Both the position numbers and the translations under genes were made by a program. From NCBI GenBank assembly GCA_965287045.1, contig OZ336888.1, positions 13,082,001 through 13,146,000 on the forward strand: DNA of 64,000 nucleotides, read 5' to 3'. The notes beneath the pieces are model-generated. The model was not told where the DNA came from and did not search any database. It was given only the letters and a program-made list of their open reading frames with translations. Shown here in pieces: positions 1 through 64,000 of the stretch; position 1 is the stretch's first letter, and every line of letters starts with the position of its first letter. This DNA is from Carcharhinus amblyrhynchos (Eukaryota).

Positions 1-78
1 AACAGCTTGAAGCAAGCGTTAGTCGAAAATTCGTGTGACATCATAAAAAGTGGCCTGTTCAGTGAATGTGCACAGCTG
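1..78 (+). CDS. vwf: VWF exon 24-equivalent, 3' part (D3 assembly, C8-3)
   Basis: NSLKQALVENSCDIIKSGLFSECAQL followed by donor GTAAGA at 79; resembles human [26 protein letters not shown]; phase 0. Confidence 0.93.
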
Positions 79-784
79 GTAAGAAACCTTTCCAAAACAT
101 TTAATGGACATTTAATCAAATGTCTGCTTAGCCGTTATCAACCCTGCGAGCAGGGGCTCCAGAATTGTTTCGTCATGAGGTTGCCTACCCCGAGAACGTG
201 TCACGTTATTTGTCAATCCATGTTTTCATTGGGTGAAGAAATTGACAGCTTTTACAGATGTAACAAATTTATAATAAAGTGCTAAGGGTAATGATGGTAA
301 ATGCCAAGTTCTTCAAATCCCAGAAGAGAAGCTTAAAACAATTACCCTCAATAACGTTTGCAATTTGTAGAGTATAAAGAGAGATTTGAAATTCCGAAAT
401 GGTGACTCCAATTACTTGTGATGATTTAAAAAAGTAAACATTCGTTACCAAACAGGAAAAACAGCAATAAAGTAAAATAGGAGATACATTTAGATAAGAC
501 AATGGCTTATTTGCACATATCACTACTTTTTAACCATTCCAAACAATCTCACCTCAACTACCTTCAGAGCTAACTCTCCCCGATCTGGCCCGCAACATTA
601 GAGCAATTTTAAGATCTGTAAACACCCAGTACTTTTTAACCACTCAGTACCTTCATGTCTGTTGGGGTTTCTTCTGAGATTAATCAGCAGTTTTCTTTTC
701 AAATCTGGCTCCTTTCACTGTTTGCTAGGAGATAAACAGTTATTCCTGCCGTTGGCCAAGATCGAAAGAAAAACAGCCTCCCAC

Positions 785-1097
785 AGTGGATAAAAGCAAA
801 TTACTGCGGATGTTGGAGTCTGAAATCAAAAGAAAAAAATGCTGGAAAATCTCGGCAAGTCTGGCAGCATCAGTAAGGAGAGAAAAGAGCTGATGTTTTG
901 AGTCGAGATGATCCTTTGTCAAAGCTAAATGACATAGAAAGTGGGAGATACTTTTCCCTCACCCTACAGTATAAATATCTCCCACTTTCTATATCTTTTA
1001 GCTTTGACAAAGGGTCAGCTGGACTTGAAACATCAGCTTTTTACTCTCCTTACGGATGCTGCCAGACCTGCTGAGATTTTCCAGCGTTTTCTCTTTT
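785..1097. mobile_element. Fold-back Penelope-like terminal-repeat insertion with 10-bp TSD
   Basis: Arms ~830-950 and ~976-1097 are reverse complements; AGCCTCCCAC at 775-784 and 1098-1107; the arm matches the 3' end of the Penelope RT element at ~63465-63590. Confidence 0.8.
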
Positions 1098-1574
1098 AGC
1101 CTCCCACTTAGGTTCCCCTTAAATACATTTTTCCCCTTTTATCTCTCCCTTGTCTTAATTAATTTATTTAGAATCACACTCCCCCAGACTTAATTATTTT
1201 CATCTCTTTAGTTAAACCCTTGGAATTTATAAGCAAAGTAAACTCATTTTATCCACCTTCCCTGTGACACATTTTCTGTACACCTTCCATCTCTTACTCT
1301 GAATCCTTGACAACCTATTCCAATTTATTCATGTTCTGTCCCCATTGTTATTAAATTGCCTCAGGTAAACATCTATTTACAGTGTTGCTAGACTCATTTA
1401 CATATTAAATACACAGTCAGTCGCTCTGACCCTGCCTGAATTATTTTACTCACATATATAGCAGTCTCTAGATGGCCAATTACTGAGAAGGACGTAGATA
1501 ATTTGCAGGGAGATTATGGAAAGATACAAACGTTATACAATAGTTATAAGGGGGTGTGGGGGGGCGGTGATAAT

Positions 1575-2170
1575 TGTCCAAATGTAGATTGGGATATTGA
1601 TAGTGCAAAGGGCAGAGACGGACAAAGGTTCCTGGATTGTTCTCAGAAAAAAAACTTTCTACAGTAATATGTATCAGTCCAATAACAAAGTATGTACAGT
1701 TGCTGTTGGTTCTTGGAATTGAGGTGGGCCAAATAGATCAAGTGTCAGTGGGGGACCATTTAAGAAACAGTGATCATTGTATCATAAGGTTTAGGATGAT
1801 TAAAAATATCTGTAGCTGAACAATGGGCTAATTTCAAAAAGGAAACGGCCCAGGCGCAGTCAAGGTATATCCTTTAAAATGGAAAGGTAGGGCAAATAAA
1901 TCCGGAGTTCCTGGATAAAAAGAGAGATAGAGAAATTAGGATAAAGAAGAAAAAGTGTGTTTATGACAGGTGTCAGGTAGAAAATACATTTGAGAACCAG
2001 GAGGAATATAGAAGGTTCAGAGGGGAGGTGAAAGAGAATATCAGAGAGCGAAGAAGGATCATGAGAAAGACTGGCAGCCAACTTAAAAAGGAATTTCAAA
2101 GTCTTTAACAGGCACATACATAGTAAAAAGCTGTTAAAAGGAGGAGTAAGGCCGATTAGGGACCTAAATC
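1575..2170 (+). mobile_element. Degraded CR1-type LINE ORF2 fragment
   Basis: VGQIDQVSVGDHLRNSDHCIIRF and later PWI and RLAANLKRN-like segments typical of the CR1 EN-RT linker; multiple stops. Confidence 0.7.
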
Positions 2171-2523
2171 AGCTAGAGGGGGATTGCTGTTATCAACTCC
2201 TCGCTCAATGTTTATGCTTCCTGCTCTTTGCCATGGCAAAATTGCACTAAAGACCAATTTCATTGTGCTAATGGACTTCCCAAAGTCTGAGGAGCCATTA
2301 ATGTCACCCATGTGGCCAGCAAAACCCCTGATACAGTATAATACAAGGATAATACAATCACATGCAGTATAGTGCCAGGCAGTGCTGCTTAAACGGATGT
2401 CCTTCATTGAAGACTATTGTTCCTTCTGCCAGTGTAAACTTGTTCCAGGAGTAGCCTAACAGTACCAGAGTCACAGAATCCAGCAACATCTTGCAATATC
2501 AAAGCGTCATCATAAGAGTCAAA

Positions 2524-2658
2524 GGCCGGAATCTTATCACCATTCATGCCGGTGGGATTGTCCCATCCCACTGCAGTGGACGGAGATTTGGCTGGCTACT
2601 AAACTTTCTGATCTCACTGCAGCGAGAGTGTGATGTGAACGGTCAATAAGACCATGCC
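2524..2658. mobile_element. ~135-bp TIR mini-element (MITE family also at 33336-33471 and 39041-39176)
   Basis: GGCCGGAATCTTA...TAAGACCATGCC ends; internal CTGCAGTG...CACTGCAG symmetry; similar copies elsewhere in the window. Confidence 0.65.
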
Positions 2659-2664
2659 TTAGAG

Positions 2665-3880
2665 TTTCACTGCACAGGAAGAGGCCCTTTGGCCCATCGT
2701 GTCTACACCTGCCATCAGGCACTAATTATTCTTAATATATTTTCCAGCACTTGGTCCACAGCCTTGTATGCTATGGCAATCAATTGCTCACCTACATGCT
2801 TCTTAAATGTTGGGAGGATTCCAGCCTCTACCACTCTTTCAGGCAAAGTTTCAGATTCTCTCTGAGTGAAAATGTTTTTTCCTCAAATCCCCTCTAAATC
2901 TTCTGTTCCTTCCCTTAAATCTATGTCCCTCGTTATTGACCTGTGAAGCTAAAGTATTGCACATAGTGCTCTAGCTGTGGTCTAACGAGTGTTTTTTTTT
3001 AACATCTCTCTCATAACCTTCCTACTCTTTTATTCTGTGCCTTGGCTAATAAAGGCAAATATCCCATGTGCCTTTTTAATCTCCTTATCTACCTGCCCTG
3101 CTGCCTTCTGGGATCTTTGAGCATGCACTCCCAGGCACTTTGGCCCTCCGTACTTCCTAGCATTCTACCATTCATTATGTATTCCCTACCATTCATTATA
3201 CATCACCTCACACATTTCAGGGTTAAATTCCAGTTGCTACTGTTCTGCCCCTCTGAGTAGCCATCCAAAGATTTTTCTCCTCGTCACGGTGGCACAGTGG
3301 TTAGCACTGCTGCTTCACTGTGCCAGGAACCTGGGTTCAATTTGGATCACTGTCTGTGTGGATTTTGCACATAGAACTGTGTCTGCATGGGTTTCCTCCC
3401 ACCGTCTAAAGATGTGCAGCTTAGGTTGACTAGCCATGCTAAATTTCCCCTAGTGTCAAGGGGATTAGCGGGGTAAATACGTTGGATTATGGGAATAGGG
3501 CCAGGTGGGATTGTGGTCGATGGGTTGAATGGCCTCGTTCTGCACTGTCGGGATTCTATGATGCTTTGCTATTTCGCACAGCACCAATTTACATGTAATC
3601 CATAAATGTATTGATCATACCACCACCCACCCCCGACACTACAAACAGCAAGGAACCCTGTGGACATGGCTTCCAGTCACAAAAACAACCTTCAACCATC
3701 ACCCTCAGCCTCCTGTCACTAAGCCAATTTTGGATCCAATTTGTCAAATTGCCCTATATCCCAAGGGCTCTTATCTCCCTGATCAGTCTCTCACGTGGTG
3801 CGTTGTCAAAAGCTTTACTGAAGTCCATGTACATTACATTAACTGCACTGCCCTAAACTACACACCCAGTCACCTCCTCA
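2665..3880 (-). mobile_element. Degraded CR1-type LINE (RT region and 3' UTR) interrupted by a V-SINE
   Basis: Reverse strand shows remnants of MDFSKAFD and the CR1 3' end (GATGGGCCAAAGGGCCTCTTCCTGTGC). Confidence 0.7.
3285..3562 (+). mobile_element. HE1-like tRNA-derived V-SINE with CR1-type tail
   Basis: GGTGGCACAGTGGTTAGCACTGCTGC head with A and B boxes, central GGGTTTCCTCC, tail GAATGGCCTC...CTGCACTGT.GGGATTCTATGA. Confidence 0.85.
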
Positions 3881-4322
3881 AAGAATTCAGTATATTCGTG
3901 TATCACTTACATCACTCATCACAAGCATGTGTCTATACAGTCTGAAGATTGAAATAATGAGGAAGAAGAGCATAAAGTATAGGGAGTGTCTGATCTCATA
4001 TAAAATGCTATTAGAAAAACCACAACATTCATAATTGATTCAATATTGACAGTAAGTCAGTTAGTTTACTGGAGGAACAGATAAAACAGATAAAAGATGG
4101 GTTGGCAGATGTTGTAACTTAAATATGACAGTCTTTGAACAAACAATGAAGTGGCTAACTCAATACATCCAAAGATAAGAAACAGATTGTGTGATTTGTT
4201 GTATATTACCCAATGTTTATTTTCTAGTGAGATTCATTCCATATATTTGAAGCCATAAATCACAAAAGAAAGTACAAAGGGAAGTCAAGTGAGGATAAAT
4301 ACTTGTTGCATCTTTTTTTAAG

Positions 4323-4479
4323 ATCAACCCTCAACCTTTCTGGGAGATTTGTGTGTATGACACTTGTTCTTGTGACTCTACTGGAGAGTGTCTTTGTCTG
4401 TGCAATGCTATTGCTGCCTATGCACACGAATGTGCACAACTTGGTATCCATGTCCAGTGGAGGGCAGCCAATCTATGCC
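4323..4479 (+). CDS. vwf: VWF exon 25-equivalent (C8-3; CLCLC = human C1097/C1099/C1101 region)
   Basis: AG at 4321-22, GTAAGT at 4480; 157 nt; INPQPFWEICVYDTCSCDSTGECLCLCNAIAAYAHECAQLGIHVQWRAANLC. Confidence 0.96.
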
Positions 4480-4869
4480 GTAAGTAAACTAGATGTCTTT
4501 TGCTCAGATCATTTCCGAAGTTGTTCAAATGCATGTTCTGTGTTATTCTGCGATCAACTACAGTAGGCAAAGAATAATTTCCACCATTGAAGTTGTTGGT
4601 AAAATGAGTTGTAAAATACATTCTTGTTAAAAGTGATTTTAAAAAATAGTGGCTTTTAGGGCTAACAATGACCTATGAATGGTAGTTAGTGAATCATTCA
4701 AATTAGTGTCCAAAGAGTTATTAACCGGAGATGTTTTGGGAAGTTTTTGTGGTATATCTTAAAAGGCTGTTAACCTCAGTTTATTCCAAAGGCCTTAAAT
4801 AAGAATATTTTTGCCACAGTCAAAGCTATCCCACCCAATCTGGGACTGCTCAATTACACAGTCACTCAT

Positions 4870-5105
4870 CAATTCTGGCCTCAGGTCACTATCTGTGTGG
4901 AGTTTGCACATTCTCTGTGTGGGTTTCCTCCAGGTGCTCTGGTTTCTTCCCTCAGTTCAAAGATGTGTGCGTTAGGTTGATTGGCCATGCTAAATTGCCC
5001 CTTAGTGTTAGCAAATATATGAGTTTATGGGAATTAGTGTGATTGTGATCGTTGCAGGCTCGGTGGGTCGAATGGCCTCCTTCTGCAGTGTGGGGATTAT
5101 AGGTT
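4870..5105 (+). mobile_element. V-SINE, 5'-eroded
   Basis: GGTCACTATCTGTGTGGAGTTTGCACATTCTC...GGGTTTCCTCC...AATGGCCTCCTTCTGCA. Confidence 0.8.
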
Positions 5106-5422
5106 CTAGGTATCTCAGAAGCAGAATTTAATTAAAACAAATGAGATTTAATGTATGGATCTGCATTCTGGAGATAAGCCTGGATCCTCCATGAGATGTG
5201 GAGGCCAGGAATTCATGGACTTCCATGAATAGAAAGTCTCGAGGAATACAACTGTGATTTTCCAAAGCTCCGGGAATAGATTTGTCAAATTTACCCTTAG
5301 TTGCAAAATGCGTGAACACTTATGATGGACAACACTCATTGTAAATGAGTGAAAGTATTGGTGTATTCTTCAGCTGCCCTACAATCTTGTTGACTAAAGT
5401 GTTTTGCTTTTGTGCACGGAAG

Positions 5423-5584
5423 CAATGAGCTGTGAGGAGCTGAACGGTGGGCAAGCAGAGTATGTGTGCGAGTGGAGATACAACGTGTGTGCGCCCGCCT
5501 GCCCCAGGACCTGCCAACATCACCTGGCCGAGGAAGACTGCCCTGTGAAGTGTGTGGAGGGATGTCATGCACATTGCCCTGCAG
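5423..5584 (+). CDS. vwf: VWF exon 26-equivalent (TIL3; includes C1142-equivalent)
   Basis: AAG acceptor, GTAAGT donor; 162 nt; [55 protein letters not shown]. Confidence 0.95.
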
Positions 5585-6547
5585 GTAAGTTTGTGTGGCG
5601 GGTGGGGGGGGCGCAGGGAAAAGACTATGACTTAGCAATTCACAATGTTACTGAATGCAGAACAGTCTTAAGTAATGCCATATTGTTCTCACCCTTTTTA
5701 GGGTCAACACCCAGGTCAGGCATATGGCACCCACCTTGCTGGATATTTTAAGTTTGCTGGCTATTTAGGCAATTCAATAAACTTTTCAAACCTCATTATA
5801 CTGGGCTCAATTTTATGGGCCCCCATGGAGTGGGTGGAATTTTCCGCTAGTGGGATTTTCCGTTCCCGCCGAAGTCAGTGATTTTTGAATGGCTCATTGT
5901 ATTTTCCAGTCTGGCACTGCACCCACCTTTCCCTCGGCCTCCCCAGGGGACCTCTAATGGCCTCCAGGTTCTACCGGCAAGGCCAACACAACTGTTCTCC
6001 ACTCATGGGGTGCTGGTGTTTTCCTCACCAGAGAGAATCTCCCCTGCCAAGATCCTAAAGGCAAGTGAGCCTTGATGATTGAACTCCAGGCTCTCTAAGA
6101 TCATGTAAATTAATATTATAATGAATTTAAATAATCTATTCAGCCTCTCGTCCATTTTCGGTGAGAGCCTGATTTCGCCAGAAATCTGGCTCTCGTGAGT
6201 CCACAAGAGCTGAGAAATCAGGCATGATTCTGATTTCTTGGTTCTCACCCGATTTTACCAGCTGGGCGGAGCGAGCCAGTAAAATCCCGGTCATGTGGCC
6301 AAACACAGACCAGAGCCCATTCATTTAGAACACAATCTCTCCTGAATGAAAGCATTTACTTGGTGGAGTGATGTCACTTCAATCCAAAATAAGATAACAA
6401 TTTTGATGAATAATTTTGATAGTCACATCACAACCTCAATTCGACTCCACCTTAGGCAAGCAGAGCATTGGAATTCGAGGTTGCAGGAAACAAGGGAATA
6501 GCCAAGAGCTTCAGCAACAGAACAGGTTGAGTTCGTGCAGGGGTGTT

Positions 6548-7085
6548 TAGAACATAGAACATAGAACACTACAGCACAAACAGGCCCTTCGGCCCACGAG
6601 TTGTGCCAATCACATCAACACCTACCAATCTATAGACCTATCTATAACCCCCAATCCCATTAAACCCCATATACTCATCCAGAAGTCTTTTAAAAGACCC
6701 CAGCGAGTTCGCCTCCACCACCACTGACGGCAGCCGATTCCATTCACTCACCACCCTCTGAGTGAAAAACTTACCCCTAACATCACTTCTGTACTTTCCT
6801 CCCCGCACCTTTAATCTGTGTCCTCTCGTAGCGACCATTTCAACCTGGGGAAATAGCCTCTGAGAATCCACCCTATCTATTCCTCTCAACATTTTATAAA
6901 CTTCTATCAGGTCGCCTCTCAACCTTCGTCTCTCCAGGGAAAAGAGTCCCAGCTCCCTCAACCTAACTTCATAAGGCATGCCTCCCAGTCCAGGCAACAT
7001 CCTTGTAAGTCTCCTCTGTACCCTTTCAATAGCTTCTACGTCTTTCCTATAGTGAGGCGACCAGAACTGCACACAGAACTGCACA
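6548..7085 (-). mobile_element. 5'-truncated CR1 LINE (ORF2 C-terminus and 3' UTR with TGTTCTA repeats)
   Basis: ORF 6638-7129: CVQFWSPHYRKDVEAIERVQRR...FFTQRVVSEWNRLP. Confidence 0.92.
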
Positions 7086-7595
7086 AATGTTTGATTTTCT
7101 TTGCAAGGTTGGAAATAGTCAGTCTTCATGGTTGACAGGATATGTGCTCAGGAGTTCATCTTGGGCTCAAATGAAGTGTCAAAGCTATAAATATTCTGGT
7201 TCAGTCGGATACATTGATTTGGGAGTGGGTTGGGATTGTCGATGAGGTAACAGCATGTATGGGAATGTTTGATGGTGAGTACAATTCATCCAAGACTGGA
7301 TGCCAGACAAGTAAAACCAGTATAAGGGACAGGAATGTTCGTCCTGGACCTGAGTGGCATCATCTGGTGAAGACGACCAACTCCTCTATGCTTTTCAAGT
7401 TATTTCATGTCAGTAAATCCTTGAGGTACAAGTGACTAGGGCAGGACTTTATGCCCTCGCTTGACCCAAGATTGGAAAATCCCACCCAAAGTCAATGGAT
7501 ATTTCCATTGTCTTCCCCTCATCCACTCCGATTCAGTGGTGGGTGAGGCAGTAGAATTCTAGCATATGTCTTTACCCTTATTGCTACAAGAATGA

Positions 7596-9333
7596 TTGTG
7601 TGATTTTTTGGCCTCGGTCTTCACTGAGGAGGACGCGAATAGTTTGCCGGGTATCAAAGATAGAAGGATGGTAGGAGTTGAGGGTCTGAATGCGATTACT
7701 GTCACTAAAGAGGTAGTGCTTGATCGACTAGCGGGACTGATGGTGGACAAGTCCCCAGGACCGGATGGAATGCATCCCAGTGTTCTGAAGGAAATAGCGG
7801 AGGTGATAGTAGATGCCTTAGTGATTATTTTCCAAACCTCGCTGGATTCCGGGGAAGTACCGGAAGATTGGAAAGCGGCTAATGTTACGCTGCTGTTTAA
7901 AAAGGGTAGCAGGCAAAAGGCAGGGAATTATAGGCCGGTTAGTTTAACGTCTGTTGTGGGAAAAATGCTTGAATCCGTCACCAAAGAAGAAATAGCGAGG
8001 CACCTTGAGAAGAATTGTTTGATAGAGCAGACGCAGCATGGATTCGTTAAGGGGAAGTCGTGTCTGACGAATTTATTGGAATTCTATGAGGATGCGACTA
8101 GTGCGATAGACAGAGGGGAACCGGTGGATGTGGTGTTTCTCAATTTTTCAGAAAGTGATTGATAAAGTGCCACACAAAAGGTTGCTTCAGAAGGTTAGGG
8201 GACATGGAGTTGGGGGTAAGGTGTTAGCGTGGATAGAGGATTGGTTGTCTAATAGGAGGCAGAGAGTTGGTATCAATGGGTGCTATTCTGATTGGCGGTT
8301 GGTGACTAGTGGAGTGCCGCAGGGATCGGTGCTGGGGCCTCAACTATTTACCATTTATATAGATGATCTGGAGGAGGGGGCTGAGTGTAGGGTGTCGAAA
8401 TTTGCTGATGACTCAAAGATAAGTGGAAAAGCAAATTGTGCAGAGGGTGTGGAAGGTCTACAGAGGGATCTAGATAGGCTGAGCGAGTGGGCGAGGACCT
8501 GGCAGATGGAGTACAATGTTAGCAAGTGTGAGGTTATCCACTTTGGCAGGAATAATAATAGGAGGGATTACTATTTAAAGGGCGAAAAGCTGCAGCATGC
8601 TACGGTGCAAAGGGACCTGGGGGTCCTTGTGCATGAGTCGCAAAAACCCAGTCTGCAGGTGCAGCAGGTGATCAGGAAGGTGAATGGGATGCTGGCCTTT
8701 ATAGCGAAGGGGATAGAATATAAAAGCAGGGAGATCTTGCTGCAACTGTACAGGGCACTGGTGAGGCCGCAGCTGGAGGACTGTGTGCAGTTTTGGTTGC
8801 CGCACTTGCACAAGGATATTTTGGCCTTGGAGGGAGTGCAGAGGAGGTTTACTAGGCTGATACTGGAGATGAGGGCGTTGAACTATGAAGAGAGACTAAA
8901 TAGACTGGGTTTGTACTCGTTGGAGTTTAGAAAGATGAGGGGGGATCTTATAGAGACGTATAAGATAATGAAAGGGATGGATAGGGTAGAGGTAGAGAGA
9001 TTCTTCCCTCTCAGAAAGGATAGCAGGACTAGGGGGCACAGCCTCAAGATAAGGGGGGGCAGTTTAGAACAGAGTTGAGGAGGAACTTCTTCACTCAAAA
9101 GGTGGTGAATCTCTGGAATTCTCTGCCCATTGAAGTGGTGGAGGCTACCTCGCTAAATATATTTAAGACACGGGTAGATAGGTTTTTGGTAGGCAAGGGA
9201 ATTAAGGGTTATGGGGAGAAAGTGGGAAAGTGGAATTGAGCCACGACAGATCAGCCATGATCTTATTGAATGGCGGGGCAGGCTCGAAGGGCTAGATGGC
9301 CTACTCCTGCTCCTATTTCTTATGTTCTTATGT
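7596..9333 (+). mobile_element. Young 5'-truncated CR1 LINE; RT domain with two frameshifts
   Basis: ORFs 7596-8162 and 8128-9078 contain KSPGPDGMHP, NYRPVSLTS, GVPQGSVLGP, KFADD; frameshifts near 8150 and 9060; tail (CTTATGTT)n. Confidence 0.96.
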
Positions 9334-10147
9334 GAGCATCCCCTGCTTTGGTACATGTCGCAGCTGCATTCTGGAATTTGAGTGGTCCATTTCGTTCTGT
9401 GGAGTGAACAGCTTAGATAAGAATTGGTTATCTATATGACAGCTCATTGCTGTTTCATTCCTTTCAAATATCTCTTACACAATCAAGTTAATCAGCATAT
9501 TGACATAAAGTTCTTGCTGGAAGATAACTAGTGGAGCAGTGCCAAAAAGATAACTTCCACAAGAACATAAGTCTTAGAGAATATAATTAGTTAATAATTC
9601 CGGAATTGAAAACTTGTCTCAATAAGGGTGAACAAGAAACTGTTGTCAAGTGTCATAAAAACCGTTTTACAATATGCTATCCTTACTTAGTCTGGCCAAA
9701 ATGGAACTCCAGAGCCACAGCAATGAAGTTGGGTGCTCCCTTACTCACTGTGCACACCATGCTCCCTGCAGCAAAGTTGGAGAACTTGACAGCCAGCCAA
9801 ATTTCCGCGGAATGGGAAAACTTGCCAATGTGATTGGTGGTGAAATAACAGCCATTGACTCTTAAATGCCCTCTAAAATAGTCCAGCAAGCCTGCTGTGC
9901 AAGGTGGAATGTACAACAAATGCTGGCTTTGTCAGCAATGCACACATGCCATGAAGGAATTTTAAAAAGTCTGTTGAAGTTTTGAAATAAATAATCTGAA
10001 CTCTGCAATAGCTACTATTGTCGTTTAGCTACTAGGCAAACAGTATTGGTTTTGAGGATACATCTTTAAGCCTTTAAAAGGAATGGTTTCGCTCGGCATT
10101 TGCAGCAACATTATTCAACACCTTTTTATTACTGCAACAACATATAG

Positions 10148-10280
10148 GAACCATTTTGGATGAGAGTTCACAGAAATGCATAGACCCTGCATTGTGTCCG
10201 GTCTGTGTCCATAAGAATCAACGCATTCCAGATGGACAGGCAATCACTATCAATGAAGGGACAGATGAATGTCAGATCTG
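10148..10280 (+). CDS. vwf: VWF exon 27-equivalent (TIL3/E3)
   Basis: TAG acceptor, GTATGT donor; 133 nt; GTILDESSQKCIDPALCPVCVHKNQRIPDGQAITINEGTDECQIC. Confidence 0.94.
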
Positions 10281-11419
10281 GTATGTTTTATCTTCTGTAT
10301 TACCGCATTATGTTGCAATACACATTTCAGACTCCCATGCGCATTTAAATGTGGGTTAGGGGTTAGGATGACTGTCACAGAATGAGTAATTAAACCCACT
10401 GCTTTCAGTCTTTGGCTCTTGCAAGTGTCAGAATGTAACTGGTGCCAACTGTGTACTGGATGTAATGTGACCAATGGTAACAAGCTGTAAGAGTGAACTG
10501 ATCCAATAAACCATTGAACCAATTAAATAATGATGTGATGGTCAGCTGACTCACTGTGAATAAGAAGCTGTTGGGAATTGTGGGGGAGCTTGGGTGTGGC
10601 CCCAAGTTTGGAGTAATGAAATTTCTTTGATTTATAAATTGGAGTAAAAGTTTTGTTGTATTTTCATTGTCTGCATTTGAAGAGTTCCTTCCAAAGAAAC
10701 ATCTAGTGGCTACTGCTGTGCAAATATTTGCTCTGTGGTGATTAAAAATAATTTAATCATTTTCAAATGCACTTTGCATCACATACTAATTTTGTAATAT
10801 GTGTTTCTTAGAAAAGATGCAGCTGCAATAAGAATAATCTGCATTGTGTAATCCATCCTATTTTGTTTGTGTATATGAGTGTAGGTATGTGGAGGGTGGA
10901 AAGTTCACACTAATAAATTCCTGATGTGTATCCCTGAGGAGTGTTGTCCAGTGCTGGGATTGCAGAGTCTCATACCCTTCCTCACCACCCATTTCACCCC
11001 CACTCCCCCCCCGCGCTCCCAAAACTCCTCCCAGCTCATAGGCCCCTTTTTTTCTTAAAGGTGACCTTTCTTTAAGGTTCATTTCATACTAGTAAAATGA
11101 AGGCACTGAGAAATGGTTTTCCAGTCATTATCTCATGTTTATCACATAGCGGGGGTGCTTGTCCTGTTCCTTGTGGGAACATTAGGCAAGGTGAAGGAAG
11201 ATCACTGGAAAGAAACCATGTGATTCAGATGAATAATTCTCAACCTGTACTCATCACAGACCCATATTTAGTGCTGTCCAGTGGTGCGGTTAACTCTGTG
11301 GCTCATTCAAGGCTTATGGGATAGTGATGATTTTCATTTAAGTCTATGTGGTGATGCATACTAAAGATGATCAGAACTAACTATTTATTCCTTTTTGTTT
11401 CATGCCAATGTTCCCTCAG

Positions 11420-12792
11420 CCAGTGTACTGGAACCTTCTTGCACTGCGAGGTTTGCCCTCTGCAGATACCAACGACGACATCAACTTTGCCAACAGACGT
11501 CACTCCTGAAGCTGGCGGCTGCCACAGGGTGATGGAGTTGGCTTTCTTGATTGATGGCAGTAACTCATTTTCAAGGAAAGAGTTTGAAGGTGTGAAGAGA
11601 TTTGTACTGGCGATGATGCAACAGATGCAGATCGGCCAGTCAAACATTCGGGTTTCGGTCCTGCAGTTTCACTCCGTTGTCAGCAAGAAGTTCGACCTGT
11701 GGGAGAAGAAGACCGTAAGAGAACTTAAAGCGTTAGTGAAAACAATGCAATACATTGGCGGTTCGAAAGCGAACATGTTTGAAGCTTTGAAACACACATC
11801 GATTCTTGTCTTTGGGAAGGATGCAAGGAAGAAGGTTCCCAGAATAGCCATACTTGTGACAGCAAGCACCTCATCCAATCCTGTTAAAAATGCCGTACGT
11901 TACGTCATCCAGAGGAAAGTCACAGTGATCACGGTGGGGATTGGGTCAGGTGTCAACCTAAATGAAATCGACTCAATAACAAGAAAATCCCCCGGAGGCA
12001 AGTCATTTATTTTGAAAAATGTGGGAGAATTGACAGAATACCAAAGGACAATCTTAGATTACGTATGTAGTCGTGGAGCTAGCCCCCCGAGTCCTACCAC
12101 CATCGGAATTCCATTTCCAGAAACGACAGCGTCAACAACCACCACACCATCGCACTCCCATTTAATGATCAGCACCCAACCGCCTAGTCGAGAAAAGAGG
12201 CATGATGTTGTCTTCCTTGTGGAAACATCAGACAAGGTGGGAGAAAGCAACTTTAACAAGACCAAAGAATTCATGATTAAAACTGTTGAAAAGTTCAACG
12301 AAACAGAGCAAGCCACATACGTATCTGTTGTCCAGTACTCGGATACTGTGAACGATGCATTCAGTTTCATTAACGTTCAGAAAAACCAGGAAGTCATTGA
12401 AAGGATAAGACAAATGAAGTATAAAGGAGGGGAGAACACCAATACAGGCAGTGCTATAATGCACATCATTGAAGCAACGTTAACAACGCACAATGGTGCA
12501 AGGGAAGAAGCGCCTGATCTCGTGTTCATGATAACCAGCAACCCCCCCTCAGATAATATCACAAATCCAATAAAAGCGGTCACCGAAAACGATGTTGAAT
12601 TGATAACAATTGTCGCTGACCCTGACATTGATATAGCTGAGTTCCCTCTCCCAGTTGTGCCGACGAACTATGACGAGATTATTGATATAGTTGACGAGGT
12701 TTACAATACCTGCTGCCAACCAACCACAAGTGAAACCATAGCTACCACCACAATGGCCACTACTACTCCCAGTTTCGACCTGCTGTCATCAG
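11420..12792 (+). CDS. vwf: VWF exon 28-equivalent (A1 and A2 domains with linkers)
   Basis: 1373-nt exon inside ORF 11367-12839; CCTCAG acceptor, GTGAGA donor; A1 Cys 11520 to Cys 12066; A2 with LVFMIT and vicinal CC at 12711-12716. Confidence 0.97.
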
Positions 12793-12809
12793 GTGAGAAT
12801 CCTTTATTA

Positions 12810-12965
12810 GTTGAAAACAGACAGATTTTTAATCAGTAAGGGAATCAAGGTCTAAGGCAGGAAAGTGGAGTTGAGGATTATCCCATCAGATCAGTCATGA
12901 TCTCATTGAATGGCAGAGTAGACTCGATGGGTTGAACGGCCTACCTCTGCTCCTACATCTTACAG
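12810..12965 (+). mobile_element. CR1 3'-end fragment just after the exon 28 donor
   Basis: GACAGATTTTTAATCAGTAAGGGAATCAAGG...TCAGTCATGATCTCATTGAATGGC...GGCCTACCTCTGCTCCTA matches the 9170-9330 tail. Confidence 0.8.
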
Positions 12966-13132
12966 TCTTGTTGCTTGAATTGAGAATAAGCTTGAGAATC
13001 TACATGGAAAGATGCTGAATTAGCACAAGGATAGGCCATTCAGTCCAGCTGAACTATACTGGTGATTTCATACTTCACATGAGCCTCGTCACGGCCACCT
13101 AATCCTATCAGCATAATAGGTAGCTCAGAGGC

Positions 13133-13415
13133 TGGCATTGCTGCCTCACTATGCCAGGGACCTGGGTTCAATTCCCAGCTTGTGTCACTGTCTGTGTCGA
13201 GTTTGCACATTCTCCCCATGTCTACGTGGGTTTGGATTTTCTCCGGGTGCTCTGATTTCCTTCCACAGTCCGAAGGATGTTTTGCTTAGGTGCATTAGCC
13301 ATGCTAAATTCTCCCTCAGTGTAGCCAAACAGGCAGCAGAGTGTGGTGGCTAGGGGATTCTCACAGTAACTTCATTGCAGTGTTAAAGTAAGCCTACTTG
13401 TGTCACTAATAAAAA
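13133..13415 (+). mobile_element. V-SINE with alternative tail B
   Basis: V-domain followed by TTCTCCCTCAGTGT...TTCATTGCAGTGTTAAAGTAAGCCTACTTGTGTCACTAATAAA. Confidence 0.85.
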
Positions 13416-13644
13416 AAACTTTGGCTGGCTCCTCGAATTTTACATCCTCGCCGGTGACATGTCTCACAGCGGGCTGGGATTTTCTGCTGTGGGTGGGAGC
13501 AGACGGACTGAAAAATTCCTCCAATATTTCAGATTGGTGGTCTGTCATCAGAACTGGAAGATAGTAGACATTTAAGCAAGTGCAGAGCCAAGGAAAAGGT
13601 GACCGGAGAGGTAGAGACGGGAGAAGGCTGATAAGGTAGAGGGC

Positions 13645-13687
13645 GAACACAGTAAGAAGTCTCACAACACCAGGTTAGAGTCCAACC
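13645..13687. mobile_element. 43-bp Penelope-repeat fragment with 11-bp TSD
   Basis: ACAGTAAGAAGTCTCACAACACCAGGTTAGAGTCCAAC matches 23329-23367; AGGTAGAGGGC at 13634-13644 and 13688-13698. Confidence 0.75.
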
Positions 13688-14227
13688 AGGTAGAGGGCAG
13701 GCAGTTTAAATGAGCAAAGTAGTAATTATTTAAGGCAGGGGGAGATGATAATGAGAAATGTTGAGGTAGAAATGATGGGTCCAACTGAGATGAAAATTGG
13801 TTACAATATTTCTACATAAAGCTTGTATTGTAAAACTGGCCTTGAATATTAGGACTTATTCCCGTGACAAATGAGGCACCTGTTGCAAGATGTGGGCAGG
13901 ATTTTTAAGTTGGCATGATTTCCTAACATTCTCTCCAAAATGTCAGTCGGGAACGCACTTCCCTGCCCCCCCACACACTCAGGAGGGGTTCCAACCTTAC
14001 AGAGCTGCTGGATAGTCTGACTGGCTGGAGGCTCTGTACCCAGTAGCAACAGTGCCTGGGTTTGGGACTCGAAGCAGTTCCCATTCTCTAAATCAGACTG
14101 CAGAGCAGGCTTGAAGGACGGAATGGTCGACTGCTCTGTCTCTTACGTTCTAGGTGGAAAAACCAGGGTGTTAGGGAGCGCCCATGGATTGGCAGAACCC
14201 AATGTGCAAAGAGGGACTGACACCAAC

Positions 14228-14527
14228 ATGACAGTCTAAGAATATGGGATAAGGCATTCAGGACTGAGATGAGAAAGAATACCTTCACTCAATGAGTTGT
14301 GAACCTGTGGAATTCTCTAGTACAGAAAGCTGCTGGGGCCAGTTTATTAGATATGTTCAAGAGGGAGCTGGACCTGGCCCTTGCGGCTAAAGGGATCAAG
14401 GGTTATGGAGAGAAAGTGGGAGTGGGATACTGAAGGTGCATGATCAGCCATGATCATATTGAATGATGGTACAGACTCTAAGGGCCGAATGGCCTACTCT
14501 TGCTCCTATTTTCTATGTTTCAATGTT
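14228..14527 (+). mobile_element. CR1 LINE 3' fragment
   Basis: HDSLRIWDKAFRTEMRKNTFTQ.VVNLWNSL followed by the CR1 3' UTR. Confidence 0.85.
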
Positions 14528-14959
14528 AGGTGGTTGATGATTTTATTAGAATTATAAACAATGACATTTTGCCTAAGCATTTTGACCATTTTATTAAAAA
14601 TAGCCTACTGAAAAATTTCCAACCCACACATTTCTGTCACTATTTACTCTTGCCAGTGTCCTCCAGCACTCAAGCAACTTGATATTTCTTCAGTAGCATA
14701 AGACATGTTCCCTCACCATCTCATTTCAATATACCATCTGCATTGTTACATTTAGGAACTTTGCGTTGCTGAGACAGTTTTATTAAGGTGTAAGATACAG
14801 TCAGTTCATCAAAATTCACGCACAAACTTTAGAGTGCATGCTTTTTATGCAGAGTAGCTTTTGTCCCTGAGCAATGTGTTCCAAAATGATGTGACTGCTA
14901 AAGAAAAATGTATGTGGATGATTGGAGAATGTTAACCCAATTCTATCTCTTCCTCGTAG

Positions 14960-15079
14960 CTCTGTGCCCCGAGCCAATGGACATTATTCTACTCCTCGAT
15001 GGCAGCGACAGTATTGGGGAGACAGAATTTGAAGAAATGAAAACATTTGTGAAATCCTTTATTGGAAAAATCCAAACAG
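14960..15079 (+). CDS. vwf: VWF exon 29-equivalent (A3 start)
   Basis: CGTAG acceptor, GTCAGT donor; ALCPEPMDIILLLDGSDSIGETEFEEMKTFVKSFIGKIQTG. Confidence 0.95.
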
Positions 15080-15924
15080 GTCAGTGCGATGAACATCAAC
15101 CTTATGGAAAGCAATAAGCCACCACGCAAGCCCAGTCGCAGCTCAAATAAGTGCCCATAATAGAAACAAAAAGTAGTAAGTGTGACTGCAAGGATGGAGA
15201 AATTCGGGGAGTGTGACAGATCGAGAATGGCTTGATGCAGCTTTAATAATAAAGGCTTTATTGCTAACAGAATAAAGATATCTCTGTACAAGTTAAGACT
15301 AGATTACAAGTGCGACTGCTCTTCTTGACTCCTGGGCTCCAGCTGCGAGACCTTCCTCGATCCGTGGTCCACACCTTCCTGCAGGTAGGCTCAGCTTCCT
15401 GCCGGGGACATCCATAGGATCCTCGCTGATCGTGTAGCCCTCAGAAATTTCCAGCCAGTATGGCCGTATCTGCCTTAACCAATTATGTCTCGTTAAACAA
15501 GGTCTGTGACCCTTGATAACCAAAGACTGGCAGTTTTGCCATCTGATTCTGACATGCCACTGTTACTGTTACAGCACCTAAAGCTGGCAGTGGTTCTCCA
15601 GTACACGCGGACAAAGCAGCAGCCGTCTCACTTAGTCTTAATGGTCGGAGTGTTTATGAAGATGACAAAATGTATGTTCCTTTGTGTCGCCTCAGTTTTA
15701 TCAGGATGTCCAGCTAACGGTGGTTAACCATTATATTTATAATTAAATGAAGGCACACAGCCCCCAGAAGCAATTTTAATGACCAGCCTTCCTCCTGGAA
15801 GTGGAGTAGTGTCACAGCTCTCATCCTATCTCTGGTCAAAGACAAAATGGGCATGTTCAGTTTGGTTTCAGCTCCTGTTTCAGCTTTTTAAACACTTTTA
15901 AAAATTTTGAGTTCCTACGTAACT

Positions 15925-16209
15925 GGCAGCCTGGTGGCACAGTGGTTAGCACTGCTGAATCACAGCACCAGGGACCCAGACTCAATTCCCGGCTGTCTGT
16001 GTGGGGTTTTGCACATTGTCCCGTGTCTGTGTGGATTTCCTCTGGGTGCTCCGGTTCCCTCCCACAGTCCAAAAGACATGCCGTTTAGGTGCGTTGGCCA
16101 TGATAAGTTCCCTCTCAGAGTACTCGAACAGGCGCCGGAGTGTGGCGACTAGGGGATTTTCACAGTAAATTCATCGCAGTGTTAATGTAAGCCTACTTGT
16201 GACACTAAT
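15925..16209 (+). mobile_element. V-SINE with tail B
   Basis: GGTGGCACAGTGGTTAGCACTGC head; tail GCAGTGTTAATGTAAGCCTACTTGTGACACTAAT. Confidence 0.85.
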
Positions 16210-16507
16210 GGTCAGAATTCTCCAGTCTTTCATGCCGGCGGGGTTCTCTGCTCCGATTGGCAGTGCACCCCCATCCTTGTGTTTCCCGTGGGCGTGGGGT
16301 AATGTTAAAGGGAATTCCCACTGACAGTGATAGGACCAGAGAATCCCACCACTAGCAAACAACGCGCCACCCCCTGCTAGTGGGAAACAGGCAGCTAGAA
16401 GGCCAGAGAATCTCGCCCATAAACTTTAAACCCTCTCTTTTCTTTCAGAATGTCAGATTTCCCCAATATTTCAGCAGGAATTTTGAAGGGTCGCTCTTAT
16501 TCTACCG

Positions 16508-16844
16508 AGTGGCATGGTAGCACAGTGGTTTAGCACTGCCGCTTCACAGCTCCAGGGACCCGGGTTCGAATCCCGGCTCGGGTCACTGTCTGTGTGGAGT
16601 TTGTACATTCTCCTTGTGTCTGTGTGGGTTTCCTCCGGGTGCTCCGGTTTCCTCCCACAGTCTAAAGATGTGCAGGTTATGTTGTTTGGCCATTCTAAAA
16701 TTGCCCCTTAGTGTCCTAAGATGCATAAGTTAGAGGGATTAGTGGGTAAAATATGTAGGGATATGGGGATAGGACCTGGGTGGGTTTGTGGTCAGTGCAG
16801 ATTCGATGGGTCGAAGGGCCTCTTTCTGCACTGTAGGGTTCTAT
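16508..16844 (+). mobile_element. V-SINE (HE1-like, low divergence) with CR1-type tail
   Basis: Intact B box GGTTCGAATCCC; central GTGGGTTTCCTCCGGGTGCTCCGGTTTCCTCCCACAGTC. Confidence 0.88.
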
Positions 16845-16966
16845 AGTTCCAGCTGCATTGCTTCAACCCCACCCCCCTATTCAGCAGATCCTGAAGGAGT
16901 TTTGTTTGATGTCCATCAGATGAAGAATTATTTTTATTATTCACTAAGTCATTTTTCCTATTGTAG

Positions 16967-17110
16967 GAGACGATGCCACTCATATCTCTATCATACAATA
17001 CGGGAAGACCAACACATTGGAAATTCCTTTCGATGAGAATCAGGAGAGGGAAAATCTTATACAGCTGATTGATAATATTCAGCAAAGGATACCAGGACCA
17101 ACTCAACTAG
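16967..17110 (+). CDS. vwf: VWF exon 30-equivalent (A3)
   Basis: TGTAG acceptor, weak GTGCAG donor; GDDATHISIIQYGKTNTLEIPFDENQERENLIQLIDNIQQRIPGPTQLG. Confidence 0.92.
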
Positions 17111-17248
17111 GTGCAGTGGCTATGATGTTAAAATGGTTTCCTTATTGAATTTTTCAGAGATAAGAATTTTGCCCTTTTTAAATGGCTTGGAATGTCTGCA
17201 AGCAAATGTGACAATATCTTCCTAAAATGTCTTTGCGATTTGTCACAG

Positions 17249-17392
17249 GGAAAGCACTGTCCTTCGCCATGCAGACTGGAGTAACAGAGGCAATAGGAGC
17301 ACGAGTGGGTGTCCCAAAGGTTGCTGTAGTGATAGTTACTGACAGCTCTAAGGATAGTGTTGATGGGGCAGCGGAAGAAGCAATGGTAACAG
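17249..17392 (+). CDS. vwf: VWF exon 31-equivalent (A3)
   Basis: CACAG acceptor, GTATGT donor; 144 nt; KALSFAMQTGVTEAIGARVGVPKVAVVIVTDSSKDSVDGAAEEAMVTG. Confidence 0.95.
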
Positions 17393-18084
17393 GTATGTCA
17401 CTGCAACAAATAATAATTGCACTGAAACCGGACTTCCATTGAATACGAGGCTACAGAGCAAGTGCTGGAAAATGGGACGAGGATAAGTTGCCTGATGGCT
17501 GGCATAGGCCTGATGGGTCGAAGGGCCTCTTTCTATTCTGTAAAAGTCTATGGGAGCAGTAATTGTTGAACAAATGTGAAAACAGACCTGTTTTTTGGCA
17601 AGAGAAAAATTCAAAACTTATGCCATTGAGAGAAAAAAATGAGGCAAAGTGCAATTCCTGCCAGTAGGAGGAGTTCTACTCTTGCCGGGAAGCTGGCTGC
17701 AGACTGCTAGAGGATGCCATTGTGCATGCACCGATCTCCCAGTGCACTGATCACGGCCCAAACTCCATTGACTACGCCCCTGTTCACCAAGATTGCATCC
17801 TGGGGCTCACTATTAATACTAAAAACTGTTCATGCCCTTCCCGGACGTGAGGTTGATTATTACGGCAGATTGCTGCAAGTAAGATTGCGAGAGGCGAGAA
17901 ACGGGGTGCCAACCTGGTTTTTTGCCTCTCTTGTGATCTTACTGGCTCACCACGTCGATCAACCGGTGTGACAAACTGGTAAGATCGCTCACCCCATGAC
18001 TCTTCCAAAATGTGTCATATGGGGGAGGATTGCATTTGGGAGGGGTTGGTTCTATCTTTTGGCTTAACTGAGGTGGCTGCATCT

Positions 18085-18200
18085 TAAATAGATGTAAAAT
18101 ATTACATGGCGCTATTTAGAAGAAGAACAAGGAAATATTCCTTGTGTGTTCTGGCTAATAATTGCCCCTCAACAACAACATCAAAACACAATCACTGTAG
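18085..18200 (+). mobile_element. DeuSINE (AmnSINE1/SacSINE1-like) central-domain fragment
   Basis: GATGTAAAA...CATGGCGCTATTTAGAAGAAG...TTCTGGCTAATAATTGCCCCTCAAC resembles the recalled Deu-domain; a head-like piece occurs at ~45510-45600. Confidence 0.55.
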
Positions 18201-18995
18201 TAACTTGGTCAACCTGTTATCAATGAACATAGAACCTTTATTAACAGGAATAACTATACCCAAGAGCAATGCAGATTCAATGCTTAGTCATGTCTCCAAG
18301 ATCTAACTGCTGGGACAAGCCCAGACAAGTTAAAGTGAAGCCCCAACTCAGTTCCCAATTGAACAGTCTAGTTATGTGACCCTAGGGCCAGGCACCATAA
18401 TCACACTGCTATTTTTGTGAGTTTACTGTTATTATTTTCTACATTACACCAGTGACTATACATATAAGATACTTAATAGGTTGTAAAGTGCTTGGGGCTT
18501 TTCTAGGCTTGTGAAATGAGATGTATAAATTCTTCTTTCATCATTAATTAAGCTACAGGAAATGTTCATTATTTATCTCCAGCTGTCAGGCGCTGATACT
18601 ATTTGGACCAGGATTTCCCGGCTCAGCCGGGACCTTCTGGTTCCGCCAAACATCCAATGGACTTTCAGCTGACCCCCGCACCCCTGTGAGGTGGCACTGG
18701 AAGATCCCAGCTCAATTTATCTTAGCGCAACCCGAACAAGGAAAATTCCAAACGGAATTGTTGTCCGGGCCCACTTTGAAAGATTGATTTTACTTGAGAG
18801 ATTGCGGGGGCGGTGGGGGAGGGGTGGGATTTCTCTGGAAACCAACAAAGGCCAATAGTGGGCGGGGTAACAACATTGAAGCTGACTACAGCAATGTTGG
18901 CTTTCTCCTTCTTACAGTGCAGCAATTTGGGGGAAAAAAAAACGTCAAGGATCTATGATGAATCACCAGCAGGACGGCCACTGATGCATTCACCC

Positions 18996-19228
18996 GGTAA
19001 GAAGTCTGACAACACCAGGTTTGAATCCAACCAATTTATTTGATAGTAATCCCACAAGCTTTCAGGGTTTGCCCTTTGTCAGGTGAACCTGACGTCATTC
19101 ACCTGACGAAGGGCAAACCTCGAAAGCTTGTGAGTTTACTATCAAATAAATTGGTTGGACTCAAATCTGGTGTTGTCAGACTTCTTACTGTGCTTACCCC
19201 AGTCCAACGCGGGTATCTCCACATCATG
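18996..19228. mobile_element. Palindromic Penelope-derived mini-element with a hammerhead motif in each arm and a 10-bp TSD
   Basis: Arms 18996-19087 and 19098-19190 are reverse complements; GCATTCACCC at 18986-18995 and 19229-19238. Confidence 0.85.
19097..19135 (+). ncRNA. Minimal type I hammerhead ribozyme motif (Penelope type)
   Basis: Stem I ATTCAC/GTGAGT; core CTGACGA; extra A; stem II GGG-CAAAC-CTC; GAAA; palindromic AGCT in place of stem III; triplet CUU ending at 19129. Confidence 0.65.
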
Positions 19229-19996
19229 GCATTCACCCCGCCAGCGACTTAAACAGCTGAGGATTGGGGCACCATTTTTAAAGGCCACCCAGCACAGAGA
19301 GAGCAAACTACTTCATCCTGGAAACCACCCCCAACATTCTTCTGGCACTACCTGGGCCTTGCCCCTGACTAACCCCTGGGCACTGCCCAGACGCTACCAG
19401 TGTCCAGGCAGAGCTGTGGCAGGGCCCTCTTCTTCCTGAGCCCTCACCTCAGCCCCCCGTGAGATCCGCTCACCAGCGCACGCTTTGGGAGACCAGTTGT
19501 GATTCACGTCATTCTGCTGTCACACTGACGTGAATGGATTTTTGAAGGAAGATGATTCAGGTGCAGGACCTGATAATGATTTGGGAATATGTTCAAATGT
19601 TGCTGGCACTGGGGGAAGGAGATTGAATCGTGCATTTATGCTGATGTAAAATTTTGCGGTTCTCACACTATTTTCCATTCCCGTCGCAGAACTTACCCAG
19701 CACGAGCAGGAACGGAAAATCGCAGCCTTGGTGTCAGAGCCTGCTTCTGTTGAGTATGTGATAAAATAGGCAACAGTAGGAGAACACCCAGTCACACTTT
19801 GGCACCATATTATTGATATGAGTACTTTTCTTTTCAGAGTAGTGAAATTCTAACAATCACAGTATAGTCCCTGAATGGATTTTATGTAAACAGGACCCTG
19901 GAGAATGCAGTTAATCTGAGTTTCAGCAACCTCCAGCTGAACTCTGTGATAATTCCTTGATTGTCACCTTATTTTTCTTCTTCCCTTTTCTGTTAG

Positions 19997-20158
19997 GTGT
20001 CACAGTGATCCCAATAGCAATAGGACAAAAATATGACGAGCACCAACTTCTAACCTTAGCTGGGGAGAGGTCACATCACATCATTCATCTGGGTGAAATG
20101 GAAGACCTTCCCACAATGGTGACACTTAGCGATGAGTTGATCAAAAAGGTCTGTGCAG
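19997..20158 (+). CDS. vwf: VWF exon 32-equivalent (A3 end)
   Basis: Polypyrimidine tract plus TAG, GTGAGG donor; VTVIPIAIGQKYDEHQLLTLAGERSHHIIHLGEMEDLPTMVTLSDELIKKVCA. Confidence 0.96.
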
Positions 20159-20249
20159 GTGAGGCTGATAAATGAATATTGTGAAGTAATTGTTGGGATG
20201 CAAAAGAAGATATTTTGGAAGAAGACCCTGAATTGTCTTTATAAATGAT

Positions 20250-20915
20250 ATGATTTATTATTGTCACATGTATTAGTATACAGTGAAAAGTATTGCTTCT
20301 TGCGTGTTATGCAAAGCATAATAGAACATAGAAACATAGAAAAACTACAGCACAATACAGGCCCTTTGGCCCACAAAATTGTGCTGAATATGTCCCTACC
20401 TTAAAGATTACTAGGCTTACCTATTACACTCTATCTTACTAAGTTCCATGTGCTTACCTAAAAGTCTCTTAAAAGACCCTATCGAATCCGCCTCCACCAC
20501 CGTTGCTGGCAGCCCACTCCACGCACCCACCACTCTCTGAGTGAAAAACTTACCCCTGACATCACCTCTGTACCTACTCCCCAGCACCTTAAACCTGTGT
20601 CCTCTTATGGCAACCATTTCAGCCCTGGGTAAAAGCCTCAATGTTCATTGAGAAGGAAAAGAAAGGGTGCAGAATATAGTGTTACAGTCATAGCTAGGGT
20701 GTAGGGAAAGATCAACTTAATGTGAGGTAAGTCCATTCAAAAGTCTGACAGCAGCAGGGAAGAAGCTGTTCTTGAGTCGGTTGGTACGTGATCTCAGACT
20801 TTTGTATCTTTTTCCCGACGGAAGAAGGTGGAAGAGAAAATATCCAAGATGGGTGAGGTCCCTAATTATACTGACTGTTTTTCCAAGGCAGCGGAAACTG
20901 TAGACAGAGTCAATT
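20250..20915 (-). mobile_element. Rex1/Babar-type LINE 3' end interrupted by a CR1 fragment
   Basis: Minus-strand HLGYFLFHLLPSGKRYKSLRSRTNRLKNSFFPAAVRLLNG is a typical Rex1 ORF C-terminus; same 3' UTR as the 41258 and 43932 copies. Confidence 0.85.
20322..20639 (-). mobile_element. CR1 3' fragment nested in the Rex1 copy
   Basis: ORF 20417-20641: RGHRFKVLGSRYRGDVRGKFFTQRVVGAWSGLP. Confidence 0.88.
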
Positions 20916-20964
20916 TTCACCAACACAAACAGGATTAATTTCAGTTTCCATTTCTCTTTCACAG

Positions 20965-21011
20965 CGACTTCCCTTCCGGAATGCATTGATGATGAAGGGA
21001 ATCGACGGCAG
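20965..21011 (+). CDS. vwf: VWF exon 33-equivalent (D4N)
   Basis: CACAG acceptor, GTAAAC donor; 47 nt; ATSLPECIDDEGNRRQ (human FVRICMDEDGNEKR). Confidence 0.92.
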
Positions 21012-21759
21012 GTAAACTCCATCATAGAAGAGAATGCATTAATGCTAGTAATATGGACCCACACTACCAGTCTGCGCTTGCGCTGAATGAAGTTCTATTT
21101 GCTCTGTTGTATTCTTTAAACGTACACAGGGTCACAAATCTTTTCCACAGACTTGCTTGCGTATAACTTGGCCAGGAGTGCGGTGGGAGTTGTTCACAAA
21201 TGGTCTTTCCACTGGGCTTCCATTGGAGCCATAACCATGGAGTGGGACCAATTGTGAAGGACGTGTGGGTTAAGACAAGGAACAGAGGCTGCAGAATGTT
21301 TCAAGAGTTCAGTACTTTGCTATCAGATTGGTCATCAAAAATTAATACCAACTCGAGCGCCCACTCCCTTTAATATCTACCCAAGTGCCACGTAAATATT
21401 TTCCACACACTGCAGGAGACATTTTCTGTCGCCGTTCGCCCCATGGCGATGCCAATGGAAAATCTCATGAGACGGCAGGAATGGGAATCTTGGCGGCGAG
21501 ATCCCATTTTCTGGCTTTCCTCGCCCCTCACCGGGAGGTTCCCACCCAATCAAAACCATTTAAATAAATTTAAAGGACTTCCCCTTTGTTCCTTCCAGGT
21601 AAAGAACCCACGCCCCCTCCCTTCCTTGCGACATGACATCACACCAGTGAATTTTATAACAGGAATTTTAAAATGTGAAGTAAGCAGAGGTGAACCTGCT
21701 CGGGGCACAAATCTCAGTGTAGCCCCAACCTGGGAGTGCCTGGAATGGGCCCTCTGGGG

Positions 21760-22030
21760 AGCTCCATTTGTGGGGAGGGGTGTCCCCTTACCGGTGGGGG
21801 GTGGGGGGTGTCCTCTTCTGTTGTGTGGGGGAGTGTCCCCACCTTATGTGTGGGGGGAGGGGCAGTGTCCCCACCTTTTGTGTGAGGGGGGGCAGTGTCC
21901 CCTTCTGTGTGTGGAGGGGTGACCCCCTTATGTGTGTGCGGGGGGTGTCCCCTGATGTGTGTGTATGTGTGGGGCGGGGGGGGGGTTGTCCCCTGTATGT
22001 GTGGGGGGTTTGTCCCAGTGCTCCTGAGTT
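21760..22030. repeat. Degenerate G-rich tandem repeat (approx. GTGTGTGGGGGGGCAGTGTCCCCT units)
   Basis: About 9 imperfect units containing TGTCCCC and G-runs. Confidence 0.75.
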
Positions 22031-23330
22031 ATGGGGAGGTTAGTGGGTTACCTGTGTTCATGAGGGAGGAGCTTGCCTCGGTTCCTGTTGAGTGAGGGAG
22101 GTGGGTGTTGTTCTCTGTATCCCGGGGTGCAGTGGAGAGGGAGGGAAGGTGGATGGAGGATTGTTCCAATGCAAGGTGGCTCTCTTCGGCCCCACTCTGC
22201 ATTGTGACGGTGAAAACCAGGGCCCTAGATTCTCTGAAGGGACAACTCGGCCACTGAAGAGACACACACCGGTTTTCTTGCCTCAGCCAGCACCCTGTGC
22301 AGAGAGTTCAAAACCCTCTCAACTGCCTTGATTTATATCCTTTCCAAAGACAATTAAATCTACAGCATCTACACATATTCCCTCTTTTAAGCTTAAATCT
22401 GTATCCTCTCATCCTCCTTTAAAATTGTTGCCACAATGACTATAGTTGGAGTTAAATGGATTGGTTCTGTTGTGCTGAATAGTGTTTTTCTATTAGCTGC
22501 TAACACAACATTAATTTACAAACCAATGTCCACATAGAATCAACAAATAATACTCTATCATTATTATTACTCCCATTTTTATAAATGATATATTCTGCCT
22601 GCATGAATTGGAATAACGTTACAATTTGAGGTTTTAAGAAGAATAATAGCTTGAATTTTTTTAAACACTTAAAGAGCGGAATTTTCTCCCTCTCTGTGGT
22701 GGGTTTCATGGTGACGGGAGGTGGCGTGCCGCTCGCTGGTGGCGGAATCTTATGGTTCTGCCATTGTCGATGGGGTTTCCCATTGAAAGTACCCCTCGCT
22801 GCTGGGAAATCCGGGTGTGCCATCAACAGCATTGTAAGATCCCACCAGGGAGAACGGCAGAAAGGTTTTGGTGATAGTCTCGGTGCCAAGACTGAAATCA
22901 GGTCATGAGCTGGACATCGCGAACCGGTGGGGGGGGGGGATGTTATTCATGGCAACCAATTAAGAGTTTGCCGCAGGACTATCTTCATAATGTCAGCCTG
23001 ATTTTTCAGTCTACTGGTCAAATGAAAAAGCTTTTAGAAGTGGCTGCTGCTGGGACTACAAGGAGAGGAAGGTGGTGCCTTCATGTCAAGGTGCCCTCAA
23101 AAGGCAGGTAAGATCATTCTGATACATGCAAGAGTCAGGCACGCTGGCGATCAGAGCGGTGACCCCGGAAGTGATGGTGTTGGAGCCAGGGGTTGGGTAC
23201 TCCATCAGCCATTGAGTAGACACAATAGAAAGCTCACCCCCATCCTGGTGCAGAAAGTGGCCTGTAATTAGCCAATCAATTGTAATTATTGGCTGCCCAA
23301 CCTCTGGTTGCCTGTTGCTGCTGTTCTCAC

Positions 23331-23514
23331 AGTAAGAAGTCTCACAACACCAGGTTAAAGTCCAACAGGTTTATTTGATAGCAAACACCACTAGGACAGG
23401 TTGAGGCCGTCCTAGTGGCTTTTGCTACCAGATAAACCTGTTGGTCTTTAACCTGGTGTTGTGAGACTTCTTACTGTGTTTACCCCAGTCCAATGCCGGC
23501 ATCTCCGCATCATG
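23331..23514. mobile_element. Palindromic Penelope-derived mini-element (same family as 18996), hammerhead core absent, 14-bp TSD
   Basis: Arms ~23328-23397 and ~23409-23478; same unpaired 3' tail TTACCCCAGTCCAA...CATCATG; GCT(G/A)CTGTTCTCAC at 23317-23330 and 23515-23528. Confidence 0.85.
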
Positions 23515-23695
23515 GCTACTGTTCTCACCATTAACAATATCCCACTGCTACGGGAGTGTGTTCAGCTTCCCTCCCGATACCTTGCATTTGTTGTGGCCTT
23601 TTGCAGACCAGCCCATCTCCAGAGGGCTGGTGAAATTCAACCCCATTTACTTGTGAGAACTGATACTAACACTGACTTCACTACATTTGTTCTAG

Positions 23696-23873
23696 GCTGG
23701 AGAGAAATGGGTGTTGCCTGATAAGTGTCACAGTTTCACATGTAAACCAAATGGGGAGGTCCTTTCCTCAAACCACAAAGTGAACTGTGAGAAACTACAG
23801 AAACCAACTTGCAGCAACAATCTTCCCAGCATCAAAATTGAAGAAACATGTGGCTGTCGGTATGCGTGCCCCT
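23696..23873 (+). CDS. vwf: VWF exon 34-equivalent (D4N)
   Basis: 178 nt; AGEKWVLPDKCHSFTCKPNGEVLSSNHKVNCEKLQKPTCSNNLPSIKIEETCGCRYACPC; GTAAGT donor. Confidence 0.96.
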
Positions 23874-25046
23874 GTAAGTAGCATGATAAAAATGGTCATT
23901 TTTAATCACGGGTTTTTTTGGGAGGTTAGAACAGAGTCTCACTTGACCCTAGTTAAACAGTCTTTTGTTCCAGGACCCTTTTGATATTTTTCACTCAGCT
24001 AGATTTTGTTTTAGTTGGAGCCACTTTCTTTGTTTATCGCTCACTCCCTCTCATTCATGTTACTTGTATGTTAGCCTTCAGGTTTGAATTTTGGGAGCTG
24101 TGTGCTGACATCCAGGGGTGGGATTTTCTGGCCATGCTCATCCCAAGACCAGAAAATCCTATCCGAGGTCAGTGGACCTTTGCATGGGATCCGTGTCCCG
24201 CCCGCTATGATTCCCCTGGAGGGTGGGACTGTAAAATTCTGCGTCCCGTCCCCCCCCACCCCCTCACCCCAGTATCTGTGCTCTTGTCGTTTGATAGGCC
24301 TAGGTAAAACTGCCCCCCAGGCTACAGAAAGCAGATGCAACAGCCAACATTCCTGGAGTACGTTCTGAACACACTATTCTGAGTGACTAGTTAAAAGGTC
24401 AATGTAAAAATAACTTCTGTGTTGGCAGGCCAAAGGCACCCAGGGGACTAAATATTCAGTCTGTACTAGAACTAAATGTTTTTCATCCCATTGGTTTTAG
24501 TAGAATGAACATTATGAGATAAAGGTGAAAACTTATCCTGTGCAATGCCAGGCCTTATAAGGTCCATATTTCATTGGGCAAGTGGTGTTGGGGGCAGGGG
24601 GCAGAAATGTGCTAAATTGGCGAGAGTTGTAACACTGTGTCACTTAGTAATATTACATAAAGTAATATCATAACTTAATAGTTAAGCAGGATACATATTG
24701 ACATCATAAGGAAAAGATTGTTGGAACTTTTTTTGTACTGCAGTTTAATATTAATTTGATGCCCTTCCTTAAAAAAATATTTTTAAATGACAAGATAATT
24801 CCAAGTCAGGAAATTGTGGGTTCATGGCCTGCAACGGACACCAAGGGCAGATAACTTTAGCTAACAATACTATGCTGTATTATTTGAGGAGCTGTCTTTC
24901 AGGTGAAGTACTGCACTAAGGGCCTGTGTTTGGGGATAAATGATAAATGTTAAGTGGATCAAATCCCCTTTCTACTTAATCCCTTAAAACTAATGTGTTC
25001 ATAGTCCCATGTCAAAGATAGCTCATTCTTTAATAATCCTTTTGAG

Positions 25047-25127
25047 TTCCACAACCTATAATTGTTTCAGCACGAGGTCTTAAATTGAAATTAAGACCTC
25101 CTGCTGAAACAATTATAGGTTGTGGAA
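25047..25127. repeat. 81-nt near-perfect inverted repeat (37-bp stem, 1 mismatch, 7-nt loop)
   Basis: TTCCACAACCTATAATTGTTTCAGCACGAGGTCTTAA-attgaaa-TTAAGACCTCCTGCTGAAACAATTATAGGTTGTGGAA. Confidence 0.95.
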
Positions 25128-25959
25128 AGCAGTCAAGCATTAATAATGACATAATGTTAACTCAAATTCCAAAAAAACAGCTATGGTAACTGCTAGGAAG
25201 GGCGTTGTTGCTTCACACTGATAGAGGCAAGCTTTTTTAATTGTTAAAGGGGTGGGATTTAGATAACTTCACAACGTGACAGTTGTATAGTCAGTTTTTC
25301 TGCCATTCAAAAGCATTCACATTTATTGTAAAAACTTGTAGTTCCCACACTGAACTCAGCACTGAATTCAGATGGCCCTGCCAAGCTTGGGTTTTCCCTT
25401 ACCAGCATCAATGTGATCCGCTGGAAATGAAAGCGGAATTTCTGGGTCCCACTACCCATTTGGGAAGCAGTCTCTCTGTGTACTTTGGGGTGCATTTAAG
25501 ACATAAAAGGGCAGTATAGAAAATACAGCATTGAGTGATCAGCCTACATTATGTGCTCATTATCTGTTGCAGGCCTTGAACCCACAATTCTGTCATTCAG
25601 AGCTGTTTAAAAGGGAAAAAAATAATTTTTTAAAGCAGTTTATACTGAGAGATTTCAAAATAACATTAGACTGTAGCACCAAAACTCTGAGAGTTGTTTC
25701 TTTTTCATGTCATGATTTTTAAAATAAGATGTCATTTGATCACGTAGACATAGAGAAAAATTTCCCCTTTTTGGAGGAATCCAAAACTTGCAGCTGTAAG
25801 CATAAGATAGTCATTAATAAATCCAACAAGGAAAGTAGGCCATTCAGGGAGTGGTTAAAACGCGGAACTCACTGTCACAAGGAATGGTTAAGGCACAGAC
25901 AAATGTCAAGGGAATCTAGATAAATACATGTGGTAGAAATGAATAGAAGGATATGCCAT

Positions 25960-26283
25960 TAGAATTATAGAATCCCTACAGTGCAGAAGGAGGCCATTAG
26001 GCTTATTGTGTCTGCACTGACCACAATCCAACTCTGGCCCTATCCCCATAACCCCACGTATTTATCTTGCTAATCCCCTGACACTAAGGCAATTTAGCAT
26101 GGCCAACCAAACTAACCTGAACATCTTTGGATTGTGGGAGGAAATTAAAACACCTGAAGGAAATCCACACAGACACTGGGAGAAGGTGCAAACTCCATAC
26201 AGACATTGGCCTGAGGTCAGAATTGAACCTGGGTCCCTGGTGCTATGAGGCAGCAGTGCTAACCACTGTGCCACCATGCAGCC
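25960..26283 (-). mobile_element. V-SINE with CR1-type tail
   Basis: Reverse complement of the head (GCAGCAGTGCTAACCACTGTGCCACC) and tail (AGAATCCCTACAGTGCAGAAGGAGGCCATT). Confidence 0.85.
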
Positions 26284-26411
26284 AAATGAGATGGGGGAGG
26301 GGAGGAAGTCTCCTGTCAAGCATAACATCGGTATAGACCAGTTGGACCAAAGACCTGTTTCCAAGCTGCAACTGTTATGCAGTATAGATTACATTCCTTT
26401 TTTATTAACAG

Positions 26412-26632
26412 GTGTATGTACAGTGTCTGCAAAAACACAGATTTCTACTTTTGATGGCCATGAATTCCCATTAACTGGAAGGTGCTCATACTTGTTGCTA
26501 CGAGTTGAAAATCAAGATACAAGATTAATCCTCCATAAGGGTTCATGTCACTTGGACCCCAATGAGGACTGCATCAAAGCAATTGAAATCAATCAGCATC
26601 ATACCAAAATTCTGCTGCATGATGACATGACT
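26412..26632 (+). CDS. vwf: VWF exon 35-equivalent (VWD4)
   Basis: 221 nt; VCTVSAKTQISTFDGHEFPLTGRCSYLLL...LHDDMT; GTGAGT donor. Confidence 0.96.
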
Positions 26633-26836
26633 GTGAGTACATACTGCTCATTTTCAGTTAACTAGCAGGTCAAAGCTATCCATGTGATAAGGTGCTACGT
26701 AAGTGGTTTATACTTACCAGTTGTAAACAAATATTACTGTGCTCAGTTAGATATGACCAAAATCAGGAGAGAGTGGAATCAGATACATTTTGTTTATGAA
26801 TGAGAATTTTAATCTGTTCTCTATTCTTTTTATTAG

Positions 26837-27029
26837 ATTTCAGTCAATGGACAACTAGCCTTTCCACCTATAACTGTTGGGAATATAGAGATCATTGACC
26901 ATGGCTCCAGCAATGTTGTGGCTAATATCCCAGATTTGGGGTTAATTCTTGTCAACAGCCCATTGAACCATCTTTTTGGTCTTTGGGTTTCTCCAACACT
27001 GTTCTTGACCAGAGTATCTGGGCTCTGTG
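26837..27029 (+). CDS. vwf: VWF exon 36-equivalent (VWD4)
   Basis: 193 nt; ISVNGQLAFPPITVGNIEII...LFLTRVSGLCG; GTGAGT donor. Confidence 0.95.
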
Positions 27030-28182
27030 GTGAGTGTGAAAAGCTGTGCGATGGACACTGTTCTGCCTGGATATTTGTAGATATTGTTAGCCCATTAATG
27101 GGCATATCTTTTCAAAAGAAAAAAAAAGGTGGGATTTACGCAGCCCACCAGCAGCGTGTTTTCTGGCAGTGATGGTGCTGCCAATGGGATCTTTCAGTCC
27201 TGCCGATGTCTACGGCATTTTGCATGGCTCGCCCGTCCCACTGCCAGGGAATCCACCATGGAGGTGTGGGCATTTTGGGAAGGGGGGCTGGGAGGTCACT
27301 TTTGGTGGGACCAGAAGACCTGTTGGCATGAAGGGCTAGAAAAATCACCCTCCCCCAGATTAATTCCCTAAAGACATGCTCCTGGTACGTAGGAGCCTGT
27401 ATGTGCACATATCAGACATGTCTGGAACACAGACTTTTAGAAGTATGCGACAGACTGATAACACATCAGACTGTCAGAAGTACTAGGAATGGATCTTTTT
27501 CTTTGTTGCTTTTACTGATATCAGGAGGCAGTATTACTAAGAGGTATGCCATGATCTTAAACAATGGTGGAGCAGGCTCGAGGAGCCAGATGGCCTACTC
27601 TGACTCCTAATTCCTATGTTATGTTGCAACAGTATTGTTCACAAGGTTACACCACTCGATGGGGTGAGCTTCATGGGTCTGATGAACTTTACCATCTCTT
27701 CATTATTTTTCTATGGTTTTGTTTCAACTGACAATAGTAAGTTAACTGAAGTTACTATCCTCGTTCCCATTTTGATAGGTATTTTTTCAATTTATTAGTG
27801 CTAGCTCTGGCTATGGCCACTTGTTTTTGGTCTCCCAAATCTTTGCAAGTGCCATTCTATTACCCATTTAAACGAGTTATGTGTGAGACTAGCTCACCTT
27901 TACTCTCCCACAAACTGAGTTACCAATCTTGAAATCAGAACTCCAGTACATGCAGATATCTCAACGTGAACTCCACAGTACAACATTCTGCCAAGATTTT
28001 TCCTCGCTGACATGAAATTTAGGCCTAAAACTGTTTTTGAACTGTGTTCAGTAATGTATTGGAACTAAGTGAATTTGTTATTTTGTTTTGGTAATTGGGA
28101 AAGCAAAGAGGTTGGAAAATGACACATCCCGATGTTCATTGTTCCACTAGATTTTCTTTTCATTTTTTCACTCTGTCCTTAA

Positions 28183-28676
28183 TGTGGGGGCTTTGGAGAA
28201 GGTGCAGAAAAGATTTACCAGGATGTTGCCTGGTATGGAGGGCAATTAGCTATGAGGAGAGGTTGGAGAAACTTGGTTTGTTCCCACTGGAGCGATGGAG
28301 GTTGAGGGGAGACCTGATAGAGGTCTACAAGATGATGAGGTATGGACAGAGTGGATAGTCAGAAGCTTTTTCCCAGGGTGGAAGAGTCAATTACTGGGTG
28401 CCTAGGTTTAAGGTGCGAGGGGCAAGGTTTAAAAGAGATGTACGAGGCAGATTTTTTACTGAGTCGTAGGTGCCTGGAACTCGGTGCTTGGGGAGGCAGT
28501 GGAAGCGGATACGATAGTGACTTTTAACGGGCGTCTTGACAATTTCATAAATGAGTTGGGAATAGAGGGATGCGATCCCCAGAAGGGTAAGGGTTTTAGT
28601 TAAGTCGGGCAGCATGGTCAGTGCAGGCTTAGAGGGCTGAAGGGCCTGTTCCTGTGCTGCAATTTTCTTTGTTCTT
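28183..28676 (+). mobile_element. CR1 LINE 3' fragment
   Basis: SYEERLEKLGLFPLERWRLRGDLIEVYKMMR...; 3' UTR ending TTCTTTGTTCT. Confidence 0.88.
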
Positions 28677-29141
28677 AAACTTACAGAGCCAGTGCTCAGA
28701 GTGGACTGAATCCATTCCTTGCTTGCACCAAAAATCAAATTCAAAATCCATTGAATCCAATTCAAGGGCCCCACCAGAAAGACAATCAAAATCAAAGCTG
28801 ACAAGATGAGGCATTGCACCCTACCTTGGGCTTGATCTGATGCTTAGCCAAAAAGCTGAGAAGTGCATTGCCTTCAGCTGCCTAGGTCTAAACTCTGGAA
28901 TTCTGTCTGTGACCCTCTGTACCCCCATCACCCTCCTTTAAAACCATCTTTAAAGCTTCCCCTTTGACTAAATCATTGGTCGTTTGTATTAATATTTGCT
29001 GATACGTTAAATTTTGTTTGAAAACTTGCCTGTGAAGTGTCTTGGAACATTTTATTCTGCCAAATGTGATAAATAAATGCAAATTGTTGTCAGCTAACAT
29101 TTCCCTTGGTCACTCTATTATTTTAAATTGTTTTCATTCAG

Positions 29142-29489
29142 GGACATGTGACAATGAACAGTTAAATGATTTTGAACTCCGGGATGGCACTATAACTAAT
29201 GACAGCCTCACGTTTATAAATGACTGGACTCTGAAAGAATCGCCGTCACAGAGTTGCCAGGAGCAAGTAGCAAAGGTGCCGCAGTGTGCACTGACGGGGG
29301 ATGAGTGTGGCATTCTGCACTCTGTGGTGTTTGACGAATGCCGCAAAGTGGTTGACCCGCAACCGTATCTCAGAACGTGCGAGCAGAAGGCCTGTAATCA
29401 CAGTGACGTCTGTGACTCCATTTCAGCGTACAGCTTCAGGTGCAAACTTCTGGGCATCTGCGTCAATTGGAGGTCTGATGACTTTTGCC
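29142..29489 (+). CDS. vwf: VWF exon 37-equivalent (VWD4/C8-4)
   Basis: 348 nt; TCDNEQLNDFELRDGT...GICVNWRSDDFC; GTAAGT donor. Confidence 0.96.
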
Positions 29490-31169
29490 GTAAGTTCAAT
29501 TCATCCTTCTTTTTATTGACCCTACAAGTGCCCTGAGCGGACAAACAACCAGATGCGATACAGGAAAGTTATCTCAGGTGCACGTGGTGCTTGGTCTTAC
29601 TTCTCACAGAATGATCCATCCCTGCCACGAGATGTATGATTAAAATTCCATAGGGTACATAGAGGGGAATGTTTTCCTCAGATGGTTGAGTCCAGGGTAA
29701 GGGGGGCATAACAGTTAAGATTAAAGCCAAGCCATTCAGAATTAAACTCAGAAAACGCATCTCCACCCAAAGGCGAATAATAACACTTAATAATAATTTT
29801 AATAATAATTTGGAACCCTCTCCTCCAGCTGTAGATGCTGAGACAATTGGAGATTTCTGGACTTTTATTGGGTAAAGGTTTCAAGGAATATAGAAAGGCG
29901 GGATAGATCAGCCATGATCTCATTGCCCTGTGGTGCTGACTTGGAGGAAGGAATGGCTGACTCCTCATTTTATCTTGAATCTTTACCATACACCATTTAA
30001 TTGTGTGTTGTTGAGATGGAGTGCAGTGTGCCTATTGCACATCTGCAGTTCCTTTGACTGTACATTCACCCTGACTATGTGAGATGCCTTGTTGATGCAG
30101 AGTTTTGCTGGTGTTGAACACGGTTCTGAATTTGGGCTGAAGGTCCATCGCTTTAATTCAGGACAAAATAAAACCCTTGAAGGCCATGCTGCCACTCAGT
30201 TGACGCCTCCTGGCAGCTGAGCTGCAGATAGCCAAGAATGTCTCCTAAAGGGAATGTGAAGGCTGTTAATGTTCTTAACATTGATGCTGTCTGATGCTTC
30301 CTAACCACTGACATTAAGATATGCCAAATCAGCCAGTTGGGTGCCCACATAAGCACTAAGCAAGTGCTTGATTCTTGTTGACAAGAAAAATGCATTCATC
30401 GCTTTGCCTGTGGACAGGAGACATCAAGATGAAAGAGGAATAGAGCTTTATACCAGATTCCAGAATTCCCAAGAGTGTAGATGACATCCCTGTACCACTG
30501 TGACTGTAGGATTTGGGCAGATGAACATGGAGGATACTGCTGCTTGTGCCCATGGCTATTTCCTGTGTGTGAATGTATCTGTTCTTTTTGAATGTACCGA
30601 CAACAAGTTTTGGTTGTAGATTTGCATGTTGGACTCACTGAAGTTATTTCATAAATATTGAACACTCTCAGAGTATGTGGAATGGAATGCAGATGAACAT
30701 TTTACAAGATCCTTTACTACGGAGAGAGCATTTCCCATGGTCCTGTGAAAGGGCTGAATATTACATTGGTGGGGGCTGCAGAGAGTCATGTTGTTCACCC
30801 CCCCCCCCCTTCTCCCACATAATCCATGTCACCATGCATCAACATGCTCCACTCTGACCCACCCTGCAGCCTTAAGCACTGGAGGCTTAATTAACAAAGG
30901 CCCCTTGGGAATTCCACCCCTTCATTGAGGCGGGAGCTCCAATTCTGGCCAAGTTTCTACAGTCCCGGCAGCACCAGGGAAGTGTCAGTGGCCACTGTCG
31001 GCATTGCTGGTGAAGAGAGGGCCTCCAGGTTGTGGATATCTGAGAGGGTCCACCTCGTGTCAAACGAGGGCATGTACACGGTGGGTCGTGCGTGGGCTGC
31101 TCTTGGAAGTTCCGGGAGTCGCCTAGTACTTCGTGTCGGTGTGTGTGCTTGATCCTGGACCGGTAGACG

Positions 31170-31487
31170 GGCGCCGCAACAGCTCGGTGACTAGCACTGC
31201 TAGCTGTGCAGATACATGGATTTGGGCCTGTGTCTGTGGGAGTTTGCGCATTCTCCCTGTGGTTGCGTGGGTTTCCTCCGGGCGCTCCAGTTTCCTCCCA
31301 CACCCCAAAGATGTGCTCTTAGGCTGATTGGTTTTACCAAATTGACACTATTCTCCCCTGAATCTGGCTAAGTTAGGGGTTCCATTCGTAGACATGCAGG
31401 GTAGAATAGGTGTAGGATGATGCGGCGGCGCGGGCTCGTTGGGCCAAAGGGCCTGTTTCCCGTGCTGGGTTGTTCTTTGTTCTTTGT
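31170..31487 (+). mobile_element. Divergent V-SINE
   Basis: GGGAGTTTGCGCATTCTCCCTGTGG...GGGTTTCCTCCGGGCGCTCCAGTTTCCTCCCAC; tail GGGCCAAAGGGCCTGTTTCCC. Confidence 0.7.
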
Positions 31488-32018
31488 AAGGTAAGCCCAG
31501 GACTTGGACCAGGAGGTTTTGGGTAAGATAGGGAGATGGGGATTGGAGTGGGGTGTTGTGTTTAAGGGAGGGTGAGGATAGGAAGGAAGGGTGCGTTAGC
31601 CTAAGGTGGAGATGAGTGTTATCCTTTGATCATCAAAGAACAGGCTCCCCAAAGCAAAATCCAACCCCCTCCCTTTAACAACTTAACATTGGGCTTTCTG
31701 CTCCTGCTCTGGTGTCCATGCCAAACAGGCAAACAGTGTATTATCAACATCAATAGGCTTGATCAATTGAATTGATCCATCATTATTCATTTAAATATGG
31801 GAGGTGGGCTGCCTATCTCAGCACCCTCTATCCCTCTATTACGGGGGCTAAGCTCGGGTGCAGGTGTGAAGGTAGTGGAATGAGCATCCCCCTACATTTT
31901 CCATGCCCCTCCACATGGGAAACATGCCTGTCAGGGGCAAGTATAGTTTAGCTGCAAAGTCTTACATTTTGTGTTTATCCATAGCTGCCTGCCTAAAAGT
32001 GTTATTCCTTCTCTTTAG

Positions 32019-32230
32019 CCCTCCAGTGCCCTAACTCGCTTGTATACGAACCTTGTGGGGTAAATTGCATCCGCCATTGCGATAGCATCGTGAATAAGAA
32101 CACCACGCATTGTCTAGTTTCTCCGACTGAAGGCTGCTTCTGCCCAGAAGGGAAGGTGTTGTTGGAAGGAAAGTGCGTCACCGTTGATGTCTGCACTCAG
32201 TGTACTGATCACCAGCAAGTTTCTCATCAG
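32019..32230 (+). CDS. vwf: VWF exon 38-equivalent (TIL4 and start of C1)
   Basis: 212 nt; PLQCPNSLVYEPCGVNCIRHCD...EGCFCPEGKVLLEGKCVTVDVCTQCTDHQQVSHQ; GTATAG donor. Confidence 0.95.
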
Positions 32231-32464
32231 GTATAGACACCAGTCCAAGAAGTAAGGCCAGGAAATTTGAAAACTGGCCATTTCTAACTGGGCAAAACCA
32301 AAATACCGCAAAATCTGAAGGTGGGAACAAAAGGTGCTGGGGATTCTGAGCCAGTCAGATGGTGTCTGTGATGAGAGGAGCAATGAACTGGGGAAAATAT
32401 TAACCTAAATCCAATCATTAGGAAGCTGATAGGGCTGGGTGCAAGCTGGCCTTCTGCTCAACCT

Positions 32465-32751
32465 GAATCCCTACAGTGCAGAAGGAGGCCATTTGGCCCA
32501 TCAAGTCTGCACTGGCCACAATCCCACCCAGGACTTATCCCCATAACTTCATGCGTTTACCCTAGCTAATCCCCCTCACACTAAGGGGCAATTTAGCACA
32601 GCCAATCCGCCTAACCCACACATCTTTGGACTATGGGAGGAAACCCACACAGACATGGGGAGAATGTGCATAGTGACCCAAGCTGGGAATTGAACCTGGG
32701 TTCCTGGATTTGAGCGGCAGCAGTGCTAGCCAATGTGCCACTGTGCTGCCC
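32465..32751 (-). mobile_element. V-SINE with CR1-type tail
   Basis: GAATCCCTACAGTGCAGAAGGAGGCCATTT...GCAGCAGTGCTAGCCAATGTGCCAC. Confidence 0.85.
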
Positions 32752-33335
32752 CTCCAGGTATTGGGCAGGTTGGGAACTCTATGGACATCCCACTCAGTGG
32801 GTTAGATTAAAATTAGCCTCAGAATTTTAAGTTGTTCCGATAATCATCGTCAAAGGAATGTGATGACCAGAATTGAATGCAATACTCTTAAGTGCGGCTG
32901 AACCAAAGTTTTATAAAGCCGCAATACGCATGGCAATGAATTTTCCATTGATTCAATTAAATTTGTTAGCACCAATTTACTACCAGGGAAAAAGTAAGGA
33001 AATAGGTTCATTGGTAAAATATCCTGTATGATCACGTGCCTTTATCGGGCGCAGTTAAGAGGTCAGTGTGAACATGGCCCTTTAGTAATAAAAATGCCTT
33101 CAAGCATCATGAGTTTTAGTCTCTGTTATAAATATAGTGTTTCCATCCAATTTTCTTTCCACACTTTGTGGTTTGCTAAGGCAGACTGTCGTCTGTTTCC
33201 ATAGCCAGTATTCTTGGAACAAGTCGCTAGTCCAGCCAGGGGCTTATAGCATCAAGTGTGGCCAAGCAGGAGTCTCTCCCACTTTTACCGCCTGCTATTG
33301 TCTTGTTGGAAGGATTTTGCTGGTTGACACTCAAT

Positions 33336-33471
33336 GGCCAGAATCTTATCAACATTCAGGTTGGTGGGATTTCCCCATCCCGCTGCAGTGAGTGGAGATT
33401 TAGCTGGCTGCCAAATCCTCCAACCTCCCTGCAACCGGAGCATTGCATGAACTGCAGGTAAAACTGTGCCC
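33336..33471. mobile_element. ~135-bp TIR mini-element
   Basis: Homologous to 2524-2658 (GGTGGGATT.CCCATCCC.CTGCAGTG..GGAGATTT.GCTGGCT). Confidence 0.65.
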
Positions 33472-34406
33472 AACCTGTTAGGCCATTCTCCTTGGCCATC
33501 ACCCTTGTGCTGGGACTATCACCCAGAGCTCAGAGGTAGGGACGCTACCTACTATATCACAGGACCTCCATAAATATAGCACGTTTCCGTGTATGCTCAG
33601 GCAGGATTGTGAGACAACTGTGTGCGCATTCAATCAAACATTCCCAGGTCAACTCTATTGTGAAAGGTAACATTTCATTAGATCAGCACGCCTGTGTAAT
33701 CACATTATTTTAGTGTACAAGTTCCATTGCTGGTGTTCTGAGTTCTTAGGACTTCCAGCTGGAAGTCCCTGAAATGTAAAGACTACTTGAGCTTGTGGCC
33801 ACCTTGGCATTTGGAATGATGTGAAGACTGATCACATTTCACACTGGACCCTTGGCAATAGACGTAGAATCACTGAATCCCTACAGTGCAGAAGGAAGTC
33901 ATTTAGCTCATGGTGCCTGCACCGATATAGAAAGAATCTCCGCCACCGCTTCTGTTGGTAGTGCCTCTGAAGAGACTGGGGGTGGAGGGAGTGACGTTGC
34001 ATATTGCAGCACCATAATATCCTTTGAAAATTAAAGACAAACGTCACACGATTAATTGAGCCTCAAATATATGCTGCACTAGACAAACTAAAGAATGCAA
34101 ACAAGAAAGAAAACGCGACTGTGTTCAAAACTATCTGGAGAATGATCACTAATTTACAGCAAAGCTGCAGAGACTGGAAGAGAATATAGTGATTATAGGG
34201 CTGTGGCACCATACTGGCCTGAAAGACTTTTATTACAAGCTTTTTTTTTAAATGAATTTAAAGACAGAAAGCAACAGCATGTGATGAAAAGGAAAATGAT
34301 GAAATGGTTATTTTAACACTGTGGTAACAGGATGAATAATGCCTTGAGCATAAAGCTTCATGATGTTGTCCACGGCAGGGTTTTTAGTATCTTGTTTTTT
34401 TTTCAG

Positions 34407-34509
34407 CATTTGGATACTTGGATACCCGATGACAATCCGTGCCAGTTGTGCATGTGCTTAGACAACAGGCAGATCAACTGTACAAATAGGCCGTGTCCCA
34501 CTATTGCAG
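34407..34509 (+). CDS. vwf: VWF exon 39-equivalent (C1)
   Basis: 103 nt; [34 protein letters not shown]. Confidence 0.96.
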
Positions 34510-34805
34510 GTAAAATACAATTCACATCACCACTGACATCTCTTGACATTTAATTGGGTTAACTCAATTGTGTGGCATTTCCCTGAGCATTATTTTGTTA
34601 GAGGTACTAATCTTTCACAACATGCACATTTTTGTGGACTCCAGTTTCTTAAGAAGACTCAGCTTTGATGATGAGGTAGCCAATTATCTCACCAAATGTT
34701 TAAAAAATTGTTATCCACAATGCTTTGATAAAAATAGTTGAAAAATATAGTAAACGCGAAATCATACCACCATTTAACGTCAACTATCCAACTTCACACT
34801 GTCAA

Positions 34806-35313
34806 TACCTCACACTCTCATTAACCTCACCCTCTGATTAATCTCATACACTCATTAATAAGGGAGTGAGGTTAACAGTTGGATGAGGTTAATAAGAAAG
34901 TGAGGTTAATGGGTGTATGTGGTTAATAAAAGGATGAGGTTAATGAGAGTGCGAGATTATTCAGGGAGTGAGGTTAACCTCATATACTCATTAACCTCAC
35001 CATCTTATTAACCTCATACACTCATTAATGAGAGTGTGGGGTTAATGAGAGTGTGGGGTTAATGAGAGTGTGGGGTTAATGAGAGTGTGGGGTTAATGAG
35101 AGTGTGGGGTTAACCTCATAGACTTATTAAACTCACCCTCTTGTTAACCTCGTCCATTTATTAATCTCACCCTCTTATTAACTTCATATACTCATTAACC
35201 TCACTCCCTAATTAGCCTTATACACTCATTAACCTCATCCTCTTATTAACCTCATACACTTGTTAACCTCACTCCCTCATTAACCTCATCCAACCATTAA
35301 CCTCACACACTTC
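34806..35313. repeat. 17-bp minisatellite (TTAA + 13 nt), ~30 units, in five alternating-orientation blocks
   Basis: TTAA (two sites with one substitution) every 17 nt from 34821 to 35297 with no indel; five identical TTAATGAGAGTGTGGGG units at 35025-35109. Confidence 0.95.
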
Positions 35314-35446
35314 AATAAACTGACAGATATTTCTACTTCTTATTGATATTGAAGTCCGTAAAATCCAAACCGAAGGTCTGAAAAGAAGCTAGTTTTAACT
35401 GTTGATTGGAAATACTGATGTGACCTGTTCTTTTCCTTTTTTTCAG

Positions 35447-35521
35447 TCCCAGTGTGTAAGCCATGTGAAAAAGCAGTATTACAGCGGAACACTGATGATT
35501 GCTGTCCACAGTATGCGTGCG
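35447..35521 (+). CDS. vwf: VWF exon 40-equivalent (C1)
   Basis: 75 nt; VPVCKPCEKAVLQRNTDDCCPQYAC; GTATGT donor. Confidence 0.95.
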
Positions 35522-35947
35522 GTATGTATGGACACATCCAGCACTCATTAATGCTTTGTGATACTTGAACAGTAACAGACCACTGCAGCTCGTGTCTGAG
35601 TATTACATTAGCTAATAAAAGCTGGACAATACTTGTAAGATGAATGGATTATTCTTCTTCCTCAAATACTGAAGTAAATTTAGAACACTGTTTTGAAAAG
35701 GTGCTTATTTTTGAAGTTACATTTCGGATTAAAGAACTGAAGTGCATTAGCAAGATATTTTGTATGTACACATCACGTTCTTAGCTTCATTATATAGTCA
35801 AACAAGGATAGTTTATAGAATGATGAAAAGTACATTATTGATACTATTTTCTTAGCAAGCTTAGATCCTTTAGTTGTGCTATTTTGACGTCAATCCTCAT
35901 TGCACATGCAAATCTTTGTCTTTTTTTCACTCTATTGGTTCCTATCT

Positions 35948-37470
35948 AAGAACATAAGAACATAAGAAATAGGAGCAGGAGTAGGCCATCTAGCCCCTTG
36001 AGCCTGCCCTGCCATTCAATAAGATCATGGCTGATCTGTCGTGTCTCAGTTCCACATTCCTGCCCTCTCCCTGTAACCCTTAATCCCCTTGCCTATCAAA
36101 AACCTATCAACCCACGTCTTAAAAATATTTAGCGAGACAGCCTCCACCACTTCAACGGGCAGAGAATTCCAGAGATTCACCACCCTTTGAGTGAAGAAGT
36201 TCCTCCTCAACTCCGTTCTAAACCGCCCCCCCTTTATCTTGAGGCTGTGCCCTCTAGTCCTACTGTCCTTTCTGAGTGGGAAGAGCCTCTCCACCTCTAT
36301 CCTATCCATCCCATTCATCATCTTATATGTCTCAATGAGATCTCCCCTCATTCTTCTAAACTCTAACAAGTACAAGCCTAGTTTATTCAGCCTCTCCTCA
36401 TAGTTCAACCCCCTCAACTCCAGTATCAGCCTAGTAAACCTCCTCTGCACTCCCTCCAAGGCCAAAATATCCTTGCGTAAGTGCGGCAACCAAAACTGCA
36501 CACAGTACTCCAGCTGCGGCCTCACCAGTGCCCTATACAGCTGCAGCAAGACCTCCCTACTTTTATATTCAATCCCCCTTGCTATGAAGGCCAGCATCCC
36601 ATTTGCCTTCCTGACCACCTGCTGCACCTGCAGGCTGGGTTTTTGCGACTCATGCACAAGGACCCCGAGGTCCCTCTGCACCGTTGCATGCTGCAGTTTT
36701 TCGCCACGTAAGTAATAGTCCTTCCCACTGTTATTCCTACCAAAGTGGACAACCTCACATTTGCCAACATTAAATTCCATTTGCCAGTTCCTGGCCCATT
36801 CGCCCAGCCTATCTAGATCCTTCTGTAGACTCTCCACACCCTCCGCACAATTTGCTGTTTCACCAATCTTAGTGTCATCAGCAAATTTTGACACCATACA
36901 CTCGGTTCCCTCCTCCAGATCATCTATATAAATGGTAAATAGCTGAGGCCCCAGCACCGACCCCTGGGGCACTCCACTAGTCACCAACTGCCAATCCGAA
37001 TAGCACCCATTGACCCCCACTCTCTGCCTCCTATTTGACAGCTAATCCTCTATCCACGCTAACACCCTACCCCCAACTCCATGCCCCCTGACCTTCTGTA
37101 ATAACCTCTTGTGAGGTACCTTGTCAAACGCCTTCTGAAAATCAAGAAACACCACATCCACCGGCTCTCCTCTATCCACCGCCCTAGACAAATCCTCATA
37201 GAACTCCAATAAATTCGTCAGACATGACTTCCCCTTAACGAAACCGTGCTGCGTCTGCTCTATCAAGCAATTCCCCTCAAGATGCCTCGCTATTTTCTCC
37301 TTGATCACGGATTCTAACATTTTACCTACAACAGATGTTAAACTAACTGGCCTATAATTCCCTGCCTTTTGCCTGCCACCCTTCTTAAACAACGGCGTAA
37401 CATTAGCCATTTTCCAATCTTCCAGCACTTCCCCGGAATCCAGCGAGGTTTGGAAAATAATCACCAAGGC
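35948..37470 (-). mobile_element. Young 5'-truncated CR1 LINE; RT interrupted by one stop codon
   Basis: ORFs 37042-37515 and 36046-37020 are in the same frame, separated by TAG (WIED*); DFQKAFDKVPH, GVPQGSVLGP, KFADDTK; (AAGAACAT)n tail on the + strand. Confidence 0.96.
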
Positions 37471-38044
37471 AAGCTTTTTCAACCCTACAGCCCTTTGAGA
37501 TTTCTGCTCCTTCAATTCTGTCTCTTGTGTGTTGCCCTTTTATATCTTTGTACTTTTAGTATTAGTTCTTTCAGCTGTCTTCTTCCAAAGCTCTGGAATT
37601 ACCCTACTCAACTGCTCTGCCTCTCTGTCTCTTCTTTCTTTAAGATGGTGCTGATCACCTACCTCTGACCAAACTTTAGGTCATAACATCTTATGTGGCT
37701 TGATGTGAACTTTTGTTTGGTAATGCTCTTGTGAAGTACTCAGGGATGATTTACTATGCTAAAAGCGCTGTATCAGTGGAGGTAGTTGTTACAAAGGATC
37801 TATACTTGAGCTATCGGAAAGCAGATGTTAAATCTTTGGTGTGATGGCTGTATTCTGACCAAACTTGCTGGTTTCTGAGCAAGTTATGAACCAACAGCAG
37901 CAACTCATTCTGAGAAAGGAGAAAAACTATGAGAGTATGCAAACGTCCCTAGAATCCCAACACAATTTGCAAGCTGTCCATTCTGAGTTTAAAATAAGTG
38001 GTCCTCACTGCAACAAGATGTCCAAGAACTTGGACGCACACATC

Positions 38045-38430
38045 AAAGAACACAAAATATTACAGCACAGGAACAAGGCCTTCGGCCCTCCAAGCCTGCG
38101 CCGACCATGCTGCCCGACTTAACTAAAACCCCCTACCCTTCCACAGATCATATCCCTTTATTCCCATCCTATTCATGTATTTGGCAAGACTCCCCTTAAA
38201 AGTCACTACCACATCTACTTCCACTACTTCCCTCGGCAACGAGTTCCAGGTACCCACCACTCTCTGTGTAAAAAATCTGCCTCGTACATCTCCTTTAAAC
38301 CTATGCCCCCTAGTAATTGAGTCTTCCACCCCAGGAAAAAGCTTCTGACTATCCACTCTGTCCATGCCTCTCATAATCTTGTAGACTTCTATCAGGTCGC
38401 TCTTCAAACTCTGTTGTTCCAGTGAGAACA
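38045..38430 (-). mobile_element. CR1 LINE 3' fragment (same subfamily as 28183)
   Basis: ORF 38123-38440: SDLIEVYKIMRGMDRVDSQKLFP...FFTQRVVGTWNSLP. Confidence 0.88.
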
Positions 38431-38741
38431 TATGATTCATCCTGCAAACCTGTGACAGAAAAAAAGGACAAGCTAAACATTTCTAAACCTAAAGCAAAAT
38501 GCTACGAATGCTGTAAACATGAAATGGAAATAGAAAATTCGAGAAAGTACTCAGCAGGTCAGGCGACATCTGTGGAGAGAGAAACAGACTTAGTGTTTCG
38601 GGTCAGTGATTTTACATCAGATTGGAAGAATCAGAGATTAACAGGGTTTAAACATGACCAGGGGAAAGGGCAATTTCCAATAACACAACTGAACACTAAT
38701 GCATGAACCTTTGATGTACACTTCTAACCAAAGTATTGTGC

Positions 38742-38930
38742 AACACAAGCAGAAAATGTTGGAAAATCTCAACATGTCTGACAACATCTGTGGAGAGAGA
38801 ATAGAGGGTCATCCTGAATTAAAACATCACTTCTATTCTCTCTCCACAGATGCTGTCAGACTTGCTGAGATATTCCAGCATTTTCTGTTTTTATTTCAGA
38901 TTCCAGCATCCACAATATTTTGTTTTCATC
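38742..38930. mobile_element. Older fold-back Penelope-repeat insertion
   Basis: GAAAATGTTGGAAAATCTCAAC...CATCTGTGGAGAGAGAATAGA and TCTATTCTCTCTCCACAGATG...TTCCAGCATTTTC inverted arms, related to 785-1097. Confidence 0.65.
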
Positions 38931-39040
38931 GAAGTATCACAGAGACAGGAATCTCTGAGTGAGTTAGACAACGGCACATTAGTGTCTTGTGATTTTAAGG
39001 ACAAAATATTTTTGAAGAACCTCTGTTGCCAAAGTTGTTT

Positions 39041-39176
39041 GGCTGGAATTTTCCAGCAGTTCACACCCCGCCGCTGCTACAAGCGAGGACGGAGAATTTG
39101 GCGCTCAGCCAAATCTCCGATCACAGCAGCGGAACTGGAAAATCCCACCCATGTGAATGGCTGGAAAATTCCACCC
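39041..39176. mobile_element. 136-bp MITE with 24-bp imperfect TIRs
   Basis: GGCTGGAATTTTCCAGCAGTTCAC ... GTGAATGGCTGGAAAATTCCACCC. Confidence 0.75.
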
Positions 39177-39279
39177 GTTGGGTTATTTGTTCAATATTAG
39201 TTCACAGAGCTTTGGTTTAGTTAAGGTTCAGTAGAATAAATTACTGCTGTATACTGATGGATGTTCCCTGTTTCTGTAG

Positions 39280-39384
39280 TTTGTGATTTAGGGGACTGTG
39301 ATCAGCTACCTATCCCAAGGTGTGAAGATGGAAGTTCTCTAAAACTGAAAAATCCAGGGGAATGCAAGCCGATTTACGAATGTG
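39280..39384 (+). CDS. vwf: VWF exon 41-equivalent (C2)
   Basis: 105 nt; VCDLGDCDQLPIPRCEDGSSLKLKNPGECKPIYEC; GTGAGT donor. Confidence 0.95.
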
Positions 39385-39416
39385 GTGAGTTTGTGGCGAG
39401 TTTAATTATTTTATGC

Positions 39417-39728
39417 TGGGTGGCACAGTGATTAGCACTGCTGCCTCACAGTCCCAGGGACCCGGCTTCAATTCCGATCTCGGGTCACCTTCTGTGTGGA
39501 GTTTGCACATTCTCCCCGTGTCAGTGTGGGTTCCCCTGGGTGCTCCAGTTGCCTTCCACACTCCAAAGATGTGCGAGTTAGGTTGATTGGCCATGCAAAA
39601 TCAACCGTAATGTCGGGGAGAATGGCAGGGTAAATATGCAGGGTTAAGAGATTGGGGCCTGGGTGGGACTGTGGTCAGTGCAGACTTGATGGGCTGAATG
39701 GTCTCCTGCACTGTAGGGATTCTATGAT
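39417..39728 (+). mobile_element. V-SINE with CR1-type tail, ~30 nt after the exon 41 donor
   Basis: GGTGGCACAGTGATTAGCACTGCTGCCTCACAG head; CTGCACTGTAGGGATTCTATGA end. Confidence 0.87.
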
Positions 39729-39744
39729 TTTCATTCTTTATGTT

Positions 39745-39922
39745 TATTTTGATTTATTATTGTCACATGCATTGGAATGCAATGAAAAATATTGCTTCCT
39801 GCGCACCATACAGACAAAGAATATTGTTCATGGAGAAGGAAAGGTGAGGGTGCAGAATATAGTATGACAATCATTGCTACGGTGTAGAGAAAGGCCTACT
39901 TAATATAAGGTAGGTTCATTCC
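39745..39922 (-). mobile_element. Rex1/Babar 3' UTR fragment
   Basis: TTTGATTTATTATTGTCACATG...GGTGCAGAATATAGT shared with 20250 and 41258. Confidence 0.75.
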
Positions 39923-41257
39923 ATGCCATGTTTGCAGCTGTGCTGGGTACCAAGTGAAGGAAAATTGTAGACAGCTTTGCAAAGTTTCCTTCAGTTTGCT
40001 TTGGGGTTTCCTAATAATTTTAAACAGAGGAAACCTTCACAAATGCTTTTCGATGTTACTCTGTAAAGAGCAGAGGTGTAATAAGTTTATAAAGCAGTGC
40101 AATGTTTTTCTTTTGTTATATAACCCTTGCTCTAATTTTGGCTTCCTTAGAGTGGCACTATATATGGCATGGATTTTAATGAGTTCACATTTCAGGGGTA
40201 TGTTTCACACCTTTGCTGCCTTTGTATGTGGAAATAAGGGTCAGAATTAAGACTATAAAATGTTTTTGACTGTGCACTTGTCAGACAGATCCTCACCTAG
40301 CTGGAGTGCAGAACAGAGGGATTGTTGTGGGTAGCATACCCATGATTAAACCCTCCCTTTAATTGCCTTTCCTTCATATTTGAGGACAAACATAGAAACT
40401 AGAAGCAGGAGTAGGCCATTCGGCCCTTCGAGCCTGCTCCACCATTCATTTTGATCATGGCTGATCATCAAATTCAATATCCTGATCCCATTTCCCACCC
40501 CCCCTCCCCCCAATAGCCCTTTAGCCCCAAGAGTAGTTAACAGTACTTTGCTGAAAAGGTGCAAACAGCCACTAATTGGTTACTGTGCTAACTCAACATA
40601 TCAATATCTGGATTCAGCACACAGTTTTGGTCCTGACTGACAATTGCCTTGATTTGAACTTGCCTGGAGGTGCTAGACCAGAAACCTGCAGCTTTAACAC
40701 AAAACAGCATATCTGATACACTTCGTGGAGCTGCATATGAAGGCTCCAAGTACCCTCTTCCACAGGGATAGAGGCAAAGGGCACACAATTTTTCAGACAT
40801 GACACTGGACAAGAAGCTCAAGAAAAACAGTTCTGTCCCTTGTTTTGCAAGAAGTCCACCTCACCCTTCTGTCCCTCTCTCCTTTGCTTGGCCTCACGCC
40901 CTCCTCCCACTCCTCATCTAGATCAAGGGAGGGCTGCTAGCAAGATGCCCATATGCAATCTCTCCCTTTATCCTGGTGACTCCTGTAAGCTTTCCAGTAC
41001 TTAATTCTTTTCCGGTGAAGCCTTCAGAGACTTAGTGGAATAAATATTATTGGAATGTCGGTGAAGTCCTGACAGAGTGCCCCAGAAAAGTGCCTGATGT
41101 TTCTCAGGGGTTCTCCAGCAGTGATGAATATGAAATAGGAAACATCCCATTTAGTATTGCTGAAATGGACATCAACACCTTGTTTCCTCTCAGTCAGATT
41201 ATTGCTGTTCAGAACAATATTAACTCAAAACTTAAGCCAATAAAATTCTATGAAGTT

Positions 41258-41626
41258 TTGATTTGATTTGATTTATTGTTACATATATTAGTATACAGTG
41301 AAAAGTATCATTTCCTGAGCACTATACAGACAATGTATACCATTCATAGAGAAGGAAAGGAGAGAGTATAGAATGTAGTGTTACAGTCATGGCTAGGGTG
41401 TAGAGAAAGATCAACTTAATGCAAGGTAAGTCCATTCAAAAATCGGATGGCAGGAAAAAACTGTTCTTGAGTCAGTTGGTATGTGACCCCAGACTTCTGT
41501 ACCTTTTTCCTGACGGAAGAAGGTGGAAGGGTGAATGTCTGGGGTGGGTAGAGTCCTCAATTATGTTGGCTGCGTTTCCGAGGCAGCAAGAAGTGTAGAC
41601 AAAGTCAATGGACGGGAGGCTGGTTT
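41258..41626 (-). mobile_element. Rex1/Babar LINE 3' end
   Basis: (TTTGA)n tail, 3' UTR and degenerate LPSG-R-R C-terminal coding remnant. Confidence 0.82.
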
Positions 41627-42479
41627 CCTGAGTTGAGCACCAGCTGGCATTTTAAGTGGCAACCAGCAAGCTTGTGGATGGCCAGTCCTTCTTGGCACGG
41701 GTTCCAACTCTTTTACTAAGCAGAGTTTTGCTCTAACAGTGGGTGAAACCAATGTTTCAGCTCTGGATTCCATCTTGTCCATATCAGAACACACAGTACC
41801 AGAACGTACAGCCTGAAATCCTAAAACAGCAAATGAAGGCTAACTTCAAAAACACCTTAAAAACCATCCAACTCAATTTCTTTGTGAGTTTTAAGGTGTA
41901 TTGATGAAAGTTAATAGTATTCAGCATGTGATTGCTTCCTGGAACATTACTAACATGGAGAGCAAGCCAGGAATGCTGATGAGAATGTGACATTGATGCT
42001 CCTCAGCTCCCTTTCCCTCGATCCCTTCCTTTCTCTCTAAAGCACCTTTACCTGTTCCCTGGAGTATACAATGTTAGCACACAGCGCCAAATGTGGGTGT
42101 GCTGACACCCGCGATGGTGATTTGCCCAGGCTAAGGTAGAGCAAAGGAATAGTGCAGCCTATGAGGTTAAACTGAGGCTTTACCTGATGCAATTTTTCAA
42201 AACCACTTTAGCATTTTGGCTCAGATGAATGTTAGATCAAGTCTGGGAGGATTGCAATGCCACATTCTGTCAGCTTGGATTTTGTTGGATCAAGCCCAAG
42301 ATGGGATGCAAAGTCTTGCCTTGTCAGCTTGGATTTGGTTTGCCTCTCATGTGGAGATCATGATTGGACTTACTTCAATTCTAATCAGAAAAGCCAATTC
42401 AAATTCTCAAAAGCTACCAAAAAAAACTCAATAAACCTCAGAGAATATCAACTTGATTGTGAAAACAAAGTGAATTTCA

Positions 42480-43348
42480 TAAGAACATAAGAAATAGGAG
42501 CAGGAGTAGGCCATCTAGCCCTTTGAGCCTGCCCCGCCATTCAATAAAATCATGGCTGATCTGAAGTGGATCAGTTCCACTTTCCCGCTCTCTCCCCGTA
42601 ACCCTTAATTCCCTTGTCTATTAAAAACCTATCTACCCGTGACTTAAGTATATTTAGCGAGGTAGCCTCCACCACTTCAACGGGCAGAGAATTCCAGAGA
42701 TTCACCACCCTTTGAGTGAAGAAGTTCCTCCTCAACTCCAGTCTAAACAGTGCCCCCCCTTACCTTGAGGCTGTGCCCTCGAGTCCTGCTATCTTTTTTA
42801 AGCGGGAAGAATCTCTCTACCTCTACCCTATCCATCCCCTTCATTATCTTATATGTCTCTATAAGATCCTTCCTCATCCTTCTAAACTCCAACGAGTGCA
42901 GACCCAGTCTATTTAGTCTCTCTTCATAGTCCAACCCCCTCATCTCCGGTATCAGCCTAGTGAACCTCCTCTGCACTCCCTCCAAGGCCAATATATCCTT
43001 CCGCAAGTGCAGTGACCAAAACTGCACACAGTAGTCCAGCTGCAGCCTCACCAGTACCCTGTACAGTTGCAGCAAGACTTGCTACTTTTATATTCTGACC
43101 CCCTCGCTATAAAGGCCAACATTCCATTCACCTTCTTGATTACCTGCAGACTGGGTTTTTGCGACTCATGCACAAGGACTCCCAGGTCCCTCTGCACTGC
43201 AGCATGCTGCAGCTTTTCGCCTTTTAAATAGTAATCCCTCCTACTATTATTTCTGCCAAAGTGGATAACCTCACACTTGCCAACATTATACTCCATCTGC
43301 CAGGTCCTCACCCACTCGCTTAGCCAATCCAGATCCCTCTGCAGACTT
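42480..43348 (-). mobile_element. Young 5'-truncated CR1 LINE (same subfamily as 7596 and 35948)
   Basis: ORFs 43048-43311 and 42743-43075: WQMEYNVGKCEVIHFG...RLGLHSLEFRRMR. Confidence 0.94.
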
Positions 43349-43931
43349 TCCTTTTGATAATGGGTTTTTAGCTATTAAAAAAGAACCTTGAAAATGCCAT
43401 AGTAATGATACAAATTGCTGTTAATATTTTCCTTCCCACTTGTCTCTTCAGATCCTGCTTTTCCTGAACCCTTTGTGCTGGGCAATCTGTACCATGGAAA
43501 TAATAATCTGTACCTTTAAGCAAGTGGCCATTATTCTCAAATACACAGTGACTGACCTCTCTATTCAGTGGCAATCACAGACACTCCTAATTCTGTCATC
43601 ACAAAATCATCAAATGCGTACATTTCCAGTGAGCTGGTGAATGGGAAGGAGATTAGATACCCTGACCAATTTTTACCTGTTTAGCACGGGGTACTGAAAC
43701 AACTATAGTGCCCCTTCCAAGGCATTAGAATAAGGTTAAATTAGCATAGACTGGGGATCTGCCATTTTCTGGATAAACTTGAGTGAGCCACCCTCTGTGA
43801 TGATAGATTGAACAATTGGGAGAAATGTTGATTATCACTAATTCAATATTGCCACCATATGATTAAAAGTTTATTGTGCCAGTGGGTCCATAACAAAAAA
43901 AATCCATCTGCCAAATTTAGTCCTGTACCAA

Positions 43932-44175
43932 GATAAAAAGATACGGAAGTCTGAGTTCACATACCAAACGACTCAAGAACAGCTTCTTCCCTGCTGCCAT
44001 TAGAGTTTTGAATGGACCTACCTTATATTAAGTTGATCTTTCTCTCCTAGTTGTGACTGTAACACTACATTCTGTACTCTCTCATTTCCTTCTCTATGAA
44101 CAGTAAGCTTTGTCTATACACTGCTTTTCACTGTATTCTAATATATGTGACAATAATAAATCAAATCAAATCAAA
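43932..44175 (+). mobile_element. Rex1/Babar LINE 3' end
   Basis: KRYGSLSSH..KRLKNSFFPAAIRVLNG remnant; (TCAAA)n tail. Confidence 0.82.
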
Positions 44176-44309
44176 ATGCTGTGGTAAAACTCTCATCTCA
44201 AAGTTCTAACTATACTTTTTGAATGTCTCCAAGCTATAATCAACAAACATACATGTCAAAGGCAAATAGCTGCTTATAAAGACTAATCCAAGTGTTCTGC
44301 TGCTTTCAG

Positions 44310-44512
44310 ACTGCAATAGGAACGAGTGTGGAGCACAGCAAGTAACATGCCCACCTCACCGATCACTGTCCGTCATAAAGACGCAGTGTTGTGACAAGTA
44401 TGAGTGTGTTTGCAGCTGTAGCAATGAAATAATAAACTGCCCTACTGGATATTCAATCAAGTCGATAATAAATGACTGCAACTGCACCACATCCTATTGT
44501 GAACCTAATGAG
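44310..44512 (+). CDS. vwf: VWF exon 42-equivalent (C2 and C2-C3 loop)
   Basis: 203 nt; DCNRNECGAQQVTCPPHRSLSVIKTQCCDKYECVCSCSNEIINCPTGY...NDCNCTTSYCEPNE. Confidence 0.95.
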
Positions 44513-45753
44513 GTAACTGAACCGATGTATGTAACTGTCCTGAACCTCATTTTGTGTGTATCTTGAAGTGTATGGGTCTGTGAAGAAATGATACCGATGT
44601 GACACATTGAAGATATAGTGCTGTGAGGGGATATTAATGTGGGGAAAGATTGCTGATTGCAAGTTATTGTGATGTTAAATTACTGAGCGTATGTCACTGT
44701 GTCAGTTTGTAACAGTGGTGATATATTGGGGGCAGTTTTGCCAAAAAAAAACTAAGTGCCCAATGGGTGGGAAAACAGGGAGACATGCTGCCTGTTTTTG
44801 GCACTTAGCTGGTTGAACTTCTGGCACTCAGTGCACTGCAGTGTCCACCAGGGGATTCACACTGGTAATCCCATCCGAGACTACAGCATTAGTGTGCTGA
44901 GCAGACCGCTGGCTACCCTCCTGATCGCTGCCCTCCCAATAACTTCCCCAACCCTCCCCCCACCATCCACAAATGGTCAGCCCCAATTGCCCCACCCCCC
45001 CAAGGCCAGCCCCGATCGCTCCCTCTCCTTCCCCCAATGATCTGGTGAGCACCCCATCTCCCCAGCGTGACTGATTGGTCCACTCCAGAAGGCCCTGGCC
45101 CCTTGGCACTGCCCGATGGCCAAGGCTAGGGTGCCTGGTGGGCAGTGCCAAGGGGAAACTCTCTCTCCTGACCTTCCAGGGAAGCCTCAGTGGCCTCTGC
45201 AACACCAGTGAGGACATCATGCCTGGTCCCCATTGCTGGGGATCAGATTTAATCCCCACCGATAGCAGCCCCCCTCGGCAGGGTGGAAAACAGCGATCCC
45301 AGACGATACCATATTGGGTTCGCTAATGAGATTCAAATGTCAGCTTCTATATGGTAATTGTTTTCTGGTGCGGGGCTGATTATGCCATAAAAATGCCCCA
45401 GGGAAGTCTCGACCGGCTTCCCGTTTCAGCCCTTCCCCTACCCAATGGGCTCAGAAAATCATGCCCATTATCTTGAGCCTATGCCATTATAAGGGGGAAT
45501 CATCCTTGGCACAGTAGTCTCACTTTGCTCCCGAATCCAGAGTTTGTGGGTTCACTCTGCTCCAAGACCTGATCACAGCAATCTAGGCTGACACTTCAGT
45601 TACACATGCCATGTTGATCTAAATCAAGGTTGCTTGTTACTGTGGTTGTGTAACTGTGTGGAATATTATTGTATCAACAATATATGTACATATGCGGTAT
45701 GTTATCATTCTACAATGTTTGTGTACATGACATTTGATGCTTTCCATGCACAG

Positions 45754-45903
45754 GTTTGCATTCACAATGGTGTTGTTTATCTAACTGGAAGAACCTGGGA
45801 GGAATCTTGCCAGCAATGTTCTTGCACTGACAGGAAGGACAGCATCACGGGACTTTTTGCAGTGGAGTGTGTCACTAAATCCTGTAACAAAGATTGTCCG
45901 TCT
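45754..45903 (+). CDS. vwf: VWF exon 43-equivalent (C3)
   Basis: 150 nt; VCIHNGVVYLTGRTWEESCQQCSCTDRKDSITGLFAVECVTKSCNKDCPS; GTAAGT donor. Confidence 0.96.
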
Positions 45904-46254
45904 GTAAGTAGAAGTATGTTAGATGTTTTTTTATTACATAGAAGCATAAGGGAAACTCAAATCTCAACTGTGTTCACAATTACATAATGTCTTATGGAAT
46001 GTGCAAGGTATTTATGGTTTGCAATGTAATAGATAAGACGCAGCTTACTGCTTAACTTAACCAAATACAGAGCCAGCAATATTGGGCAAGTGTTGGGACT
46101 GAGATTTGCAACCTGTATGTAGGGCACAGGTTGAGACATCACTCCACTATATTTACCTAATTTGATCTCAATAACCGTGACTGTGACTTAGAAAGTAATC
46201 CATTGATTGATTGTGAAGTATGCTGGGGCATCCTGAGGATGTGATGAGGTGTTA

Positions 46255-47255
46255 CGTTCTTCATGTGAGGTTAGTCCCATGGAGCATGTAATAGAGAATC
46301 ACCTGCAATGGTTTCCCTTCTCGCCACCTCATTGTTATCTCGTGGGTCCCTCAAGATTTGTCCTTTTCTCCTTTTATTTCGCATCTACATTTTCCCAAAG
46401 TACAACATCAGGTTCTACATATGTGCCAACAACAGCCAGCTTTATCTCACTACTGCCTTTCACTTGTCAGTTTACTTGTCTAATATCTAGTACTGGATGA
46501 GTAGAAAATTCCACTAATTAAATATTAGGAAAACCATTATCTTTGATCTCCACCACACGTTTACTTCCCCAGCCATTTGTTCCAATTCTCTCCCTTGCCA
46601 CTGGCTCAGGCTGAACAAGTATAGCATCCTCTTTCACTCTGAGATGAGCTTCCAACTCCATATCTGCTTCCATCTCTGTAACATCCCCATCTAAGATCAT
46701 CTGCTGCTGAAATCCTCATCCATTCCGTTGTTACCTCTGGCCTTGGCTGTTCCAATGCTCACCTGGAAGGCCTCTCTATTTGCCTCGAGTGAGCACAGTT
46801 CCAACAACAGCCGGGAAGCTTGACACCATTCCAGACAAAGCAGTCTATTTGATGGGCACCCCATTCACCACTTTCAACATTCGCTCCATCCATCACTGAC
46901 ACACAATGACAGCAGTATGTAGCATCTACAAGACATGCTGCAGCAACGCACCAAGACTCCATTCATAGCACTTTCCAAACCCCCAAACTCGACTACCTAG
47001 TGGAACAAAGGCAATAGACACGTGGGAACATCATCACCAGCAAGTTCTGTTCCATGTCACACACCATTCCAATTTGGAACTATAGGGTTGTTTCTTCACC
47101 ATCACTGGGAAAATCCTGGTTCTCCTTCGGAATCTAAACCAGATGGGCTGCAGTGGTTCAAGATGATGGCACACCACCATTTTCAAAGGCAATGCGTAAT
47201 GGCCAACAAATGCTGCCCTTGCCCACAGTGCCAACACATAATGAACAAATAAAAC
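46255..47255 (+). mobile_element. Degraded L2/CR1-group LINE fragments
   Basis: YADD-region remnant (FYICANNSQLYL), KLDTI.DKA and MAHHHFQ C-terminus; the 3' end resembles the tail of the SINE at 61200. Confidence 0.55.
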
Positions 47256-47709
47256 AAGAAAGTCCTGAGTTTAGTTGTTCATCCATTGGGGTGATTTAAT
47301 ACTGTCACCATCAGGAAATGGTTTCGATTGAACAAGATTATTCCACATATAGGACAGCAGATTCAGCAGGACTGATGGCCATACCATCAGTCTGGGGTTA
47401 CTGGAACATCAGTATCAGAGTTGATCATGTTATAACACACCATGGGACTCCTGACAGTGGACAATATTCCAACATCAAGTGGAAAGTTAAGCCTGCAGCT
47501 TTCATTAGCCAGCCCCAAACATGGCTTCAAATCTTCCTCCCTTTCTACTCATCTGGAAGATGAATCAAAGACATTCAGCCATCAGCACTAGGTTGCTGTT
47601 GCAAAGGAAATGTTGTATTTGAGTTAACACCAATTATCTTTGCTGTGTTTGTGACAAACATGAGCCAGAGTTTGGACTTTTACCATTAAAAGTACCTATT
47701 CTTTCTAAG

Positions 47710-47823
47710 GGGTACACCTACAGAGACGTGGAAGGTGCATGCTGTGGAAAATGCAAGCGTGCAGTCTGTGAAGTACATGTCTTCAACAGAGGTGATGCAA
47801 ATCTACAAAAAATTGTGCATCAA
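47710..47823 (+). CDS. vwf: VWF exon 44-equivalent (C3/C4, RGD at 47788-47796)
   Basis: 114 nt; GYTYRDVEGACCGKCKRAVCEVHVFNRGDANLQKIVHQ; GTGAGT donor. Confidence 0.96.
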
Positions 47824-47873
47824 GTGAGTATATACAATCCTTTCATATTAGTGAAAATAACAAAGTTTTAATG

Positions 47874-48208
47874 TTTATTTATTCATGTCACAAATAACCT
47901 ACATTAACACAGCAGATAATAAAGAAAACAAATGGAATGTTGGCATTTATAGCTAAAGGAATAGAATATAAAGGAAAGGAAGTATTGTTGTAATTACACA
48001 AGGCATTGGTGAGGCCACACTGAATTTAGCATGGTCAGTCCCCGTAACCAGCATGTCTTTTGGACTCTGGGAGGAAACCGGACCACCCGGAGGAAACCCA
48101 CAGAGACATGGGGAGAACGTGCAGACTCCGCACAGACAGTGAACCACGCTGGGAATCGAACCTGGGTTCCTGGCACTGTGAGGCAGCAGTGCTAACCACT
48201 ATGCCACC
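47874..48208 (-). mobile_element. Tail-B V-SINE whose tail segment is replaced by an internal CR1 RT fragment (~47911-48021, + strand)
   Basis: SINE head 48022-48208 and tail end 47874-47910 flank IIKKTNGMLAFIAKGIEYKGKEVLL-coding DNA. Confidence 0.75.
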
Positions 48209-49048
48209 GTTACCCCAATTTGTGTACTGTTCATCTTGAAGTTTTGTCTGAGAATTTTATTAAGTTATATTTCGGAGGAGGTAAATCCTTCAAACGTCAA
48301 ATCAAAATAAAACAGGAGGAAATGTTGGAAATACAAAGCAAATCATCCCAAATTGGGAAAAGAAAATACACTTTGAGAGTTCTGACACATGGGGAATGAG
48401 TTTCTGGTTAATAGGTAATTTAATGAAGCTCATGACAAATTTCATTCCAATTTTCTTCCTGCACCTAGCAGTGCACTAAGGCAGATTTTCATCTGTTTGC
48501 ATGGCTAGTTATTCCTGGAGCAGATCGCTAGATTGTTAGCAGAGCTTGAGGACACCATTCCACATCAAGTATGGCTGACCACTCTTATTGCCAGCCATTG
48601 ACGTGTTTGGAAGGTTGTCATTGAACTTGTTTGGCCGCATTATGAACACACCTTTCTTGGCCATCAAGGCATGGGGTGGGACTTGAATCTGGAGCCTCTG
48701 GCTCAGAGGCAGAGACACTGTCCACCGTGCCACAAAACTTCCTATTGGGATGAAACACTGATTGCTAAATGATTCGTTTTGGAAGACTGAGGTGGAGCAG
48801 GTTATGGCTAATGTCAACATCAAGATTCATCTCTTTAAGTGTACAGATTCTAGAAGATTCTGTCAATTTTATACTAACAATAGTGAGAACTGGCAGCTTC
48901 CCCGTTACCAGAGCTGTAAATTTTGGGCCATTATGTAATTCTGATGAAAACAATGTCAAATGTAACTGAGCTAATTACATCGGAGCAGTGGTTGCACAGG
49001 ATGAAACTAGCAAAGCCAGACAAGTTACTTCAAAACAATAAAGAGAAT

Positions 49049-49565
49049 TGAAATAATTCCTCAGAGGCCGGTGTCCCTTCATCAAGTCCCCTTTATTTAC
49101 AAACTCTATTCCACTCCTAAGAGTGCTTCAAGTACAAAGCCAGAGTCCTGAGTGCCAATGGACACAGGTGAGATTCCCTGATTAGGTAGGCAATCAGTTT
49201 TTTAAGTTTAATTATTAGTGTCACAAGTAGGCTTACATTAACACTGCAATGAAGTTACTGTGAAAATCCCTGAGTCACCACACTCTGGCACCTATTTGGG
49301 TACACTGAGGGAGAATTTAGCATGGCTAATGCACCTCACCAGCATTGTAGTAGGAAACCGGAGCACTCGGAGGAAACCCACACAGACATGGGAAGATTGT
49401 GCAGACTCCACGCAGACAGTGACTCAAGCCGGGAATCAAACTTGGGTCCCTAGCACTGTGAGGCAGCAGCGATAAGCACTGTGTCACCATGCCACCCCTC
49501 ATTACCTCAATCAAGGAGCTCATATATCGGGGCCAACCTCACGGACCTCATTGAAGTCATTGTAA
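49049..49565 (-). mobile_element. Solo-LTR-like element (same family as 59326) interrupted by a tail-B V-SINE (49212-49494, minus)
   Basis: Reverse complement AATAAAGGGGACTTGATGAAGGG...GAGGAATTATTTCA and TGACTTCAATGAGG...CTCCTTGATT match 59326-59561. Confidence 0.6.
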
Positions 49566-50015
49566 GGACTGGATTTTTAAGTGTTCATTTCAATAAATTT
49601 TCAATTCAGTTAATGATAAACTGGCTTAGCATTTATACCCTAAAGAACAGTTTACAAAGCATGCAGTATTTATTCTAGAAGAATGTCAGCTTATATTATG
49701 TACTTAAGCCATGGATGCAAGACTTCAGTTTCTACTTTCAACTCAGGAGGTCTTAACGCCGCTAACTGAACCAAGCTAATACCTTCACATGTTAAGATGC
49801 AATGTTTGAATGATTAAATCATGAGGAAAGTAATTGTTGCTGGAACAGAAACTTAAAAATCAGCCTCATACTGAGGTATGATCAAACTTATCATTGATAC
49901 TGAATAGGAAGGTGCTAGCAGCATGAAAACCCCAAACTGAACTACCAGGGCAACAGTGTTGGCAACTTCCTTCATGTGTTTTTGTGAAGTGTAACCTCCT
50001 GCTGTTATCCTGTAG

Positions 50016-50199
50016 GCTGGTGAGGAGTGGCCATCCCAGGATGATCCGTGTATCACACTGGAATGCATGGAGCTCAATGGAGAAGTGATTGTGCATCAGA
50101 AGAATAAGTCTTGTACCCACATTGATGTCCCCAAGTGTCCTCTCGGTTATGACCTGCGGTGCGACAGAGTCGTCAATTGTTGTCCAGTTTGTCAGTGTG
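50016..50199 (+). CDS. vwf: VWF exon 45-equivalent (C4)
   Basis: 184 nt; AGEEWPSQDDPCITLECMELNGEVIVHQKNKSCTHIDVPKCPLGYDLRCDRVVNCCPVCQC. Confidence 0.96.
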
Positions 50200-50434
50200 G
50201 TGAGTTTTTCAAATCGCAGCTCCCATTATCTGCTCTCTAAATGTTGACTGTTCTCAGCTTTCATGATAAAGGAATGATTGATTGTTGCTCAATTTCCATT
50301 GGGAGCCACAACAACAGCAATTTGCATTTATATAGCATTTTTAATATTGTAAAAGATGCCTGGGAGCTCATTGCGATGGGCCCACAACCTGAGAGTTGGG
50401 GGGTGGGGGGAGGGTGGTGTGGGATGGAGGGGGT

Positions 50435-51150
50435 AATGGCATAGTGTTATTGTCACTGGATTAGTAATCCAGAGAACCAGGATAAAGCTCTGGAGACCTG
50501 GGTTTGAATCCCACCACAACAGGTTAGACAGGGTAGATTCAGAAAGAATGTTTCCAGTTGTGGGGGAATCCAGAACAAGGGGTCATAGTTTGAGGAAGAG
50601 GGGTAAACCTTTTAGAACTGAGGTGAGGAGAAATTTTATCACCCAGAGGTGAATGAGTAGAATTCATTGCCATAGCAAGTCGTTGAGGCTACAATCTTGT
50701 CTGATTTCAAGAAGAAATTAGATATAGATCTTGGGGCTAAAGGGATCAAGGGATATGGAGGGAAGGAGGGATTGGAGATACTGAATTTGATGATCAGCCA
50801 TGATCAAGATGAATGGCGGAGGAGGCGCGAAGGGCTCAATGGCCTCCTCTTGCTTCTCTGTTTCTGTGTAACAGATGGGGAAATTTGAGTTCAATAAGAA
50901 AAAATCTGGAATTATTGATAACCATTAAACCATTGTTGAAAAAACCCATCTGGTTCACTAATGTCCTTTAGGGAAGGAAATCTGCCATCCTTACCTTGTC
51001 TGGTCTACATGTGATTCCAGACCCATAGCAATGTGGTTGCCTCTTAACTGCCCTTCTGAAATGCAAGACACTCAATTAAAGGGGCAATTAGGGATGGGCA
51101 GTCAATGCTGATGCAGCCAACGACATCCACATCCCCTGAATTAATAAATG
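50435..51150 (+). mobile_element. tRNA-derived SINE (second family, L2-type tail) interrupted by a CR1 3' fragment (50522-50868)
   Basis: TAGTAATCCAGAG...GGGTTTGAATCCCACC head; TCACTAATGTCCTTTAGGGAAGGAAATCTGCC core; matches 61200-61570. Confidence 0.78.
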
Positions 51151-51703
51151 GAAAAGAATAAATGTATGGAATTCAAAAGCTGCGCCTCCTGAATGCTCAA
51201 CTACATGCCAGGGATTCCAGACTGCTTAAAGCTGGCCCTGTCATCTAACACAATGGGTGCCACCATACCAGGATTTTCCAGCCCCGTCAGGGTTATGCAT
51301 CACCGTGGGTGGGCTGGCAGAATTAGGAGAGAGTTTGGCCGCCCTACCAATTGCTGGCAGGTATGGAAAATCCTGCCCGATGTGTACCTCTTTTTGTAAA
51401 ATCAACCTTGTTCCAAAGAACTGGTCCTTGCACTAACACCTTAGTTTTAGATGTCTTTTGGATAATTGGTTGATGATGTTTATTGGTTAACCAAGTTAAC
51501 TGTACTGAGTTACCGAGAGTCATACTCTGAGGGGTGAAGGTGATGTTTATGGTTGAAGCTGAGGTGTTTGAGGTTAATGTTTGGAAGTTCTATTTCCAGT
51601 ATTCCATAAGGTGATACGAAAAGGCAAATTTTGTCTCCTTGGGATTATCTTCCCTTTTACCCTCCTTTTTCAATTAACCCATGCAAGAGAGTTCTTGAAA
51701 ATA

Positions 51704-51990
51704 AGCGGCATGGTGGCACAGTGGTTAGCACTGCTGCTGGTTCAATTCTAGCCCAGGATGACTGTCTGTGTGGAGTTAGCACATTCTCCCCATGTCTACG
51801 TGGGTTTCTTCCAGATGCTCTGGTTTCCTCCCACAGTCCAAAGACTTGGGATGTAGGTTGATTGGCCATGATAAATTGACCCTAGTGTCAGGGGATTAGC
51901 AGGGTAAAAGTGCAGGGTTACAGGAATAGAGGCTGGGTGGGATGGTGGTCGATGGGCCAAATGGCCTCCTTCTGCACTGTAGGGATTCTA
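51704..51990 (+). mobile_element. V-SINE with CR1-type tail
   Basis: Head, central domain and tail as in the other copies. Confidence 0.85.
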
Positions 51991-52696
51991 ATGAAGCAGC
52001 TTGGTTACTGGTTACTGATCATGAGAATATAAATCTTTAACCTTTACAAAGACCATGTCATTCTGCTTGGGTGTCTTGAGAGCCTTTTCCCCATCAGTAT
52101 TAATGCTTTGGAGTCTGGGGAATGCACTAACATTTGCTGCTGCTTTTCCACAGGGGAAGCGATTGCTTGGGTGAAGTACACATTAAAACCTGGTTTGCCA
52201 CACCTGCGTACTGCAGGTTAACCTGTGTTTCTGATGCTCTCTGATATAATATGAAATAAGTTGGAGTTTTGTAATCACATTACCAGTTAAAGACAAGGGT
52301 CTCCCAATTGTCAATGCTATCTACGGATCAGACTCCAGCAGATAGTAATACGGTGAAGTGGAGGCTGTTCTCATAGCATTTCCAATAGGTGTACTTGGAT
52401 TTGAATGGATAAAGGTAAATATGATAGCCCACCCCAGTACAAGTAAAGCTACCTTGCATCCATAGTTTTGTCTTCTTTCATGCTCATCCTCATCCAATGC
52501 CTGGGTTGTGAATTACAATGTGACAATAATGTCTCCCTAAGTGCTTACTTGTTATGAAGGTCAGTGGGAGCACTTTCATTATTGCCCATTTTATACCAAT
52601 GGGCTGAATGACTATTGTATCTTGGCAAGACAGTCAACAAGTACACCCATTCAATAATCTGGTCTTTAATGAATCTCTCAGCCATTGCACACTATA

Positions 52697-52989
52697 GGGG
52701 CAGCAGGGTAACAGTGGTTAACACTGCTGCCTCACAGTGCCAGGGACCCGGGTTCATTTCCAGCCTCGGGTCAGTCTCTGTGTGGAGTTTGCATGTTATC
52801 CTTGTGTCTGTGTGGGTTTCTTCCGGTACTCCGGTTTCCAGATTGGATGGATTGGTCATGGTAAATTGAATCTTAGTGTCAGGGGATTAGCAAGGTAAAT
52901 CAGTGGGGTATGGGGATGGGTTTAGGTGGAATTGTTGTCGGTGCAGATTCAATAGGCCAAATAGCCACCTTCTGCACTGTAGGGATTCC
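52697..52989 (+). mobile_element. V-SINE with CR1-type tail
   Basis: CAGTGGTTAACACTGCTGCCTCACAGTGCCAGGGACCCGGGTTC...CTGCACTGTAGGGATTC. Confidence 0.85.
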
Positions 52990-53104
52990 ATCTGCCCTTA
53001 GGTATGTAACCTATGCTTATGATATTGGCATTCTAGATAGAAAAAAAATCATAAAAGGCCTGAAAATAGAATCACAACCAATTCTATGAGTTTAATTTGT
53101 TTTA

Positions 53105-53755
53105 AGGTTCATTCATGGGATATGGGTGTCGCTGGCGGCATGGTAACAAGCTGCTGCCTCACAGCGCCAGGGACGCGGGCTCAATTCTCAGCTTGGGTCA
53201 TTGTCTCTTTGGAGTTTGCATGTTCTCCCTGTGTCTGCATGGGTTTCCTCCGGGTGCTATGAATTCCTCCCACAGTCCAAAGATGAACAGGTTAGGCTGA
53301 TTGCCTATGGTAAATTGCCCCTTAGTGTCAAGGGATTACCAGCGTAAATATCTAAGGTTACAGGGATAGGGGCTGGGTGGGATTGTGGTTGGTGCAGACG
53401 TGATGGGCCCAATGGCCTCCTTCTGCACTGATAGGGATTTTATGGTTGGACTAGCATTTGTTGCCCATCCCTGAGGGTGGTTAAGAATCAACCATGTTGC
53501 TGTGGTTCTGGAGTCACATGTAGGCCAGACCAGATAAGAACGGCAGATTTCCTTCTTTAAAGGACATTAGTGAACCAGATGGGTTTTTACGAGAATCAAC
53601 AATGGTTTCATGGTCATCAGTAGATTCTTAATTCCAGATTCTTTATTGAACTCAAATTTCACCATCTCCCGTGATGGGATTCGAACCCAGGTCCCCAGAG
53701 CATTACCTGGCTCTCTGGATTATTAGTCCAGCGATCCTAGCACTACTAGGCCACT
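53105..53755 (-). mobile_element. Second-family SINE (minus) with a nested V-SINE (53132-53444, plus)
   Basis: TTCATGGGATATGGGTGTCGCTGGC tail continues as GCATTTGTTGCCCATCCCT after the V-SINE; head GGGATTCGAACCCAGG at ~53680. Confidence 0.78.
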
Positions 53756-53908
53756 ACCTCCCCTGATATTGTAACCATGTTTGAATTGGACTAAGAACAA
53801 CAAGGCATGCTTTATAACTCAGAAAATGTCAGTGAACATCATGGAAAATTCAGATTTTATTGTACCCTTTAATAGTATGAATAATACTAACCAACATTTA
53901 TTCTGTAG

Positions 53909-53949
53909 TTCCAGGAAATGTTTGCATACTGAATGGAACCAGCATTGGG
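53909..53949 (+). CDS. vwf: VWF exon 46-equivalent (C5 start)
   Basis: 41 nt; VPGNVCILNGTSIG (human RMEACMLNGTVIG); upstream TACTAAC branch-like motif; GTAAGA donor. Confidence 0.92.
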
Positions 53950-55961
53950 GTAAGACATTGGATGGTTTTAATGCTTTATTACATTGCACTGTATGTGTTA
54001 CATAACAATAGTTGTGTTTTTTTTAATTGAGAATCCTTGGTGCTCATCCATAGACCTAAGTGCACAGCAATATCTAGATGGAGACGTGTGGGGGAAGAAG
54101 GGGTTAATCTGGAAATACTGGCTAGGCAAAGTTAAGTCAGAGTTTTAGAAGCTTGAGGATCGCAGGAGGAAAGGAAGGTTGAGGGAGGAGAATAGGTGCA
54201 CAGTTTTGAGGGGCTAGAGATAGAATGATTTGAAAGGGAAATTGTATAAATGTTTTCAAAGCAGCAAAGACATGGAAAAGAACATTCTGTAGCGAGGAGA
54301 AGAACCTTCTCACGAGGAAAGAGGCAGTGAAAATTCAGATGGAAGTCATTGATCAGATCAGGTAGAGGGAAGGATCCAGAACAGAATGACCTGAACAGTG
54401 AAAAAGGAAGCAAAACTGTAAGGTTATCAGGATTTCCCTCGTCTCTGACAGAAGATGCTACTCAAATTTCTTGCAGAAGGAACAATAGAGGAAACTGTAA
54501 AGGAGGACCGACTGTGGTAGAAAATATAAAATGGAGGGAGAGAGAGAGCATAACAGCAGGAGAGAAGTTAGAGGGCCGAAGCAGAAAAAAAACCTCCTCT
54601 TTCACCGGAGCTGCTTGTACTCTCTCCAAGAGTGCAAAGAATTTGCATAAAATTTATATTTATGATCATGAGAAAATTCGAAGCATTAGAAGCAACAAAA
54701 GAGACAGTCAAACACATAATTTCAACTTCAGGCACAGGGCAAGTGACTTGAGAATGGCTCAGCCCAGGTGGAGAGAGTGTGGATGTGAGACCAAACAGAA
54801 AAAGGAATCCATGATAGAAAGAACTCCTTAGCTGAGACCTTATAGAATTGATACAGACTGGGAAAATATTAAAAGAAACTGAAAAGCTTTGATATTGTCG
54901 GAAGGAAACCAATGGAACTGTGGACATATTGTTTAGATCCAGATGGAGACAAGGAACCAGGAACAAGCAGAAACTCTACAACCATCAAGGTGGAAGACAC
55001 TCCTATTGAACAATGAGAGTGTAATATTCATCCAGAACCTCAAACTGAAACCAAGACCTGATTAGAGATCTTGGTTAAGGCACCAGGGAGGCTCACTGCA
55101 ATTAGTCTGAAACTTTGACTGGGGAGGGGAGATGTTAGAAAGATGTATATAGCTGGGATAAAGACCTGGCAGGAGCTATAGAATAAAGAGTTAACATCAG
55201 GAGCACTTGGTACTGATGTAACTGCTGATATAACTGATGCAATGTCACACGATTAAGTAACTGAGATCTGGTGGGAAGCAGATGTAAAGTATTGAAATGT
55301 ATATATCCACCTTTAAATAAATAAGAATACTTTTTTATGAAAACAGCCTACACTTAGGGTAACTGGGAAACCCCGGAGAATCCCCAACTAAGTCCCGAAC
55401 CCCAAACAAAACAAAGGCCCAAGTTGTGACCACAGCACCCATGTCTAGGAGCAAAGAAGAATTCTTGTACTCAGTCTAAAGTCCTTCCACATCTGTCACT
55501 CCACTCCCTTAGACATTAGTGACTGCAAATAACTCAAACAGCCAATTTGCAGTGACAAACAAACATCTATTAGCAATTAATCTGAAAGTAGTTGAGGATG
55601 TTTTTAACATGTGTTCAGCTGAGTGTGTTTAAAGACCAGCATTGAGTACACTGTGGGTCTCCAAACAGATAAAGCTGGCATTAAATCAGTTTTACAGACC
55701 GATTAGTGACACAATCTGTCCACTCTATATTACTCCTCCAGCACTAATGCCCTTACAAAAAATGATGTCCAGCATGGCTTCCACCAGAAACGTGTGCACT
55801 GTTAGGATACATGGTCAGAAACCCCATGGTATATTCTGAAGCCAGGCTAGATCCCAACAATTGCTCTATTTTGACATTAATATGAGGAAAGGATGCTTCG
55901 TTTCAGGGCGATCCCACTGACAAATTAGGGATTTTTTTATCAAAACAAGCTTTATGCATTT

Positions 55962-56235
55962 ACGGATGGCGCAGTGGTTAACACTGCTCCCTCCTAGTGC
56001 CAGGGATCTGCGTCCAATTCCCAACTTGGGTGAATGTGCAGAGTCTGCACATTCTCCCCATGTCTGCATGGGTTTCCTCCAGGTGCTCCATTTTCCTTCC
56101 ACAGTCTGAAAGACGTGCTGGTTAGATGCATTGGCCACGTTCAATTCTCTCTCATTGTACCCGAACAGATGCTGGAGTGTAGTGACGAGGGGATTTTCAG
56201 TAACTTCATTGAAGTGTTAATGTAAGCCTACTTGT
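55962..56235 (+). mobile_element. V-SINE with tail B
   Basis: GGCGCAGTGGTTAACACTGC head; GTGTTAATGTAAGCCTACTTGT tail. Confidence 0.82.
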
Positions 56236-57154
56236 TTAAACTAAAACTTAACAGTTTAAATATACCTCTAACAAAATGAAACAGTTTAACTCTTAATCAA
56301 TGAGTAATCTTTAAACATGGAAAGAAACAAGCTCTTGAGTTCTAACTTGGTACTGTTCAGTTCCAATTAAGCAATATTTCTTTTATCAGCTTAAACCCCT
56401 CTAAAAAATAGTCAACAAATCCAGGCATACTTGCTTTGATTTGGGTTAACATCTCTGGAATGCCTAGAGAGATTTTGTGGTGAGAGGGAGGGAGGTAGAT
56501 AGACAGAGTGCTGCTTGTAGACTTGTATGTTTAAATATCCTTCTCCAGCCACTGAACTCAGAAAACTGTTTTTCTCAGCCGCAGACCTATTTAGCCCATT
56601 TCTGGTGTCAGATGACTATATGACACTGTGTATCTAACTCAATGATTTTGATCAAGGAAACACCCCAAAGTTCCTTTTCTTTGGTAAACAAAAGCTCATT
56701 AAACCTTCTGCTAAATAAACATGGCTGAAAGGAGGAATTAACTTGCTTTTCAACATCCGCAGTATTCCTCCCAGACTGCAACCACTTTTAATAAGACTCT
56801 GCCTCGTAAAGCAGTCCTCCTTAAATATAAAACATACATCAATAGAATAGAATCATCACAGCAAATGCATGACCAGTGATAAAACAAACTGGGCACTAAA
56901 GAGCCCAATTTGCCCTATTCATCCTTCTAAGTTATTTGGCTACTATTAGCTCCACCTTGTGGGAGCTACTAATAATGCAATAGTTTAGAATCTACATGAC
57001 ACTCCTGTATGTGTTGGGGCATTCAGAGTGATCGAGCACCCTCTACAGAGTCTAGCATCTTTCAAAATAGGGAGAACTAGTTTCTTTCTATGACTCTCTT
57101 TATATTAGGACCTTACTTCATTTACTCAACTTCACTTACATCAACTTTTATCAT

Positions 57155-58510
57155 TTATAGGCCCATGAGCTTGATATCAGTGACGGTGAAACTGTTGGAG
57201 AAGATTCTTAGGAATAGGATCTATACATATTTGGAACTGAATGGTCTTGTTAGCAACAGAGAGCATGGTTTTGTGCGTGGGAAGTCATCTCTCAATAATT
57301 TGAATTTTTTGAGGAGGTGACAATAATTATTGATGAGAGAAGGGCTGTGGGTGTTGTCCACGTGGACTTTAGTAAGTATTTGACAAGGTCTCTCATGGCA
57401 GACTAGTGGAAAAGGTTAAATCTCACAGGATCAGGGGTGAGCTAGCTAGATGTATTCAGAACTGGCTTGGCCATGGAAGGTAGAGGGTAGCAGTGGAAGG
57501 ATGTTTTTCTGAATGGAGGTCTGTGACTAGTAGTGTTCCGCAAGTGCTGGGATCTCTGCTGTTTGTAATGACTTGGAAGAAAACGTAGCTGATCTGATTA
57601 GCAAATTTGTGAATGATACTAAAATTGTTGGAGTTGTGGATAGCGAGGAAGATTATCAGAGAATACAGCAGGATATAGATGGACTGGAAAATTGGGCAGA
57701 GAAATGGCAGATGGAATTTAATCTGGACAAATGCGAGGTGATGCATTTTGGTAGATCCAATTCAGGTGGGAGCTATAAAATAAATGGCAGAACCATCAGG
57801 AGCATAGACGCACGGAGTGATCTGGGGGTACAGGTCCACAGATCCTTAAAAGTGGCAGCACAGGTGGAGAAGATGATGAAGAAAGCATTAGGCATGCTTG
57901 CCTTCATTGGCCAGGGCACTGAATATAAAAGTTGGCAAATAATGTTGCAGTTGTATAACCCTTTTTTTTAGGCCACATTTGGAATAGTCTGTCCAATTCT
58001 GGTCACCACACTACCAGAAGGGCATGGAGGCCTCGGAGACAACAGAAAAGGTTTACCAGCATGTATGTTGCCTGGCATGGAGGGTATTATGAGGAGAGAT
58101 TGAATAAACTGGGCTTGTTCTCCCTGGTAAGACAGAGACAAAGGGGAGATCTGATAGAAGTTCATAAAATTATGAGAGGCATAGATAGGATGAACAGTTG
58201 GAAGCTTTTACCCAGTGCAGAAATGGTAATTACAAGGGGGCACAAGTTCCAGATAAGGGGTGTAAAGGTTCAGTGGAAATGTGTGGGGGAAGTTTGTTAC
58301 ACAGAGGGTAGTGGCGGCCTGGAATGCACTGCTAAGTGAGGTGGTTGAGACAGTTACGTTAGCCACATTTAGGATTTATCTTGATAGACATATGAATAAA
58401 CAGGGAATAGAGGGATATAAGTGGTTAGTTTAGATAGGTAATCATGATTGGTTCAGGCTTGGAAGGCTGGAGAGCCTATTCCTGTGTGGTATTGTTCTTT
58501 ATTCTTTGTT
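57155..58510 (+). mobile_element. Degraded CR1 LINE (RT to 3' UTR)
   Basis: YRPMSLIS, HGFVRGKS, ISKFVNDTKI, WQMEFNLDKCEVMHFG; many frameshifts. Confidence 0.9.
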
Positions 58511-58563
58511 TTAGGTTAAAACATTAAAGTAAAAATGTTTAACCAGCTCTAATGACATTACGT

Positions 58564-58740
58564 GGGTGGCACAATGATTAGCAGTGCTGCCTCACAGTGC
58601 CAGGTTCGGTGCATTGGCCATGCTAAATTCTCCCTTAGTGTACCTGAACAGGCGCAGGAGTGTGGCGACTTGGGGATTTTCACAGTATCTTCATTGCAGT
58701 GTTAATGTAAGCTGACTTGTTTCACTAAGAAATAAACTTT
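58564..58740 (+). mobile_element. Tail-B V-SINE with internal deletion of the central domain
   Basis: Head joins directly to GGTGCATTGGCCATGCTAAATTCTCCC and tail B. Confidence 0.75.
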
Positions 58741-59325
58741 ATCTACTAGGTTAACGCAGGTGCTATTCTCAGTGAAAATAAAGATCTGCTAATATCATTC
58801 TTAGTAATTTCTAGCTTTCCATTTCTTGCATTAAGATCCATGGATATTTTGGAGTGCTTATAAAACACACCAGTATTAAATATAGTGGAGAAATTCAGAT
58901 TAGAAAAAGGTCACAGGAGGAAAGCAAGTACGATCTGATAGGAAACAATGTCCTTGGAATCACCAGCAGGATTCACTTTATATTCAGATCATTGATACTT
59001 CACCTTGTGCTGACAGAGACTTTTAGTCATCACATTAATTGCGGTTAGAAATGCAGGAAGACATTTGTATTGAAGAATTAATGATTCTGATTTTATCGCT
59101 GTAACATTAATGTTCAGTTAATTTTCCACCCAGTAAATCTCCGCCACATTGCACTCTCCTTGGGTATTTTCATTGTAGCCTTCTATTTCTTATTCAGCTG
59201 TCACATTGACTGCAATAGCTGGTACCAACATGAGACTGGCTGTAAAGGTTATGAAAAGCTGAATTAGGAAGCCATGATTAAATAAGGTATGAACATACAT
59301 TAAACAACCATACTCATTAAGTTTG

Positions 59326-59561
59326 TGTACTGACTTTAATCAGGCAATTGAGGTGGGCCTGTTAGAATATCAACTCCCTGATTAAGGGCCAAATTGATGG
59401 ACCTGCCAGGGAGCCTCTTATTTTGTACTTAGCCAGGGGTGTCAGTTCCTCTGGGACTCCTAGTGCAGACGGCTGACTGAACGCTCTCTGTATGCTGTTG
59501 TCAGACTGGAAAATAAAGGGATTTTGGTGAAGGGGAATTTAGCCACCGAGGAATTATTACA
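59326..59561 (+). mobile_element. Solo-LTR-like element, 236 bp, TG...CA ends
   Basis: Starts TGTAC and ends TTACA; AATAAA at ~59511; flanks GTTTG/GCTTG (imperfect 5-bp TSD); second copy at 49049. Confidence 0.6.
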
Positions 59562-59680
59562 GCTTGGAAGCAAAATCAGTGACGCACCTTAAACCATCAG
59601 TGTGATGTGCACCTATGTCTCAATACTTTGTGAAATATTTGCTGAATATTGAAAGTTATTTCACCTCTCTTCTTTTCTAG

Positions 59681-59800
59681 GCAGGAGAGTCTTTGAGAAT
59701 AGATGACTGCACCCAGTGTCATTGTTCTGAAGAAGCTGACATATCAAGAAACACACATTCACTCCAGTGTAGAACAATGCGCTGCAAAGGTTGCCCTGAT
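59681..59800 (+). CDS. vwf: VWF exon 47-equivalent (C5)
   Basis: 120 nt; AGESLRIDDCTQCHCSEEADISRNTHSLQCRTMRCKGCPD; GTAAGA donor. Confidence 0.94.
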
Positions 59801-60477
59801 GTAAGATATCTTTTCAGCCGTTAATTTTCATGAACCGTCTCATGAGATCACCCAACTTTGGCAGCACCTTTGTGTAACTTGGTTGGGGCGGGGTGGGGGG
59901 GATGGGGTTGGTCATGGGGATGTAGACACCAACTAAAGCCTTGGACAATCCCCCCCACCCCCATGAACAGGGGTCAATGTTTGCGCCAAATATAAAAGTG
60001 AAGTGTCGGCCTGAGTGTGGGTGGTCGCCATTTTGAAACGTCATTTGCTTCCAATGCGAGGAGTGTGGAGTATTTTAAATTCCCACGCACTTCCACAGCT
60101 CAGTTTTATTGCCTGCTTGACCCCTTATGCCCAGGAATAAGTCACATCTGATCCCTTCAGGTTCTCACTTCTGGGAAAGTATGCTTGATTATTAAAATAT
60201 CGAATTATTGGAAAACATATTGGAACTGTCAATGAGATGACTACATATTTCTGAATCAATCCTGATATATGAAACACTAGCTGCTGAGAGAAATGTGCTG
60301 CAGAGTGACCAATGTTCTTCAAGCATTATTCTCACTTGTTGGGCTGTTTTATTGATCTTTTAACTTTGATCCTCATCCAGTTTATTATCAACAAATGAGG
60401 GAAAAGTTTATAACTGCCATTTCTGATATTGTTTCGAGACGTTTCTTGCAGCCAGATGATCTCCCAAAAGCAAATTC

Positions 60478-60790
60478 ACGGTGGCACAGTGGTTAGCACT
60501 ACTGCCTCTCAGCGCCAGGGGCCTGGATTCAATTCCGGCCTCGGGTCACTGTCCGTGTGGAGTTTGCATGTCCTCCCTGTGTCTGTGTGGGTTTCCTCCA
60601 GGTGCTCCAGTTTCCTCCCACATGCCAAAGATGTGCGGGTTAGGTAAATCGGCCATTCTAAGTTGCCCCTTCGTGACAGGGGATTAGCAGAATAAATACC
60701 TAAGGGTACGGGGATAGGGCCTGGGTGGGACTGTTGCTGGCGCAGGCTTGATGGGCCGAATGGCTACCTTTTGCACTGTAGGAATTCTAT
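60478..60790 (+). mobile_element. V-SINE with CR1-type tail
   Basis: CACGGTGGCACAGTGGTTAGCACTACTGCCTC...TGCACTGTAGGAATTCTAT. Confidence 0.87.
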
Positions 60791-61199
60791 ACTGCAATGA
60801 AAGCTACCTATTTCACTTTAATACAGAACAAATGCTAAGGCACCTTTAAAAAACAGACGCCCTTTAAAATAATGCCCTCAACAGTGAGAGGAACGGGAGA
60901 CAAACCAAAATGTCAACAGACTATTTAAATAGGACACACATTGAAGAAGTGAAGAGAAATTGGTTTCAATAAATTTTAGGAAATGACATCGCAATAAAAC
61001 ACGGTTTAAATTACCTGAAGAGACATGTTTCAAAGCCTCACTTTGGTACAACAATGGTTGTAACATGGCAACGGTCCAGATAAATCTATCTGACAGTCCT
61101 GCACCAAATCTACACACACATCCATATACAAAGACTTAGTATATCAGTAACTGAACACATTGATACAGTTAAAGGATTTTAGGGGTAGATTTTGTGGAG

Positions 61200-61570
61200 G
61201 AGATGGCGGTACAGTGTTAATGTCACTCCACTAACAATCCAGAGGGCTGGCCTAATGCTCCAGGGACTGGGGTTCAAATCTAACCACGGCAGCGAGTGGA
61301 ATTTAAATTCAGTTCATAAATCTTGAATATTAAGCTAGTCTCAGTAATGGTATTCATAATAGCTATGATCAATTGTTGTCAAAGCCAGTCTGGTTCACTG
61401 ATGTCCTTTAGGGGAAGGGCATCCTTACCTGGTCTGGCCTACATGTAACTCCAGACCCATGGCAATGTGACTGAGTCTCAACAGCGCTTGCTTAAAGGAT
61501 AATAATCAGGGATGGACGACAGATGCTGGCCTTGCCAATGACATCCATATCCCATGAAAGAATAAAGAGA
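61200..61570 (+). mobile_element. tRNA-derived SINE (second family, L2-type tail), full length
   Basis: GGGTTCAAATC B box; TGATGTCCTTTAGGGGAAGG core; GCTGGCCTTGCCAATGACATCCATATCCCATGAA tail. Confidence 0.78.
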
Positions 61571-61784
61571 AATTAATACCCTGTACACAGTGTTTAGTGC
61601 AATAAGGGTACAAATTGCCAACTCAGGCCATTGTGCTCTATTCAGAACCTAAATAATTGCTTTTCCCCCTTTACAGAGTGGAATGTTAAAGGATTATCAT
61701 TACAGATGTTTTATAATTAGCTGCTTTGGTTTGATTCATACCAACAAAATCTCAAATACAATTAGCATAGATCTGAAAAGGATG

Positions 61785-63590
61785 GAACATGTCTTCGTGA
61801 GTTCTACCTCAGTGAATTCTGGGCTTGACATGATGTTGAACTCTTCTTTCATCTCCGTGCCCACTTCTTTGGGCAAAAGTCTTCCCCCCCATTCCACAGA
61901 TCCATTCATGTGCCTCCAACATTCTGCCTCCAACTGGACACCCCCGCCGGGACAATTACCTGACCTCGATCTTTTCATTGGGAGCTGTTGACGAGACATT
62001 GGCCTTCTTAATTTTTCTCCACCCTCAGCCATTCCAACCTCTCTCCCTCTGAACTTTCTGCTCTTTGCTCCCTCAGGTCCAACCCTGACATTGTCATCAA
62101 ACCTGCCGACAAAGGGGGGCGCTGTTGTCATCTGGCATACTGACCGCTACCTCGCAGAGGCTGAGGGCCAACTCTCAGATACTTCCTCCTACTTCTCCCT
62201 GGACCTTGGCCACACCTTTGAACATCAAGCCATTATCTCTAACACCGTCACCCAACTCATTTCCTCCAATGCCTTCTGCCCACAGCTTCAAATCTCATAG
62301 TCTCCCAACCCCGGACAGCCTGCTTCTACCAACTTCCCAAAATCCACAAAAAGGACTGTCTGGTAGGTGTCAGCATGCTCTTGCCCACCGAACTTATTAC
62401 CTCTTACCTTGACTCCATCCTCACTCCCCTGGTCCATTCCCTCCCCACCTACATCCGGGATTCCTCCAGCTTCCAGTTCACAGGCCCTAACTGCCTCCTA
62501 TAACCATGGATGTGCAATCTCTTTACAGCTCCATACCATGCCAGAACGGCTTGAGAACTCTTCACTTCTTTCTTGAAAAGAAGCCTAAACAATTCCCATC
62601 CACCACCACTCTCCTCCGGCTGGCTGAACTCATTCCATCTCTCGACCACTTCTCCTTTAACTCATTCCACTTTCTCCAAATCCAAGGTGTAGCAATGGGT
62701 ACCTGCGTGGGTACTAGCTACACTTGTCTTTTTATGGGCTTATTCCAGGCCTAACAGGTCCCCTTCCACAACTCCTTTACCGATATATCGATGACTATTT
62801 TGGTGCTGTTTCATTCTCTCATCCAGACCTGGAAACATTCATCAACTTTACTTCCAGTTTCCACCCCTCCATCGCCTTCACCTGGCCCATCTCAGGCGTT
62901 TCAGACACTTTGGCCATTCACACCTTGGATTCTCCCTATGAACATAAGAACATAAGAACATAAGAAATAGGAGCAGGAGTAGGCCATCTGGCCCTTCGAG
63001 CCTGCCCCGCCATTCAATAAGATCATGGCTGATCTGTCGTGGCTCAGTTCCACTTTCCCGCCCTCTCCCCATAACCCTTAATCCCCTCTCTTATCAAAAA
63101 CCCATCAACCCGCTTCTTAAAAATATTTAGCGAGGCAGCCTCCACCACTTCAACGGGCAGAGAATTCCAGAGATTCACCACCCTTTGAGTGAAGAAGTTC
63201 CTCCTCAACTCCGTTCTGAACCGCCCCCCCTTTATCTTGAGGCTGTGCCCCCTAGTCCTACTGTCTTTTTTGAGCGGGAAGAGTCTTTCCACCTCTATCC
63301 TATCCATCCCATTCATCATCTTATACGTCTCAATGAGATCTCCCCTCATTCTTCTAAACTCTAACGAGTACAAGCCTAGTTTATTCAGCCTCTGGACTGC
63401 AATTAGCAGCCTTTCCCCTGGTTTTTGCAGCTATGACTCATTTTTTATTCCCTCCCCATGCAATATAAATATCTCCCACTCTCAATGCCTTTTAGCTTTG
63501 ACAAAGGTCATCTGGACTCAACCTCAGCTCTTTTCTCTCCTTACAGATGCTGCCAGACCTGCTGAGATTTTCCAGCATTTTCCCTTTTGA
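61785..63590 (+). mobile_element. Degraded Penelope-like retroelement (RT and terminal repeat) interrupted by CR1
   Basis: Penelope RT motifs across frames: IKPADKGGAVVIW, MDVQSLYSSIP, QGVAMGT, YRYIDD; terminal repeat ~63395-63590 homologous to 785-1097. Confidence 0.88.
62940..63392 (-). mobile_element. Young CR1 3' fragment nested in the Penelope element
   Basis: ORF 63044-63373 near-identical to the C-terminus of 36046-37020; (AAGAACAT)n tail. Confidence 0.93.
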
Positions 63591-63914
63591 TGTCCTAATG
63601 AGTACTGTGAATCAAGCCTTTTACCTGTTATTTTGAATTGAATATAGAGATTAAAATGGCTAATGGGCTCTTTTAATTCTACGACAACAACACATTATTC
63701 ACAAAGACTTGTTCTTTCCTTTTACCCTTACTGGCGTTCCAATTAAATATAAGGTATACGATGATATGTGGTGATTAATGAGAGCAATGGTCACTGCTTA
63801 CAATGTTTACCAGTATCACTAACGGAAAGCAGAATAGGTTTGGGCTTCAGCAGTGATGCTTGAAACAACATTTCTCTGCCGTGTTCAGATCCTGCATTTT
63901 GCTCTTTGTTGCAG

Positions 63915-64000
63915 GGATATATGGCCAAGAAAGAGAAAGGTTCTTGCTGTGGGTTGTGCCTGGCCACAAGGTGCATCATCAGCCTGGCGAATGGGACAGT
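63915..64000 (+). CDS. vwf: VWF exon 48-equivalent, 5' part (C5/C6), cut by window end
   Basis: TTGCAG acceptor; GYMAKKEKGSCCGLCLATRCIISLANGT (human [27 protein letters not shown]). Confidence 0.92.

Follow-up and report, generated by a model that had tools for sequence, protein, structure and literature searches.

The window, the 64,000-nucleotide stretch analysed here, carries in a VWF intron a palindromic insert that is flanked by a TSD and contains a hammerhead motif. The question raised by this locus is whether the palindrome is a mobile unit in its own right, with an antisense arm that shields the host transcript from the ribozyme, as the initial annotation proposed, or the remnant of a larger element. 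Re-deriving the coordinates recovered the layout described there, a 10-bp TSD, 233 bp of inserted DNA, inverted arms and a tail of ~40 nt, with arms of 91 nt (Table 1). These pair 18997-19087 with 19098-19188 at 92% complementarity across a spacer of 10 nt, and 18996 is the unpaired edge base of the tail-less arm. The hairpin of the insert has a predicted folding energy of -156.8 kcal/mol (z = -22), and none of 200 shuffles was equally stable. The proposed location in VWF was likewise borne out: the exon starting at 19998 matches VWF A3 structures (E 8e-10), so that the insert lies within a + strand VWF intron and + is the pre-mRNA strand.

Table 1. Features of the insert and its host intron (positions in the window).
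Feature	Position	Strand	Basis or remark
Left TSD, GCATTCACCC	18986..18995	+	Sequence; family TSDs 7-18 bp, mostly 11-14
Tail-less arm, antisense PLE pLTR end	18996..19087	-	Covers roughly +87 to -5, counting from hammerhead C3
Dead hammerhead copy, CUGACAA (G8 to A; C11.1 to U)	19050..19088	-	Sequence
10-nt joint between the arms, copy-specific	19088..19097	.	Centre unique among 426 loci
Minimal type I hammerhead	19097..19135	+	Descriptor match and family alignment; cut site predicted
Sense arm, 5'-truncated pLTR end of a PLE	19098..19188	+	Similarity to PLE copies
AATAAA of the pLTR, candidate polyadenylation signal	19145..19150	+	Sequence; within the hairpin here; putative function
PLE tail, 40 nt	19189..19228	+	Final ATG (19226-19228) is where the 893-aa ORF of the parent starts
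Right TSD, GCATTCACCC	19229..19238	+	Sequence
Host VWF intron within the A3-domain coding region	~17393..19997	+	Splice sites by eye

A Penelope-like element (PLE) had been suggested as the origin, and the insert is indeed continuous with the pLTR end of one. Using a motif located just upstream of the hammerhead, we found PLE copies in the genome, some of which continue into a long open frame, and the insert corresponds to the pLTR end of elements that code for a reverse transcriptase (L064, L274 and L276, with RVT_1 matches). In L274 an inverted pLTR is followed by a direct one with the tail, then by the ATG, a frame of 893 aa and the 3' pLTR. L276 likewise has an 893-aa frame; both frames (that of L274 at 2093-4774) are apparently intact. 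The parent frame matches Pfam RVT_1 (E 3e-9). A Pfam search of the parent protein gave no GIY-YIG match, and a PF01541 profile search of the genome gave three weak matches; GIY-YIG, CCHH and CX4CxxC linker motifs, as defined in the accessible text of PMC8557442, were seen by eye. The linker of L274 reads C-x4-C-x2-C, fitting the CX2-5CxxC of Neptune/Nematis, and this motif points to a parent of that type. The pairs L258/L274, L264/L276 and L269/L275 show that the last three letters of the tail are the parent's start codon, and contigs of four related DNA runs break at 19226-19230, hundreds per run. Since a 219-nt piece of the ORF has 99% matches in 39 other copies, one subfamily was active recently. 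Judged by sequence, the insert belongs to an autonomous PLE of this genome, with an RT and a putative GIY-YIG endonuclease.

To describe the family, we took a sample blind to the 5' end, made up of the first 90 out of at least 3,283 exact matches to the tail junction; three loci were dropped as identical duplicates of one locus, flanks included, and the remaining 87 copies were drawn from a single contig with a single exact 24-nt pattern. An inverted piece adjoins the element in 57 of the 87, and in 52 the inverted arm extends to the element's 3' end. The centres of these 52 palindromes are all distinct and their lengths range from 77 to 1102 bp, with just 11 of them at 200-270 bp; the centre of the VWF copy is absent from every other of 426 loci. 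The tail is confined to exactly one arm in 51 of the 52, and a TSD of 7-18 bp was found in 46 of them, compared with only 7 of 30 non-palindromic copies. Outer ends are fixed, at about +125 in the tailed arm and at +86 to +97 in the tail-less arm of 43/52 palindromes, and inner ends are spread from -1062 to +73. The same arm is also found inverted on long and full-length PLE copies, and among the long elements the tail may be on either arm. Inverted pairs also occur outside the sample: in 614 kb that, except for the 104 kb of window plus flanks, had not been picked for the element, 14 of 48 matching clusters are inverted pairs, counting the 18996-19228 insert. At three loci (L090, L179 and L232) the hammerhead regions are rearranged or doubled, or a jump connects the 3' UTR with the pLTR end.

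Because the centres are distinct and the inner ends variable, each palindrome is best read as built at insertion. We therefore conclude, with a probability of about 0.85, that a PLE pLTR end inserted here with heavy 5' truncation, as two head-to-head copies that arrived in a single landing and did not move afterwards; parent, tail end, outer and inner ends, unique centre and TSD are observations, from which we infer the mechanism. The claim that it is a non-autonomous fold-back unit was not supported by the census. A mini-element transcribed and re-inserted as a unit of 233 nt would account for the TSDs that enclose the whole palindrome and for the similar length of the 30 top-ranking matches of the complete insert, but those matches were ranked by their likeness to the query and even so differ in their centres. 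Considering also the lengths and centres of the blind sample, and the inverted arm on full-length copies, we regard such a unit as very improbable. The sole identical set consists of four insertions (L158-L161, at G000:C1 5.3-5.5 Mb) that share flanks and TSD, and hence reflects a recent segmental duplication of host DNA. A self-propagating unit of the SINE or MITE kind in general was rejected as well, as the 52 sampled palindromes share no fixed internal structure.

Even less credible is a MITE of the DNA-transposon type or a microRNA precursor. Both would fit a long hairpin, and Rfam did return microRNA matches, but with scores far under the gathering thresholds (84 vs 330, 69 vs 200 and 49 vs 80), and the variable TSD length, the one-sided tail and the continuity with a PLE also speak against them; we consider the Rfam microRNA matches on the insert to be hairpin artefacts. 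A non-LTR retrozyme was also rejected, as the arms are inverted and there is no long direct repeat in 18500-19700.

The truncated PLE insertion is likely an older one, common to relatives, and not recent. A contig from X9 crosses its left junction by 58 nt and one from X7 its right junction by 32 nt; the flanks of these contigs, which come from two other organisms, differ by a few percent. No contig of the relatives was seen to span the whole insert, and those listed include no empty site. Several other repeats were noticed in the window. A second palindromic stub in a VWF intron (23324-23516) belongs to an older subfamily; its arms lack any hammerhead core, both ending ~3 nt 5' of the cleavage site. 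At 13646-13691, a direct repeat of ~10 nt encloses a short antisense piece of the pLTR end seen in the insert. A palindrome of 270 bp from a different repeat family (828-1097) has arms that are 83% identical and, by eye, a hammerhead-like variant core, and a piece related to it is found at 63448-63594. Finally, 19502-19535 contains a 15-bp inverted repeat, 14 nt of which resemble the centre of the insert, with a mild pile-up of contigs in other runs.

How could such a palindrome be built in a single event? Each arm has the polarity expected of a cDNA extended inward from one of the 3' ends that a staggered cut leaves. According to the accessible text of PMC11167929, the PLE protein of the anole cleaves and extends both strands, and two start sites of reverse transcription bound the tail. 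We propose that the PLE protein would cut both target strands with a stagger of ~10 nt; the bottom-strand end would then serve as primer at the distal start site of reverse transcription and yield the arm with its tail. From the top-strand end, synthesis would begin at the proximal start site and yield the tail-less arm, on the same or a sister RNA. Both cDNA copies would stall just beyond the hammerhead, and the arms would be joined by fold-back or by microhomology repair with templated filler. The hammerhead itself would have been carried along from the parent; there it is conserved and would work as a dimer with help from the protein. In the VWF copy, the joint at 19088-19097 holds short inverted copies of the hammerhead core, and templated repair filler is its likely origin. 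The motif CATTCAC is common to the target site (18987-18993 and 19230-19236) and to the element's stem I strand (19096-19102), which may be due to chance or may have aided the joining.

The competing explanation derives the inverted arm from self-priming of one cDNA by fold-back, or from an antisense template, with the tail left by endonuclease resolution; it was proposed for rotifer PLEs in what is accessible of PMC3846280 and PMC8557442. In its favour, variants are shared between arms: among 114 palindromes, the discordance of subfamily variants is 13% within an element vs 39% between elements, on a background of 4.4%. The sharing indicates that the arms stem mostly from one source, and the excess of 13% over the background that some arms may stem from different RNAs. 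There is also an excess of symmetric inner ends, which lie within 3 nt of each other in 12/52 palindromes (2.3 expected) and within 11 nt in 21/52 (6.8 expected); this suggests that fold-back, or coupled stalling, operates at the joining in part of the events. However, the tail-less arm is the longer one in 24/52, reaching further 5' by up to ~500 nt, and the tailed arm in 7/52, one of which has its arm labels swapped. In those 24 the tail-less arm was therefore not copied from the tailed cDNA, which excludes simple fold-back there, and the presence of the tail on either arm of long elements adds to the difficulty. We thus hold fold-back as the origin of the inverted arm to be possible but unlikely; it bears on the mechanism only and leaves the identity of the insert unchanged.

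Returning to priming from both cut strands, the arm ends also bear on the state of the template. They show no accumulation where the ribozyme would cut: 2 of 97 arms end at +26 to +30, a rate of 0.4% per nt. The rate reaches 1.8-2.0% per nt at -19 to 0, a mild excess immediately 5' of the core, and 0.6-1.6% in the remaining bins of +1 to +60, these bins having been picked post hoc. Uncleaved RNA as the template agrees with this lack of enrichment at the cut site. We see about an even chance that the stubs are an in vivo record of PLE priming from both cut strands on uncleaved RNA of one source locus, with each strand using a different one of the two start sites at the tail's borders. If true, two-ended priming would account for both the inverted pLTR and the one-sided tail by one and the same event.

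The hammerhead had been read on the + strand with a CUGANGA and GAAA core, an AGCU palindrome and a CUU triplet at 19127-19129, and it is present as described. Stem I is formed by 19097-19102 with 19130-19135, CUGACGA occupies 19103-19109 and is followed by an extra A (19110), and the predicted cut falls at 19129/19130; stem II has just 3 bp (G-C, G-U and G-C). A search for hammerheads, which had been put forward as a check, succeeded in part: a min-HHR descriptor gave one match within the 64-kb window (19103, +) and none in 100 shuffles, whereas Rfam gave no match of a hammerhead model on the insert up to E 1. The loss of G8 from the left arm was also read correctly on the - strand, where C11.1 has changed too. 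Because G8 is lost, the - strand copy is taken to be dead, and the idea of an insert that bears ribozymes on both strands is not supported as far as function goes.

Family copies were aligned for the stem covariation that had likewise been suggested as a check, and this was found, as switching between G-C and A-U in stem II. The core is near-invariant in 221 family arms except at two CpG sites; the extra A after A9 is present in 220 of them and the 15.2-16.2 palindrome in 212, and the G10.1-C11.1 pair is G-C in 170 and G-U in 39. Among 129 distinct rows, the 10.2-11.2 pair of stem II is G-C in 67 and A-U in 50, and stem I.2 is A-U in 105 and G-C in 7. The covariation score was reached by none of 500 shuffles, although both sides change in only two of ten pairs and kin rows are counted repeatedly; the pair counts reflect few events. 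From this alignment, the hammerhead fold is conserved in the source elements, which supports a real ribozyme at the family level. The copy at 19097-19135 is, by prediction, a weakened one, with its 3-bp stem II and a poor dimer energy: in the energy model its active dimer fold has -8.7 kcal/mol, and those of two family variants have -22.3 and -20.9. In the accessible text of the respective papers, a single min-HHR does not cleave in vitro (PMC4209133) and the anole PLE hammerhead does not cleave unless its protein is present (PMC11167929).

The second part of the opening question is whether the antisense arm protects the host. Masking as such is supported by prediction, with the hammerhead core paired to the left arm in the pre-mRNA at P 0.999 and, co-transcriptionally, at 0.98 as soon as CUGACGA emerges. 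Protection through masking, the other half of the proposal, is not. Changes at hammerhead G8 and G12 are lethal to the ribozyme. Exact counts over the genome give 1,988 G8A vs 2,193 C7T changes at the first core CpG and 1,066 G12A vs 849 C11.1T at the second, that is, 3,054 lethal vs 3,042 benign; going by these counts, genomic hammerhead copies decay neutrally. At a first look, lethal to benign changes stood at 7:16 in 28 masked arms and at 24:15 in 51 unmasked ones (p 0.034). This signal was not replicated in a second sample, whose loci partly overlap the first and from which 8 of 120 were dropped without a 5' core: 22/56 lethal vs 26/56 benign cases were masked (p 0.57), with the G12 pair leaning as before (7/26 vs 13/26).

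Retention of the antisense arm by selection, shielding the host pre-mRNA from ribozyme cleavage, would be in keeping with the completeness of the predicted masking, with the first look and with the reported depletion of tandem retrozymes from Xenopus introns in the accessible text of bioRxiv 10.64898/2026.07.22.740005. Against it stand the failed replication, the balanced decay, and the inactivity of lone min-HHRs and low dimer energy noted above. Moreover, 12 of 30 arms that bear a hammerhead have no antisense partner inside 1.5 kb, and 21 of the 30 have intact cores. VWF itself holds an incompletely covered one: in an intron ~35 kb upstream, a stub in the opposite orientation (L072:3404-3742) has a sense min-HHR at L072:3667 whose core is intact. 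Its stem II is 5 bp long, the AGCU is shared with the insert, and the antisense arm of the stub covers the 3' end only. This min-HHR is a possible partner for the 19097-19135 hammerhead in the same pre-mRNA. All considered, shielding under selection is improbable, a weak selective effect of masking being possible. Given a weakened hammerhead that is predicted to be locked in a hairpin, the VWF pre-mRNA is likely uncut, and the silence of the ribozyme likely follows from the way the element inserted, as a side effect and not through selection.

The locus is an ordinary one, and probably neutral. Its value is that of one among many thousands of junction records, since, next to the exact matches to the tail junction, the sequence immediately preceding the hammerhead has 20,795 of its own. 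These records bear on how PLEs build their inverted repeats and tails, a process termed undefined in the accessible text of PMC8557442, and on hammerhead cutting in vivo. As intact-looking 893-aa parents are present in the genome, the mechanism is testable in vitro.

A literature search that covered mainly open-access main texts found no paper on two-ended PLE priming or on shark stubs; parts of the model are in print, and the joined model was not found in the literature searched. Palindromes of this type may appear in the supplements of PMC4209133 and PMC11167929. The layout of inverted pLTR, one-sided tail and TSD is already published, as seen from the accessible parts of PMC3846280 and PMC8557442. 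Insertions of EN+ PLEs from Adineta (Pen2a and Pen2 in PMC3846280; scheme in PMC8557442) resemble the insert in their head-to-head, 5'-truncated pLTR copies, in an optional tail of 30-40 nt at one end that adjoins the start of the ORF, and in a 9-10 bp TSD enclosing the whole. Unlike in Pen2 and Pen2a as described in those texts, no ORF remains between the arms here, and the tail stops with the start codon; in the rotifer elements, pLTR plus tail take in up to 22 codons (PMC3846280). Likewise, Poseidon PAc from the green anole has a tail with two fixed ends, and the accessible text of PMC11167929 does not indicate cleaved RNA as its template, as in the family of the insert. The ORF of PAc starts inside the hammerhead, and here ~95 nt past the cut site; the CX4CxxC linker of the parent, a Neptune/Nematis trait, is absent from Poseidon.

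With respect to the ribozyme, a minimal hammerhead of the dimer type known from PLEs had been put forward, and its features match the metazoan min-HHRs in the accessible text of PMC4209133: type I, an extra base between A9 and G10.1, a G10.1-C11.1 pair and a palindromic, loop-less 15.2-16.2. That paper already contains pairs of min-HHRs on opposite strands, 100-700 bp apart, from which the insert differs by cores only ~20 nt apart, with the sense stem II degraded to 3 bp and the antisense core without G8. Lastly, non-LTR retrozymes, as presented in the accessible text of bioRxiv 10.64898/2026.07.22.740005, are, like the insert, non-coding, derived from PLEs and equipped with a type I hammerhead, but they form head-to-tail tandem arrays capable of forming dimers, whereas the insert has a head-to-head arrangement and a single core on each strand.
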